DNA from: an uncultured Gemmatimonadales bacterium
GTDB lineage: Bacteria; Gemmatimonadota; Gemmatimonadetes; Gemmatimonadales; Gemmatimonadaceae
Assembly (NCBI GenBank): GCA_963701965.1
Contig: OY969695.1
Location: 4,704,001-4,768,000 of the forward strand
Length of the DNA stretch: 64,000 nucleotides
Direction of reading: 5' to 3'
The notes under the pieces were generated by a model. It was not told the DNA's origin. It did no database searches and saw only the letters and a list, made by a program, of their open reading frames with translations. Each line of letters opens with the position of its first letter. Position 1 is the first letter of the stretch. A program made the position numbers and the translations under genes. Shown piece by piece: positions 1 through 64,000 of the stretch.

Positions 1-500
1 TCCGCCGCCAGACTGGCGTGGTACAGGGGCTCGCCACGATAGACGCCCATCGCCTCGCCATGCGATGGCCCGCTCGTGAACATCAGCGCGGCGCCGGGCG
101 CGGCGTGTTGGCGGAAGATCGGGAACATGCCGCGCTGGTCATCGCCCGACAGGTGAAAAAAACTGTCCCACGCCAGGAGCCCGTAGAACGCCGTGTCCAG
201 CGCGAGCACGCGCATATCCGCGGTATGCCACTGCCGATCGGGAAACCGATCGCGACAGACGGAGATCAGTGTCGGGGATGCATCGACACCGTCGACCGCG
301 AATCCCTTGTCCAGGAGATGTCGCGCGATGGGCTCACCGGACCCGCAACCAATGTCCAGTATCGTCGCCCCTCGCGGGAGGAGCGCAATGAATCGCTCGA
401 GCCAATCGCCTTCGTTCCCGACCTGCCGCCCGCGATCGGCAACGTAGTCCCGCGCGTGTCGCTCGTAGAGGTCGATGATGCGGCCAGCGTGTGGATTCAC
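1..500 (-). CDS. Class I SAM-dependent methyltransferase (3' end outside window)
   Basis: Manual translation from GTG at 500: MNPHAGRIIDLYERHARDY...WLERFIALLPRGATILDIGCGSGEPIARHL (motif I LDIGCGSG). GTGA overlap with the upstream stop codon. Not in the ORF track. Confidence 0.85.
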   Translation of the reverse strand, partial: MNPHAGRIIDLYERHARDYVADRGRQVGNEGDWLERFIALLPRGATILDIGCGSGEPIARHLLDKGFAVDGVDASPTLISVCRDRFPDRQWHTADMRVLALDTAFYGLLAWDSFFHLSGDDQRGMFPIFRQHAAPGAALMFTSGPSHGEAMGVYRGEPLYHASLAA

Positions 501-781
501 CGTTTTTTCTTATCGATCGTAAACCCGAGCTTCTCCAGCACCCGGACCGCACCGGTCTTCCCGCCCTCGAAGTCGCCGGAGTCCAGTCGCTGGCCCGTCG
601 CCAGCTCGTACGCGGTGCCCAAAATGGCTTTCGGCGGATAACGCCGGGTGCCCCTGACCAACTCGTACGTCGTGGTCGGAGCGAAACCGTGCTCGGCGAA
701 AAACTTCTCCGGACCCAGGTCGTCGTACTCGTCCAGTGCGCGCAATACGTCACAATGGGTCACGTCATCCCAGTCCAACAT
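497..781 (-). CDS. Stand-alone ScoMcrA-like N-terminal head-domain protein (94 aa)
   Basis: VLRALDEYDDLGPEKFFAEHGF...YPPKAILGTAY...FEGGKTGAVRVLEKLGFTI resembles, from recall, the head domain of the type IV restriction enzyme ScoMcrA. Confidence 0.65.
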   Translation of the reverse strand: MLDWDDVTHCDVLRALDEYDDLGPEKFFAEHGFAPTTTYELVRGTRRYPPKAILGTAYELATGQRLDSGDFEGGKTGAVRVLEKLGFTIDKKKR

Positions 782-819
782 GACAGCCTCCCTCCCTGAC
801 TATTGTTGTCTGTAATACT

Positions 820-1299
820 ATGGAAAGAATGCTCCGTTCTGCGCGCTACACCCTGCTGCCGCTCCGCTTGATTGTCGGCGTCGGCTTTGTTGCCCACGGA
901 CTCGCGAAGTGGCACCGCGGTCCGGAGCACTTTGCCGCGTTGCTCCAGTTCGCCGGCGTCCCGCTGCCTTCGGTGATGGCCTGGATCGGCATAGGCACCG
1001 AGCTCCTCGGCGGGGCGGCCGTGTTGGTGGGAATCGGGATGCCGATCGTGTGTCTGGCGCTCATCGGGATGATGCTGGTCGCGACCCTGTCCGTTCAGAT
1101 CCACTACGGGTTCAGCACGATCAACACCATCGGCCTCACGGCCGCGGGGCCGCAGTTCGGCCCGCCCGGGTATGAGATCAATCTCCTCTACATCGGGGCC
1201 CTGCTCGCGCTGGGAGTCAGCGAGCCCACCGTCCTGTCAGTCGATCGGTATCTTGCCCGGCCCAATCGACCGACTACAACCGTTTCTGCTCGGCCGTAG
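820..1299 (+). CDS. DoxX family membrane protein
   Basis: [21 protein letters not shown] and GYEINLLY motifs; several hydrophobic segments. Confidence 0.9.
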
Positions 1300-1351
1300 C
1301 TATTTTACGAGAGATACCGGAAGATCACCGTCCAGCAGTCGAGGCACGGCA

Positions 1352-4300
1352 ATGGCCCCAGTCACCGCGAGTCCGTCACACCGTCCGATCGTCGCCGGCG
1401 CCCCCAAACCCGGGGTCTACACCGCGAACTACAAGATCCGTATCGTCACGGCCGCATCGCTGTTCGACGGACATGATGCCGCCATCAACGTCATGCGACG
1501 CATCCTGCAGGCGAGCGGGGCCGAAGTCATTCACTTGGGTCACGATCGCTCGGTCGACGAAGTGGTGAACTGCGCGATCCAGGAGGACGTCAACGCGATC
1601 GCGATGACGTCGTACCAGGGCGGCCACGTCGAATATCTCAAGTACATGCACGACCGCCTCGAGAACGAAGGCTGTGGACACATTCGGATCTTCGCCGGCG
1701 GTGGCGGCGTCATCCTCCCGGACGAGATTGCCGACCTGCACGCCTACGGCATCGAGCACGTGTATACCCCGGACGACGGCCGCGCCATGGGCCTCCAAGG
1801 GATGATCAACGATCTCCTGCGCCGTAGCGATTTCGCCACCGGCCGCGATATCGGGCCACCCGATGTGGAGCGCGCGCGGCAGCGCGATCCGCGCGCCATC
1901 GCGCGACTCATTTCGGCCGCCGAGAACTGGCGCGACGAATACGCGAGAATATTGGACGCGGTGCGCGGCGAGGCGGCCGACCGGGCGACCCCAGTGCTGG
2001 GCATCACCGGCACTGGCGGCGCCGGGAAATCATCCTTGGTCGACGAGCTCGTTCGCCGCTTCCTGCTCGACTTTCCCGACCGGACCATCGGCATCGTGTC
2101 CGTCGATCCCAGCAAGCGCAAGACCGGCGGCGCCCTGCTCGGCGACCGGATCCGCATGAACGCGATCCACAACCCGCGCGTCTACATGCGATCCCTCGCC
2201 ACCCGCCAGGCCAACCTGGCCCTTTCCGGCCACGTGCGCGATGCGGTCGCCACGCTCAAGTTCGCCGGCTTCGACCTGGTCATCCTCGAAACGTCAGGCA
2301 TCGGGCAATCCGACACGGAAATCGTCGATCATTCGGATGTGTCGCTGTACGTCATGACGCCCGACTACGGCGCCGCGACCCAGCTCGAGAAGATCGACAT
2401 GCTCGATTTCGCGGACGTCGTGGCCCTCAACAAATTCGATAAGCGCGGGGCGCTCGACGCCCTGCGCGACGTGCGCAAGCAATACCAGCGCAACCACAAG
2501 CAGTTCGACCTCCCGGTCGACCAAATGCCGGTGGTCGGCACCATCGCGTCCCAATTCAACGATCCGGGCACGACGCGCCTCTATCGCGCGCTGATGGATC
2601 GGATCGTCCAGAAATGTCAGGCGCCGTTTGTGTCCTCACTCGGCGCCGGCGTCGACGATCCGGAAAAGATCAACATCATTCCGCCGGAGCGGAGCCGCTA
2701 CCTCTCCGAGATCACCGAGACCATACGCCGGTACAACGCGTGGGCGGTCGACCAGAGCACGGTCGCGCACCAGCTCCAATCCGTCATCGAGGCCGAGCGG
2801 GTCGTCGGCGACGCACCGGCCCTGACCGCAAAACGCGCCGAGCTGGAGCGACGGCTCGATGGCGACAACCGGGCCCTGCTCGCCGACTGGGAACCGCACC
2901 GCGCGAAATACGAGGGTGACGAGTACGTCTACCAAGTGCGCGGCAAAGACATCCGTGTCCCGCTGACCAGCGAGAGTCTTTCTCATCTCCCGGTCCCCAA
3001 GGTGGCCCTGCCATCGTATACGGGATGGGGCGATATCCTGAAGTGGAGCCTGCAGGAGAACGTCCCGGGCGCGTTTCCGTATACCGCCGGCGTCTTCCCC
3101 TTCAAGCGCGAAGGGGAGGATCCGACGCGGATGTTCGCGGGCGAAGGGGGTCCCGAGCGCACGAACCGGCGCTTCCACTACGTGTCGGCCGGACTCCCCG
3201 CGCGCCGGCTGTCTACCGCGTTCGACTCGGTGACGCTCTACGGCAACGACCCCGCCGTCCGTCCTGACATTTATGGAAAGATCGGTAACGCCGGCGTCTC
3301 GGTGTGCTGTCTCGATGACGCGAAGAAACTCTATTCCGGGTTCGACCTCGCCGACCCCAAGACATCGGTGTCGATGACGATCAACGGCCCGGCCCCGATG
3401 CTGACCGGCTTCTTCATGAACGCCGCCATCGACCAGCAGTGCGAGCGGTACATCCTGGCACACGGGCTCGCCGACGAGGTGAACCGCAAGATCGACGCGC
3501 GCTTCGCCGCGTTGGGGTTGGAGCGCCCGCGCTACGATGGTCCCCTCCCCGCGGGGAACGACGGTCTCGGCCTCATGTTGCTGGGCGTGACCGGTGACAT
3601 GGTGCTGCCGCGCGACGTCTACGATCGCATCAAGGCGGACACCATCTCGAAAGTCCGCGGCACCGTCCAAGCCGACATCCTCAAGGAAGACCAGGCCCAG
3701 AACACCTGCATCTTCTCGACCGAGTTCTCGCTCAAGCTCATGGGCGACATGCAGGAGTACTTCACGCACCACAATGTGCGGAACTTCTACTCCGTGTCGA
3801 TCTCCGGCTATCACATCGCCGAAGCGGGCGCGACGCCGGTCAGCCAATTGGCGTTCACGCTGGCCAACGGGTTCACGTACGTCGAGTACTACCTGGCGCG
3901 TGGCCTCCCCATCGACAGTTTCGCGCCTAATCTCTCGTTCTTCTTCTCCAACGGGACCGATCCGGAGTATGCGGTGATCGGCCGCGTCGCCCGCCGGATC
4001 TGGGCCAAGGCGCTCAAGCTCAAGTACGGCGCCGCCGCCCGCTCGCAGATGCTCAAGTACCACGTGCAGACGAGCGGTCGATCGCTCCACGCCCAGGAAA
4101 TCTCGTTCAACGACATCCGGACTACGTTGCAGGCGTTGTACGCGATCTTCGACAACTGCAACTCGCTCCATACGAACGCGTACGATGAAGCCATCACCAC
4201 CCCCACGGAAGAAAGCGTGCGCCGGGCGATGGCCATTCAGCTGATCATCAACCACGAGTTCGGGTTGGCGAAGAACCAGAACCCGCTCCAGGGATCATTC

Positions 4301-4756
4301 ATCATCGAGCGACTGACCGATCTCGTGGAAGAGGCCGTCCTGCAGGAGTTCGATCGCATCAATGAGCGGGGCGGCGTCCTCGGCGCCATGGAAACGATGT
4401 ATCAGCGCGGCAAGATCCAGGAAGAGTCGCTCCACTATGAAACCCTGAAGCACACGGGCGAGCTGCCGGTGATCGGAGTCAACACGTTCCTGTCGTCCGA
4501 CGGCTCGCCGACCGTCTTGCCGCGGGAAGTCATTCGATCGACGCAGGAAGAAAAAGACGGTCAGATCGCCACCGTCGCGGCCGTCCAGGCCCGTTACGAG
4601 GCCGAACGACCGGCGGCGCTGGAACGGCTACGGCAGGCGGCCCTGCACAATGCCAACGTGTTCGAGGAGCTCATGGAGACGACGAAGGTGTGCACGCTCG
4701 GCGAAATTGGGCACGCGTTGTTCGCCGTCGGCGGGCAATATCGTCGCAACATGTAA
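1352..4756 (+). CDS. icmF: Fused isobutyryl-CoA mutase (B12-binding domain, MeaI GTPase, mutase barrel)
   Basis: [10 protein letters not shown]12-binding motif, [10 protein letters not shown]-loop, [14 protein letters not shown]. Start placed at ATG 1352. Confidence 0.95.
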
Positions 4757-7408
4757 TCACTCCGCCCGCATCGTCGTCGCGGGATCCACCCGCGACGCGC
4801 GATACGCCGGGACACTCGTGGCCACAACCGACACGCCGGCCAGGAGCGCGAGCACGCCCAGGTAGGTGACGGGGTCGAGGCGCGACACGCCGTAGAGGAG
4901 CGTGACGATGGCATGACTCGCCAACGCCGCGCCGCTCACGCCGATCGCCACGCCGAGCCCCGTAAGGGTCAGCCCTTGGCGCATGATCAGGCGGAGCAGT
5001 TGGGCCTGTGATGCGCCGAGTGCCGACCGCACCCCGATCTCGCGCACGCGCTCGGTCACGCTGCCGGACAGGACGCCGTAAAGGCCAATCGCCGCCAACA
5101 CCAAGGCAACGACGCCAAACGCCTCGAACACGACGAGCGCGAATCGCCGCGAAGCGGCCGACGCCGCGACCAGCCCGTCCATCGTGATGACCCGCGCGAT
5201 CGGCTGATCCTTATCCACCGACCAGATCGCGGCCTTGATCGCCGGCGTCAGGGCGCCCTCGGACTCGCGGGTGCGGACGACCAGCGAGAACCGGCTGTCC
5301 ACCCACGCCCACTGCGCGGGCGTCATGTACACGGCGTCGACTTCGCTCACCGCCAGCGACGTCTGCTTGACGTCACCGACTACGCCGACCACGGTGGCCC
5401 ACGCCGTGTCCGGCCCAAAGCGCAAGCGCTGCCCGATCGGGTCGATCCCCGGATAGTTGCGTCGGGCGAACAATGCACTGACCATCACGACCTTTGGCCG
5501 CCCAGCGACATCGTGGTCGTCGAGTAGCCGCCCGCGCCGCAACGGAATGCCCATGGCGTCCGTGTAGCCCGGCGTCACCGCGTAGCGCATGGCGTTGCGG
5601 TCGCCCTCGGGATTGTCGGATGGACTGGATTCGAGGTGGGCGCCGTATCCATCAATGTCCCCACTCAGCGGGAGCTGGCTGGTGAACGCCGCCGCAGTCA
5701 CGCCAGGCACGCGTCGCACGGCATCGAGGGCTTGGGTGAAAAACCGATAGCGCGCGACATCGTCGCGATACTGGGGGCCGGCGACCTGCACTTGCATGGT
5801 CAAGAGCCGGGAGGCATCGAACCCCGGGGAAATCGCGAACAGCCGCTCCAGGCTGCGCAACAGGAGCCCGGCGCCGACGAGCAACATGAACGCCAACGCC
5901 ACCTCGGCGACCACCAGCACACCGCGCGTATTCCGTCCCCCGCCGGCGGAGCGCCGCGAGCTGCGCTGAAGGGCGGTGTGCATGTCCCTGCCGCGCGCCT
6001 GCAGCGCCGGAATCAACCCGACGGCCATGCCACTGAGCGTGGTCAGACCCAATGCGAACACGAACACGCCGCCGCTCAATCGAATGGCGTTCACCCGCGG
6101 CAACTCGGGCGGGCTGAGTGCCACCAACGCGCGCACGCCGATCTGCGCGAGCAGGAGTCCGAGCACGCCGCCGACCAGGGCCAGGACGAGACTCTCGGTC
6201 AGCAGTTGACGCATCAGTCGCAGGCGCCCGGCGCCGAGCGCGGTGCGCATCGCCAACTCGCCCCGGCGCTGGACGCCGCGAGCGAGCAACAGGTTGGTGA
6301 CGTTCACGCAGGCGATCAGCAGCACGAGTACCACGCCACCGAGGATGGCGAGCAGCGCCGGCCTGACGGCGGCGGTAATGTCGTCGCGCAACGGATGCAG
6401 CATGAGACCATCACTGAGCGACGCCCAGGCCGGCCTGGTCAACTCCGGCACCGGCGTGCGGGCGATCCTTTGCAGCTCGCGCCGGGCCTGGTCGGCGGCG
6501 ACGCCCTGCCGCAACCGGCCCACCATGATCAGGTGATGCCCCCACTCGACGCCCTGAATCGAGGGCAGGGACGCGTTGTACTGCAATAGCGACCAGACCT
6601 CGGCCGACGGCGCGAGGACGTTTTCGAACGTCTTCGGCATCACGCCGATCACGACGTAGCTGTCGCCGTTCAGTCGCACCGGGCGTCCAACGATCGTGGG
6701 GTCGGCGCCCAGGCGTCGCCGCCACAGCGCGTCGCTGACGATCACCACGTGGGGACCGCCGATCCGGTCATCGCCGGCGTCGAAGTCGTGCCCGAGTTGG
6801 GGCGCCACCCCCAACGTCTGGAAATATTTCGCGCTGACGCGTTGGCCATCCAGCCGCTCGGGCTCGGCCAGACCGCTAAAGGTTGGTTGCCACCCCCTCA
6901 TGACCGCGAGCGCGGAGAACGACCGGCTCCGCGTCGCCAGCTCCCGGTAGGTCCCGAACGTGACGTCGAACCGTTCGCCGTCGGGACCGTAATCCGAGAC
7001 CATCACAATGCGGCCCGGCTCCGTGTACGGGAGCGGCTGAAAGAGGATCGGATCGACCGCGCCGAAAATCGCGGTCGTCGCGCCGATGCCGATCGCCAGG
7101 GTCAGCACGGTCACCGTCGAAAAGCCCGGCGCGCCCAGGAGTCGCCGGACGGCGTATCGGAAATCGGCGACGACAGAATCGACGACGTGCTCCCATCCGT
7201 AGGCGCGCACCTCGTCGTGGACCGCCGACGCCGAGCCCAGTTCGCGCCGGGCGGCGCGCACGGCCTCGTCGCGCGACAGGCCCCGCGCTTCATGGGCGGC
7301 GATTGCTTGCTCGAAATAGTGCCGCACCTCGTCCGCCAGGTCCCGGGCGGCGGCCGACCGGTGAGTCAGTCCGCGCAGGCCGTGGGTGAGCTGGCGCCAG
7401 AGTGACAC
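4757..7408 (-). CDS. ADOP-family duplicated MacB/FtsX-type ABC permease
   Basis: Two MacB-PCD/FtsX halves, LLIACVNVTNLLLAR, REIGVRSALGA, C-terminal RVDPATTMRAE; directly downstream of padR. Confidence 0.92.
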   Translation of the reverse strand: MSLWRQLTHGLRGLTHRSAAARDLADEVRHYFEQAIAAHEARGLSRDEAVRAARRELGSASAVHDEVRAYGWEHVVDSVVADFRYAVRRLLGAPGFSTVTVLTLAIGIGATTAIFGAVDPILFQPLPYTEPGRIVMVSDYGPDGERFDVTFGTYRELATRSRSFSALAVMRGWQPTFSGLAEPERLDGQRVSAKYFQTLGVAPQLGHDFDAGDDRIGGPHVVIVSDALWRRRLGADPTIVGRPVRLNGDSYVVIGVMPKTFENVLAPSAEVWSLLQYNASLPSIQGVEWGHHLIMVGRLRQGVAADQARRELQRIARTPVPELTRPAWASLSDGLMLHPLRDDITAAVRPALLAILGGVVLVLLIACVNVTNLLLARGVQRRGELAMRTALGAGRLRLMRQLLTESLVLALVGGVLGLLLAQIGVRALVALSPPELPRVNAIRLSGGVFVFALGLTTLSGMAVGLIPALQARGRDMHTALQRSSRRSAGGGRNTRGVLVVAEVALAFMLLVGAGLLLRSLERLFAISPGFDASRLLTMQVQVAGPQYRDDVARYRFFTQALDAVRRVPGVTAAAFTSQLPLSGDIDGYGAHLESSPSDNPEGDRNAMRYAVTPGYTDAMGIPLRRGRLLDDHDVAGRPKVVMVSALFARRNYPGIDPIGQRLRFGPDTAWATVVGVVGDVKQTSLAVSEVDAVYMTPAQWAWVDSRFSLVVRTRESEGALTPAIKAAIWSVDKDQPIARVITMDGLVAASAASRRFALVVFEAFGVVALVLAAIGLYGVLSGSVTERVREIGVRSALGASQAQLLRLIMRQGLTLTGLGVAIGVSGAALASHAIVTLLYGVSRLDPVTYLGVLALLAGVSVVATSVPAYRASRVDPATTMRAE

Positions 7409-7411
7409 GGC

Positions 7412-7747
7412 TCAACCCTCGGCGTTGAGCAGCCGGGAAACGGCGGCGATCCGACGCGCCCAGTCCGACGTCTCGGTCTCGAGTTGTTTGCGGCCGCCGC
7501 GCGTCAGTGCGTAGATCCGCGCGCGCCGCGCGTTCTCGGTCTGACGCCACTCGGCGTCCAACCACCCGGCGCGCTCCAGGCGGCGCAGGGCGGTGAGGAG
7601 TGATCCCGGGTTGACCTTGAACACGCCGCGGGATATCTGCTCAATGCGGCGTGCAATGCCAAAGCCGTGCATCGGCTCGAGGCTGAGCGTTTTGAGGATC
7701 AGCATGTCGAGCGTACCTTGGATGACGTCCGTGTTGGGCGAGTCCAT
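7412..7747 (-). CDS. PadR-family transcriptional regulator (ADOP-associated type)
   Basis: QGTLDMLILKTL..HGFGIARRI..PGSL..LERAGW..RRARIYALT. Confidence 0.93.
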   Translation of the reverse strand: MDSPNTDVIQGTLDMLILKTLSLEPMHGFGIARRIEQISRGVFKVNPGSLLTALRRLERAGWLDAEWRQTENARRARIYALTRGGRKQLETETSDWARRIAAVSRLLNAEG

Positions 7748-7752
7748 GGCCG

Positions 7753-7785
7753 AGCATAGCCACGCGTCCTCTTGATTGTCAAGAG
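7753..7785 (-). promoter_or_regulatory. Sigma70-type promoter of padR with overlapping palindromic operator
   Basis: TTGACA (7782-7777), 18 nt, TATGCT (7758-7753), 5 nt to ATG. Perfect inverted repeat CTCTTGA-N3-TCAAGAG at 7769-7785. Confidence 0.65.
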
Positions 7786-7817
7786 ATGAGCGTCATAAGG
7801 AGCCACGGGTGAGAAAC

Positions 7818-8738
7818 ATGTGGGATAGCCTGCGGCAGGACGCGCGGTTCGCGATCCGCCAACTGGCCAGCGCTCGATCGTTCGCCGTGGCCGCGGTCGG
7901 CACGTTGGCGATCGGTATCGGTGCCACCGTCGCGATGTTCAGTGTCGTCGAAGCCGTCATCCTGCGGCCGTTTCCGTTTGCCAGCCCGGATCGCGTGGTC
8001 AACCTGCATCCCGCCCGGGACGGCGTTCCGCTCACCGTGGCCTCGAATCTCGAGTTCGCCACGTGGCGTGCCCTGCCGCGCGGGTTCGACGGCGTGGCGG
8101 CTCTCTACTCCGGCCTGTCGTTCGTCCTCACGCGCGGGGACGCGCCCGAGTTCTACATTCCGTTCGAGCAAATGCCGCCGCCGCTGTGGAGCGCGATGCA
8201 GGGCTCGCTCACGATCGTCGCGCGCACCGCATCGGATCCCGCGACTATGGAGCGCGCGGTGCGCGGCGCGGTCGCGGCGTTCGATCCCAGCCTGCCGGTC
8301 GCCCAGGTGGCGACAATGGAGAGCTTGGTGGCCACGTCCCGTGCCTCAGCCCGATTCAACACGCTGCTCCTCTGCCTACTGGGCGCGATTGCCCTCGTGC
8401 TGGCCAGCGTGGGGGTCTACGGCGTGATCGCGTATTCCGTCACGCAGCGCACCCGCGAGATCGGACTCCGCATGGCCTTGGGCGCGACGCCCCGGACGAT
8501 CGCGGCGCTCGTCGCCCGCCAAGGGCTCACTCCGATCGCCGCCGGCGCGGTGATCGGAGGCGCGCTCTCCGTGCTCACGACCCGCCTCCTTCGCGAACAA
8601 CTCTATGGCGTGGCACCCGGAGACCCGGCGACGATCATCGCGATCGCTGGCCTATTGATGGTGGTATCGCTGGTGGCGGCGTGTGTCCCGACGCGCCGCG
8701 CGATGGCGATCTCGCCGGTGACCGCACTGACCACGTAA
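7818..8738 (+). pseudogene. ADOP permease with a large in-frame internal deletion
   Basis: The N-terminus (LRQDARFAIRQL..TLAIGIGAT) is fused at ...RGDAPE/FYIP (about 8145-8150) to the last periplasmic part and FtsX domain; about 306 aa versus about 880-910 aa for the paralogs in this window. Confidence 0.75.
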
Positions 8739-8897
8739 AGCAGTCGTTGCTGGTCGAGTAGGGCGGGTTTCGGCAAAGCATGTTGCGATAACGACTTACG
8801 ATCGCCTGATTGGGAGCCGGATCGCGGTGATTCCGAGCGGCCTGCCGATTGAGGCGGTCGAACGTTGCCTCGACGGCCCGCCTGCCGTCGGGATAGG

Positions 8898-11036
8898 ATG
8901 TCCCGCCGCATCCTCACCGGGTTTCTGCTCGGCCTCCTCGTGCTGACCACGGCCGCGCTGCTGCTCGCCCGGAGCGTCGTGATGCTCAGTGGCGAGCGGA
9001 CGCTGGCCAAGGGCGCGCGCAATGAGCTCGAGGCCCTCATCTCGTTCCTGGCCACAGCGGAGGGAGCGGAGACCGGCCAGCGGGGCTACTTGCTCACCGG
9101 TGACACGACCTACCTGGCGCCGTACAACGAAGCGCGGCGGACGATGGACGAACGGGTCGCCAGACTGGAAGAGCTGACGGCGGACGATCCGACCCAACGC
9201 GCGGCGGTGGCCGCGATCCGGTCTCACATGGACGTCAAGATGGTCGAGTTGGCCGAGACGATCCGTCTGCGCCGCCGGTCGCCGGAGGCCGCGCGGGCGC
9301 TGATCCAGTCGGGAGTTGGAGAGCGCGAGATGGTGGAGGTGCGCCGCATGGTGGGCGCGCTCCGTCTCGAGGAGCGGAGCCGCCTCGATACGCACCTCCA
9401 CATCTACAGTAGTGGGGTCGCCCAGCTGATGGTGCAGATCGCCATCGCCATCGCCCTGCAATTCTTTCTGCTCGGCATCCTGCTCGTGCTCAGTCGGCGG
9501 GACCAGGCTTTTCGGGCCGCGGCCACGGTCCGTTTGACGAACGAGCGCGAATTCTTGAGGGCATTGCTCGACAGTTTGTCCGAGGGCGTGGCGGCGACGG
9601 ACCAGGACGCGCTCCCGACCCTGAGCAATCGCGCGTTCAGCGAGCTGTTTGGCGTCGACGCGCGGACGGCGAAGGACGCGGAGTGGGCCGACCTGCAGTC
9701 GCGCATTCGGCATCCCGGCGCGCTGGGCACGTCCGTGCCGACCTCCGCGCTTCCGCTGCGGCGCGTCGTACGCGGGGAGCACGTGGCCGGGGAGGCGCTG
9801 GCCCTCGTTCCGCCGGGGACCAAGGTCGGCAATGTGCCGGTATCGGGAATCCGCTACATCACGGCGAGCGGACGGCCGATCCTCGACGCATCGGGTGTGC
9901 GGGTCGGCGCCGTGGTCGCGTTCCGGGACACGACGCAGGAGCTGTTGGCCACCGGGGCGCTCCAGGCCAGCGAGGAGCGGTTTCGCCTGCTGTCGAACGC
10001 CGCGGCGGACGGGGTCATCGTGTCGCGGGACGGCATCATTTTGGAGGTGAACGCCGCGTGGTGCCGGATGTGCGCCGCGTCCGAGTCGACGCTGATTGGT
10101 TCGCAGCTCGTCGATCTGGTCAGCCCGCAGGATCGGGACGCGGTGGCGGGCATGGTGCGCGAGAACCGCACGGTCACCTATGCCCTGACCTTGCTGCGGA
10201 GCGATGGGACGACGTTCGACGGCGAGGTCGCGGCGCGACCCATCATGTTTCGTGGGGCGGCGGCCCGGATATCGGTCATCCGCGATGTCTCCGAGTGGAC
10301 GCGCGTCAATCGCCTCAAGAGCGAGTTTGTCTCCACGGTGTCGCACGAGCTGCGCACGCCGTTGACCTCGATCCACGGCGCGCTCGCGCTGGTCGGGAGC
10401 GGCTCGGTGGGCACGTTACCGCCCAAGGTCGCGCACCTCGTCACGATCGCCCGCAACAACTGCGAGCGATTGGTGCGACTGGTGAACGACATGCTGGATC
10501 TGGAGAAGATCGAGGCGGGGCGGCTCGAGCTCCGGCCGACCATGTTGAATCCGGTGGACGTGGTGCGGTCGACAGTGGATGGCATTCGCGCCATGGCCGA
10601 GGAATATCGCATGCGCCTCGACGAACGGGTGGACGCGCAGCGGACGTTCCTTGGGGATCGCGATCGGATCATTCAGGTGCTCACCAATCTGGTCTCCAAC
10701 GCCATCAAGTTCGCCCCGCCCGAGACCGTCGTCTCGGTCACGGCGACGCACGAGGACGGACCGGGGCCGGAGCGCGTGCGGTTTTCCGTGACCAACGAGG
10801 GTCCAGGGATCCAGCCCTCCGACGTCGCGCGCCTGTTCACGCGGTTCCAGCAACTCGACGGATCAGATGCCCGACATCGGGGTGGCACGGGCTTGGGACT
10901 CGCGATCAGCAAGGCGATCGTCGAGCAGCACGGCGGCGCGATCGGCGTGCATTCGGAGCCGGGTGCTCCCACGACGTTCTGGTTCGAGCTTCCCGCCACC
11001 CGCTCGACGGCATCGCTGGCCCAGCTGACGCGCTAG
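8898..11036 (+). CDS. CHASE3-PAS-PAS sensor histidine kinase
   Basis: AETGQRGYLLTGD (CHASE3), SHELRTPLTSI H-box, NLVSNAIKF, GGTGLGLAISK. Confidence 0.93.
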   Translation: MSRRILTGFLLGLLVLTTAALLLARSVVMLSGERTLAKGARNELEALISFLATAEGAETGQRGYLLTGDTTYLAPYNEARRTMDERVARLEELTADDPTQRAAVAAIRSHMDVKMVELAETIRLRRRSPEAARALIQSGVGEREMVEVRRMVGALRLEERSRLDTHLHIYSSGVAQLMVQIAIAIALQFFLLGILLVLSRRDQAFRAAATVRLTNEREFLRALLDSLSEGVAATDQDALPTLSNRAFSELFGVDARTAKDAEWADLQSRIRHPGALGTSVPTSALPLRRVVRGEHVAGEALALVPPGTKVGNVPVSGIRYITASGRPILDASGVRVGAVVAFRDTTQELLATGALQASEERFRLLSNAAADGVIVSRDGIILEVNAAWCRMCAASESTLIGSQLVDLVSPQDRDAVAGMVRENRTVTYALTLLRSDGTTFDGEVAARPIMFRGAAARISVIRDVSEWTRVNRLKSEFVSTVSHELRTPLTSIHGALALVGSGSVGTLPPKVAHLVTIARNNCERLVRLVNDMLDLEKIEAGRLELRPTMLNPVDVVRSTVDGIRAMAEEYRMRLDERVDAQRTFLGDRDRIIQVLTNLVSNAIKFAPPETVVSVTATHEDGPGPERVRFSVTNEGPGIQPSDVARLFTRFQQLDGSDARHRGGTGLGLAISKAIVEQHGGAIGVHSEPGAPTTFWFELPATRSTASLAQLTR

Positions 11037-11142
11037 CTACGCCGTCGCGAAGCCAAGGTCAACGCCGACGTGAACCGCCGTCCGGCGGCTCGCAACGGGA
11101 CGCAATTAGCCATTCGACTATATGCCGACTATATTCGATGGC

Positions 11143-12075
11143 ATGACCGATCCCATGCCGGGCGTGCTCGCCCCCGAGATCCGCGAGACAGCAGCGCGCA
11201 TCGCGCCGTACATTCGCCGCACGCCAGTCGTGGAGGCAGGCAGTGGCCTGACCGGTAAGGTCGCGCTCAAGCTCGAGCTCCTCCAGCATTCCGGCTCGTT
11301 CAAAGCGCGCGGGGCGTTTGCCAACCTGCTCCTGCGGCGGCCCGGTGCGGGAGTGGTCGCGGCCTCGGGCGGCAACCACGGGGCGGCCGTGGCGTACGCC
11401 GCCCGCAGTCTCGCCGTCCCGGCGACGATTTTCGTCCCCAGCGTCTCGTCGCCCGCCAAGGTGCAACGGATACGGGAGTACGGGGCGTCGCTCGTCATCG
11501 CGGGGGATTCGTACGCCGAGGCGTTGGCGGCATCGGAGGCCTGGGGCGCGTCGCGCGACGTGATGGCGATTCACGCCTTCGACCAGCGGGAGACCATCCT
11601 GGGTCAGGGCACGTTGGCGGCGGAGCTGGACGAGCAAATCGACGCCATCGACACGGTCATTGCGTCGGTGGGAGGCGGAGGGTTGCTCGCCGGCATCGCC
11701 GCATGGTTCGGACGGCGGGTGCGGGTGATCGGCGTCGAGCCCGATCGCGCGCCGACGCTCACCCGCGCACTCGCCGCCGGCCATCCCGTCGACGCGGAAG
11801 CGGGCGGTATCGCGGCTGACTCACTGGCGCCGCGCCGAGTCGGGGCGCAGGTCTTTGCCATCGTGCAGCCGGTGGTCGACCGGGTGATCACGGTCGCGGA
11901 CGATGATATTCGCGCCGGTCAGATGCGTCTCTGGAGCGACTATCGCATCGTGGCCGAGCCCGGGGCGGCCGCGGCGTTCGCGGCGCTGGCGTCGGGCGCG
12001 TACACACCGCGTCGTGACGAGCGTGTGGTCGTCGTCGTGAGCGGCGGCAACACGGCGGCCGTAAATTTCTCGTGA
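11143..12075 (+). CDS. PLP-dependent threonine/serine dehydratase-family protein
   Basis: LKLELLQHSGSFKARGA, ASGGNHG, VGGGGL, SGGN; no regulatory domain. Start could also be 11122. Confidence 0.9.
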   Translation: MTDPMPGVLAPEIRETAARIAPYIRRTPVVEAGSGLTGKVALKLELLQHSGSFKARGAFANLLLRRPGAGVVAASGGNHGAAVAYAARSLAVPATIFVPSVSSPAKVQRIREYGASLVIAGDSYAEALAASEAWGASRDVMAIHAFDQRETILGQGTLAAELDEQIDAIDTVIASVGGGGLLAGIAAWFGRRVRVIGVEPDRAPTLTRALAAGHPVDAEAGGIAADSLAPRRVGAQVFAIVQPVVDRVITVADDDIRAGQMRLWSDYRIVAEPGAAAAFAALASGAYTPRRDERVVVVVSGGNTAAVNFS

Positions 12076-12085
12076 TGAGAAAATC

Positions 12086-12427
12086 ATGACGACCAAGCGA
12101 GCCGCGCGCGCCCGCGAGACCGGCGAGGGGCTGCTGGTGGGACTCCACGCCGTCGACAACGAGCGGCGTTTGCGCATTCTCTATTGGCTCAAGCAGCCGC
12201 GCAGATATTTCCGGCCGCAGATCGATGGCGATCTCGTGGAGGATGGCGTGTGCGGCTTGCTGCTCGCCGAGAAATTGGCCGTGAGCCAGCCCACGCTGAG
12301 CGAGCATATGCGCGTGCTGGTGGCGTCGGGGCTCATCGACGCCAAGCGGATCAAGCAGTGGACCTTTTACAAGCGGAACGAAGCGGCGATCGCCGCGTTC
12401 AAGCGCGCCGTACGGGACGACGTCTGA
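12086..12427 (+). CDS. ArsR/SmtB-family HTH regulator
   Basis: RLRILYWLK..GVCG..LAVSQPTLSEHMRVL..GLI..RIKQWTFYKR. Confidence 0.88.
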   Translation: MTTKRAARARETGEGLLVGLHAVDNERRLRILYWLKQPRRYFRPQIDGDLVEDGVCGLLLAEKLAVSQPTLSEHMRVLVASGLIDAKRIKQWTFYKRNEAAIAAFKRAVRDDV

Positions 12428-12460
12428 CCGCGATGCCAGGCGACACCTGCGACCGCCTCA

Positions 12461-13108
12461 TCAACGCCGGATGATGTGACGGGCCTCGGCGCACGTCTCC
12501 TCCCACCCGACGCGTCGGAGCTCCGGTTCGGCGCCGGCGGTGTCGGGATACCCGATGCAGAGATAGGCCACCATATCCCAGGCCGGCGGCACGCCCAACG
12601 CGTCCCGCACGGCGACGTGGTCGAGTATGGACACCCATCCAATGCCGACTCCACACGCGCGCGCAACCAGCCATAGCGTGTGGACGGCCGTCACCACGGA
12701 ATACTGCAGCATCTGCGGGTTCGTCCGACGTCCTAGTCCGTGCCCGGTGGCGGTGGCGGTATCGGCGAACACCGCGAGCTGCACGGGCGCGTCGTCGAGT
12801 CCGGCAAGTTTGAGCTGGGCGTACGCTTGGGCCCGATCGCCGGCATAACCGCCGAGCGCATCCCGGTTGCACGCGGCGAAGTTGGCGCGCACCGCGGCGC
12901 GCACACCATCGGACTCGACCAGCACGAATCGCCACGGTTGGCTGTATCCCACCGAGGGTGCCAGACAGGCGTCGTCGATCAGCCGCTCCAGCAGCGCCGG
13001 ATCGATCGGATCCGGCCGAAAGCGGCGCACATCGCGTCGCCAGACGAGAAGCGCCCGCAGCTGCTCGCGGAACGCCGGGTCGAAGTCGGGAGCGGGCGCG
13101 GCGGTCAT
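12461..13108 (-). CDS. bluB: 5,6-dimethylbenzimidazole synthase
   Basis: WRRDVRRF, APSVGYSQPWRFV, LKLAGL, GLGRRTNP, GIGWVSI, YLCIGYP. Confidence 0.92.
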   Translation of the reverse strand: MTAAPAPDFDPAFREQLRALLVWRRDVRRFRPDPIDPALLERLIDDACLAPSVGYSQPWRFVLVESDGVRAAVRANFAACNRDALGGYAGDRAQAYAQLKLAGLDDAPVQLAVFADTATATGHGLGRRTNPQMLQYSVVTAVHTLWLVARACGVGIGWVSILDHVAVRDALGVPPAWDMVAYLCIGYPDTAGAEPELRRVGWEETCAEARHIIRR

Positions 13109-13141
13109 CACGAACGATAGCGGTGTGCTACGTTTCACGAT

Positions 13142-14093
13142 ATGACAGAGCCCAAGATCATCGCGGTCGTCGGCGCGACCGGCTCGCAGGGCGGGGGGTT
13201 GGTCCGCGCGATCCAACGCGATCCCAGCGGCGGGTTTCGCGCCCGCGCCCTGACGCGCGACATCAATTCGCCGAAAGCGAAAGCGCTTGCCGCGCTCGGC
13301 GCCGAGGTCGTCGCGGCGGACTTGGACGACCCGGAGAGTCTGGAGCGGGGATTTCGCGGCGCCTACGGCGCCTACTGCGTGACATTCTACTGGGCGCACC
13401 TCTCGCCGGAGCGGGAGGACTCCAACGCCCGGTCCCTGGCCCAAGCGGCCAAGCGCGCGAATGTGTCGCACGTCATCTGGTCGACGCTCGAGGATACGCG
13501 ACGGTGGGTTCCGGTCAGCGACCCGCGGATGCCCACGCTCATGGGCAACTACAAGGTCCCGCACTTGGATGCCAAAGGCGCCGCCGACCACTACTTCACC
13601 GACAACGGGCTGCCGGTGACAATGCTGCTGACATCATTCTACTGGGACAATTTGTATCTGTTCGGCATGGCGCCCAAGTCGGGACCGGACGGCGCGCTCG
13701 TGTTCACCCTGCCAATGGCTGATCAGCCGCTGCCGGGGATCGGTGCCGAGGATATCGGCAAATGCGCGTACGGGATCTTTCGCCGCGGGACCGGACTACA
13801 TTGGAAAGACCGTCGGGATCGCCGCCGAGCACCTGACCGGGACCCAAATGGCGGCCTCAATGAGCCGGGCGTTCGGACGCCCGATCTCCTACGCCGCGAT
13901 CCCACCCGCCGTGTTCCGTTCGTTCGGCTTTCCCGGCGCCGACGATCTAGGGAACATGTTCCAGGTCTATACGGAGTTCGCCAAGGAGTGGGGCGCGGCG
14001 CGCGACGTCGGGTTGACTCGCGCGCTCAATCCCGCGCTCCAGACGTTCGATCAGTGGCTCGCCGAGTACAAGGGACTGGTCTCGCTAACCTAG
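13142..14093 (+). CDS. NmrA/HSCARG-family NAD(P)-binding protein (frameshift at about 13788)
   Basis: VVGATGSQGGG Rossmann motif and VPHLDAK; continues in the frame of ORF 13743-14093 (GKTVGIAAEHLTG..FGFPGADDLGNMF). Confidence 0.85.
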
Positions 14094-14094
14094 T

Positions 14095-14334
14095 ATGATG
14101 CGCGCGTATAGGATCACGGTGCGAAACAAAGCGGGCGCGGTAGCGCTCGCGGCCACGACGGTCGTCGTTGGTGGAGCGCTCGTAGTTCTGGGCGTCACAC
14201 TGCTGGCGGGGCTCGTGGTCGGCGGCGCCGTGCTCGGCGGCGGCGCCCTGTTGGCCCGGCGCATCCTTCCCGGGCGTCGCGATCAGCCGCTCGACCCGCG
14301 ACAAGAGGTGTTTGGTCCCCCACCCGAGGGCTAG
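14095..14334 (+). CDS. Small hypothetical membrane protein
   Basis: 79-aa ORF with a long hydrophobic Gly/Val stretch, filling the gap between neighbours. Confidence 0.5.
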   Translation: MMRAYRITVRNKAGAVALAATTVVVGGALVVLGVTLLAGLVVGGAVLGGGALLARRILPGRRDQPLDPRQEVFGPPPEG

Positions 14335-15365
14335 CCGAACGTGAACACGTAGGCTTCGACGCCGGGGTCGAGGAATTCAATGTCGAGCGTGCGGTCGTCG
14401 ACGCCTTTGGTTTGCCGAATGAGTTGATAGAGGCGCGGCTCGCGCACCTCACCGGTACCGTCCGGGGCGACATTGATGCCATGTTCGCTGCCCGGCGCGG
14501 CGCCATTCAAGGTCACCTTGAACCGGACGGGCCGCCCGCCCGCGGCGGGTCCCAACACCAGGTGGATGTCGCGGGCGTGAAATCGGTACCGAATGACGCC
14601 GTGCGCTTCCACGAGGACGGCCTTCTCGGCGCCCACATTCCACGATCCGCCCAATCCCCACTCATTGAGTCGAAGCGCCGCCGGCGCGGTGTATCGCGCC
14701 GCCGCACCGGTGTCGACCGGTTCCGGCGACGCGAGACGCTCCGCCCGTCGATACCCGACATAGGTCTCGGGCGAGTCGACGGTTTCGCTCGGCGGCGCTT
14801 CGATGCCGGTACCGGACGCGTCAACCGTGCCGCCGCTCACGCCCGTGGCGCCGTTTTCCTTCAAGAGCTGCTGGATGGTGTGTTCAGTCTCGGCGTAAGA
14901 CCCCTCGCCGAAGTGGTGATATCGAATGCGGCCTTTTCCGTCGATCAGATAGTCGGCCGGCCAGTACTCGTTGTTGAATGAGCGCCAGATGCCGAATTTG
15001 TTGTCCATGGGGACGGGATACGTCACCTGCAAGTGCCCCACGGCCCACTCGACGTTCGCCCGGTCCTTCTCGAACGTGAACTCCGGCGCATGCACGCCGA
15101 TCACCACCAAGCCGGCGTCCTTGTACTTCGCTGCCCAACTCTTCACGTAGGGCAGCTCGCGCAGGGAATTGATGCAGGAGTAGGTCCAGAAATCCACCAG
15201 CACGACCTTCCCCTTGAGCGACCGATCAGTCAGCGGCGCGGAGTTGAGCCACGCGACGGCGCCGGAGAAATCGGGCCCGCCGGCGCGCTCCGCCGTGGCG
15301 GCCGACGCCGCCACGAGCGCTGACACGGTGGCCATGCCGAGACTACGTCGGCTGGCGCGATTCAT
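14331..15365 (-). CDS. Redoxin/thioredoxin-like protein with DipZ-type C-terminal domain
   Basis: GKVVLVDFWTYSCINS (CxxS), HAPEF, SPETYVGY, PRLYQLIRQ, AYVFTFG; signal-like N-terminus; start uncertain. Confidence 0.85.
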   Translation of the reverse strand: MNRASRRSLGMATVSALVAASAATAERAGGPDFSGAVAWLNSAPLTDRSLKGKVVLVDFWTYSCINSLRELPYVKSWAAKYKDAGLVVIGVHAPEFTFEKDRANVEWAVGHLQVTYPVPMDNKFGIWRSFNNEYWPADYLIDGKGRIRYHHFGEGSYAETEHTIQQLLKENGATGVSGGTVDASGTGIEAPPSETVDSPETYVGYRRAERLASPEPVDTGAAARYTAPAALRLNEWGLGGSWNVGAEKAVLVEAHGVIRYRFHARDIHLVLGPAAGGRPVRFKVTLNGAAPGSEHGINVAPDGTGEVREPRLYQLIRQTKGVDDRTLDIEFLDPGVEAYVFTFG

Positions 15366-15864
15366 TTCCATCGACGGCGATGACAGCATCGGCAAAGGCC
15401 TGGGGGGCTTCTTGGGGCACATTGTGGCCGATGCCCTTGAGGACGCGGTGCGAATACTTGCCCGAGAATTTCTTGGCGTACCCCGCACCGTCGGCCGCGG
15501 CGCCGTCGAAGTCACTAGCCATCGTGATCGTCGGGACCGTGATCACCGGACCGGCGTAGAGTCGATGCTCGAGGTGATCGTATTTCGATTCGCCGTCCGC
15601 GAGGGCCAGTCGCCAGCGATAGTTGTGCATCACGATGGCCACGTGATCCGGGTTGTCGAACGACGCCGCGGTGCGGTCGAAGGTCGCATCGTCGAAGGCC
15701 CACGTCGGCGACACATTCTTCCAAATGAGTTTGTTGAAGTCGTGCCGGTTTTGGTCGTACCCGATCCGACCGCGTTCCGTGGCGAAGTAGTATTGGTACC
15801 ACCAACCCAACTCGGCCGCCGGCGGCAACGGACGCTTCTGTGCTTCGCGGTTCGTGACATGGTA
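15343..15864 (-). pseudogene. C-terminal fragment of an alpha/beta hydrolase (epoxide-hydrolase-like)
   Basis: LPPAAELGWWYQYYFATERG..GIGHNVPQEAPQAFADA; the N-terminal half with the nucleophile is absent. Confidence 0.75.
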
Positions 15865-15987
15865 TCAGTTGCCTCGACGTGAGTGACGCAGAAACCTCCA
15901 AAGCGCAGCGCGTCGGTTGTATTGGACGATAGTCGCGTTTCGCATCGCCGCTACTGGCGAGCAGGTTATAGACGTGCCTGCTGATAC

Positions 15988-16066
15988 ATGGTGAACGCTG
16001 TCGCGCCGTCCTGACGGCGCCTGGGTGAATGGCCAAGTGCGCCGCGCCAATGGCGGCTTCGCCTGA
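15988..16066 (+). pseudogene. Remnant of an SDR oxidoreductase C-terminus
   Basis: VNAVAP (15991-16008) is joined out of frame to PDGAWVNGQVRRANGGFA-stop (16010-16066); both are SDR hallmarks. Confidence 0.6.
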
Positions 16067-16141
16067 GCGCCGTCCCGCGCGATGCTGGCCCCCGCGGGCC
16101 TCCGGCGATACGTTTGGCGGCGGCCTACCGGTTCGGAAACA

Positions 16142-16167
16142 GAAACCAAACCACGCGCTGATCCGTA
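16142..16167 (+). promoter_or_regulatory. Putative ECF-sigma promoter upstream of the LVIVD gene
   Basis: GAAAC-N17-CGTA. Confidence 0.35.
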
Positions 16168-16219
16168 CGTGGCAGGCGACCGTGCCCGTACGCCTCCATC
16201 CAACACAAGGGACTCCGCT

Positions 16220-18219
16220 GTGAGCTTGACTCCCCGTTCGTTCTTCCCGTTCGCGCTCGCATCGGCGTGCGCCGTGGCCTGCGCGCACCCCAACGCCTCG
16301 GTGTCCGACACGCCCGGTCCCTCCGCGAAGAGCGACATGTCGACCAACGCGCCGAGCCCGGATCCCCGGGTCGGGCTCAAGGCGGGGAAGTACGACGCCG
16401 GTTCCGCCGCCTGGAACCTTCGGGTCGTCTCGGAGACGCACTCGTCGGAGAAGTTCGACAAGTTCTGGAACTCCGATCTCACGTTCAGCGGCCACTACGT
16501 GATCCAGGGGAGTTTCGCCGGTTACCAGATCTGGGATATCGCCAATCCGAGCCACCCCACGTTGGCGACGGCGTACTACTGCCCGGCCTCGCAGAGCGAC
16601 GTGTCGGTCTACAAGAATCTGCTGATCGTGTCGGGCGAGGACCTGACGGCGCGACTCGATTGCGGCGATGGAGGCATCAAGGATACCGTCAGCAAGGACC
16701 GGTTGCGCGGGGCCCGGATCTTCGACATCTCCGACATCGCGCATTCCCAAGAACGTCGCCAACGTGCAAACGTGCCGCGGGTCGCACACGAACACGTTGT
16801 TGGTCGATCCCAAGGATCCGGACAACGTCTACGTCTACATCTCCGGGATCGGCGCCGGTGCGGTCCGAGGCCGAGTTGCCGGGTTGCATCGCCGCGAAAC
16901 CGGACCAGGACCCCCGATCGGCGCTCTTCCGCATCGAGGTCATCAAGATTCCTGTGGCCCATCCCGAGCAGGCGGCGGTCGTAAGCTCGCCCCGGATCTT
17001 CGAGAACCTGACGGCGCCAGCCGAACATGGCGAATCGAAGGCTGATGTTGCCGAGGCGGCCAAGGATGCGGCTGACGCGCGGGCGCACAAGAAGTTCACG
17101 GTGCCGATCCGCGGCGTGGATGTCATCGTGCCCGACTCGTACGTCCCGGGCTTGCTCGCGCAGGAAGTCGCCGCGCGGAACGGCACCGGCCCGGCCACCG
17201 CCGCGGACAGCGCCAAGCTGCAACAGGACCTGCCGAGCATCGTGGCGAAGATGGTGGGGCCCGATCCCATCCCGGGCAAAAGCCCCGGACCGACACAGTG
17301 CCATGACATCACGGTGTATCCGGCGGTCGGTCTGGCCGGCGGGGCGTGCGCGGGTTACGGCCTGCTGCTCGATATCCGCGATCCGATCCACCCGGTGCGT
17401 CTGACCGCGGCCGCCGACTCGAACTTCTCCTACTGGCACTCGGCCACGTTCAACAACGACGGCACGAAGGTGTTGTTCTCCGACGAGTGGGGCGGGGGCA
17501 CGCAGCCCAAGTGTCGCGCGACCGACAGTCCCCAGTGGGGAGCGGACGCGATCTTCACGATCTCCGGTGGGCAGTTGCACTTTCAGAGCTACTACAAGCT
17601 GCCCGCGCCGCAGACCAAGTTCGAGAACTGCGTGGCGCACGATGGCTCCCTCATTCCCATCCCGGGCCGCGACGTGATGGTCCAGGGGTGGTATCAGGGC
17701 GGGGTGTCGGTGCTCGACTGGACTGACGCCGCCCACCCGCGCGAGATCGCGTTCTTCGACCGCGGTCCGCTGGACTCCACCCGATTGGTGACGGCCGGCT
17801 CCTGGTCCGCCTACTGGTACAATGGCGTGATCGTGAGCTCGGAGATCGCCCGGGGACTCGACATCTTCGCGCTCGTCCCCAGCGGATTCTTGTCGCAAAA
17901 CGAGATCGACGCCGCGCGCTCGGTGCAGCTACCGGAGCTCAACGTCCAAGGCCAGCCGAAATTCGTGTGGCCGGCGAGCTTCGTCCTGGCGCGCGCCTAC
18001 GTCGATCAGCTCGCCCGGTCGAACGGACTCGCCACCGACCGCATCGCCGCGGTGCGCCAGACGCTCGGCGACGCCGAACACGCTTCCGGTGCCGGTCGCG
18101 CCGAGACTCTGACGCAACTGGCCGGGGGCTTGGATCGCGACGCGCAGAGCTCCGCGGACGCCGGGAAGGTCCGGACGCTGGCGGGGACCGTGCGGGACTT
18201 GGCCGCGGCGTCCCGGTAG
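16220..18219 (+). CDS. LVIVD-repeat beta-propeller lipoprotein (two +1 frameshifts at about 16745 and 16846)
   Basis: Pieces in three frames are collinear with the intact paralog at 44091-45863 (NSDLTFSG, QTCRGSHT, QCHDITVYP, WHSATF, DEWGGG, ENCVAH, SEIARGLD). Confidence 0.85.
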
Positions 18220-18225
18220 CCGCGC

Positions 18226-19817
18226 ATGCGAAGATGGCCAACCGTGGGCGCGGCGAGCGTCCTTGCTACTTTCGCGCCCTGCGTTGGCCTGAGTCAGTCG
18301 GGCCCGGCCGAACGCGTGCCCACGCCGCCGCGGTCTGTCGTGTCACCGCAGAACGCGGCGGCCCGTCCCGTACCAATCGCCGACCTCTTTTTCTCGCACC
18401 GCGTGCTGAGCCCGGCGTGGTCGCCCGATGGCAAGCAGATCGTGTTCACCACGAACGTCACCGGGCGCTACAACTTGTAGAAGATGGATCGTGACGGTGG
18501 GGCGTTGGTCCAGCTGCTGCAGTCCGATGATGGTCAGGAGAACGCGGTGTGGTCGCCCGACGGCAAGTGGATCGTGTATACGCAGGACGCCGGCGGGAAC
18601 GAGATCAACGACGTGTACGCGATCCCGAGCGGCGGAGGGGCGGCCGTCAATCTCACGCACAGTCCGGACACATCCGAGGACAATCCGCTCTTTTCACCCG
18701 ATGGCCAACGGTTGGTGATCGCCGTCAAGGCCAAGACCGCGTCCGACGCCGAAGTGGCGATTCTCGACTGGAAGACGCGGGCGAAACGTATCCTGACGCA
18801 CGAGCAGTCCGCCGACCATCTCTGGCAGCCATTCGCGTGGAGCAAGGATGGCCGCCACATCTATGCCAACCGCGTCAAGGAGAGCTACACCGACTCCGAC
18901 GTCTACGAGATCAATGCCGAGACCGGCCAAACGCGCGATCTCACGCCCCATACCGGCGACGTCCAGTACATGGGCACTTCGGTGTCGAGCGACGGTCGGG
19001 TGCTGCTCAATTCGACCGCGAAGGGTGGATATCAGAACGTCGCCATCCTGGATGCCGCCACACGCCGTCTGGAGTGGATGACCGACACACAGTGGGAAGC
19101 GTCGGCTGCCGACTTCGCGCCGGATGGTTCCCGCTTCGCCTACGTGCTGAATCAGGATGGCCGGAGCACACTGTACGTACGCGACACGGGCACTCGCGCA
19201 TCGAGAAAGCTGGCTTTTCCCGATGGCATTACCCGCGCCGCGGGATTGCCCAGCGCGTTCTCTCCGGACGGCACACACCTGCTCGTGTACCACGAGGACG
19301 CCCGCCGCCCGTCCGATCTCTGGACGTACGACCTGCGGACCAACGCCCCGAAGCAACTCTCGCATTCGGCGCTCGCCAGCCTCAATCCGGGCGGCTTACC
19401 CTCCACGCAGCTGGTGCACTACAAGAGCTTCGACGGGACGCTCATCAGCGCCTACGTGTGGATGCCGTTCAATCTCCAGCGCGACGCCTCGTACCCCGCG
19501 TTGGTGCTCCCGCACGGCGGTCCGACCAGCCAGACGATCGATGACTTCAATACGGTGGCCGTGGCCCTGGCGTCGCGAGGCTATATCTGCATCTCGCCCA
19601 ACGTGCGCGGCTCGACCGGATATGGCTTGGCGTTCCAGAAGGCCAACTACAAGGATTTGGGTGGTGGCGATCTCCAGGACGAGATCTTCGCGACCCGATT
19701 TCTGGTGGAGACCGGAGACGCCGACCCCAAGCGCTGCAGCGGATCGTCGATTGGTTCGACAAGTACCTGAAGCCCGGGACTGACGCTACCGGCTCTCCTT
19801 CACCGAGCGTCCATTGA
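18226..19817 (+). pseudogene. S9-family (prolyl oligopeptidase-like) peptidase, inactivated
   Basis: PD40-like WSPDG repeats, PHGGP, NVRGSTGYG. In-frame TAG at 18478-18480. After ADPKR (about 19730) it jumps to the C-terminal ALQRIVDWFDKYLK in another frame, so the GxSxG motif and catalytic triad are missing. Confidence 0.8.
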
Positions 19818-20535
19818 GGGGCTGCACCGGCCGGACGTCGTGCGGGTAGAGCGCGGCGAAAGCGCTGATCGACTCCGCTGACGTCTCCACCGGCGTCTTC
19901 AACACGTACCAGATGACGCCTTCCGCGCAGGGCGGCGCCGTTTGTGATCCCGTGTACGTGTAGTAGCTCGCGGTGTGGGGCAGCAGGTCGGCGGGATTCA
20001 CTTCCACGCCGGGTATCTGCTCCGATGGCCCCACGGTCTTGGGCATGTGGGCCCACAGCCGGTCGATCGTCGCGTTCGCGTGTCCCGCGGTCAGGAACAC
20101 CGCGACGCCGACGACCTTGCCACTGTCGCTCACGTGCATCAAGTGGAGCACCATGTCGTACGGTTTGCCGCGAACCTGCTCTTCGCTCGGACGGTGGAAA
20201 TGGAACTGCGTCAGCTCGTAGCGCGTTCCGCCCACGACGAGGAAGTCGCCCGAGTGGGTGTAATCGACGCGGACCGCCGTATAGCCATTGTTGATGATGT
20301 GGAGCGGGCCGCTCCGGTAGTTGAACTGCAGGGCAGCGAGATCGGCTTTCTCCGCGCCGCGGATGTCGATGGGTGACTGTTCCATGCCCGCCTTGCAGGC
20401 CGCGTACTGCGGATCCAAGTCACCCCAGTGCGACGGTCCCTTTTCCCCCTCGTAGCTCCACGGGGTCCTCCACTGGGCCCCCGCGCGTCCGGGGAGGCCC
20501 AAGAGCACGGCGAGTGTCATCCACGTGTATCGCAC
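19786..20535 (-). CDS. Secreted alpha-class carbonic anhydrase
   Basis: Signal peptide, WSYEG..GPSHWG, QSPIDI, QFHFH, GSQTAPPCAEGV, RPVQPLNGR. Confidence 0.93.
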   Translation of the reverse strand: MRYTWMTLAVLLGLPGRAGAQWRTPWSYEGEKGPSHWGDLDPQYAACKAGMEQSPIDIRGAEKADLAALQFNYRSGPLHIINNGYTAVRVDYTHSGDFLVVGGTRYELTQFHFHRPSEEQVRGKPYDMVLHLMHVSDSGKVVGVAVFLTAGHANATIDRLWAHMPKTVGPSEQIPGVEVNPADLLPHTASYYTYTGSQTAPPCAEGVIWYVLKTPVETSAESISAFAALYPHDVRPVQPLNGRSVKESR

Positions 20536-20593
20536 GACGCCAATATATCACGCGTCTCGAGACGACGCTTCGTTGTCCACCACAGCGTGGACG

Positions 20594-22048
20594 CTAGAGA
20601 TAGGGTTGGGCCAGCCACGCCACCCCATCGCGCAAGCGCTGGAGAAGAGGGCGGCGCTCCAGGTGACCGAGCGTGAGCAGCCGGCTCGCGGCGATCTTGT
20701 CGTCGAGTAGCGCACCCAAGCGGGCCGCCAACGCCGAAGAGTAGCACTCGATGTTGTACTCGAAGTTGAGCCGCAAGCTGCGCGGATCGAGGTTGGCCGA
20801 CCCGATCAGCGACCAACGGTCGTCAATGAGCAGCAGCTTGGAATGATCGAACGGCGGGGGGGACAGGTACACGCGGCAACCCCAGGCCAAAACCTGCGAC
20901 AACTGGGCGGTCGCCGCCCACTGCACGAGACGCAGGTTGCCGCGCGCCGGCAGGACGATGTCGACCTGCACGCCCCGCAGCGCCGCGACGCGGAGCGCGT
21001 CGATCAGCGACCGGTCGGGGAGAAAATACGGCGTCGAGAGCCGGATCGAGCGCGTCGCCTGAGCGGTGGCGCCGAGAATGACCATCAGCACCGTCTCGAA
21101 GTCGGCGTCCGGTCCGTCGGGAATCCCCCGGGCGAACACATCGCCGGCGGCGGCCGATCCCGGTGACCAGATGTCCGCCGGAAGCGACTCGTGAGTGGTG
21201 AATTCCCAGTCGAACGCGAACGCGTCCATGATCTGGCGCACGACGGGGCCCCGTACCAGAAAATGCAGGTCGCGCGTCGCGTCCGGGCGGTTGAGCGACA
21301 AGAGGCACGCGTCGCGCACATTGAGCCCGCCACAGAAACCGGTCGTGCCGTCGACGACCATCATCTTGCGGTGGTTCCGCAGGTTGAAGTACGGATGCGG
21401 GATGGGGATGAGCGAGGGAAGAAACCGCGCCACCCGCACCCCACGGCGCGCCAGCTCGCGGACGATGGGTGGATGGCTATAGCGGGCACCGACGCCGTCG
21501 ATCAACACCCGGACGGCCACGCCCCGCGCCGCGGCGCGGGCCAGCGCGTCGACGAATTGCGTTCCCACGATCCCGCGGTCGAAGATGTAGCTGGCCATCG
21601 CTACCGTGCGCTCCGCCCCGTCGATCGCCGCCAGCATCGCGGGGTAGGCCTGATCCCCGTTCTCCAGAGGCTCGATCGCGCATCCCGGCTCGAGCGGCAG
21701 CCCCGTCACCGTCGCCGTCAACCGGGCGATGGCGTGCAGAGGGGCGGGGAGATCCGCCGGCAACTCGTCACCGACGCGCGCCGCAGCGCCCCGCAATGCC
21801 GCGGCCTGGTCCGCGGGATCGAGCGCCGGCGGACGCCGGCCCTGGCGCGCCTCCCGGTTGATGCGGTTGATCCCGAATAGCGCATACAACATTGAACCGA
21901 ACACGGGCGTCAGCCACACCAGTCCCGCCCAGCCGATCGCCGCCCGCACATCGTCTTTGGTGAGCACGATGTGCGCGGAGACGACAGCCGCCAACGCGAT
22001 GTGCAGGACCGCAACGAGCGCGGCCGCCGTCGAGGCGCCAATGGGCAT
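20594..22048 (-). CDS. cls: Cardiolipin synthase (phospholipase D family)
   Basis: N-terminal TM hairpin and two HKD motifs (HRKMMVVD, HSKLLLID). Confidence 0.9.
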   Translation of the reverse strand: MPIGASTAAALVAVLHIALAAVVSAHIVLTKDDVRAAIGWAGLVWLTPVFGSMLYALFGINRINREARQGRRPPALDPADQAAALRGAAARVGDELPADLPAPLHAIARLTATVTGLPLEPGCAIEPLENGDQAYPAMLAAIDGAERTVAMASYIFDRGIVGTQFVDALARAAARGVAVRVLIDGVGARYSHPPIVRELARRGVRVARFLPSLIPIPHPYFNLRNHRKMMVVDGTTGFCGGLNVRDACLLSLNRPDATRDLHFLVRGPVVRQIMDAFAFDWEFTTHESLPADIWSPGSAAAGDVFARGIPDGPDADFETVLMVILGATAQATRSIRLSTPYFLPDRSLIDALRVAALRGVQVDIVLPARGNLRLVQWAATAQLSQVLAWGCRVYLSPPPFDHSKLLLIDDRWSLIGSANLDPRSLRLNFEYNIECYSSALAARLGALLDDKIAASRLLTLGHLERRPLLQRLRDGVAWLAQPYL

Positions 22049-22097
22049 AGTGGCGAAGAATGTCCCTCCGCTGGCCGCGATGCTACTTTATCGCGCC

Positions 22098-23780
22098 ATG
22101 CACGTACTCACGGTCGCGATGGTGCTGGGCATGATCGTCACCAAGAACGTCGCGGTGCCCATGCGCGACGGCATCGTGCTGCGCGCCGACCTGTACCGCC
22201 CGGCATCCGGCGGCCCATTTCCGGTGATCGTCTACCGGACGCCGTACGGGAAGCGGGCGATGTCCACGGTTCGCCACGCCGTCGACCGCGGCTACGCCGT
22301 CCTGGTGCAGGACGTCCGGGGCCGCTACGCGTCGGATGGGGAGTTCGCGCCGTACGAGCAGGAGCCGCACGACGGCTACGACACCATTGAGTGGACCGCT
22401 GTCCAGCCGTGGTCCAATGGCGCGGTGGGCATGTTCGGCCTGTCGTACCCCGGCGCCGTCCAATGGCTGGCCGCGATCGAGACGCCGCCGCACCTCAAGG
22501 CCATCGTTCCGGCAATGACGTTCTCCACGCCGCAGAACTTTTTCTACGCGGGTGGCACGTGGGACATGTCGTGGATCGACTGGATCTGGAATGACATCGC
22601 GCCGGACGCGCGCGTCCGGCACCACGTGTCCGGTCCGACGACGGACCGGGAGGCGGCCGCGCAGTGGAAACAGGTCGCCCCGGTGGCCGATCACGAGTTG
22701 CCGCTCTCCGGACTCGCCGAGCTCAAGGGGATCGCGCCCTACTACTATCGCTGGTTGGCGCATCCCCCCGAGGATCCGTGGTGGGAGTGGTCCGAGCTCC
22801 GCGACAAGTATGGCCGGGTCCACGCCGCGGTCCTCAATCTCTCGGCGTGGTACGACGATAACTACGGGCCCGAAGGAGCCACCACCAACTTCGCCGGTCT
22901 CCTCGCCGCGCGGACCGGCGAGCGGGATCCGCGGACGCACTTGCTCCTCGGCCCCTGGACGCACGGGGGGCAGGAGGACACGACGTCGGGGGATCGGGCT
23001 TTCCCCAAGTCGTCGACGATCGACTACGATGATGTCGTCCTCCGTTGGCTCGACCACTACGTGCGGGGCATCGACAACGGCGTCGATCGCGAGCCGCGGG
23101 TCCGCTACTACGTCATGGGCGCCAACGCGTGGCGGACGGCGGACACATGGCCGCCGCCGGCGCGGTCGGTCACCTACTACCTGGCGACGCCGGGCGCACT
23201 GGCCACGGACACGACGACCGGCGCTGGCGAAAATTCCTACGTCTCCGATCCGGCCAACCCGGTGACGAACCCCTACGAATTTTCCGGGGCGCACGACTAC
23301 CGGGCGCTCGGCGCCCGCGCCGATGTGCTGACGTTCGAGACGCCGCCGCTGGACCGCGATGTCGAGGTCACCGGACCCATTCGGGCGGAGATCTTTCTGC
23401 GCTGCGGCTGCCGTGACACCGACGTGTGGGTGCGCCTGCTCGACGTCGCGCCCGACGGCGTCGCGTTCAACCTCATGAGTCCCGGTCTGGACGTCGAGCG
23501 CGCGAGCTACCGGGACATGGCCCGGGGCCGACAGCTGCTGGCGCCGGATAGCGTGTACGCGGTGCGCCTCGACCACCTGATCACCAGTAACCGCTTCGCG
23601 CGCGGACACCGCATCCGCGTGCAGATCTCGAGCACGTTCTTCCCGAACTTCTCGCGCAACCCGCAGACGGGCGAGTCGGAGGCTACCTCCCGCGACCTTC
23701 GGCGCGCCACAGTGACGATCGAGCACCGGCCCGGTGCCTGGTCGCGCATCACGCTCCCGATCACGACGCCTGCTGACTAG
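22098..23780 (+). CDS. CocE/NonD-family hydrolase
   Basis: VPMRDGIVLRADLYRP, RTPYGK, QDVRGRYASDG, GLSYPG, GPWTH and a PepX-type C-terminal domain. Confidence 0.92.
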   Translation: MHVLTVAMVLGMIVTKNVAVPMRDGIVLRADLYRPASGGPFPVIVYRTPYGKRAMSTVRHAVDRGYAVLVQDVRGRYASDGEFAPYEQEPHDGYDTIEWTAVQPWSNGAVGMFGLSYPGAVQWLAAIETPPHLKAIVPAMTFSTPQNFFYAGGTWDMSWIDWIWNDIAPDARVRHHVSGPTTDREAAAQWKQVAPVADHELPLSGLAELKGIAPYYYRWLAHPPEDPWWEWSELRDKYGRVHAAVLNLSAWYDDNYGPEGATTNFAGLLAARTGERDPRTHLLLGPWTHGGQEDTTSGDRAFPKSSTIDYDDVVLRWLDHYVRGIDNGVDREPRVRYYVMGANAWRTADTWPPPARSVTYYLATPGALATDTTTGAGENSYVSDPANPVTNPYEFSGAHDYRALGARADVLTFETPPLDRDVEVTGPIRAEIFLRCGCRDTDVWVRLLDVAPDGVAFNLMSPGLDVERASYRDMARGRQLLAPDSVYAVRLDHLITSNRFARGHRIRVQISSTFFPNFSRNPQTGESEATSRDLRRATVTIEHRPGAWSRITLPITTPAD

Positions 23781-23813
23781 CCGGCGCCCCTGGCCAGCTC
23801 TACTTTATAGGCC

Positions 23814-24677
23814 GTGGTGTTCCAGGACGGACTGCCCGACGCCTATACGGTAGAGCGCGAGCTGGGGCGCGGGGGCATGGCCACCGTCTACCTGGTGCGC
23901 GACGCGAAGCACCAACGTCTCGTGGCGCTCAAGGTCTTGAACGCCGATCTCGCCGCCTCCCTCGGCCCCCAGCGGTTCCGGCGCGAGATCGCCACCGCCG
24001 CCCGGCTCCAGCATCCGCACATCCTCGGCGTCTACGACTCGGGCGAGACGCCGACGGGCCAGCTCTGGTTCACGATGCCGTACGTCGAAGGCGAGTCGCG
24101 GCGCGCGGCGTACGACATGGCGCTGCGGTACGCGCCCTCCTCGGCCGAGGCGAACCAAGGGTTGACGGGCGCCGAGGCGGGAATGGGCGATTGGCCGGAC
24201 GCGTTGGAGCACGCCAAGCGCGTTCGACAACGACAGGGGCACGTGGTCGGTCATCCGTTCGGAAGCTTCGATCATCTGCGCGGCAACACCGCGCTCGCCC
24301 GGGCCCATGCCGACACGGCGATCGCGATCCTATGACGCGCAACCCGCGTCGCCCGATGATTTTCAACGCCCGTTGTTCCGCGAGCCTGATGTTGGCGCGG
24401 CTCGGACAACGGCAGGCCGGGCCGAGAGCTTGGGCGCGCACGGTCTGGCGTTGGCCCAGGCCACCGGCGACCGCATTCGGGATCATGGCGTATGCCGAGC
24501 ATCTCGCTGGAAACGCGTTTGTACGTCGGGACCGGCGACCACGCGAAGGCGCTCGACGTCCTCGATTCGCTGCTCGCTCAGCCGTATCTCATCTCGCCGT
24601 CGTGGCTGCGGGTCGATCCGACGTGGGCGCCACTCGCCAAGGAAACCCGCTTCCGGCGCATGATCGCGGCCCGCTAG
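23814..24677 (+). pseudogene. Ser/Thr kinase-TPR protein with internal deletion and frameshifts
   Basis: The kinase N-lobe (GRGGMATVY, VALKV, MPYVEGES) breaks at about 24097 into TPR-like sequence; no HRD or DFG; terminal WLRVDPTWAPL..RF motif ends at 24677. Confidence 0.78.
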
Positions 24678-24747
24678 ACGAGCGCCAGGGTGTGATCGAC
24701 CCCATACCGGCGTTGCGCGTCGCATCACATACCGCCAAGATTGGCTC

Positions 24748-24822
24748 ATGACGCGCACGATGTTCTTTAGCCGCTTCTTCGGTTTCCCCCTGGGGGGCCG
24801 AGGTCGCGGGCGCGCGCGCTGA
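24748..24822 (+). CDS. pheL: Phe-rich attenuator leader peptide MTRTMFFSRFFGFPLGGRGRGRAR
   Basis: 5 Phe in 8 codons; preceded by TTGCGC-N17-CAAGAT 6 nt before the ATG; followed by a terminator and then pheA. Confidence 0.82.
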   Translation: MTRTMFFSRFFGFPLGGRGRGRAR

Positions 24823-24851
24823 TAGACGGCGAGCACGACCACTCGATCCTC

Positions 24852-24885
24852 GAGGCCCCCGGATGTCCCGGGGGCCTCTTTTTTT
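24852..24885 (+). terminator. Intrinsic terminator (attenuator) upstream of pheA
   Basis: Perfect 11-bp stem GAGGCCCCCGG/CCGGGGGCCTC, 5-nt loop, 7 T. Confidence 0.9.
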
Positions 24886-24907
24886 CATCTCCCATCACGG
24901 TCTGATC

Positions 24908-25459
24908 ATGCGCGTTGCGTTCCAAGGAGAGCCGGGCGCTTTCGGCGAAGCGGCGATCGCCCAGGTGTGGGGCGCCCAAGCCATCGCCATGCCGGTCTAT
25001 GCGTTCGAAGACGTCGCCGACGCCGTGGCGCGGGGGCGCGCCGATGCCGGCGTGCTGCCGGTCGAGAACGTCATCGTCGGCCCGGTCGCGGCGAGCGTCG
25101 CGGTGCTGGCCGCGCGGAATGATCTCGTCGTCGTGTCGGAGACCGTTGTCCCGGTCGATTTGGCCGTGATGGCCATCCCGGGCGTGACTCTCTCCGGACT
25201 CACGCAGGTGAAAAGTCACCCGGTCGCGTTGGCCCAGTGCGCCGCCTGGTTTCGATTCCATCCCGCGGTCGCGCCCGTGTCAGTCTATGACACAGCGGGA
25301 GCGGCCCGTATGATCGCCCAGGACGCCAGCGCTCAGGCTGGCGCGATCGCCAGCGCGGCGGCCGCGGCGCGATACGGACTCACCATCCTCGACCGGAATG
25401 TCGCCGATCGCACAGACAACGCGACCCGGTTCGTCGTGGTCGTGCGCCGCGGCGTTTAG
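24908..25459 (+). CDS. pheA: Prephenate dehydratase, catalytic domain only (183 aa)
   Basis: [41 protein letters not shown]; stops before any ACT domain. Confidence 0.88.
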
Positions 25460-27159
25460 CCCGGACGCCCGTTCGGCGTGGCCAGCACGGCGCCGTTGCT
25501 GGCGTTCGTCACGAGCGCGGTGTAGCGCGCCAACCAACCGCGCGTCACCTTGGGCGCCGGTGCGCGCCACTCGGCGCGTCGCCGCGCCAGCGCGTCAGCG
25601 CCAACGCCGAGGTCCAGCACCCGGGCCGCCAGATCGATCGTCACGCAGTCGCCATCGCGCACCAGGCCGATCGGCCCGCCTTCGGCCGCCTCCGGCGAGA
25701 CGTGGCCAATGCAGAGGCCGCGCGTGCCTCCCGAAAACCGGCCATCCGTGATCAGCGCCACGGATGCGCCGATGGGCATGCCTTTGAGCATGCTCGTGAG
25801 CGCCAGCATCTCGCGCATGCCGGGGCCGCCCCGCGGGCCCTCGTTGCGAACGATGACGACGTCACCGGAGCGAATGCGATCGTGACGGACGGCGTCGATC
25901 GCCTCCTCCTCGCTCTCGAACACGCGGGCTGGTCCCGAGAACGTCATCTCGTGTTGGTCGACGGCGCCGACTTTGACGACCGCGCCCTCGGGCGCCAGCG
26001 AGCCGAACAGCACGGCGAGCGCGCCGCGCGGCGAGTGCGGGCGGTTCACGGGGCGAATGCACTCCGGGTTGACGATCGCGGCATCGGCCACCGTCTCGCC
26101 GAGCGTCATCCCGGTCACGGACCGGGCGCTGGCATCGATGGCGCCGGGCACCTGTATGAGCTCGCGGACGATCGCCGAGATGCCACCCGCGGCGTGCACG
26201 TCCTGCATGTGCCATTGGCGAGATCCATCCCACGCCGGCGAGATCTTGGCCAGGTGTGGGACGCGGGCCGCGACGTCGTTGAAGCGGCTCACCGGGTAGT
26301 CCAGCCCGGCCTCGCGAGCCAGCGCCAGGACGTGGAGGACCGTGTTCGTCGATCCCCCCATCGCCATGTCGAGCGCCATCGCGTTGTCGATGGCGGCAGC
26401 GGTCACGATGTCCAGGAATTTCACGTCGTCGCGAACCAGGCGGAGCACTACCCGCGCGGCCCGATCCACCAGTGCCCGGCGTTCCGGTGTGGTGGCCAAT
26501 ATCGATCCGTTGCCCGGCAGCGCGATGCCCAGCGCTTCGCAGAGGCAATTCATCGAATTCGCGGTGAACATGCCCGAGCAGCTGCCGCACGTCGGGCACC
26601 CGACGCGCTCCAGCTCGTCGAGTCGGGCGTCGTCGATCGTGCCCGCGGCGCGGGCGCCGACGCCCTCGAACACGGAGATCAAGTCGACTTTCTGTCCCCG
26701 CGAGTCGACGCCGGCCGCCATCGGGCCGCCGGAGACGAACACCGTCGGGATATTGACGCGCGCCGCGCCCATGAGCATGCCGGGGACGATCTTGTCGCAG
26801 TTGGGGATGCAGATCATCCCGTCGAAACAATGGGCGCGGGCCATCGTTTCGACCGAGTCCGCGATGAGCTCGCGGGACGGGAGGGAGTAGCGCATCCCCT
26901 CATGGCCCATCACGATGCCATCGTCGACCCCGATCGTATTGAACTCGAACGGCACACCACCGGCGGCGCGCACCGACTCCTTCACCAGGCGGCCAAGCTC
27001 CTGCAAGTGGGCGTGGCCGGGGATGATATCGACATAGGAGTTGCAGACCGCGATGAACGGCTTGTCGAAGTCCCCCTGTTCACGGATCTGCCCCGTCGCC
27101 CGTAGGAGGCTCCGGTGCGGGGCACGTTCGAAACCGCGTTTGATCTGGTCGGAGTGCAT
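25456..27159 (-). CDS. ilvD: Dihydroxy-acid dehydratase
   Basis: [50 protein letters not shown]. Confidence 0.96.
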
Positions 27160-27294
27160 GGGGGGTCGAGGACAGGGTATGTCAAGCTATTCTGAATGTG
27201 CCCAGAATGACACGTTGACGTCCCCTGCGTCACGGTGCATCGTTGCTACGCGTGTTTTTGATGACATCGCTCGATTCTTACACTCTTTGGCGCC

Positions 27295-29826
27295 ATGATC
27301 GATTCGCGTTTGTCCTTGCTCGTGCTGGCGCTGGGCGCGTGCACGCCGGTGGCACCGGCCCCGGCGACCACACCGAGCCCCGTCCGTCTCGCCGGCGACA
27401 GTGCCAAGGGTGACTCCGCCGGCGCCGCCAAACCGTACTCGAAGGTCATCACGGCCAAGGCGGTGACCCAGCGCGGCCTCGTGATCAGCCATCGGATCGG
27501 GGAGAAATTGTACTTCGAGGTGCCGACCCGCGTCCTGGGCGCCGACCTCTTGCTGGTGGGAAGCCTGGCCCGCGCCAGCGCCGGGCAGGAGAGGCAATAC
27601 GGCGGCGACTGGCTCAACCGGCGGGTTATCCGCTGGGAGGAGCGGGACCGTCGCGTGCTCCTGCGCAGCGTGTCGTACGAGGTAGTCGCCGATACGTCGC
27701 TGCCGATCGCCCGGGCGGTCGCGCAATCGGAATACGGCGCGGTGCTCGCCTCCTTTCCCATTGAAACGTTCGGTCCGGACAGCGCCCCGGTCATCGACGT
27801 GACCCGACTCTATACGACCGGCATCCCGGAGATGGCGGCGTTCAAGGAGGGGCTCGATGAGAAGCGCTCGTTCATCGAGCGCGTGTCGGCGTTCCCCGAC
27901 AACGTGGAGGTCGAGGCGACGCAGACGGCCGACGGCAAGGACCACGGTCCGGCGTCGAGCGTGTTGGCGCACTGGAGCATGGTGCGCCTTCCGGTCGTCC
28001 CCATGACCGCGAGGCGCGCCGATCCCCGGGTCGGTTTCTTTCTGACCGAGCAGATCGACTACGGGACGACCGAGCCGCGTGCGGCGAAGCGCCAGTACAT
28101 CGGCCGCTGGCGCCTCACCAAGAAGGATCCCGCGGCGGCGGTATCGGAGCCGGTCGCGCCCATTGTCTACTACATCGATCCCACGACGCCGACCCAGTGG
28201 GTGCCCTGGATCAAGAAAGGCATCGAGGACTGGCAGCCGGTATTCGAGGCCGCGGGTTTCTCCCATGCCATCGTGGCGAAGGACGCGCCCGTAGGAGATC
28301 CGTCATGGTCGCCCGACAATGTCCGGCACACGGTGATCCGCTGGTTGCCGTCGACGACGGAAAACGCGTACGGCCCGCAGATCGTCGATCCGCGCACGGG
28401 CGAGGTGCTCAATGGCTCCGTCCGGGTCTATCACAACGTCCTCAATCTCGTCCGCGACTGGTACATCACGCAGGTCGGTGTGCTCGACCCCAGAGTCAAG
28501 ACGTTGCCACTGCCCGACTCGCTGATGGGCCGCTTGCTGGAATACGTGATTGCGCACGAGGTGGGGCACACGCTGGGGCTCCGGCACAACATGCAGGCCA
28601 GCAGCGAGTACCCGGCCGACAGCGTGCGCAGTCGGACGTGGATCCACCGGATGGGTTTCTGCGCCTCGGTCATGGACTACTGTCGATTCGACTATGTCGC
28701 CCAACCCGAGGACTCGATTCCGGTCGGCGATCTCATCCCCCGCATCGCGCCGTACGACTACTTCGCGATCCACTGGGGATATGCGCCGATCGACGTGGAG
28801 ACTTCCACCGCGCCGGGATCGGGCGGGGCGGGCGCCCGGCCGCTCATGCACGTGCGCGCGACTGATGCCGAACGACCCGTGCTCGACGCGTGGGCGCGGG
28901 CGCAGGACAGCGTGCCGTGGTTCCGCTATGAAGGGGACGAGGGTAACGCCGGCCCCGATCCGGGTGTCCAGAGCGAAGCCGTTGGTGATGCCGATGCGGT
29001 GAAATCCACGACCGCGGGCTTCGCCAATATCGCGCGCACCGTCCCGCGGCTCATGACGCTGGCGGTGCGGCCGGGTGAGCCGGACGACGATCTCAAGGAT
29101 CTGTTCGATCGCCTGATCGGGCAGTGGCAGCTCGAAGTCCGTCAGGTGGTCAAGGTCGTCGGCGGGGAATACGGCCGGGAGAAATCCGGCAGCCAAACCG
29201 GACCCCGGTTCACGCCGGTGCCCGCGGACCGGCAGCGCGCGGCCGTGCGCTTTCTGGTGACGCATGCCTTCGCCACGCCCACGTATTTCCTGGACCCGGC
29301 GCTCCTGGCGCGACTCGGCGCCGATGTGGGCGATAGCGCGCTGGCGCGCGTCAAGCAGGCGCAGAGCGGTGTCGTGCAGTCTCTGCTCCGTGCCGACCGT
29401 CTCGAACGGCTCGCCGACGAGCGGGCGATGGTCGGCCGCGGCGGTGATGCCTACGATCCGGCGGAGCTCATGTCGGACGTGCGCGTCGCGCTCTGGTCGG
29501 AACTCACCGGGGGAAGCGTCAAGATCGACGCGTTCCGCCGGAGTCTGCAGCGGGCGCACTTGGTGGCCCTCGATGCCTTGGTGAACCCGATCAACCCCAC
29601 GAGCGGGAAGCCGGACGACAAGTCGCCCGTTCCCACCGTCGATCGGACCGGCGCGCCGCGCGCCGGTGAAGGCGATGCACGGGCGCTGGCGCGCAGTGAG
29701 TTGGCGGCGATCCGCGACGCCGCGCGTCGCGCGCTGCCGCGCGCGGGCGATGCCGTCACCCGGGCACATCTCACCGAGACGATCGCCGAGGTCACGCGAT
29801 CGCTCGAGCCCGCGCCAGCGGCTTGA
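27295..29826 (+). CDS. Zinc-dependent metalloprotease lipoprotein (DUF5117/DUF4953-type)
   Basis: Lipobox LGAC, DPRVGFF, DPRTGEVL, HEVGHTLGLRHN, SVMDY Met-turn. Confidence 0.9.
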   Translation: MIDSRLSLLVLALGACTPVAPAPATTPSPVRLAGDSAKGDSAGAAKPYSKVITAKAVTQRGLVISHRIGEKLYFEVPTRVLGADLLLVGSLARASAGQERQYGGDWLNRRVIRWEERDRRVLLRSVSYEVVADTSLPIARAVAQSEYGAVLASFPIETFGPDSAPVIDVTRLYTTGIPEMAAFKEGLDEKRSFIERVSAFPDNVEVEATQTADGKDHGPASSVLAHWSMVRLPVVPMTARRADPRVGFFLTEQIDYGTTEPRAAKRQYIGRWRLTKKDPAAAVSEPVAPIVYYIDPTTPTQWVPWIKKGIEDWQPVFEAAGFSHAIVAKDAPVGDPSWSPDNVRHTVIRWLPSTTENAYGPQIVDPRTGEVLNGSVRVYHNVLNLVRDWYITQVGVLDPRVKTLPLPDSLMGRLLEYVIAHEVGHTLGLRHNMQASSEYPADSVRSRTWIHRMGFCASVMDYCRFDYVAQPEDSIPVGDLIPRIAPYDYFAIHWGYAPIDVETSTAPGSGGAGARPLMHVRATDAERPVLDAWARAQDSVPWFRYEGDEGNAGPDPGVQSEAVGDADAVKSTTAGFANIARTVPRLMTLAVRPGEPDDDLKDLFDRLIGQWQLEVRQVVKVVGGEYGREKSGSQTGPRFTPVPADRQRAAVRFLVTHAFATPTYFLDPALLARLGADVGDSALARVKQAQSGVVQSLLRADRLERLADERAMVGRGGDAYDPAELMSDVRVALWSELTGGSVKIDAFRRSLQRAHLVALDALVNPINPTSGKPDDKSPVPTVDRTGAPRAGEGDARALARSELAAIRDAARRALPRAGDAVTRAHLTETIAEVTRSLEPAPAA

Positions 29827-29851
29827 CATGCTCATCTCAGTGCTATAGGAT
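29823..29851 (+). promoter_or_regulatory. Sigma70-type promoter for the leader-susC-susD unit
   Basis: TTGACA (29823-29828), N17, TAGGAT (29846-29851). Confidence 0.7.
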
Positions 29852-29862
29852 TGCCGCTCACC

Positions 29863-29958
29863 ATGACGCCATCCATGTCCATGTGTTGTCGCGCCCTCTG
29901 TATCCGCTCCATCGGGAGTGGGAACAGTGGCTGCGCGTCATCCGGTGGACTTGGATGA
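29863..29958 (+). CDS. Cys/Met-rich leader peptide MTPSMSMCCRALCIRSIGSGNSGCASSGGLG
   Basis: 31-aa ORF just after the promoter with 4 Cys (3 encoded by TGT) and 3 Met; overlaps alternative hairpins. Confidence 0.7.
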   Translation: MTPSMSMCCRALCIRSIGSGNSGCASSGGLG

Positions 29959-30009
29959 TCGCGTAACATGCGATAGGTCGCGATAGGCCGCGACGCGTCT
30001 CGCGCCACT

Positions 30010-30041
30010 GAGCCCGCTCTCTCCGGAGAGCGGGCTCTTTT
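30010..30041 (+). terminator. Intrinsic terminator (attenuator) in the susC leader
   Basis: Perfect 12-bp stem GAGCCCGCTCTC/GAGAGCGGGCTC, TCCG loop, then TTTTGCGTTT. Confidence 0.88.
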
Positions 30042-30081
30042 GCGTTTATCCCTCATTGCCTTGACTGGAGAATCTGGTTCA

Positions 30082-33000
30082 ATGCCCAGAGTCGTTCGTG
30101 TAGTCATCATCGTTGCGCTCATGCTGGTTGGCCACGAGGCGCGCGCCCAGCCATCGACCCGACGCATCGTGGGACGCGTCGTCCAGGGCGGCGATCGTCC
30201 CGTCGTGTCGGCGATCATCGCCATCGGCGATCGCACCGCGGGCATCGCGGTCGACGGTGCGGGGCGATTCACGATCCACGCGCCGAATGGCCCAGTGGTG
30301 TTGACCGTGCGCGCCATCGGATTCACACCGCGCACGGTGCCCGTCGCCGCTGGCGATTCGGTTCTCACGGTGGAGCTCACCACGCAGCCCTACACACTGG
30401 GCGAGATCGTGGTCTCGGGGAAGACATCGTCCCTCTCCCGCTCGACGGCGACGACGGCCGGATCGACGGTCAGCGCCGAGGAGATCGACCGGGCACCCGC
30501 CCAGTCACTGGAGCAGGCGCTCCAAGGCAAGGTCCTCGGCGCCACGATCAGCATGAACAGCGGAGCCCCGGGCGGCGGCGGACAGATTCAGATCCGGGGC
30601 GCGACGTCGATCCTGGGCAATGGGCAGCCGCTCGTGGTGGTCGATGGGACGATCATCTCGAACAATGCCTTCTCCTCCGGCGCCAACGGCGTGACCAAGG
30701 CGTCGCGGGGCATCGGGACGAACGGGACCAACGAGGACAACCCCGACGGCCGATTGGCGGACATCAATCCCGCCGAGATCGAGAGCATCGAGATCGTCAA
30801 GGATGCGGCGGCGACCGCGATCTACGGTTCGCGGGCTTCCAACGGCGTCGTCGTGATCCGCACGAAACGGGGGAGCGCGGGAAAGACCACGATCAACCTG
30901 AGTCAGCGGGTCGGAGTCAACACGCCACTCAAGGAACTGGGCTATCGGACGTTCGACAGCGTGGCGCAGGTCATCGCGATCCCGTTCGGCGAGGCCAACA
31001 ATGCCGCGGCCATCGCCTATCTCGACCAACGCTTCCCGCATGGAGTGATCCCCCGCTCGGCCAACGTCGATCTCGAGAAATCGTTCTTCGACAACCGCGA
31101 TCCGAGCTACGCCACCATCGTGAGCGCGAGCGGCGGGACCAACCAGACGAAATGGTACGCCTCGGGGACCAACCGCCTGGAAGCCGGTATCGCGCCCAAC
31201 ACGGACGCGCGTCTGCAATCGGCGCGGCTCAATCTCGACCAGGCATTCGGCAATCAGATGGAACGCGTCCTTGAGCGTCGACGTGCTGCGGAACACCAAC
31301 AACCGGGGCCTGGCCAACAACGACAACACGTTCACGAGTCCCGTGTACGCATTCGCCTATACGCCGGCGGTGTTCGACCTGCGGCAACGCGCCGCCGACG
31401 GGAGCTACATCCAGAATCCGATCTTTGGTGGCGGATCGGCGGCGTCGAATCCGTTCCAGACGTACCAGTATCTCAAGCTCACCGAGGACGTGACGCGAGG
31501 GCTGGGCAGCGCGACGTTGAGCTATACGGCGGTCGATGCCGGGGCAAACCGGGTGGTGCTGGCGGCGCTCGGCGGATTCGACCGCTACACGCAGTCCGGC
31601 GTGCTCGTGTCACCTGGCTTCCTGCAGTATGAAGGCGCGGACGGATTTTTCGGACGCAATGAGCAGACGACGGTCGAGGGACTGAATCAGAATGTTCAGG
31701 GCACCGTCACCTGGACGGTGACCCCCGTGCGCGCCCTCACGTTCGCCACCGCGCTGGGCGCCAGTGCCGAAAAGCAGTCGACGAACCAGTACGCGCTGCT
31801 GGGGAAGGGAACGCTGCCCGGCACCGCGACCGCCGCCCAGGGCAATCTCACCGACTTTCAGGCGATCACGGCTTTCGACGACCAGGCGCTCTTCGCCAGC
31901 GAACAGGTCACCGCGCTGGGCGAGCGGCTGGTGCTCAACGGCGGTGTCCGCGCCGATCGATCGAGCGCCAATGGCGACCCTGGACGCTACTACGTGTATC
32001 CCCGTGTGTCGGGCGCGTACCGGTTCCTCAACCTGTTGCCCGGTGTCGAGGAGATCAAAGTGCGCGGCGGTTGGGGCGAAACTGGAAATCGGCCCCCGTA
32101 CGGCGCGCGCGATCAGGTGCTGTCCACGGGTCCGATCATCGGCGGCCTGACGAGCACGGTCGCCAACCTGAACGTCGGCGATCCCGCCATCACGCCGGAA
32201 ATACTGACCGAGATCGAGGGCGGCGCCGATGTGACGGGTCTCGGCGGACGTTTGCACCTGGAAGCGACGGGATACCAACGGACGATCACCAACCTCCTCC
32301 TGCAGCCCACCCTGGCGCCGACCAGCGGCTTCACGAGCGCCTTCATCAATGGCGGAGAGCTGCAAACGCGGGGCATCGAGGTCGGGGTGACGGGTACACC
32401 CGTGCGGGCGCGCGACTGGTCGATAGACGCGGGCGTGAGCTTCGAGCGGAATCGGGAGCACACCGTAAGTCTTCCGGCCTCGGTGGCGCCGTTTGCCGCG
32501 CCGAATAATTTCGGCGCGTCGTTCGGCACGAACCGGATTCAGGGTGGAACGCTCACCACCGCTATCTGGGGCAACGTGCCCGTCGATGCCGCGGGGCGCG
32601 TCCTCCCGGTCGGGAGCTATGTCACGCGACCCGGTCTGGTCGCCGCGACGAAAGACACGATCATCGGCGACGCGAACCCCAGGTACACCGTGGCATTCAA
32701 CAACACGGTCCATTGGCGGGCGTTCGATCTCGCGTTCACGCTGGACTGGCGGAACGGCGGTGATGTCGCCAACACGACCATGAAGTTGTACGACGAGGGA
32801 GGCACCAGCCGGGATTGGACGACGCCAGTGACGGTGGGCGATCGCCCCGCTGGCCTGCCCGCGGGCGATGTGGGACTCATCCCGTCGGGCTCGCAGGGCC
32901 TCGGCAACTTTCGCTACCTGGCGTGGCACGGCGGGTCCGACGCGCGTCTCTATCTCCAGGATGGCACGAACGTGCGGGTGCGGGATATCCGCCTGAGTTA

Positions 33001-33214
33001 CAGTGCGCCTGCGGCCGTCGCTCGAGCGATCAAGACGTCGTCCCTTCGCTTCTCGCTCGAGGCCCGGAATCCGTTCCTGTGGACGCACTATTGGAGCTAC
33101 GACCCGGAGTTCAACAACTTCGGCGATCAGAATCTCAACCGGTTCATCGATACGGCGCCGTTCCCGGCCGTCCGTTCGTTCACCTTCCAGATCGATCTGG
33201 GACTCTCGTCATGA
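30082..33214 (+). CDS. SusC/RagA-family TonB-dependent transporter (frameshift at about 31255)
   Basis: Signal peptide, SGAPGGG..IRGATSI..QPLVVVDG, DINPAEIESIEIVKDAAATAIYGSRASNGVVVI; the barrel continues in ORF 31271-33214 (IIGDANP, YDPE). Confidence 0.9.
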
Positions 33215-34605
33215 TCCGATATGCCCTGTTGTTGGCGCTGCTGCTCAGTGCGTGCGCGCCCGACCGGCTGGTCAATCCAAACAGCCCGACACCCGCCTCC
33301 GTCGGATCGAGCCCGCTGCAAGCGCTACAGCTGGGAGCCACCGGCGTGGTGGCGAGCCAGCGCAACTCGATGCCGGCCTATCTCATCGCGACGGGTCAGT
33401 TCGGTCGGGAGATGTTCGACGTCGTGCCGACGGAGAGCCGGTCGGTAACGGCGTACTACGAGAACTTCAGCGATCCGACGAGTGGGGCGTCGGGCGACTG
33501 GACCGACCGGTACGCGACGCTGCGCAACATTGCGGCGTTCGCGACGACTGTGGCGGCGGCGACAACGGTGCCCGCCGCCCAACGTTCGGCGGCGCTGGGA
33601 TTCGCCGAGACATTGCAAGGACTGGAGCTGTCGTACCTGGCCGCCACACGCAACAATCTCGGGATCGTGGTCCAGATTCTCCCTTCGGCGACCGCGCTCG
33701 CGCCGTTCGTCTCGCGCGACTCGGCGTGGACGTTCGTGTCCGCGGTCCTCGACTCCGGCTACGCCGCGCTGACGGCTGCCGGCAACGTCGCGTTTCCCTT
33801 TTCGCTACCCGAAGCGGCTGGGCAGGGCTGGAGCGGGTTCGACACGCCCGCGACATTCGCCACGTTCAACCGCGCGCTCAAAGCGCGGGTCGAAGCCTAT
33901 CGCGCGTCACTGGCCGGGAACAACACCGCGGGCTATCAACGCGTCCTTACCGCGCTGCACGGATCCTTCCTGACGCCGCTGGTCGCGGACGGGAGCAATT
34001 TGGGCCTGGGGCCGTCCTATCTGTTCGGCAACCAGGGCACCGACGTGGCCAACACCGTGAGCGCGACGTTCCAACCGATCTATGCCCACCCGTCGATCCG
34101 CGACGATGGGACGGTGAGCGCGACCGACAAGCGGTATCTGGCGAAAATTCTCGCCGGCCAAGCGCTCCAGACGCCATCCGGCGCCAACGTGACGACAGAT
34201 CTCAGGCTCCAGGTGTACGCGACGGCGACGAGCCCCATTCCGATCGTCACCAACGAAGAGTTGGTGCTGCTGCGCGCGGAAGCCGAGTGGTTCACCGGTG
34301 ACGCCAACGGCGCGCTCGCGGACATCAATGCGGTACGCACGGTGAGTGGCGGACTCTCATCCCGCGCCGCGTTCACGGGGACTCAAGATTTCGTGACGGA
34401 GCTGTTGGCCCAGCGGCGCTTGTCGCTCCTCTTCCAGGGTCATCGCTGGATCGACGTGCGCCGGTTCGGGCGCCTGGCCGCGCTCCCGCTCAGCGGGAGC
34501 ACGTTTGGCCTGACCTCGAACCAGGTCATTCCCCAGGCCGAGTGCCTCGCGCGGCAGGACGCGGGGAGCGCCTCACTCGCGTGCCCCGCGTTTACCGCGC
34601 AGTGA
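33211..34605 (+). CDS. SusD/RagB-family lipoprotein
   Basis: Lipobox LSAC, NEELVLLRAEA, QRRLSLLFQGHRWIDVRRFG; ATGA overlap with susC. Confidence 0.9.
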   Translation: MIRYALLLALLLSACAPDRLVNPNSPTPASVGSSPLQALQLGATGVVASQRNSMPAYLIATGQFGREMFDVVPTESRSVTAYYENFSDPTSGASGDWTDRYATLRNIAAFATTVAAATTVPAAQRSAALGFAETLQGLELSYLAATRNNLGIVVQILPSATALAPFVSRDSAWTFVSAVLDSGYAALTAAGNVAFPFSLPEAAGQGWSGFDTPATFATFNRALKARVEAYRASLAGNNTAGYQRVLTALHGSFLTPLVADGSNLGLGPSYLFGNQGTDVANTVSATFQPIYAHPSIRDDGTVSATDKRYLAKILAGQALQTPSGANVTTDLRLQVYATATSPIPIVTNEELVLLRAEAEWFTGDANGALADINAVRTVSGGLSSRAAFTGTQDFVTELLAQRRLSLLFQGHRWIDVRRFGRLAALPLSGSTFGLTSNQVIPQAECLARQDAGSASLACPAFTAQ

Positions 34606-34623
34606 TGTCCCCGATTACGACAC

Positions 34624-35352
34624 TCACGTGGCCCTGATATAGGCGCACCCGCCCTGCTCGGCGCGAATGACGCCGAAGATCCCCGACGGCACGAGCGTGA
34701 CGCCGGGGATCAGGGCCGCGGTCAGCTCCTGCTTGACGACGTCGGCCTTTTGCTTGGTGCGCTCGGCAATGCGCCCGGCGAAACCGCTGAACGCCAAGTT
34801 GCAGGCAAGCGCGATCGTTCCGCGTCCGATCAGGGTGTCCAACCCGCCGTCGGCCCCGATCGTGGCGTACTTGTCGTCGGCCTTGGCATTCAGGAACGGG
34901 TTGCGCAGCGCCCATTCGCCCGTCGTGGGGTCCTTGAGCTTCGTGATCTTCTTTCCAATGAAGGGGTAATTCGCCCACGCGGCGTCTCCCAGGACCATCG
35001 GAATCGCCAGGTGCCGGAACACGAGCACCGCACGGAGGTCCGTGTCGGCCGTGTTGTAGACCTCCTTGTAGTTCATGTAGAACATCCGAGCCTGGTCCAG
35101 TACCGTGCCCTCGGCGATCTCCGGCGCATCGAACACCTGCTTATGCGTGCCATCGCCGGCGAGACGGTTGGTCCACGAGAGATCCCAATCATGGTGCGGA
35201 GCGGCGGGCGGCGGCGGAGCCGGCGTGGGCGCGACCGCCTGCGCCGTGGCTTGGGCTCTGGCGCAGGCCGTCGCCGCGAATGCCGCGGCGCCGCCGACGA
35301 GTTGTCCGAGGAACCGGCGGCGCCGGGTGGGCTCAGGCTGGATGATCGACAC
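34624..35352 (-). CDS. Tat-exported protein, probable DsrE/DsrF-like fold
   Basis: TRRRRFLG twin-arginine signal; QVFDAP, VFRHLAI, LACNLA, LIPGVTLVPSG..AEQGGCAYI. Confidence 0.7.
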   Translation of the reverse strand: MSIIQPEPTRRRRFLGQLVGGAAAFAATACARAQATAQAVAPTPAPPPPAAPHHDWDLSWTNRLAGDGTHKQVFDAPEIAEGTVLDQARMFYMNYKEVYNTADTDLRAVLVFRHLAIPMVLGDAAWANYPFIGKKITKLKDPTTGEWALRNPFLNAKADDKYATIGADGGLDTLIGRGTIALACNLAFSGFAGRIAERTKQKADVVKQELTAALIPGVTLVPSGIFGVIRAEQGGCAYIRAT

Positions 35353-35427
35353 GGGTGCCCTTCGAGATGGAGGCGGTCGGGCGCCCCGGTGCGGGCGCCG
35401 CGAACCGGAAAACTGGCCGCCCGAGGG

Positions 35428-36357
35428 CTATCGCGCGAGGCGGATGACTTCGACGACGACCAGAAACACGCCGATCAGCGCCGCCACAATGACGAGGCGG
35501 GGCAACAGATTGCGCACCGTGGGCACCACTCCGGCGTCGAGCGCGGCGGTCAGCGAGCGGGCGCTCGTGTACCGGTCGAATCGCGAGATCGCCAATCCCT
35601 TTCTGACGACCGCATCGATCCCCCGCGGCACGTCCGCGCGCAGAGCGCGGGCCGACGGTGGCGGCGATGTCATCATCTTGGCGATCGCCGCCTGCGCCGT
35701 CTTGGCCACGAACGGCGGATCGCCGGTGATCATTCTCGTAGAACACCGCCGACAACGAATACACGTCGGTCCGCGCATTCAATGTCGCGCTCGGCGCTGG
35801 CCTGCTCGGGACTCATGTAGTTGGGCGTGCCGACCGTCGTCCCCGATCGCGTGAGCGGGCGAGTGGTCGTCGAGCGCATTCGGGCGCGCCACGCCGAAAT
35901 CGGCGAGCAGCGCGTCGCCGTCCGGCGTGAGCAGGATGTTCTCCGGCTTCACGTCGCGGTGCAGCACCTCTTGCCCGTGCGCATAGTCGAGGGCGCCGGC
36001 CACCTCGCGGACGATCCGCAACGCGTCCGGCATGGGCAGCCGCCGCTCCCGGCTCAGCCGGTGTCGCAGCGACTCGCCGGCGACGTACGGCATGGTAAAC
36101 CACAACTGTCCGTCCGCGGTCTCGCCCGAATCATAGACCGACAGGATGTGGGGATGCTGCAGGCGCGCCGCGAGCGCGATCTCCCGCCGAAAGCGTGCCG
36201 GCCCCAAGGACTCGGAGAGATCGGCCTGGAGGACCTTGAGCGCGACCGGCCGGTCGTGCTTGAGGTCGACCGCCAGATAAACGGTCGCCATGGCCCCGCG
36301 ACCAATCTCGCGCTGGAGCTCGTAGTGAGCCCCCAGCGTTCTCTGGAGCTCGCGCAT
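35428..36357 (-). CDS. Ser/Thr protein kinase with C-terminal TM helix (several frameshifts; possible pseudogene)
   Basis: GRGAMATVY, HRDVKPEN, DFG, then GTPNYMSPEQ, ARTDVYSL and MITGDPPF in successive frames. Confidence 0.8.
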
Positions 36358-36421
36358 ATCCTCGGGCTCGTCCAGGGCGCGCCTCCGTCTGTGTTTTATC
36401 CGCAGCAAGTTAAGAATACCC

Positions 36422-36449
36422 GGGGTGACCGGCCCGCGCCGGCCACCCC
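36422..36449 (-). terminator. GC-rich hairpin downstream of the DUF4242 gene
   Basis: GGGGTGGCCGGC/GCCGGTCACCCC stem on the minus strand; weak U-tract. Confidence 0.4.
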
Positions 36450-36455
36450 TTTGAT

Positions 36456-36752
36456 TCAGCGCCGGCTGGCCAGGACCGCGGACTCCGCGGTCGTGGGATC
36501 CATGATCGTGCGAATCCGCGCGATCCGATTGGCGGGAAACCCGCCGAGCCGCGCGTGCTCCCGGATCATCGCATCATCCTCGGCGATGTAGATGCAGGTG
36601 ATCTTGTCGTCGGTCACGAAGCTCTGGATCCACTGGATGTCCGGCCCCAGCTCGCGCACGACCCGGCACGACCGCCGGGCGATCTCCTGAAAAGCCTCCA
36701 CAGAGAGCCCGCCGACACTGGGGAGCTCACGTTCGATGAGAAATCGGGGCAT
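36456..36752 (-). CDS. DUF4242-family protein
   Basis: MPRFLIERELP..IQWIQSFVTDDKITCIYIA..IREHARLGGFPANRI; GAGGA RBS. Confidence 0.85.
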   Translation of the reverse strand: MPRFLIERELPSVGGLSVEAFQEIARRSCRVVRELGPDIQWIQSFVTDDKITCIYIAEDDAMIREHARLGGFPANRIARIRTIMDPTTAESAVLASRR

Positions 36753-36766
36753 GGTTCGCTTCCTCG

Positions 36767-37026
36767 TTAGTGGGCAGAATTGCAAGTAACGCGCGGATTC
36801 CAGTCGGCAACGTGCCCGCCGGGTTGTCGCCGAGCGGCGGCATCGTCATGCACGCGGTCAGCTTGGTGCTGTAGCCCGCGGCCACGGCCGTGTCGAATAC
36901 CTGGAATCGTGACGTGGCCGCGCGAAGTGCCGCGAGATCGCGGTTCACGCCGTCATTGCTCGACGTCGGCGAGCTCGAGCACGCTACGAGAAGAAGGAGC
37001 GAAAGAATCGTGATGTGGTGCCACAT
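36767..37026 (-). pseudogene. Lipoprotein with internal deletion and frameshift
   Basis: Lipobox LVAC and LAALRAATSRF..AVAAGY..CM, then directly DNPAGT(F)ADWNPRVTC; from recall of similar proteins the middle is missing. Confidence 0.6.
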
Positions 37027-37101
37027 GCGAAGCCTCCCGGATGGCGTTGAAGGGTCTGTCCCTAGAACGCAATCGCCGCCGGAAAGCGGACACGCCGCCG
37101 G

Positions 37102-37623
37102 TTATCCGGGATCGACCGGGAGAATGGCGTGGTGCAGCAGCACACGCGCGTTGCGCCAGTCCCGGCGCACCGTCCGCGTCGAGACCCCGCGTGCCGCGGC
37201 GATCTCCTCGAACGTATACCCACAGAAAAAATGCAGATCGACCAGCTCGGCCAGCGCGGGCTCGACGGTGGCCAGCTCGTTCAGCGCATCCCCCAACTGC
37301 TCCAGCTCCACCGCCAAGCGTTCGGCATCCGGCGATGGCGGCTCGTGTCCGCTGAGCGTGATCTCGAGATGCTTGCCCCGTTTCGTCGCTTGCCGGCGGC
37401 GCGCGTAGTCGATCACCAGCGTACGCATCGCGCGCGACGCGTACGCCAGGAAGTGCGCGTGATCGGGGAAGTCGCCGTCATGTCGAGCCACGCTGAGGTA
37501 GGCCTCGTGCACGAGCGTCGTCGTGCCCAGCGTGAGCCCACCGCCGCGCCGCAGACTGCGCTCCGCGAGTCGGTGCAGCTCGGCGTAGAGCACCTCGAAC
37601 AAACCGTTGGGTGCGTCAGTCAT
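37102..37623 (-). CDS. ECF sigma factor, kinase-associated type (ECF43/TIGR02999-like)
   Basis: LYAELHRLA..LGTTTLVHEAYL..HFLAYASRAMR..LVIDYARRR..KRG..FFCGYTFEEIA..TVRRDWRNAR. Confidence 0.9.
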   Translation of the reverse strand: MTDAPNGLFEVLYAELHRLAERSLRRGGGLTLGTTTLVHEAYLSVARHDGDFPDHAHFLAYASRAMRTLVIDYARRRQATKRGKHLEITLSGHEPPSPDAERLAVELEQLGDALNELATVEPALAELVDLHFFCGYTFEEIAAARGVSTRTVRRDWRNARVLLHHAILPVDPG

Positions 37624-37668
37624 TGGGCAAATTAGCGGAAGCGCCAGGTCGGCACTACAGTTCGACGC

Positions 37669-40306
37669 ATGATCGATCGCGATCGGTGGAAGATTCTCGA
37701 ACCGCTCCTCAATCGCGTCCTCGATCTCCCAGTGCCGGAACGGGAGCCGTGGCTCGCGCAGTTGCGGTCGGAGTCGCCGACCCTCGCCGCCGACGTGGCG
37801 ACTTTGTTGGCCGCGGAATCCGACGCCGAGCGAACCGGCTTCCTCGCCGAGCCGCTGCGCATGACGTCCGACGACCTCGCCGTCGGCGCCTACGAGCTCG
37901 AGCGTCCGCTCGGCCATGGGGGAATGGGGACGGTCTGGCTCGCCCGCCGCACGGACGGTCGCTTCGAGGGACGCGCCGCGGTCAAGGTCCTCAACGTCAC
38001 GCACTTGAGCCCGACCGGTGAGGAACGCTTTCGCCGCGAAGGCTCCATGCTGGCGCGCCTCGCCCATCCGGGTATCGCCCGTTTGCTCGACGCTGGCGTC
38101 GCTTCGAACGGGCAACCGTATCTCGTGCTCGAGTATATCGACGGGAAACCGATCGACGTCTACGCCGCCGACGCCGAGCTCGCGACCGACGCGCGCATTC
38201 ACCTCATCCTGCAAGTGCTGGCCGCCGTCGGCCACGCGCACGCCAACCTGATCGTGCACCGCGATCTCAAGCCGAGCAACATCCTCGTCACCCGCGACGG
38301 CGCGGTCAAGCTGCTCGACTTCGGCATCGCGAAACTCCTCGATCCCGAGGGGCGCGGCGATGCGGCCGCGCTGACTGTCGAGGGCGGACGCGCGCTGACA
38401 CCGGAGTTCGCGGCGCCCGAGCAGTTGTGGGGCGATCCGATCACCACGGCGACCGATGTGTACGCCGCCGCCGTGTTGCTGTACGTGCTCTTGGCCGGCC
38501 GTCACCCGACGGCCGCCGGCTGCCGCACGCCGGCCGACGCCATCCGGGCGCTGGTCGAAGTGCAGCCGGCGCGACTCGGCCTCGGCGATCTCGACGTCGT
38601 GCTCGCGAAGGCGCTGCGCAAGGCGCCCGAAGAGCGGTACCAGACGGTCGGCACTTTTGCCGAGGATCTGGAGCGCTATCTGCGAGGCGAGGCGGTCAGC
38701 GCACGCCGCGCGACGGTGCTTTATCGCGCGCGCGCATTCGTTCGCCGCTATCGCGTTGGTGTGGTCGCGGCGGCCGCGGTGTTGGCGTCCCTGGCCGGCG
38801 CGACGGCGTTTTCGACGGCGCAGATGCGAGAGGCGCGCCGTCAGCGCGACGCCGCGTTGCGCGGCGTGAAGCGCTCGCAAGTGATGTCCGACCTCCAAAC
38901 CGTGCTCGCGGGCGACTCGCGGGGACTGGATGGCCGATTGCTCTCCCAGGCCGAGCGCATCGCGCTCGCCGAGCGCATGCTGGCGCCCTACGTGCGGCGC
39001 GAACCGTGGCTCGCCGCCGAGGTCACGGCGGACCTGGCCCAACGCTTCTACGAGAGCGGCGATCGGGAGACCCAGCGCCGGATGCTGGCGCGGGCTCGCA
39101 CGATCGCCCGCGACGCCGCGCTCCCGGCGCAGATCGCGCTGACGGATTGTGAGCGGGCGTACAGTTTCGTGTACGACGATCAGTTCGACTCGGCGCGCGT
39201 CGATCTCGCCGAAGCCAAGGCGGCGCTGGCCCGCCCGGCACCGCGACCGGATTCGGCGGTCGAGAGCGGGTGTCTCGACGCCGAGGGACAGCTGCTCGTC
39301 GGCACCGGAAGTCCCGACTCGGGCATCGCCCTGCTGCGGCGCGCCGTGGCACTCGTGAATACGGACCACGGCGGGTCGGACCGCTTGAGCGCCATCAACG
39401 ATCTCGCGGAGGCGCTCCGGTTGAGCCACCGGATGCGCGAGGCCGTGCCGTACCAGCGGCAGGTGATGGCGGAGCTCGATGCCGCGGGCTATGGGGACAC
39501 GGAGCAGCTGCCCAATGCCCTGTCATTTCTCGACGGGTCGCTGTGGGAGCTCGGTGAGCCGGAGGCCGAGGATGCGGCGATCGCGCCCTTCATCCGCGAG
39601 CAGGAGCAGCGGCACGGTGCCGGCCAGGTCTCGACCCATTCTCGCGTTCCTTTATGGGCAAGCCAAGCTCCGGCGCGGGGACATCGATTCCGCGGATCTG
39701 TGGATCGGCCGCGCCATGCGCGACACGACGGCGGGAGGGAGCGGCATCGGCGACTGGTTGCCGCCGGCGCTCACCCAGCTCCGATTGGAGCAGGGTAGGG
39801 TGGCGGAGGCGAAGCGGGCCAGTGCGGGGCTGGCCGGAGGTCCCCGCGGCCGGCGCGCCAACACCGCCATGCTCCAGGCGCGCATCCGGCGGGCCGAGGG
39901 CGACCCCGGGGGGGCGTCGGCGCTGTTGGAAAACGAGCTCCGGTCCGTGACCAGCGACGGAGGTCCATTGCTCACCCTCTTCGCCATTCCATTGGTGACC
40001 GCCGGCGAGTGGCGCCTCGCAGCGGGCGATGCGCGGGGAGCGGACTCCCTCGCCCGCCTCGCGCTGCGCAGCGCGCTCGTGGACTCCCTCTCGGCTTCCC
40101 GCAGCGCCTTCGCTGGCCGCGCCCAACTGCTCTTGTCGCGCGCCCAGCGGTCGCTCGGGAACGTCGATGTGGCGCAAAACGCCGCCCAGCGTGCGGTCAT
40201 CGCCCTGGCCAACGGTTACGGCGGGGCCAGCGGCGCGGCGCGCGAGGCGCGCGCGCTCGTGGATTCCCTCCTGACCGTCAAGATGCAGCGTCCAGCGGCG
40301 GACTAG
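37669..40306 (+). CDS. Membrane Ser/Thr kinase with TPR-like C-terminal region (frameshift at about 39634)
   Basis: GHGGMGTVW, HRDLKPSN, DFG, TPEFAAPEQ and a TM helix; continues in ORF 39479-40306. Confidence 0.88.
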
Positions 40307-40323
40307 GGGCCCGAACCGCTACC

Positions 40324-40354
40324 CCTTGTACTTCTACAAGAGCGGAGGTATCGT
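40324..40354 (+). promoter_or_regulatory. Promoter and palindromic operator of the second padR
   Basis: TTGTAC-N17-TATCGT, 6 nt before the ATG; CTTGTA-N4-TACAAG at 40325-40340 overlaps the -35. Confidence 0.65.
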
Positions 40355-40360
40355 GCGGTC

Positions 40361-40690
40361 ATGTCCGAACGGCTCGATCTCCCGCAGGGCACGCTCGACC
40401 TGCTGATCCTGCGCGCGTTGTCGCTCGGCCCGCGACACGGGTGGGCGATCTCGGAACGCATCCACAATGTCTCGCGCGCCACATTGCAGATTCCCCAAGG
40501 CTCGCTCTACCCTGCGCTGCACCGGTTGGAACGCCGGGGCTGGATCAAGGCGCAGTGGGGCGCGTCCGACAACAACCGCCGGGCCAAATTCTACGAGCTG
40601 ACCCGGGCTGGCCGCCGGCAGCTCGGCGTCGAGACCGATGCCTGGCGCCAACTCACCGCCGCGGTCGCGCTGGTGCTCGACCTGGCCTGA
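40361..40690 (+). CDS. PadR-family transcriptional regulator
   Basis: QGTLDLLILRAL..HGWAISERI..QGSLYPALHRLE..NNRRAKFYELT. Confidence 0.94.
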   Translation: MSERLDLPQGTLDLLILRALSLGPRHGWAISERIHNVSRATLQIPQGSLYPALHRLERRGWIKAQWGASDNNRRAKFYELTRAGRRQLGVETDAWRQLTAAVALVLDLA

Positions 40691-43416
40691 TGTTCAGCGA
40701 CCTCCGCTTCCGCCTACGGGCGCTGTTTCGGCGCGGCACGATGGAGCGCGAGCTCGATGAGGAGCTGCGCTTCCATATCGAGCAGGCCATCGGGAAATAC
40801 GTCGCCGGGGGCATGGCGCCGTCCGAGGCGGCCCGGCAGGCGCGGCTCGCGTTCGGCGGCGTCGAGCGCATCAAGGACGAGAGCCGCGATCAGCGCGGGA
40901 TCTCGTGGTTCGAGCGCCGCGGCGCCGACCTGCGCCTCGCTACGCGTGGCATGCGACGCCAACCCGCGTTCACCGCGGTGGTGGTCGCCACGCTCGGCCT
41001 CGGTCTGGGCGCGAATGTCGCCGTCTTCCGCATTGTCGACCGGCTGCTGCTCCAGCCTCCGGCTTATCTGCACGATCCCGCGCGGGTGCACCGCGTGTAT
41101 CTGCAAGGGCTTCCGGGGCGGATCTTCGTGTTTGGGCGTGGCGGCGATGCCGGCATTCCGTCCATCGGCACCATGGCCTATCCGCGCTTCCGCGATTTGC
41201 AGCGGTGGACGACGTCGTGCGACCGCGTCGCGGCGTTCGCCGACGTCTCGCTGGCCATCGGCACCGGGCAGAACACCCAAGAGCGGTGGGTCAGCGCGGT
41301 CTCCGGCGACTATTTCGACTTGTTTGATGCGCGCCCGGCCGCGGGGCGGTTCCTGGCGCCGCCGGACGACCGCGCTCCCGCGGGATCACCCGTGGCCGTG
41401 TTGAGCCACGCCTTCTGGCGATCGCAGTATGGTGGGCGCCCCGACATCGTGGGCACGGCGCTGCAAATCGGGCCGTTGATCTATACGATCGTCGGCGTCG
41501 CGCCGGAAGGATTCGTCGGTGTCGAGACCACGAACCCACCGATCGCTTTCATCCCGCTCACGAGCTACGCGTACACCCGCGGCGTGCTCGAACACCCGGA
41601 CGCCTACGTCACGAGCTACAACGCCTGGATCGTCACCGTGCTGGCACGGCGCCGCCCGGGGGTCGGTACCACGGCCGCTGCCGCCGATCTCACGAATGCC
41701 TTCCGCCGCAGTCTCTTGGCCGAGCGGGCATCCAGCGCGCGCCGCACGGACTCCCTCGATCTCCATCGCGCCCGGGCGCTGGTGACTCCGGTGATAGAGA
41801 ATCGCGGGCCGGACCGGAACTCGCCGGCCCGGCTCGCGACGTGGACCGGTGGGCTGGCGATGATCGTGCTCCTCATTGCGTGCGCGAACGTCGCCAACCT
41901 GTTGTTGGCCCGGACACTCCAACGTCGCCGGGAATTCGCCATGCGTCTCGCTCTCGGCGTCACGCGCGGTCGTCTCCTGGCGCAAGTGCTCACCGAGACG
42001 CTGGTCCTCGCCGCTCTTGGGGTTGTGGCGGCGATCGCGATCGCCGAGGCCGGCGGCGCCGTGTTGCGGCCGCTGTTCGTGCCCGATGCGCCGTCCTCGG
42101 CCGTCATCGCCGATGGCCGCGCGCTCGTCTTTGCCGGTCTCGCCGCGCTCGTTGCCGGCGTCTTCACCGGTCTCGTGCCGGTGTTCGCCATCGATCGCTC
42201 CGATTGCGCCGACGCGTTCAAGGCCGGCCTGCGGGACACGACGTACCGCGGGTCGCGCGCCCGCGTGGTTCTGCTCGTATTCCAAGCCGCCCTGTCCGTC
42301 GTACTCGTCGTCGGCGCCGGTCTCTTCGTGCGCAGTCTCCAAGCGGCGCGGGCGGTGCGTCTGGGTCTCGACGTCGAGCATCTGATCGCCGTGCAGGCGA
42401 ATCTCCGGGGGCTGGCCCTTCCGGTTGGGCAGCAATACGCCCTGGCGCACCGGCTGGTCGACGGCGCCCGCGTCATCCCGGGTGTCACCGGGGTGGCGCG
42501 CGCCGAATCCGTTCCTTTCTGGTCGATCATGTCCGAAGACTTCACCGTGCCGGGAGTCGATTCGGTCGATCGGCTCGGATTCTTCACGCTGCAGGCGGTG
42601 TCGCCCCAATACTTCACGACCGTGGGCACGCGGATCCTGCGCGGCCGCGGCATTCTGGAGACGGACCGCGCGCGTGGGCCCCGCGTCGTCGTCGTGAGCG
42701 CGGCGATGGCGCGGACGCTGTGGCCGGGCCGCGACGCCCTGGGGCAGTGCATGAAGTTCGGCGCCGATACCAACCCCTGCACGACGGTCGTCGGTATCGC
42801 CGAGGATGCGCGGCAGGTGAGCATCGCGGACGACATCGGGCTCCGATACTATCTGTCTGTCGAGCAGTACGACTCGACGGCCGGCCTCCTGTTCGTCCGC
42901 GTGCGCGACCAGGCGGACGGTTCGATCCAAACGGTGCGGCGGGAGCTGCAGCGTCTCATGCCGGGAGCGACGTACGTCACGGCGACTCCGCTCCGCGCCA
43001 TCGTCGACACCCAGGTCAAGTCGTGGGAGCTGGGCGCGACGATGTTTTTGGTCTTCGGCGCGCTGGCGCTGGCCTTGGCCGCGGTCGGCCTGTACAGCGT
43101 CATCGCCTACGCCGTCGCCCAACGTACGCACGAGCTGGGCGTGCGGGCCGCCCTCGGCGCGCGTCTCGGTGATGTCCTCCGGCTCATCATCGCCGACGGT
43201 CTCCGTTTCGCGGTCGCGGGCATCGTCATTGGCAGTGGCATCGCCTTGGTCGCCGGCCAATGGGTGCGACCCTTGCTGTTCGGCGAGCAGCCGGCCGACC
43301 CCCTCGTGTTCGGCATCGCGATCGGCGTGCTCCTGATGACCGCCGCGGCGTCGAGCGTCATCCCGGCATGGCGCGCCGCGCGCGTCGACCCCATGGAGGC
43401 CCTGCGGGCTGATTAG
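40690..43416 (+). CDS. ADOP-family ABC permease
   Basis: MFSDLRFRLRALFRR..ELDEELRFH, LLIACANVANLLLAR, RVDPMEALRAD; TGATG coupling to padR. Confidence 0.92.
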   Translation: MFSDLRFRLRALFRRGTMERELDEELRFHIEQAIGKYVAGGMAPSEAARQARLAFGGVERIKDESRDQRGISWFERRGADLRLATRGMRRQPAFTAVVVATLGLGLGANVAVFRIVDRLLLQPPAYLHDPARVHRVYLQGLPGRIFVFGRGGDAGIPSIGTMAYPRFRDLQRWTTSCDRVAAFADVSLAIGTGQNTQERWVSAVSGDYFDLFDARPAAGRFLAPPDDRAPAGSPVAVLSHAFWRSQYGGRPDIVGTALQIGPLIYTIVGVAPEGFVGVETTNPPIAFIPLTSYAYTRGVLEHPDAYVTSYNAWIVTVLARRRPGVGTTAAAADLTNAFRRSLLAERASSARRTDSLDLHRARALVTPVIENRGPDRNSPARLATWTGGLAMIVLLIACANVANLLLARTLQRRREFAMRLALGVTRGRLLAQVLTETLVLAALGVVAAIAIAEAGGAVLRPLFVPDAPSSAVIADGRALVFAGLAALVAGVFTGLVPVFAIDRSDCADAFKAGLRDTTYRGSRARVVLLVFQAALSVVLVVGAGLFVRSLQAARAVRLGLDVEHLIAVQANLRGLALPVGQQYALAHRLVDGARVIPGVTGVARAESVPFWSIMSEDFTVPGVDSVDRLGFFTLQAVSPQYFTTVGTRILRGRGILETDRARGPRVVVVSAAMARTLWPGRDALGQCMKFGADTNPCTTVVGIAEDARQVSIADDIGLRYYLSVEQYDSTAGLLFVRVRDQADGSIQTVRRELQRLMPGATYVTATPLRAIVDTQVKSWELGATMFLVFGALALALAAVGLYSVIAYAVAQRTHELGVRAALGARLGDVLRLIIADGLRFAVAGIVIGSGIALVAGQWVRPLLFGEQPADPLVFGIAIGVLLMTAAASSVIPAWRAARVDPMEALRAD

Positions 43417-43464
43417 CTGGGGAGGGCCTCCCGCCGCGGCCCCGCTCGGTGTATATCAGGGGAC

Positions 43465-44094
43465 ATGACAATGTGTGCAGGGCAGTGGACGAGACGGGCC
43501 GCTCTTCTGGTCCTGGCTCTCTTCTCGCCGCATCGGACGCTCGTGGCGCAGTCCACGGACTCCGCCGACGTCAAGTTCTTGCAAGGCATGATCGCGCACC
43601 ACGCCCAGGCTCTGGCTATGGTCGCGCTCATTCACGACCATACGACCAGTCCCCAACTACAGTTGATCGGCCAGCGGATCAAGATCTCGCAGCAGGACGA
43701 GATCGCGTTCATGCAGCAATGGCTCGAGGATCACCACCAAGTCGTTCCCACGGTCGACTCGAACAATGTCGCCCACATGCCCGGGGCGGCCATGGCGGGC
43801 ATGTCCATGCCGGGCATGACGATGATGATGCCGGGCATGTTGACGCCGGAGCAAATGCAGCAACTCGCCGCGGCCAAAGGCGCGGCGTTCGATCACCTGT
43901 TCCTCGAAGGGATGATCCGGCACCACCAAGGTGCCCTGTCCATGGTGAAGGACTTACTGGGCACGTCGGGTGCGGCGCAGGCGCCGGAGGTTTTCACGTT
44001 TGCCTCCGATGCCGACGCCGACCAGCGCGCCGAGATCAAGCGTATGCGCGCCGTATTGGAATCCACACATCAGACAGGAGATGCGAATCAATGA
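43465..44094 (+). CDS. DUF305 ferritin-like protein with Met-rich insert
   Basis: DVKFLQGMIAHHAQAL, MPGMLT, FDHLFLEGMIRHHQGAL. Confidence 0.9.
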   Translation: MTMCAGQWTRRAALLVLALFSPHRTLVAQSTDSADVKFLQGMIAHHAQALAMVALIHDHTTSPQLQLIGQRIKISQQDEIAFMQQWLEDHHQVVPTVDSNNVAHMPGAAMAGMSMPGMTMMMPGMLTPEQMQQLAAAKGAAFDHLFLEGMIRHHQGALSMVKDLLGTSGAAQAPEVFTFASDADADQRAEIKRMRAVLESTHQTGDANQ

Positions 44095-45863
44095 ACTGGC
44101 GTTCAGGCACAGGCTCTGCCGCCGTGGCTCTGCTCACTCTCGGGGGCGTCGCCGGAGCACAAACGGGCGGCTCCGGTTCCAGTGACCCGCGAGTAGGCCT
44201 CGCCGGAGGGCACTACGTCGAGGCCAGCTCGGCGATCAGCAATCTCGAGTTGGTGTCGCACTCCGACCGGCCCAAGGGATTCTTCAATCCCGGGAACCCG
44301 GGCGACTTCGGCGTCATCAACTCCGATCTCGCGTTCAGCGGGAAGTACGTGTTCCAGGGCAATTTCCACGGGATCCAGATCTGGGACATCTCCAATGTCC
44401 GGAATCCGGTCCTCAAGACGACCCTCGTGTGTCCCGGCGGCCAGGGCGACCCGTCGGTCTTCGGCAATCTGATGTTCATGTCGGTCGAGGAGACCCGCGG
44501 GCGGCTCGACTGCGGTACGCAGGGCGTGAAGGACTCGGTCAGTGCGGAGCGTTTCCGCGGCGTGCGCATATTCGACATCACGGATATCGAGCATCCCAAG
44601 CAGATCGCCGCCGTCCAGACGTGCCGCGGCTCGCACACGCACACACTGATCCCCGACCCCAAGGACAAGAACGTCCTCTACGTGTACGTCCAGGGCACGT
44701 CGCCCGTGCGCCCCGGTGCCGAGCTGGCCGGGTGCTCGGCGCTGCAGCCGGAGCAGGATCCCAACACGTCCCTGTTCCGCATCGAGATCATCCGCGTGCC
44801 GTTGGATGCGCCGCAGGACGCCAAGGTCATCAACGCGCCGCGCATCTTCGCCAACGCCGGCCAGATCAATGGTCTGTTCAAGGGCGGCAGCCACGGCGAA
44901 GGGACGCAGGTCGGCAACGTGACCGACCAGTGCCATGACATCACGGTCTATCCGGCGGTCGGCTTGGCGGCTGGCGCCTGCTCGGGGAACGGTATTCTCC
45001 TCGACATCCGCGACCCGGCCAATCCCAAGCGCGTCGCCGAGGTGACCGACCCGAACTTCGCCTACTTCCATTCGGCGACGTTCAGCAATGACGGGAAGAA
45101 GGTGATCTACACCGACGAATGGGGCGGCGGCACGCAGCCGCGGTGCCGGGCCAACGATCCGACGAAGTGGGGCGGCGACGCCATCTTCAACATCACGGCC
45201 GACAACAAACTGCAGTTGGGCGGATACTACAAGCTGCCGGCGCCGCAGACGGAGACGGAGAACTGCGTGGCGCACAACGGCTCGCTCATTCCGGTGCCGG
45301 GCCGCGATATCGCGGTGCAGGGCTGGTATCAGGGTGGCGTGTCGGTGTTCGATTTCAGCGATCCGGCCCACGCGACCGAGATTGCGTACTTCGATCGCGG
45401 CCCGCTGGATGTCAACCGCCTGATGATCGGCGGCGACTGGTCGGCCTACTGGTACAACGGCAACATCTTCGGCTCCGAGATCGCGCGCGGTCTCGACATC
45501 TTCGCGCTCAAGCCGAGCCAGTACCTGACCCAGAACGAGATCGACGCGGCGAGTCAGGTGCGGATCGGGACGTCGAACCCGTCGGATCAACCGAAGGTCA
45601 GTTGGACGCCGAGCTTTGTCGTCGCCCGTGCCTATCTCGATCAGCTCGAGCGTGGCAAGGGACTGGCCGCCGATAAGATCTCGGCGCTCCGGGACGATCT
45701 CGACAAAGCGGAGCACATGGACGCGTCGGCCCAGCGTGGCGCGTTGCAGAAGTTGGGCAAGCAGGCGGACGGCGACGCCAAGGGCGCGTCGGACGCCGAG
45801 CGCGTGCGTTGGTTGGCCGGCACCATCAAAGAGTTGGCGTCGGGCAAAGCGAACGGCGGCTGA
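44091..45863 (+). CDS. Secreted LVIVD-repeat beta-propeller protein
   Basis: AGGAG RBS, ATGA overlap with the DUF305 gene, signal peptide, QTCRGSHT, QCHDIT, FHSATF, ENCVAHNG. Confidence 0.88.
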   Translation: MNWRSGTGSAAVALLTLGGVAGAQTGGSGSSDPRVGLAGGHYVEASSAISNLELVSHSDRPKGFFNPGNPGDFGVINSDLAFSGKYVFQGNFHGIQIWDISNVRNPVLKTTLVCPGGQGDPSVFGNLMFMSVEETRGRLDCGTQGVKDSVSAERFRGVRIFDITDIEHPKQIAAVQTCRGSHTHTLIPDPKDKNVLYVYVQGTSPVRPGAELAGCSALQPEQDPNTSLFRIEIIRVPLDAPQDAKVINAPRIFANAGQINGLFKGGSHGEGTQVGNVTDQCHDITVYPAVGLAAGACSGNGILLDIRDPANPKRVAEVTDPNFAYFHSATFSNDGKKVIYTDEWGGGTQPRCRANDPTKWGGDAIFNITADNKLQLGGYYKLPAPQTETENCVAHNGSLIPVPGRDIAVQGWYQGGVSVFDFSDPAHATEIAYFDRGPLDVNRLMIGGDWSAYWYNGNIFGSEIARGLDIFALKPSQYLTQNEIDAASQVRIGTSNPSDQPKVSWTPSFVVARAYLDQLERGKGLAADKISALRDDLDKAEHMDASAQRGALQKLGKQADGDAKGASDAERVRWLAGTIKELASGKANGG

Positions 45864-45887
45864 TCGTCGGGCTCGTCGAGTCTGTCC

Positions 45888-45922
45888 CGGGGGCCTGGCG
45901 GCGAGTTGCCGTCGGGCCCCCG
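45888..45922. terminator. Hairpin between convergent genes
   Basis: CGGGGGCCTGGCGGC-GAGTT-GCCGTCGGGCCCCCG; no U-tract. Confidence 0.45.
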
Positions 45923-45929
45923 TGGCGCG

Positions 45930-48617
45930 TTAGTCCGCCCGCAACGCGACGTTGGGCGCGACGCGCGTAGCGCGGAGCGCCGGGATGACGGATGCCGCAA
46001 CGGCCGCGGTCAGGAGAATGCCCATGGCCGCCCCGAAAACCAGCGGATCCGTCGGCGGCTCCTGAAACAGCAGGGGAGCGACCCATCGGGCCAGCGCCAC
46101 CGCCACGATGCCCCCCAGCACGATCCCGGCAATGGCGAAGCGTACGCCGTCGGCCAGCACCAGCCACAGGATGTTGGCGGACCCCGCGCCCAGCGCCACC
46201 CGCACGCCCAGCTCGCGCGTGCGCTGGGCGACGCTATACGCGATCACGCTATAGAGTCCGATCGCGGCGAGCGCCAGGGCCAGGGCACCGAAGGCCACGA
46301 ACATTGTCGCGCCCAGTCGCCACGATTGCTGTTCCGGGCCGATAATGGTGCGCATCGGCATCACGGTGACGTAGGCGGCGCCCGGCATCAGCCGTTGCAG
46401 CCGGCGCCGCGTCGACTCGGCGATGACACGCGCGTCCTGCCGGGTCCTGACGAAGAGCCTCGCCTCCTCCGGATTCCACTGCCGGATGGGGAGATAGTAC
46501 TGGAGTCCGGGATCGTCCGTGAGGCTGCTCTGCTTGATGCCATCCGTGATGCCCACAACCGTCGTGCAGGGCATCGTGTCCGCGTCGACCTTGAGGCACT
46601 GGCCGATCGCGTCCCGATCCGGCCACAACGTGCGCGCCATAGGCTCGCTCACGAGCATCACCCGGAGGGCTCCCTCGCGATCCGCGTCCGTAAACCCGCG
46701 GCCCCGCACGACGCGCGTCCCGACGGTCTCGAAGTACTCCGACGACGCCGCCTGAATCGTGAATCGACCTGCCCGGGGGATCGAATCGCCGTTGGGGCGA
46801 AACAAGTCCAGGGTCCACGTGGTCCAGAATGGCACCGAAAACCCCAACGCCGCGTGCGCGATCCCCGGCATGCTCCGCACCTCGTCGAGCATCCGCTGCG
46901 CCAACTGGATGCGCTCCGGCGCAGTTGGCGTCGTGCCGCGCCACACCGGACTGATGTACAACAGCTGATCCACGTCGTAGCCCAACCGCAGCGTGCGCAC
47001 GTGATGCAGGCTGCGGACGAAGAGCCCGGCTCCGACGAGAAGAACCACAGACAGCACTCCCTGAAAGAGCAACAGCGCAACGCGCAAGCGGGAATGGTGT
47101 CGTCTCGTATCGCGCGCTCCATCCTGCATCGTTGCCGCCAGATTCGAGCGACCTGCATGCAGCGCCGGACCGATGCCCGTCAGCGAGGCGGCCGCGATCG
47201 CGCCGACGGCGGCGAAGATCAGCGTGCGGGTGTCGCCCCAGACATTGATCGCAACGTCCGGCAGAAACAGGACTCGCAGAACAGTGTCGGCGCCCGCGGC
47301 GATAACGACGCTGGCGAGGGCGCCCAAACCCGCGAACACGAGCGATTCCGTGAGCACTTGGGCGAACAGGCGGCCGCGGCTCACGCCGAGTGCCAGGCGC
47401 AGCGCGATCTCCCGACGACCTTGCATCGCGCGGAGAAGGAACAGGTTCGCGACGTTCGCGCAGGCTATGAGCAGTACGGCGACGGCGACGCCGCCAACCC
47501 ACAGGGCCACGCGGGCCACGCCGCTGGTGCGTGGACCGCGATCGACCTGGATCGGCCCGGCCAGGGCTCGCGGACGCGCGGCGCTGGCGGGCGAGACCGT
47601 TCGGGTCGTGGCCTCCGCCGCGTAGCTTCGCTGGAAGGCCTCGGTAAGGTCGCGCCCCGTCGCGTCCACGCTCACGCCGGATTTTCGGCGCGCGAGCATC
47701 TCCATCCACTGCCAGTTGTACTTGGTGTAATAGTCGCTCGGATTCTTGAACAAGCCGACCGTGGACGCGTAGCTCGTGATCGGGATGAAGAGCGCGGCGG
47801 GCCGCCCGGCATCAATGCCGGCGAATCCCGGAGGCGCGACGCCGATGATCGTGCACGAAAGCGCGCCTACTTTGAGCACGGTGCCGAGGATGTCCCGCCG
47901 TCCGCCATAGTGGGCCTGCCAGAACGCCGACCCGATGACGACGACCGGGGCGCTGGCCCCAATGCTGTCCTCGTGCTCCGTAAAGAAGCGTCCGATGACG
48001 GGCTGGACATCGAAGAACGCGAAATAGCTCGCGCTCGCGATGCCGACTTCCATCTCGCGGGTGTCCTCGCCGCTGCCGACTGCCAGCGTGCTCGATTGAA
48101 ACGCCGCGGTTTGCTCCAGTGCCGTGGACCAACGCCGCAGGTCGCGGTACCGCGTGTACGACATGTGACTCTCGGGCTGGTCGAGGTCGTCGCCGTGCTG
48201 GATCAGATACACCCGGTGCACGAACGCCGGCGACCGGAGGAACCCCGGCGGGCGGAAGAGCAGGCGGTCGACGATGCCGAACATCGCGACGTTGGCGCCG
48301 AGTCCGAGTCCGAGCGTCAAGATGACGGCGACGGCGAAACCCGGACGCCGGCGTATGCGGCGCACGGCATAGCGCACATCTTGGATGCGCCGTTCGAGCC
48401 ACCGCAGACCCCGCGCGTCGCGCGCGTCGTCCTTGATCCGCGCGACACCGCCGAACGCGAGCCGCGCCCGCCGCGTCGCTTCGGCCTCCGTCATCCCCTC
48501 GGCGCAGTGTTGCGCGATCGCCTGGGCGAGATGAAAAGCGAGCTCCTCATCCAGCTCGCGCTCGACGACGTGCCGGCGAAAGAGCGCCCGGAGCCGGTAC
48601 CGGAGATCGCTGAGCAT
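45930..48617 (-). CDS. ADOP-family ABC permease (no adjacent padR)
   Basis: MLSDLRYRLRALFRR..ELDEEL, LLIACANVANLFLLR, SWRLGATMF; close paralog of 40690-43416. Confidence 0.92.
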   Translation of the reverse strand: MLSDLRYRLRALFRRHVVERELDEELAFHLAQAIAQHCAEGMTEAEATRRARLAFGGVARIKDDARDARGLRWLERRIQDVRYAVRRIRRRPGFAVAVILTLGLGLGANVAMFGIVDRLLFRPPGFLRSPAFVHRVYLIQHGDDLDQPESHMSYTRYRDLRRWSTALEQTAAFQSSTLAVGSGEDTREMEVGIASASYFAFFDVQPVIGRFFTEHEDSIGASAPVVVIGSAFWQAHYGGRRDILGTVLKVGALSCTIIGVAPPGFAGIDAGRPAALFIPITSYASTVGLFKNPSDYYTKYNWQWMEMLARRKSGVSVDATGRDLTEAFQRSYAAEATTRTVSPASAARPRALAGPIQVDRGPRTSGVARVALWVGGVAVAVLLIACANVANLFLLRAMQGRREIALRLALGVSRGRLFAQVLTESLVFAGLGALASVVIAAGADTVLRVLFLPDVAINVWGDTRTLIFAAVGAIAAASLTGIGPALHAGRSNLAATMQDGARDTRRHHSRLRVALLLFQGVLSVVLLVGAGLFVRSLHHVRTLRLGYDVDQLLYISPVWRGTTPTAPERIQLAQRMLDEVRSMPGIAHAALGFSVPFWTTWTLDLFRPNGDSIPRAGRFTIQAASSEYFETVGTRVVRGRGFTDADREGALRVMLVSEPMARTLWPDRDAIGQCLKVDADTMPCTTVVGITDGIKQSSLTDDPGLQYYLPIRQWNPEEARLFVRTRQDARVIAESTRRRLQRLMPGAAYVTVMPMRTIIGPEQQSWRLGATMFVAFGALALALAAIGLYSVIAYSVAQRTRELGVRVALGAGSANILWLVLADGVRFAIAGIVLGGIVAVALARWVAPLLFQEPPTDPLVFGAAMGILLTAAVAASVIPALRATRVAPNVALRAD

Positions 48618-48635
48618 GCCCTATATATGTCGGCG

Positions 48636-48653
48636 TCCTGTAGAAGCGCAAGG
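48636..48653 (-). promoter_or_regulatory. PadR-operator-like site upstream of the orphan ADOP permease
   Basis: Minus strand CCTTGCGCTTCTACAGGA, 15/18 identical to CCTTGTACTTCTACAAGA at 40324-40341. Confidence 0.6.
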
Positions 48654-48661
48654 TGAGCGAT

Positions 48662-49675
48662 TCAGGTGCGGCGCAGCAGTCGCAGCGCCGATCGGCCCTC
48701 GGCCGGCAGTTGGTCCATGGTACATTGGCGCGGCGCTTTGTCGGGACGCCAACGGTGGAACGTCGTGCCGTGGCGAAACCGCCCTTCGCTGAAGTGATCG
48801 TAGGCCACTTCGACGACGAGCGTCGGGTCGACGGCGATCCACTCCGCCGAGCGCGCCGTGCTCCATCGACTGGGGCCGCCCGGCGCGCGTCCCGTGAAGC
48901 CCGATCCTCCGGTGACGGGCGCGAGCACGCCAGCCAACGTCGCCCGTTCGGCGGCGGTGAAGGATGACGTGAATCCGACATGGTGGAGCAGCCCCGCGTC
49001 GTCATACAGCCCGAGGAGCAAAGACCCGACAGCGCGGCCGCGCGAGGCGCGCCGGAATCCCCCCACCACGCAGTCCGCGGTCCGGATGAATTTGACCTTT
49101 TGCATCCCGGTCCGTTCGCCGGACTGATATGGGAGATCAGCCCGCTTGGCGACGACGCCGTCCAACCCGGTCCGTTCGCCACCCAGCCAACGCCGGGCCA
49201 TGGCCACACTCCGGGTCACCGGCGAGAGGCGCAGGGTCTTGGCCGCGCCATAGCGTGCCCACGACGCTTCGAGTCTCTCCCGACGATCGGCCAGCGGCCG
49301 GTCGACGAGCGATCCCCGGCCATCCGCGAGCAGATCGAACACGATGAGCCAAGCGGGAGTCAAGGACGCGAGCATCCGGACCCGGCTCGCCGCGGGATGG
49401 ATGCGTTGCAGGAGTTGGTCGAACGAGAGTGCCCCGTGCGCGGGCACCACGATCTCGCCATCGAGCACGAAGCGCGTGCCGCCGACCTCGCCGATGGCCG
49501 CCGCGACGTCGGGAAAGTAGCGCGTCAGCGGTTTGCCGGATTTCGACATCAACGTCACGCGGTCGCCGTCGCGATACGCGAGGCAGCGAAAGCCATCCCA
49601 CTTTGGCTCGTACCACCACTCGCGGCCGACCGGCAACTCATCGACCGGCTTGGCCTCCATCGCTTCGTATCGCAT
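48662..49675 (-). CDS. ligC: ATP-dependent DNA ligase, LigC-type
   Basis: YEPKWDGFR, LDGEIV, QRIHPAASRV, DGVVAKR, RTADCVVGGFR, RFRHGT..WRPDK. Confidence 0.9.
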   Translation of the reverse strand: MRYEAMEAKPVDELPVGREWWYEPKWDGFRCLAYRDGDRVTLMSKSGKPLTRYFPDVAAAIGEVGGTRFVLDGEIVVPAHGALSFDQLLQRIHPAASRVRMLASLTPAWLIVFDLLADGRGSLVDRPLADRRERLEASWARYGAAKTLRLSPVTRSVAMARRWLGGERTGLDGVVAKRADLPYQSGERTGMQKVKFIRTADCVVGGFRRASRGRAVGSLLLGLYDDAGLLHHVGFTSSFTAAERATLAGVLAPVTGGSGFTGRAPGGPSRWSTARSAEWIAVDPTLVVEVAYDHFSEGRFRHGTTFHRWRPDKAPRQCTMDQLPAEGRSALRLLRRT

Positions 49676-49782
49676 GTCCCATTTAGTGGACAAAAACGGA
49701 CGTCGGGGCCGGTTAGAGGCACCCTGCGTTGCAGGCTCGGCTGGCCCGGCACGTGCCCTACTACGAGCCCAACGGAGGAAGC

Positions 49783-50322
49783 ATGATCAAAACATTCGGC
49801 TTTCTGGCGGTGTGCGCCGTTGGGATGGTGTCGGTACCCGCTGTGGCGCAATCCTCGCGCCCGGGCGGCGGCGATCATCACGAAGCACCGGCGCATCATA
49901 TTCCCGATCACGGGCCCCCGGCAATGCGCGAGCCGCACGCGCCTCCGGCCGAGCATCGCGACTACCGCAATGGGCCCGGGCATCCAAACGCGCCGCACGT
50001 GCACGACGACGGGCGGTGGATCGGACACGAGTCCGGGCGCAACGACGTGCACTATCACCTCGATCGCCCGTGGGAACACGGGCATTTCCGCGGGGATCTC
50101 GGCCCGTCGCACATCTATCGGTTAGGTGGCGGCACCCGCGAGCGGTTCGCGTTCGGCGGCGTGTTCTTCAGCGTCGCCCCGTACGACTATGACTACGCCA
50201 ACGATTGGCTCTGGGACGCCGACAACATCGTGATCTACGACGATCCCGACCATGACGGCTGGTACCTGGCCTACAACGTGAGACTGGGCACGTACGTGCA
50301 CGTGGAGTACCTCGGCGGCTAA
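49783..50322 (+). CDS. Secreted His/Pro-rich hypothetical protein
   Basis: GGAGG RBS, signal peptide, His-rich N-terminal half, aromatic/acidic C-terminus (YDDPDHDGWYLAYNVRLGTYVHVEYLG). Confidence 0.8.
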   Translation: MIKTFGFLAVCAVGMVSVPAVAQSSRPGGGDHHEAPAHHIPDHGPPAMREPHAPPAEHRDYRNGPGHPNAPHVHDDGRWIGHESGRNDVHYHLDRPWEHGHFRGDLGPSHIYRLGGGTRERFAFGGVFFSVAPYDYDYANDWLWDADNIVIYDDPDHDGWYLAYNVRLGTYVHVEYLGG

Positions 50323-50399
50323 CGCCACAACGGGTGGGCGCACGGCCATCGTGGGTGCTAGCATACGAGAACCGTATTCTGGCACCCACGAGGCCTCTC

Positions 50400-51138
50400 A
50401 TGGATCGCGCGCATTTTTACGCTACAATGAACGGAGAAGGGACGCTCGACTACGAGCGCTACCTGAACACCAAGGTGTTGCTCTCCGCCCAGAAGGATTT
50501 CGCAGCGTTCTGCAATGCCGACGAGCTGCAATTTCAGATCGTCCATCAGGTCGAAGAGCTGTGGATGAAGCTGATCGGCTATACGCTCCTCGATATCAAT
50601 GACTATCTGCAGCAGGAGAACACCAACCGCATCGTCACGCTGTTTCGCCGCGTGCACCTCGCGCTCCGCCTCATGATCGAACAGCTGGCGCTGCTGGAGA
50701 CAATGTCGCCGCGGGAGTACCAGGAGATCCGCTTGCAGCTGGGGAACGGCAGCGGCCAGGAATCGCCCGGCTTCCGGACGATCATCAAGATGCCGGGACA
50801 TCTCTGGGAGTCGTTCAAGAGCGCCTATCTCGACCGCCACGGCCTCACTATCGAGAAGATCTACAACTCCGAATATGCGCACGGGGACGCCTACGTCGTC
50901 GCCGAGGCGCTCGCCGAATTCGACGAGCTGTTCCAGCGGTTCCGGTTCTGCCACATGCAATTGATCCAGCGCACGATCGGCTTCGGCGCCAAGTCACTCA
51001 AAGGCCGGCCCGTCGACCGGCTGGTGGAGGGCCAGAACGTCAAATTCTTCCCGGAGCTATGGGAGATCCGGAACCAGAATGACCGACGCGTGGGGCGGCC
51101 AGTACGGCGTCGTCCGGGACTCCCTGGGCGCGCACTGA
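50400..51138 (+). CDS. Tryptophan 2,3-dioxygenase-family protein (frameshift at about 51078)
   Basis: DYERYL, DELQFQIVHQVEELWMK, GSGQESPGF, FFPELWEIR; the likely true C-terminus MTDAWGGQYGVVRDSLGAH is in the +1 frame. Confidence 0.85.
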
Positions 51139-53256
51139 TCAGCGGAGCAGGTCGACGCGCCAGCTGAATTCCTCCGCCAGAGACCCGCTCCACCCCTCGC
51201 GGACGAACGCCAGGCGGCCGGTGCGGTCCAGGAACCAGGTCGTGGGGAACCCGCGAATCCCGATCCGTTCGACGTAGGCGTTGTCGACGAGAATCGGAAA
51301 TGACAGGTGTCGCCGCGCGACGAATTGCTCGGCGGCCGGCGGCTCGTCGAGATAGTCGACCGCGAGCACGACGACCGACGTGTCCTGGCGGATGCTCTCG
51401 TACCATCGCGCGAACTCCGGCATCTCGGCCACACATTCGGCGCACCAGGCGCCCCAGAAATGGAGTACCACGATCTTGCCGCGGACCGCGTCGCTGGTCA
51501 CCGTGCTGTCGCTGCCCAAGCGCGTCAGGTGGAAGGCGGGCACCAGCGCCGGCGTCCGCAGCCGGGACGCCGCGACCATCGCGCGGCGCCGCCGGCGGTC
51601 CTCGACGCTCAGGGAGTCCACGTACGCCGCGAAGTCGGGCGGCGCGCCGCCGCGCGCCGCGAAAAGGCGCCGCAGCGCATCGCCATTTCTGGTCCCGTCG
51701 AATCCGTGGTTGATGAGCTCCATCTGGTGGCCGGTCACATAGCGCTGCTGCGCCAACCGGCGCCGCCCATCCGCCTCGGCCACGCGTCCCATGTGGTAGT
51801 ACACGAGGGGATTGGCCGAGTCCGCGGACTTGGCCTCGGTGAGGAGGCGCCGCGCGTCGGCGATCCGTCCTTCGTTGAAGTACACCCACCCGAGCGCATC
51901 GCGCTCCTCACCGGTGAGCCGCGCCCACTCTTGCGCGCGCTGGAGCGGATTGAGGCGATCGAAGCGTGGCGCGAAATCCCGGTGGAAGATCGAATCCCCG
52001 CCGCGGGCCAGTCCCTCGGCGTACCGTAAGGCAATGCGACGGTCGGCGAGGGTCAGTGGCGCGAAGACGTACAACCACTGCGGGTTGGCGTTGTTGTAGC
52101 GTACCATGCCCTGCACGTTGCGCAGCACTTCGGCGCTAGAGACCGTCGAGTCGTGCGCCTCGCTGGCGAACAGCTCGAAATACGCGGCGCCCCGCATCAG
52201 GCTCTCGTGGTGCGTGGAGGGCTCCACGAAAGCCGAGAGGCGCGCCCGGTAGACGGACACGGTGTCCTTGGCCTTGCGCACGCGTTGCATGCGAAGATAG
52301 TCCGCGAAGGGACTTTCGGGGTGCTCTCGCAGGAGCCGATCGTGCAACGCCTGGGCGCGAGAGGTGTCGCCGAGCAGATCGTAGCCGTCCGCCGCGTGAA
52401 AGAGTGCGGATGCCGCTGCGTCGCGGCGGCCAAGCAACCCCGCGATGTCGTCGATGACCGCGGTCTGGGGTCTGTGGGCGCGGATGAGCGCCTGCCAGTA
52501 GTCCGAGTGGATGCCGGCGGCGTATGGCGCGTGCGCGGCGGCGCGGGCCAGGGCGGCTATGTCCCCGGTGTCGCTCATCCCCCGTCTGTCGTAGATGGCC
52601 TGGAAGTAGTCGGCGTCGACGTTGGTCGAGTCCAGCCGCCGCGCGGCCGCGAACGCGGCCTCGGCCCGGTCCCAGGTCGCCGAGTCGCCCGGGAGAAAGA
52701 ACGCCACTTGGCTCAGGGCCGCACCCTCCAGGGCGTACAGCTCCGCGGACTCCGGTACGCCCCGAAGTTGTCCCGAGTCGAGGGCCGCTACTGCCGCCGC
52801 GCCTCGCTGGTGCGTGAAGAGCGCGAAGGCGTAGGCCCAGAGGAAATCCGGCTCAGGCGATCCCCTGGTCGCTAGGGCGTGGCCGAGGGCAATCGCTTGG
52901 TAGTCATCGGGTCCCTCGGCGAGGGCCACGACGCGGGCAAACACGCGCCAGAGAGACGTCTTCGGGATCGAGTCAGCGGCGGCCAGGGCCTCGTCGGCCA
53001 GCCCGTACCGCGCCTCGTTGGCCACGAACCACGCCAGGAACTCAGGTGTCTTGGCCGTCTGGGGCGCCGCCAACCCGGCCCGGTAGCCCCCCTCGAAATC
53101 GTGCTGGAAGAACAGCGTCCGCAGGTCGGCGGCCGACTGGGCACCCGCCGGGAAAGCGAGAACCATCGCTGCGATTGCGGGAGCCACGGATTGGCCATAT
53201 CGTCTGAGGCTGCGGTGACGCGCTGGCCCAGACGTTACAGTTGTGACGGGGGTCAC
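51139..53256 (-). CDS. Secreted TPR-like protein with C-terminal TlpA-type thioredoxin domain
   Basis: Signal-like segment, DALGWVYF TPR, GKIVVLHFWGAWCAECVAEMP, GFPTTWFLDR; start uncertain. Confidence 0.8.
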   Translation of the reverse strand: MTPVTTVTSGPARHRSLRRYGQSVAPAIAAMVLAFPAGAQSAADLRTLFFQHDFEGGYRAGLAAPQTAKTPEFLAWFVANEARYGLADEALAAADSIPKTSLWRVFARVVALAEGPDDYQAIALGHALATRGSPEPDFLWAYAFALFTHQRGAAAVAALDSGQLRGVPESAELYALEGAALSQVAFFLPGDSATWDRAEAAFAAARRLDSTNVDADYFQAIYDRRGMSDTGDIAALARAAAHAPYAAGIHSDYWQALIRAHRPQTAVIDDIAGLLGRRDAAASALFHAADGYDLLGDTSRAQALHDRLLREHPESPFADYLRMQRVRKAKDTVSVYRARLSAFVEPSTHHESLMRGAAYFELFASEAHDSTVSSAEVLRNVQGMVRYNNANPQWLYVFAPLTLADRRIALRYAEGLARGGDSIFHRDFAPRFDRLNPLQRAQEWARLTGEERDALGWVYFNEGRIADARRLLTEAKSADSANPLVYYHMGRVAEADGRRRLAQQRYVTGHQMELINHGFDGTRNGDALRRLFAARGGAPPDFAAYVDSLSVEDRRRRRAMVAASRLRTPALVPAFHLTRLGSDSTVTSDAVRGKIVVLHFWGAWCAECVAEMPEFARWYESIRQDTSVVVLAVDYLDEPPAAEQFVARRHLSFPILVDNAYVERIGIRGFPTTWFLDRTGRLAFVREGWSGSLAEEFSWRVDLLR

Positions 53257-53352
53257 GCGATAAGCTGTGGTGAGGCGTTCTCTTACGTTATGTGCACGAC
53301 AGTACCCGCCGCCAGTTGACTAAAACGCAGCACGAGCCGGAGGGCTCCTACC

Positions 53353-53845
53353 ATGGCATTCGACGCCTATCTCAACCTGCAGGGCATCACGGGCGAAGCG
53401 ACCCGCAAAGGCTTTGAAGGCTGGATCGAGATCGAGTCGTTCAGCTTCGGCGCCTCGAACCCCGTCAGCATCGGCACAGCCAGCACGGGCGCCGGCGCCG
53501 GCAAGGTGTCCTTGAGCTCCTTCAACACGCTGAAGCGCACGGATTCCTCGAGCCCGGTGCTCTTCCAAAAGTGTTGCTCGGGTCAGCACTTCGCGAAGGT
53601 CTCGCTGGCGTTGAACAAAGCGGGCGGCGACGCCGCCGTGAAGTTCTTGCAGTACGACTTCACCGAAGTGTTCGTCGACAGCATCCAGTGGTCCGGTTCG
53701 GGCGGGGGCGAGGAGACGCCGTCGGAGTCCCTGTCGTTCGCCTTCGCGTCGATCAACGTGACGTATACGCCGCAGAAGGTGACCGGCGAGGCGGGATCGG
53801 CCATTGTCGCCGGGTGGGACGTCAAGGCCAACAACAAGAATGTAA
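53353..53845 (+). CDS. hcp: Type VI secretion tube protein Hcp (orphan)
   Basis: YLNLQGITGE..WIEIESFSFG..GAGAGKV..KRTDSSSPVLF..PSESLSFAF..YTPQ..GWDVKAN. Probable extra base near 53839; as read, the ORF runs to 53904. Confidence 0.9.
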
Positions 53846-53920
53846 GCCGGGCGCCCGCACGGGCGCCTCATGGCCTGGCCGTCACGCTCCTTCCCGGGGC
53901 GTGACGGCTATGTTTTTGGG

Positions 53921-54583
53921 GTGATCATTCGGCCGGCTCCGGGGTCACCCCTGCTCATCACCCAGCCCGATCACGCGGCGCTGGCCGCGCGCATCATGGC
54001 GCAGTGGCGCGCCGACGAACTGCCCGAGTCGTCGCGCCGGGCCGACATCCTCCTGGCCGTTACCGAGCATGATGGCGGGTGGCTCGAGATCGACCATACG
54101 CCCATGCGAAACGACGCGGGCGAAATCCTGGACTTCATGACGGCGCCCGTCGAGATCCGCCAGGGCGTCTGGCCGCGGGCGGTGGCGCGGTTGGGCCACG
54201 CGCCCTATGCCGCGGCCCTCGTGGCCCAACACGCGATCCATGTCTATGCGCGCTACCGCGCGGATGACCGCTGGCAGGCGTTCTTTCGGGACATGGAGCT
54301 CCGGCGCGACGCGCAGCTGCGCGCGGCGGCGCCGGCAACCCCCGAGGAGCTCCTCGCCGACTATCGATTCGTACGCATCGGCGATCTCTTGTCGTTGACC
54401 TTCTGCGCGGGGTGGACCAATGCCCAGACCGATCCCTACGGCTACGTCGCGCGCCTGGATGACACCCGATTGACGATCGAGCCCGACCCGTTCGCGGGCG
54501 GTCAGGTGGCGTTGGTCGTGCCGGCGCGCGCCGTGGGTGATCTCCGCGCGTTGACGGTCACCGGGGTTGCGTCGGGTCGGTGA
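53921..54583 (+). CDS. DUF3891-family protein
   Basis: LITQPDHAALA..W, EHDGGW, DF, YAAALVAQH, GDLLSLTFC. Confidence 0.8.
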   Translation: MIIRPAPGSPLLITQPDHAALAARIMAQWRADELPESSRRADILLAVTEHDGGWLEIDHTPMRNDAGEILDFMTAPVEIRQGVWPRAVARLGHAPYAAALVAQHAIHVYARYRADDRWQAFFRDMELRRDAQLRAAAPATPEELLADYRFVRIGDLLSLTFCAGWTNAQTDPYGYVARLDDTRLTIEPDPFAGGQVALVVPARAVGDLRALTVTGVASGR

Positions 54584-55106
54584 CCACGCCGGTCGCTTGC
54601 CCGAGCGCGGCGAGCGCGGCGCGGAGAGTACGCGACAGGGTGTCGTCCGCCGCAATGGTCGCGCCGTCCAGTCCCCGGGCCAGTAAGGGGACCGCGACGC
54701 TGGCATCGGGTATGACGCGCGCCGACATGGTCGTGAGCGTCTCGACGAGGGACGCCTGGGCGTGGATGGCGCGGGGCAATGTGTTGATCAACGCCACCGG
54801 CTTCCCGGGAAACTCGAAGCCGCCGACGAGCCAGTCGAGCGCGTTTTTGAGTACGCCGGGCATGCCGTGCGCGTACTCCGGACTCGAGATCACGATGGCG
54901 TCGCTCGCGCCGACCGCGTGCCGGAGCGCGGCGACTTCGACGGGGACGGTGGCGCCGTCGAGATCGGGATTGAAGTAGGGCAGGCGGTCGAGTCGGTCGT
55001 AGCGCTCGACAATGACGTCCGGCGGGGCGAGGAGGCGGAGTGCGTCGAGGACGGCGGTGTTGCTCGAGCCTGCGCGGAGACTGCCGGAGATGGCGAGGAT
55101 CAGCAC
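54558..55106 (-). CDS. NADPH-dependent FMN reductase
   Basis: ISGSLRAGSSN, LPYFNPD, SPEYAHGMPGVLKNALDW. Confidence 0.92.
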   Translation of the reverse strand: MLILAISGSLRAGSSNTAVLDALRLLAPPDVIVERYDRLDRLPYFNPDLDGATVPVEVAALRHAVGASDAIVISSPEYAHGMPGVLKNALDWLVGGFEFPGKPVALINTLPRAIHAQASLVETLTTMSARVIPDASVAVPLLARGLDGATIAADDTLSRTLRAALAALGQATGVVTDPTQPR

Positions 55107-55192
55107 GACGCGAAAGATATCCGCGTCAATGGTGGGATCAGTTTATGCAGCGCTCGCGGTTACCTTCGTGTTCCTCTCCCGGGAGCAAACCC

Positions 55193-55699
55193 ATGGGCGT
55201 GCTCAATGAGCTCGGCAGCATTCTGAAGCAGTATCAAGGTCAGGCCACGGGCACGGTGCCGGCCGCCGAAGTCGCCACCCATTTCGACCAAGTGGCCACG
55301 GCCGTGCCGCCGGATCAGCTGGCGGACGGTGTCGCCCACGCAATGCGGTCCGATCAGACGCCGGCCTTCTCCCAAATGGTGAGCAGCCTGTTCAGCCAAG
55401 CGAACGGCGCCCAGAAAGCCGGGATGCTCAACCAACTCCTCGCCTCACTGGGGCCGAAGGCGGCTCCGATGTTGGCGGGCGGCACGCTGGCGGGTCTCGC
55501 CGACCGGGGCGCCACGCCCGAGGACGCGCAGAAAGTGACACCCGAGACGGTGCAACAGCTCGCCGATCACGCCCAGAGCAACGATGGATCGATCGTCGAC
55601 CGTCTCAGCGGCTTCTACGCGCAGCATCCCACGCTGGTCAAAGGCCTCGGCGCGTCGGCGTTGGCCTTGGTGATGTCGCGGATCTCGCGACGCCAGTAG
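55193..55699 (+). CDS. Hypothetical protein (possibly YidB-like, helical)
   Basis: GGAG RBS; MGVLNELGSIL..FDQV..RSDQTPAF..FYAQHPTLVKGLG. Confidence 0.7.
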   Translation: MGVLNELGSILKQYQGQATGTVPAAEVATHFDQVATAVPPDQLADGVAHAMRSDQTPAFSQMVSSLFSQANGAQKAGMLNQLLASLGPKAAPMLAGGTLAGLADRGATPEDAQKVTPETVQQLADHAQSNDGSIVDRLSGFYAQHPTLVKGLGASALALVMSRISRRQ

Positions 55700-56432
55700 C
55701 CGGGTAGCCCAGGCCCGCCGACACGGACCGGGCGGCGGCGGCAACCGCATGGCCAATGGCGTGCACCTTGGCGCCGGCGCGAAAGCGCGGGCCGCCGACG
55801 GTGAGCGCGGCGGCCACCTCCCCCCGGTGATTGTACACGGGGGCGCCGACGGCGACGACGTGATCATGGTGTTCGCCGTCGACCATGGCGTACCCGCGGG
55901 CCTGCGACTGCTCCAGTTCGCGCATCAGCACGCGCACGTCGGTGATCGTCGCCGGCGTGAACCGCTGCAGGGGCGGCCGGATGAGCGCGCGTTGCCGGGC
56001 GGGAGACGACCACGCCAGGAACGCCTTGCCGCCGGCGCTGGCGTGCAGCGGGGCCCGGCCCCCGAGGAGTCCGGGGATCATCAAGGGTTGATAACTCTCC
56101 ACGACCTGCACCGTGACGCCGGCAGCGCCGTCGAGCAGCATCACCGTCGCCGTCTCGCACGTCTCAGCGCTGAGTCGTCGGAGCACCGGATCGGCGATCC
56201 GTTGCAGTGTCGTCGAGTTCCGGGCCAACTCGCCGAGCACCGCCAGCCGCATCCCCAGCCGATAGAGGCCGCTCTGGGGGTCCCGGTCGAGAAATCCGGC
56301 GGCCTCAATGCCATGGAGCAGGCGATAGGCCGTGCTCTTCGGCCAGTGGAACCGGGTCGCGATCTCCCGGGCCGAAAGCTCCGGGCGCTCGTTGGAAAAG
56401 AGCGCCAGGACTTTGTTGAGTTTGAGCAGCAT
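55638..56432 (-). CDS. IclR-family transcriptional regulator
   Basis: HTH WPKSTAYRLL, YRLG, LHASAGGKA, RGYA, VGAPV. Confidence 0.92.
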   Translation of the reverse strand: MLLKLNKVLALFSNERPELSAREIATRFHWPKSTAYRLLHGIEAAGFLDRDPQSGLYRLGMRLAVLGELARNSTTLQRIADPVLRRLSAETCETATVMLLDGAAGVTVQVVESYQPLMIPGLLGGRAPLHASAGGKAFLAWSSPARQRALIRPPLQRFTPATITDVRVLMRELEQSQARGYAMVDGEHHDHVVAVGAPVYNHRGEVAAALTVGGPRFRAGAKVHAIGHAVAAAARSVSAGLGYPATGVARSATSPRPTPTRRGL

Positions 56433-56505
56433 CGGGCGACTAACGTACGAAGACCCGTGCCCCACCGCAACGGCCCGGTCCGGCGCCGGGTGCCACGCTC
56501 AGCCG

Positions 56506-56895
56506 CTACCGCGGCCGTACATAGAAGCTCGACATGTTGACGGCCGGCATGAGCTGCAGGCACGGTTCCCCCTCGGCGTCGACGTGGACGACGTCGGTCA
56601 CGTAATCGCCGCCTCCGCCGATGAGGTGCACGTACAGTCGCAGGTCACCATCCTCGAGCATCGAGACGGGGACTTGCACTGTGGTCGAGCTGTGGGCGAT
56701 CGCCCAACCAACGCGGTAGCGCTGTCCCACGCGTACCGCATAGATGTCGGCGTCGGCCATGTTCTGATTGTCGATCGAGACCGAGACCTTCGAGCCGAGC
56801 TGCAAGGGTGGACCCGTATCCGGTGCGCGCCCCGCGCATCCGAGCGTGGCGATGGTCAGAAGAGCAAGGCCGAGCGATAGCTGAGGGCCGAGCAT
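56506..56895 (-). CDS. Hypothetical lipoprotein
   Basis: Lipobox TLGC; VSIDNQNMADADIYAVR..RYRVG..LIGG. Confidence 0.65.
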   Translation of the reverse strand: MLGPQLSLGLALLTIATLGCAGRAPDTGPPLQLGSKVSVSIDNQNMADADIYAVRVGQRYRVGWAIAHSSTTVQVPVSMLEDGDLRLYVHLIGGGGDYVTDVVHVDAEGEPCLQLMPAVNMSSFYVRPR

Positions 56896-57010
56896 AAGCC
56901 CCGACTCCGGCTTGAGATGGGAGCGTGGGCCGCAATCGCTATACCCGCGCCGGCGCGCGCCGACGGTTCCGTGCAATTGGCGTGATGTCGCTCTTGGTCT
57001 ATGTTGTGGC

Positions 57011-57576
57011 GTGCACCGCGTACTCCGGCTCGCCAACCTCCTTCTCGCATCGCTGGGGCTCGTGGCGGGTGTCGCGCGTCCGGTGCAAGCGCAGGCCCGC
57101 GACTCGACCTACGACGATCACATCGACGCTGCCCAACGCGCCGACTCCGCGCGCGACACCGGCGCCGCCCACGCCCATCTGCTCCGCGCGTTGGCCCTGC
57201 TCCACGGCCACCCCGACATCGTGTAGCTGCTGGCCCGCAACGCCGTCCGCGGTGACGTGGCTCGCGCATCCGGATACGATCGCCGTGAGCGGCATCAATG
57301 GGATGTATCTCGTCGGCCACGCCCTGATCGCGATCCAGAACGGCGCCGACCCGGCGCGCATCGTCCGGCTCGATCTCGATGCGACGCTCCAACGCGTTGT
57401 CCGATGCACCCGTCATCGCGCGCGGCGCCAACTCACTCGGCCAACCCACGCACGGTGTGTTGGTGGACGGCGCGTTCTACTTTCTCGCCAACACCGGGTG
57501 GGACCGGTTTGGCGACGATGGCGCCATTAAGGGCGCCGGGACCCCCGCCCGGTTGGTGCGCGTCGACGAGCATTGA
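57011..57576 (+). pseudogene. Decayed secreted protein (SMP-30/gluconolactonase-like propeller C-terminus)
   Basis: Signal peptide, in-frame TAG at 57224-57226, jump at about 57250 to GINGMYL..LIAIQNGADPARIVR, and a further frameshift to PTHGVLVDGAFYFLANTGWD. Confidence 0.6.
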
Positions 57577-57606
57577 CAAATGCCGTGACGTGGTGAAAAT
57601 TCAGCA
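57573..57606 (+). promoter_or_regulatory. blaI promoter with putative operator GGTGAAAATTCAGCA
   Basis: TTGACA at 57573-57578; imperfect palindrome at 57592-57606 over the -10 region, repeated at 59983-59997. Confidence 0.6.
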
Positions 57607-57609
57607 CAC

Positions 57610-58002
57610 ATGGCCAAGACACGCGGGGAAGGCGCCCTCAGCCGGCGCGAGCGGCAGGTGATGGACATTCTGCATCGCCGGGGCGAGGCGACGGTCGCCG
57701 ATATCATGGACGAGCTGCCCGACCCGCCGACCTACTCGGCGGTCCGGTCGGTCCTGCGCATCCTTGGGCACAAGGACCTGGTCCGCTACAAGCAGGACGG
57801 GCCGCGCTACGTCTATCTCCCCGCGCTCCCGACCGAGCGGGCGCGGGACGCGGCGCTCGAGCACGTGGTCGACACCTACTTCGCCGGCTCGGCGGAGCAG
57901 GCGGTCACGGCGCTGCTCAAACTGTCGGATGCCGACTTGAGTATGCAGGATATCAATGCGCTGCGCGAGCAGATCCGGCGCGCGCGCGCCAATGGGAGGT
58001 GA
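57610..58002 (+). CDS. BlaI/MecI/CopY-family repressor
   Basis: LSRRERQVMDIL..ATVADI..PTYSAVRSVLRIL..KDLV..GPRYVY..VVDTYFAGS. Confidence 0.93.
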   Translation: MAKTRGEGALSRRERQVMDILHRRGEATVADIMDELPDPPTYSAVRSVLRILGHKDLVRYKQDGPRYVYLPALPTERARDAALEHVVDTYFAGSAEQAVTALLKLSDADLSMQDINALREQIRRARANGR

Positions 58003-58006
58003 TGCC

Positions 58007-59935
58007 GTGCCTGACTCCACCGTCGTGATGGTTCTGGGCAGGATCACGATCCTGCTCGTGTTGGCCTTTGCCGCCGCGACCCTGCTGCGCCGGTCGTCGG
58101 CCGGCGCGCGGTATCTCGTGTGGCTGGCGACCCTTGTCGGCGTCGTGCTCTTGCCCGCGGCCGCCGTGTGGGCGCCGGTGCGCGTGGCGGTGCTCCCGGC
58201 CGCCGTGGCGCCCTCACACGCGATCCGTCGGATGCCGGCTGTCGCCAACGTCTCGACAGAGACCGTGGCGGAGCCTACGGTCGCACCTGCGGTTGCTCCT
58301 GCGGCCCACGCCGCGCCGGCACGCCCGTCTCCATTCTGGATCCTCGGCGGTCTCTGGCTCGGGGCGATGCTGGCACTCGCCGCGCGATTGATTCACGGGA
58401 TGATCACCGTACGCCGGATCGCGCGCCGCGCGCGACCGCTCGAGACTCCCGAGTGGCGCGCCGCGCTGCTCGAGGTCTCCGATCGCTTGGGGCTCGAGGA
58501 GCCGCCCCGGCTCGTCCTGTCGGACGACGTCACGGTGCCGTTCGCCTGCGGCCTGCGACGGCCCACCGTCGTGTTGCCGGCGCCGGCCGCGGCGTGGACC
58601 GATGATCGCCGGCGCGCGGTCCTGTTGCACGAGTTGGCCCACGTGGGGCGCGGCGACATGATGGGACACCTGCTGAGCCGCATCGCCTGCGTGGTGTATT
58701 GGTTTCACCCGCTGGTGTGGACGGCGGCGCGGCGGCTGCGCGCCGAGAGCGAGCTGGCGTGCGACGATCTCGCTTTGCAGTCCGGGGCGCGGGCCAGCGA
58801 TTATGCGCAGCATCTGCTCGACATCGTGACGGGCATGCGTGGTCCGGCGACGCCCGCGGCGGCGGTCGCCATGGCGCGCCGCCGGGAGTTCGAGGGTCGC
58901 CTGCTCGCCATCCTCGATCCCGCCCGGGCGCGCGCCACGCCGAGCCGGATGCGCGCCGCGGCGCTGGTGGTGGGATTGGCCGCGGTGTACGGCGCGGTTG
59001 GTCTCGTGGTGTTGGGCCCCCGGTCCGCCGCCGCCGTGACGCCGCAGTCCGTGGCGATGACCGCGACTCCGGCCACGCCGGCGCGGCCGACGGCGGCTTC
59101 GCCCGCTTCGCCGCCCCCTTCGCCGGCCGCGGCGGCCCCACGCCCGGCGCGCGTCGCCAGCCCGGCGCGTCCCACACCCGCCCCGGTGGCCAGCGCGCCC
59201 GAACAGCCGTCGAGCGATTCGTCCGGCCGGCGCGTCACGCTGCTCGCCACGATCCTCCGGACCGATTCCAGCGCCGAGCTACGCAAAGTGGCGGCTTGGG
59301 GCCTGGAGCAGTTCGCCGAGTCCGACGCCGCCCGCGACGCGCTGGCCAAAGCGCTCCGCGGCGACGCCAGCGCCACGGTGCGCGAGATGGCGGCCTGGGC
59401 CCTGGAGAGCGCCAGCGGGGAACCTGGAACGTCCGCGCTGATCAACGCCATGACGAATGACCACGACCGGTCGGTCCGCTCCACGGCCGCGTGGGCGCTG
59501 GCCCACGAGTCGTCGCCCGCCGTCGTCCCCCTCTACGTGGCGGCGCTCCGGGACTCGAGCGCCGAGGTCCGCGCCACCGCGGCCTGGGCGATGGGGCAGA
59601 GTGATCTCGAGCACGCGCCACCGGGACTCATCGCCGCCATCGCCGACAAGGACCGGCACGTGCGCCTGGTGACCGTCTGGGCGCTGTCGCAGATCAAGGA
59701 CCCCGCTTCCGCGCCCGCGCTCACCGCCGCGCTGGAAAAGGAGACCGACGACGGCATGCGCGAGCATCTCGTCCGTGCGATCGCCTCAATGGGCGAAGGG
59801 TCTCCGGATGTCGTCGAGAAGTTGCTCGACTCTCCCGACCACGCCACCCGCGCGCTCGCCGTGCGCGAGCTGGCCGGCGACCACCAGGCCTCGGTGTGGC
59901 CGATGCCGTGGCCGCGCCCGCGCCCATTCCCCTGA
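58007..59935 (+). CDS. BlaR1-like M56 metallopeptidase with Pro/Ala linker and C-terminal HEAT repeats
   Basis: SAGARYLVW, VLLHELAHV, YWFHPLVW, ELACDD, DYAQHLL; (V)RxxAAWAL repeats; GGAGG RBS before GTG 58007. Confidence 0.92.
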   Translation: MPDSTVVMVLGRITILLVLAFAAATLLRRSSAGARYLVWLATLVGVVLLPAAAVWAPVRVAVLPAAVAPSHAIRRMPAVANVSTETVAEPTVAPAVAPAAHAAPARPSPFWILGGLWLGAMLALAARLIHGMITVRRIARRARPLETPEWRAALLEVSDRLGLEEPPRLVLSDDVTVPFACGLRRPTVVLPAPAAAWTDDRRRAVLLHELAHVGRGDMMGHLLSRIACVVYWFHPLVWTAARRLRAESELACDDLALQSGARASDYAQHLLDIVTGMRGPATPAAAVAMARRREFEGRLLAILDPARARATPSRMRAAALVVGLAAVYGAVGLVVLGPRSAAAVTPQSVAMTATPATPARPTAASPASPPPSPAAAAPRPARVASPARPTPAPVASAPEQPSSDSSGRRVTLLATILRTDSSAELRKVAAWGLEQFAESDAARDALAKALRGDASATVREMAAWALESASGEPGTSALINAMTNDHDRSVRSTAAWALAHESSPAVVPLYVAALRDSSAEVRATAAWAMGQSDLEHAPPGLIAAIADKDRHVRLVTVWALSQIKDPASAPALTAALEKETDDGMREHLVRAIASMGEGSPDVVEKLLDSPDHATRALAVRELAGDHQASVWPMPWPRPRPFP

Positions 59936-59982
59936 TGGCGAACCGGTAACGGCGTCACCCGACGCTGGCGCCTTGTCGTAGA

Positions 59983-59997
59983 TGCTGATTTTTCACC
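59983..59997. promoter_or_regulatory. Second copy of the putative BlaI operator
   Basis: TGCTGATTTTTCACC, 14/15 identical to the reverse complement of 57592-57606. Confidence 0.6.
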
Positions 59998-60014
59998 CGA
60001 CTCACGGAGTCCTG

Positions 60015-61322
60015 ATGCTGCCTGTGCTCGCCTCTCTCGCCCTGTGGTCCCAGAACGCGAGTGCGCCCATCGCGTCGTTGCTCGCGGCCGCGCACGGTGT
60101 CGCCCCGACGGTGTGCGCGCTGACGGCCGACGCCGTATGGTCCGGCAATCGGTTCGACGGCGCGGCACCCGTGACGCCGATCGGCGCCCAGGCCCGCGCC
60201 AACGTGCGCGACCTTCACGCCCGGCGTCTCGGCGACGCCAATGTGCGCGTCTTGATCGATAGTCTGGGGAGCACCGACGCGTGCGTCCGGGAGTTGGCGA
60301 TCCGCCTCGCCGGTGCCTCGCGCAGCAGCGTCGTCGCGCCGGCGTTGATCGAACGCCTGGCCTCGGCGTCGCCGGCAATGCGCGAAGTCGCCGCCTTCGG
60401 ATTGGGGTTGGTCGGATCCGAAACGGCCCCCCCAGCCGCGGTCGGTCCGCTGATCGGCGCCCTCCGCGATCGCAATGCGGCCGTCCGTGCCAATGCCGCG
60501 TGGGCGCTCGGCAACATCGAGGATGGCCGCGCCGTCAGGCCGCTGGTCGCGACACTCGGTGACGACAGTGCGGTGGTGCGCGAAGCCACGACGATCGCGC
60601 TCGGGCATCTCGACTCCGCGTCGGCGATTCCCGCGCTCATCGCCATCCTCCGGCGCGACCCGGTGCCGGACGTACGCCGCACGGCGGCCTGGGCGCTCGG
60701 CCAACTCGACGATGCTGGCGCCGATACCGCGCTCGTCGCCGTCCTCCAGCAGGAACGATCCGCCAGCGTCCGCGAGATGATTGTCTGGGCCATCGGCGAG
60801 CGGGAGGTGCATGCCGGGCCGGCCCTTGTCGGCGTGCTCAAGACCGACGCCACGGACGATGTGCGGGAGATGGCCGCGTGGGCCCTGGGACAAATCGGGG
60901 AGGCGGCCGCCACGGATGCGCTGGGGCAAGCGGCGGCGGGCGATCGCGACCCGAAGGTCCGCGGTGCGGCTGCCTGGGCCTTGGGTCAGATCGAGCCCCA
61001 CCCGGCACCCGCCGGACTGACGCACGCATTGGGCGACGCCGACGAGGATGTGCGCCAGCGGGCCGCTTGGGCGCTGTCTCAGATTGGCGACCCGCACACC
61101 GTGCCCGCCATCCAAGCCGCGCTCCGCCAGGAGCAGTCGTCCAATGTGCGGAAGGCGCTCGTGCGCGCGATGATCCGCTCGGGCGCGCACTCCGAAGAGG
61201 CCCTCGCCGATCTGCTGCGTTCGTCCGATCCGGCCGTCCGCAAGGCGGCCATCCGCGGCCTCGCCGGGGCTAGCAACGACCCGTGGCCGTGGCCCTGGCC
61301 CCGCCCGCGGCCGTTTCCGTGA
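60015..61322 (+). CDS. Exported HEAT-repeat (PBS-lyase-like) protein
   Basis: GGAG RBS at 60006-60009, short signal-like N-terminus, about ten VRxxAAWALG repeats. Confidence 0.88.
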   Translation: MLPVLASLALWSQNASAPIASLLAAAHGVAPTVCALTADAVWSGNRFDGAAPVTPIGAQARANVRDLHARRLGDANVRVLIDSLGSTDACVRELAIRLAGASRSSVVAPALIERLASASPAMREVAAFGLGLVGSETAPPAAVGPLIGALRDRNAAVRANAAWALGNIEDGRAVRPLVATLGDDSAVVREATTIALGHLDSASAIPALIAILRRDPVPDVRRTAAWALGQLDDAGADTALVAVLQQERSASVREMIVWAIGEREVHAGPALVGVLKTDATDDVREMAAWALGQIGEAAATDALGQAAAGDRDPKVRGAAAWALGQIEPHPAPAGLTHALGDADEDVRQRAAWALSQIGDPHTVPAIQAALRQEQSSNVRKALVRAMIRSGAHSEEALADLLRSSDPAVRKAAIRGLAGASNDPWPWPWPRPRPFP

Positions 61323-62646
61323 GACGCGCGGGGTGACGCTCGTAGATGTCGCGTCGCGAGAGGGGCAGCGCGACGCGACCCTGGGCGTCAGGCCGTCCGA
61401 AGAGCATCTGCGCCAGACTCAAATGTCCCGTCGCGAACGCGTGGGCCGATCCGGCCAGATAGAGACGGAACACCCGATAGGTGCGGGGACCGACCAATGA
61501 CTCGACCGCCCCGCGATGACGTTCCAGCCGGTGCATCCACTCGCGCAGGGTGTGCGCGTAGTGATCACGCAGCGTCTCCACGTCGCGCGTCTCCAAGCCG
61601 CAGGTCTCGGCGGCGTTGATGGCGTCGCCGAGGGGCACCAACTCGCCGTCGGGAAACACGTAGCGATCAATGAAGGCGCCGCTGCGCCACAGCACGTGAT
61701 CGCGCCACGTCCAGTGGTGGGAGGGCGGCGAGGCCACGATGCCGTGATTGAGCAGGAGCCCGCCGGGCACCAGCAGCGCGAAGAGCCGGCCGAAATACGA
61801 CCCGAGCATGGATCGGCCGACGTGCTCGAACATTCCGACGCTCGCGATCTTGTCGAATGGCGCGTCCGTGGCCAGATCGCGGTAGTCGCACACCTCGACG
61901 CGGCAGTGTGCGCCTAGTCCCAGCTCGCGAATGGCCGCGCCGGCCCACGCCGCCTGGCGTTCGCTCAGGGTGATGCCGAGCGCGTCGACGCCGTAGTGGC
62001 GGGCGGCGTGGCGGACGAGCGCACCCCATCCGCATCCGACATCGAGCAGGCGCTCGCCCGGCGCCAGCCGCAGCTTGCGGCAGATGTGATCGAGCTTCTG
62101 CGTCTGCGCCGCATCGAGACTCTCGTCACCTGTCTCGTAGTATGCGCAGGAGTAAGTGAGCGACCGGTCCAACCACAGGGCGTAGAATTCGTTGCCCAGG
62201 TCGTAGTGCGCGCATACCACCGTCGCGTCGCGGGCCGGTGAGTGGCGCCGGCCGTCGCGATGGGCCCCGTTGTGATCCGACGCGTCGGCCTCGCCGCGGC
62301 CGGCGCGCGGCAGACGGCGGGCGTGCGCGGCGATGCGCAGCAGCGGGCCGGGCGAGCTCAGGTGGGCATGCAATCGATCACGGACGGCCATCGCGGCTTC
62401 CATGTCGCCGTCGATCTCCAAGTCGCCATCGATCAGTGACTCCGCGAGGGCCAGCTCCGATGGCCGTGCGAAGGCCCGTCGCAACGCCGCGGCGTTGTTG
62501 ACCAGCAGCGTAAAAGCAGGGGGGCGGACCGGTGAGGAGTCCTCATCGCCGGTCCAGTACCGGATGGTGAACTCGCGCCCGGAGGGTGGCCCGAACACCA
62601 GCCGCGCCACCGTGCGGGCGTGCACGAGCGGTATATGGGCGCGCAT
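61270..62646 (-). CDS. cfa: Cyclopropane-fatty-acyl-phospholipid synthase family methyltransferase
   Basis: HYDLGNEFY, YSCAYY, LLDVGCGWG, SVGMFEHVG, FIDRYVFPDGEL, HYAHTL. Confidence 0.92.
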   Translation of the reverse strand: MRAHIPLVHARTVARLVFGPPSGREFTIRYWTGDEDSSPVRPPAFTLLVNNAAALRRAFARPSELALAESLIDGDLEIDGDMEAAMAVRDRLHAHLSSPGPLLRIAAHARRLPRAGRGEADASDHNGAHRDGRRHSPARDATVVCAHYDLGNEFYALWLDRSLTYSCAYYETGDESLDAAQTQKLDHICRKLRLAPGERLLDVGCGWGALVRHAARHYGVDALGITLSERQAAWAGAAIRELGLGAHCRVEVCDYRDLATDAPFDKIASVGMFEHVGRSMLGSYFGRLFALLVPGGLLLNHGIVASPPSHHWTWRDHVLWRSGAFIDRYVFPDGELVPLGDAINAAETCGLETRDVETLRDHYAHTLREWMHRLERHRGAVESLVGPRTYRVFRLYLAGSAHAFATGHLSLAQMLFGRPDAQGRVALPLSRRDIYERHPARLTETAAGGARATATGRC

Positions 62647-62710
62647 ACGATATCGGATCTTTGCCAAACTCGTGCCGCCCATCGCGCGCGGCGCCGTTGC
62701 TCCGGTCGAG

Positions 62711-63064
62711 TCAGGTCCAACGCCGGCTGAGGAGGGTGGCGAGCGGCTGGACGAGCGCCAGGGGATCGGCGTCGGGCTCAATGGCGATGGACACGTGACC
62801 CCACGTGGTGGGCACCACGAGCTGGTACATGCGGCCGTAGCGAATGAGCACGAATCGCAGGCCGCCGACATCAATGTTGCCGCGTTGGGTCGCCAACGTG
62901 AGAATCGTCGGATTGACGAGCAATTCTTCGTAGCGGTCGGACTCGGGACTGGATGCGCCCGCGCGATTCGGCCGGCTGCGCAATGTGAGCACGCCGGAGT
63001 TATAGGTGGCCACGTAGCGGACTACGGGAGACACCGCCAGGATCGCTTCGATGAGTGCATCCAC
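62711..63064 (-). CDS. Hypothetical protein (possible roadblock/profilin-like fold)
   Basis: 117-aa ORF VRYVATY..ESDRYEELLVNPTILTL..GGLRFVLIRYG..HVSIAIE. Confidence 0.65.
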   Translation of the reverse strand: MDALIEAILAVSPVVRYVATYNSGVLTLRSRPNRAGASSPESDRYEELLVNPTILTLATQRGNIDVGGLRFVLIRYGRMYQLVVPTTWGHVSIAIEPDADPLALVQPLATLLSRRWT

Positions 63065-63254
63065 GAGCAGGAAATCTAACGAGGCGGACGAGCGCGCTCA
63101 GCGTATTCTGGCCATCCGCCGCCTGTGGCGTCCTGTCTTGAACGCGCCACGCACGAGTTGAACGCAGCGACCCCGGAGTCGTCCCGGGATTCGGGAGTTT
63201 CGTCCCGCCGGTTCTCCGTGCTCCGTCCCAGTGCGCTACAATGTTGTTGTGCCG

Positions 63255-63938
63255 ATGCGAACGATCGTCACCGTCGCGCTCGTGCTGGGGACGAGCGCCG
63301 GCGGACAGCAGCCCACCGTCGTCGCGCTTGCCGCGGAGCCGAGCCATCACCACGTGATGACGACGGAGCGCGTGCGGGTGTTCGACGTCCGGGTCGCGCC
63401 CCACGCCACGACGCTCATCCACCGCCACGATGCCGACTATCTCTTCGTCGCGCTCGGCGCCTCGGACATCACCAGCGTCCCCGTGGGCGACACGGCGGTG
63501 CACCTGGTCTTGGCCGATGGCGACGTCCGGTACGCGAAGGGCGGCTTCGCGCACGCGGCGGCCAACAACAGTAGCCGGGTCTTTCACAACGAGACGATCG
63601 AGCTGGTGCAACCCGCGACGCACGTCGTCCGTTGTGCCAGCGCCTGTGGCGATACGGTGATGACGGCCGATCAGTGGGTGGTGCGGCGCGTCACCATCCC
63701 GGCGTCCGGTCATCTCACCGTCGCCCGACCGACCCTGGCCGTCGCCGTGTCGGATGTGCGTCTCTCGCTCGGGACCTCGTCCATGCGCGGTGCGCCGGGC
63801 ACCCTGGCATGGATCTCGGCGCAGCCGAGACCACCTAAACCGACGGCGGATCTGGCGACGCCCAGCGTCGCCCTGATCGATCGGGCCACCAACGTCGCGC
63901 CGACCGACGCCAGGGTCGTGCTGATCGTGTTTCGCTAG
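63255..63938 (+). CDS. Secreted cupin-like protein
   Basis: Signal peptide; EPSHHHV..VRVFDVRVAP..TLIHRHDADY..GGFAHAAAN. Confidence 0.7.
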   Translation: MRTIVTVALVLGTSAGGQQPTVVALAAEPSHHHVMTTERVRVFDVRVAPHATTLIHRHDADYLFVALGASDITSVPVGDTAVHLVLADGDVRYAKGGFAHAAANNSSRVFHNETIELVQPATHVVRCASACGDTVMTADQWVVRRVTIPASGHLTVARPTLAVAVSDVRLSLGTSSMRGAPGTLAWISAQPRPPKPTADLATPSVALIDRATNVAPTDARVVLIVFR

Positions 63939-64000
63939 TACACCCAGCTCTTCGTGTCGGCGCCGGGCGGTGCCGTCTTGATCATCCACTTCGCCATCTC
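63935..64000 (-). CDS. C-terminus of a gene entering from the right edge
   Basis: Open frame EMAKWMIKTAPPGADTKSWVY-stop. Confidence 0.45.
   Translation of the reverse strand, partial: EMAKWMIKTAPPGADTKSWVY

Follow-up and report, generated by a model that had tools for sequence, protein, structure and literature searches.

A BlaI/BlaR1-type locus of a Gemmatimonadales bacterium with two tailed HEAT solenoids: a possible plugged peptide sensor

The window, a stretch of 64,000 nucleotides from an uncultured Gemmatimonadales bacterium, carries a BlaI/BlaR1-type locus that may encode a peptide sensor whose HEAT groove is plugged by the protein's own C-terminal tail, with displacement of the plug inducing a binding copy of the sensor and exported hydrolases; we give this reading slightly less than an even chance. 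BlaI/M56 pairs are widespread and, to our knowledge, their signals are mostly not known outside beta-lactam sensing. Since the operator and the regulon of the present system are defined and a ligand mimic is built in, the question of the ligand becomes directly testable.

Genes, promoter and operators of the locus

Three genes follow one another on the forward strand. The first (57610..58002) encodes a BlaI/MecI/CopY-family repressor of 130 aa (PF03965, 90.7 bits with a cut-off of 22.6), the second (58007..59935, likely start GTG at 58007) a BlaR1-like M56 membrane metalloprotease of 642 aa with a C-terminal HEAT sensor (PF05569, 134 bits, and HEAT_2), and the third (60015..61322, likely start ATG at 60015) an exported soluble HEAT paralog of 435 aa and 11 repeats, with HEAT_2 as its sole domain match, a signal-like N-terminus and a Cys34/Cys90 pair. 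The M56 peptidase signature is complete (PF05569 with HExxH, ExxxD and a downstream Arg): in an alignment of 78 sequences, H208, E209 and H212 of the HELAH zinc motif (58628..58642, forward strand) are invariant, as are E249 and D253, and R298 is nearly so (at least 90%). The M56 model contains four hydrophobic helices (residues 4-26, 32-54, 109-141 and 314-336) in the same order as in BlaR1, from which we infer a four-helix membrane topology with the sensor outside. As originally predicted, a HEAT solenoid (residues 405-622 by both domain search and model) is found where BlaR1 has its penicillin-binding domain, and the protein scores below the cut-offs of the BlaR1/MecR1 profiles (NF000326, 92.5 with a cut-off of 400; NF033109, 19 with a cut-off of 1200).

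A putative sigma70-type promoter precedes blaI (57573..57600, forward strand; -35 TTGACA, -10 GAAAAT), and TTGAC is present at equal spacing in many orthologous loci. The palindrome TGGTGA-AAAT-TCAGCA (operator 1, 57591..57606), which overlaps the -10 element, is the best site of the genome (PWM score 26.3); the second best (operator 2, TGCTGA-TTTT-TCACCC, 59983..59998, score 20.4) is located 16 nt before the start of the soluble HEAT gene. Of the 44 tailed loci whose upstream DNA was available, 43 carry the consensus, TGYTGA-N4-TCARCA, before blaI; the soluble gene is preceded by it in 43 of 45 tailed loci. No further site was detected in 547,519 bases, and the PWM scan of this genome retrieved operators 1 and 2 but no distal operator. 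Its conservation suggests that this palindrome over the repressor's own promoter is the BlaI operator, and a separate copy before the soluble gene supports the effector role originally proposed for the soluble protein.

The two tails and the Trp ladder

The M56-HEAT protein ends in WPMPWPRPRPFP followed by a stop codon (59897..59935, forward strand) and the soluble HEAT protein in WPWPWPRPRPFP followed by a stop codon (61284..61322, forward strand). Re-reading of both ends reproduced the shared tail, the codon differences and the domain calls of the original prediction: 11 of the 12 residues are the same, 31 of 39 nucleotides match, and synonymous differences are found in six of the codons for the 11 common residues. 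In all six frames of the 5.1-Mb genome, the strict motif WPxPWPxPxP is present in these two tails only. The original prediction had been made to depend on conservation of the tail in orthologs; across Gemmatimonadales, W(xP)6-type tails are kept in 118 of 120 and 116 of 118 best homologs of the two HEAT proteins. The mean modal frequency is 0.95 in the soluble tail, the best 12-aa window of that protein (0.70 elsewhere), and 0.88 in the M56 tail (0.70 in the remainder).

Since the whole C-terminal solenoids of the two proteins are paralogs (41% identity over 213 aa) and stay in register up to the tail, the tail is common to both by descent. Judged from the sequences, an old duplication of the whole solenoid is the source of both tails. 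Each solenoid type groups with its own kind across the order, which bears out the proposal that the peptide itself is selected and that the DNA was not copied recently. The original reading held in part; it had missed the whole-solenoid duplication, the tail-less Trp-ladder relatives and the operators.

A GTDB-wide search used a tail pattern too loose to give a taxonomic range, and its 123 listed matches (122 loci) include six true HEAT tails, the rest being off-frame GC-rich sequence. In a search of representatives, which returned mostly generic long HEAT proteins, tails were present among the matches listed only on M56-HEAT or soluble HEAT proteins. No tail was found on longer fusions (763-2175 aa) among 61 candidates, which carries little weight.

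The HEAT repeats have a VRxxAAxALG consensus and a two-helix alphaRep fold. Both models show two helices per repeat. The best match, in sequence as well as in fold, is alphaRep, which outscores armadillo (4zv6: Z 28.7, with 277 residues aligned at an rmsd of 2.4); BlaR1 is absent from the listed fold matches, where the HEAT part took all the places. The sensor solenoid (seven alphaRep-like repeats, 59219..59872, forward strand) carries a Trp ladder, W431, W464, W496, W527 and W558, and the soluble protein a corresponding one, W226, W258, W289, W321 and W352, plus W163. Trp is 100% invariant in five successive repeats of both proteins, and Arg21 is 98-100% conserved. By comparison with PMC3754942, the ladder Trp occupies position 26 of the repeat, which in alphaRep is variable and belongs to the concave binding face.

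The AlphaFold models are single chains, in which cis binding alone would be visible, and were compared by VIA alignment, which gives end points rather than contacts. In the M56 protein, tail residues 638-641 of 642 were reached in six of 50 rows, and the remaining 44 end at or before residue 629. Five of the six are chains titled as armadillo-peptide fusions; the sixth, 6sa7, is probably another, according to PMC6838082. The 50 rows of the soluble model include one fusion, which extends to residue 435; none of the others goes beyond residue 421. With moderate tail pLDDT (54-57 in the soluble protein, 64-70 in M56), each tail is predicted to run along its own concave face with about one X-Pro pair per repeat. 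The models and the location of the ladder at the binding face thus favour the original suggestion that the tail is a groove ligand.

Among HEAT proteins of fetched loci, 108 of 178 are tailed, and 106 of these have at least four ladder Trp; 59 of the 70 tail-less proteins have fewer. Since the tail has had about one origin, and one loss inside a Trp-ladder lineage, these counts are not independent evidence. Longer ladders go with longer tails (7-9 pairs for 8 Trp and 9-10 pairs for 9 Trp). This scaling is drawn from a small number of clades, and in M56 proteins the length of the tail is not correlated with that of the protein's own ladder (rho 0.12).

The tail could also be a permanent brace or protease shield of the exposed Trp ladder that is never displaced, the signal being sensed elsewhere. 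We regard this as unlikely: the models do put the tail in cis, and both paralogs inherited it with the solenoid, but tail-less Trp ladders exist (eight M56 rows, and some ladders of 10-14 Trp), position 26 belongs to the binding face in alphaRep, and a blocked groove would leave the seven-repeat sensor little other conserved surface.

Quite unlikely, in our judgment, is a swap of tails in trans, with the soluble protein on the sensor, or protomer on protomer, forming an anti-sensor with feedback. The grooves and tails of the two proteins are near-identical, both tails occur together as same-strand pairs in 35 of 401 genomes of the phylum, and BlaR1 is a domain-swapped dimer (PMC9834060). However, one locus (L254) has the tail on the soluble protein only and an acidobacterial one (L372) on the M56 protein only; moreover, in 48 operons, the length of the soluble tail goes with the ladder of the same protein (rho 0.57) and not with that of the partner (rho -0.01).

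Operator targets in relatives and the proposed mechanism

We inspected 23 distal operator sites in system-bearing genomes. Nine precede genes for CBM9-DUF5916 proteins, six precede exported PF00144 SxxK hydrolases (three of them in genus-mates), three M1 aminopeptidase-like genes and two an uncharacterised exported protein, while an amidohydrolase, a prolyl-aminopeptidase-like fragment and another blaI account for one each. The regulated PF00144 enzymes share just 24-32% identity between groups, and those scanned as targets in three relatives score far below the class C, AmpH and D-aminopeptidase cut-offs; no beta-lactamase or PBP2a gene is under the operator in this genome. Since no distal operator is present here, the link to hydrolases comes from relatives only. 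An S15 gene (X-Pro dipeptidyl-peptidase family, L297) is divergent from its operator, the -35 facing the other way, and was not counted; a dienelactone hydrolase (L330) was dropped because its -35 also faces the other way. In genomes that lack the tail pattern, eight sequences match the operator exactly; they had no -35 (seven tested, one sub-threshold) and were taken as background.

Because relatives also have the conserved operator in front of genes for exported peptidase-like enzymes, the system likely detects and disposes of peptides, which gives indirect backing to the peptide sensing raised in the original prediction. It appears improbable that the displacing ligand is a glycan, for example a beta-linked chain stacked against the ladder Trp, and that DUF5916 serves as the channel for it. 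Aromatic ladders do bind glycans, and the CBM9-like domain of the commonest regulon member (CBM9-DUF5916, adjacent in 26 of 51 loci in addition to the nine distal sites) could indicate such a ligand; yet the 23 distal targets inspected include no glycoside hydrolase, their enzymes belonging to peptidase, esterase or amidohydrolase families, and the built-in mimic is a peptide.

C-terminal sorting signals of the LPXTG or PEP-CTERM type have a membrane helix and basic residues after the motif, and ribosome-arrest peptides stall at a fixed codon and regulate a coupled downstream gene. A role as a tag for sorting, proteolysis or ribosome arrest, independent of the groove, is scarcely credible: the tail is Pro-ended and extreme C-terminal in 33 of 42 M56 and 39 of 43 soluble proteins, but the others (9 of 42 and 4 of 43) run 1-11 residues past the last tail Pro, no membrane helix or basic end was found behind the motif, where the stop comes within 0-11 residues, all three stop codons are used, tail Pro codons match gene-body usage, no other protein of this genome has the tail, and the downstream gene, having its own operator, needs no translational coupling.

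In the plugged sensor that we favour, the M56 protein and its secreted copy would have a common Trp-lined HEAT groove, each plugged by its own tail. An extended peptide from outside would displace the plug and likely bring about BlaI cleavage, which in turn would induce the secreted copy and the exported hydrolases. The ligand may be an extended peptide rich in Pro, Arg and aromatic residues, either food or antimicrobial. The soluble copy, once induced, would serve in the periplasm as sink or shuttle of the ligand, providing negative feedback, CBM9-DUF5916 (a predicted outer-membrane protein, judged by its signal-like start and terminal aromatic motif) would be the outer-membrane partner, and the hydrolases would destroy the ligand. 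The weakest step is coupling: since a disordered linker of 65 residues lies between the solenoid and the last membrane helix, it is probably not a lever that transmits the signal but a change of partner, which may involve the first outside loop or else the other protomer.

The first outside loop of M56 was also considered as a ladder-specific self-ligand. Its conserved WxPxRxxVLP-like start is also present in a ladder-less M56 protein (L232), and, not being ladder-specific, the loop is not used as evidence. A similar start is found, loosely, in the other M56 protein of this genome.

It is doubtful, though conceivable, that the locus encodes a natural (X-Pro)n reader, in which an autoinhibited HEAT solenoid, wired to the membrane protease, counts dipeptides against a length-matched tail and controls a DUF5916/shuttle/peptidase route that captures and destroys proline-rich or antibiotic peptides. 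Such a reader would provide the first function for DUF5916, which has no solved relative and no Atlas model, and a natural scaffold for binders of polyproline-II dipeptide repeats. The plugged sensor, if correct, would link this unstudied family with the handling of peptides in a phylum that is abundant in soil.

Comparison with known systems

Literature searches, with most subscription journals outside their coverage, found nothing on a system of BlaI, M56 and HEAT repeats and nothing on DUF5916. Like BlaI/BlaR1 and MecI/MecR1 of Staphylococcus aureus (PMC9834060, PMC7593790), the locus combines a BlaI-family repressor with an M56 protease that has HExxH...E, four predicted membrane helices and a C-terminal sensor predicted to lie outside; as in these systems, the operon itself and a separate effector gene are each preceded by a putative repressor site. 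BlaR1 has a self loop that binds in the sensor site in competition with the ligand, which excludes it (PMC9834060). Here, in contrast, the sensor is an alphaRep-like HEAT solenoid without a penicillin-binding domain, the candidate self-ligand is the tail at the C-terminus, a paralog of the sensor domain serves as effector, the operator is a different one and the locus belongs to a Gram-negative host. The atypical BlaIR systems, Pseudomonas PvmSR and mycobacterial BlaR, likewise pair BlaI with M56 outside beta-lactam sensing, but are without an outside sensor domain (bioRxiv 10.64898/2026.08.03.742534), whereas here a large sensor is accompanied by a soluble copy of it.

The solenoids resemble alphaRep and PBS-lyase HEAT-like repeats, whose variable positions are 18, 19, 22, 23, 26 and 30 (PMC3754942); here, position 26 is a fixed Trp in five repeats, the tail is a dipeptide repeat, and the proteins are natural, exported and, in the sensor, fused to a protease. 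As in importin-alpha and designed armadillo binders (PMC6838082 and PMC10115654), an extended peptide is predicted to occupy the solenoid groove with about one dipeptide per repeat, and the model tail superposes up to the end of peptides fused C-terminally to designed armadillo proteins. Unlike armadillo repeats, these are two-helix HEAT rather than three-helix units (16-21% identity), and the pairs would be X-Pro and not Lys-Arg. Two-residue X-Pro repeats are a harder design target than three-residue repeats (PMC10115654), and the plugged sensor, if real, would be a binder of such two-residue repeats that occurs in nature, a counterpart of the designed repeat-peptide binders.

Two tails, their duplication and their range

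The window encodes, on the forward strand, a BlaI-family repressor (57610..58002), an M56 protease with HEAT repeats (58007..59935) and a HEAT-only protein (60015..61322; the soluble protein below). The tails of the latter two, made of alternating X-Pro pairs, end the genes where the original prediction placed them (59897..59935 and 61284..61322), with 11 of 12 residues identical and six synonymous codon differences. Six-frame searching of the whole genome found no other occurrence of the strict tail motif. Since the final 213 residues of the two HEAT-repeat domains (solenoids) are 41% identical in register, the tail arrived with duplication of the whole module. In a quick tree of 60 solenoids, with tails removed, the soluble solenoid of the window fell inside a clade of 25 soluble members (SH-aLRT 96), and the M56 solenoid of the window grouped with other M56 domains. 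This clustering of each with its own kind marks the duplication as old.

The tail proved to be conserved in homologs. Of the 120 proteins most similar to the soluble protein, 118 have WPxPxPxPxP within their last 40 residues, and WPxPxPxP was present in 116 of the 118 best matches to the M56 HEAT region, counts biased to tail-bearers by queries that included the tail; the two M56 exceptions have longer (xP)9-10 tails without Trp. No other stretch of 12 residues in the soluble protein is as conserved as the tail. Within the phylum, 66 of 401 genomes match the tail-plus-stop pattern, and 35 of the 401, confined to two families of the window's order, contain two same-strand matches 1.2-1.7 kb apart; homolog source names are Gemmatimonadaceae or Gemmatimonadales. 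The two-tail BlaI / M56-HEAT / soluble HEAT system is real, and its gene order is kept in the fetched loci. A search of 301 genomes from the phylum of an Acidobacteriota record gave one match at E 1e-30 (locus L372), comprising blaI, an M56 protein with nine ladder Trp (Trp at successive HEAT repeats) whose tail has ten pairs, and a short soluble protein that lacks a tail.

Operators and the wider regulon

The palindrome TGYTGA-N4-TCARCA spans the blaI -10 element. A matrix derived from it scored above 16 at two sites in the genome, 57591-57606 (operator 1) and 59983-59998 (operator 2), the latter just 5' of the soluble gene; as shuffled genomes gave 1-4 such scores, it is conservation that supports the second site. 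Among tailed loci, operator 1 was found in 43 of 44 and operator 2 in 43 of 45, and the 547,519 bases searched contained no further site. From this conservation the soluble protein is predicted to be a directly regulated effector, one of the roles first suggested for it, and its hydrophobic N-terminal stretch (41 of 43 loci) and Cys pair (36 of 43) are consistent with export.

Short broken frames directly 5' of blaI (57000-57570, +) resemble remnants of one exported-protein gene. Two further ORFs, at 53353-53904 (+) and 50334-51167 (+), we take by eye to resemble a lone Hcp-type tube protein and a tryptophan 2,3-dioxygenase, respectively. A cyclopropane fatty-acid synthase-like gene (PF02353; 61270-62874, -) is convergent with the soluble gene and is not a conserved neighbour. 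A second blaI-M56 locus outside the window (L274, G000:C1:2588900-2592900) has a different helical-repeat sensor, a lipoprotein-like gene after M56 that shares those repeats and its own palindrome, TGCTAG-N4-CTAGCA, ahead of the locus; the layout is again that of a sensor domain duplicated as a free protein. Its M56 gene is broken across two frames near the start and has a long 15-nt tandem repeat inside.

In relatives, a single gene with CBM9-like and DUF5916 parts (predicted outer-membrane product) lies after the soluble gene, in the same orientation, in 25 of 51 loci; in one further locus it diverges from blaI. Exact operator searches yielded, among the matches listed, 23 distal sites in system-bearing genomes that were inspected. 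Nine preceded CBM9-DUF5916 genes (six by Pfam, three by eye). Six preceded exported SxxK hydrolases of family PF00144; three of these six are in genus-mates, where TTGAC lies 18 nt upstream. Three preceded M1 peptidase-like genes, whose Pfam scores are close to or below the cut-off, and one each an amidohydrolase, a truncated prolyl-aminopeptidase-like gene and another blaI; the remaining two, double operators with a -35 each, preceded an uncharacterized exported protein of 239 aa that matches no Pfam family (L296:4108-4824, L348:3588-4304). The low identity between groups of operator-linked PF00144 targets (24-32%) suggests repeated recruitment of these enzymes, and the three targets scanned fell below every named family cut-off. 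No operator was found at the DUF5916 and PF00144 paralogs of the window genome itself. Peptidases of D-amino-acid peptide antibiotics belong to PF00144. Peptidases able to break down such antibiotics are known (PMC9231227).

The tail and the concave face of the solenoid

The solved structures closest to the solenoids are alphaRep proteins. Alignment to bGFP-A, read with the variable repeat positions tabulated in PMC3754942, assigns the AAWALG Trp to position 26, which lies on the concave face used for binding (groove). In both proteins, five repeats in a row have this Trp without exception (100%), and it is absent from the last two. Sister operons were recruited with a tail-free N-terminal cap. 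The fetched loci supply 178 HEAT proteins, of which 108 are tailed (a minimum of five alternating pairs). Four or more ladder Trp occur in 106 of these, against 11 of the 70 tail-less proteins, two of the 11 being frameshifted genes; in the remaining tail-less proteins the residue at the ladder position is mostly acidic or polar. A quick M56 tree of 87 rows, built without two frameshifted loci and without the rows that failed the motif filter, requires a single gain and a single loss of the tail, within a lineage already having the ladder. The association thus amounts to about one event, and the ladder, as read from this tree, is older than the tail. Tail length rises with ladder length, a trend driven by few clades: across 48 operons the length of the soluble tail correlated with the ladder of the same protein (rho 0.57) but not with that of its partner (rho -0.01), and M56 tail length showed no such relation to the M56 ladder (rho 0.12).

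Tail-less blaI-M56-HEAT / HEAT operons with an acidic or polar position 26 form a separate clade (L221, L225, L238, L239, L246-L248, L250-L252, L256, L257, L259-L261, L264, L266-L270, L272), which probably reads a different ligand. Soluble Trp-ladder proteins at L220, L222, L223 and L224 end in alternating tails of other kinds (Met-Pro runs, His/Arg/Lys-Val pairs), which suggests that a common groove takes another plug.

AlphaFold2 models of the solenoids are confident; tail pLDDT is 54-57 (soluble) and 64-70 (M56), the M56 linker being lower (36-46). Tail placement was read from structural alignment ranges rather than coordinates. For the M56 model, 6 of 50 alignment rows reach residues 638-641 of 642. 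In five of these rows the match is a designed armadillo protein whose title names a fusion to its target peptide. The remaining one, 6sa7, probably corresponds to the C-terminal (KR)5 fusion described in PMC6838082, which gives no mapping of structure codes to constructs. The other 44, among them unfused versions of these scaffolds and one N-terminal fusion, do not go beyond 629, with about 10-14 fewer aligned residues than the fusions built on the same scaffold. In the alignments of the soluble model, the sole fusion among the matches listed extends to residue 435. These end points indicate that in the models the tail is folded back along the concave face. The proposed role of the tail as groove ligand gains support from this predicted cis placement in single-chain models.

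We tentatively favour, at a little under even confidence, a peptide-keyed switch in which the tail would plug the groove, a peptide from outside would be the key, the induced soluble copy would act as sink or shuttle, and the hydrolases would serve for disposal. That the tail is instead a fixed support, permanently bracing the solenoid, is a minority prospect. Swapping of tails in trans is compatible with the modelled fold-back and is unlikely; operons L254 and L372 carry a tail on one partner only, which weighs against obligate exchange. A glycan as the ligand is rather improbable. The tail as a sorting or ribosome-arrest tag, also raised originally, is barely credible, stop position, stop codon and codon use all being free.

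Comparison with BlaI/BlaR1

Literature searches of limited coverage retrieved no publication combining BlaI, M56 and HEAT repeat, and none on DUF5916. As first proposed, the penicillin-binding sensor that BlaR1 has is absent from the M56-HEAT protease, which has HEAT repeats in its place and is therefore not a BlaR1. The system is proposed to share the working logic of BlaI/BlaR1, its sensor fold being new.
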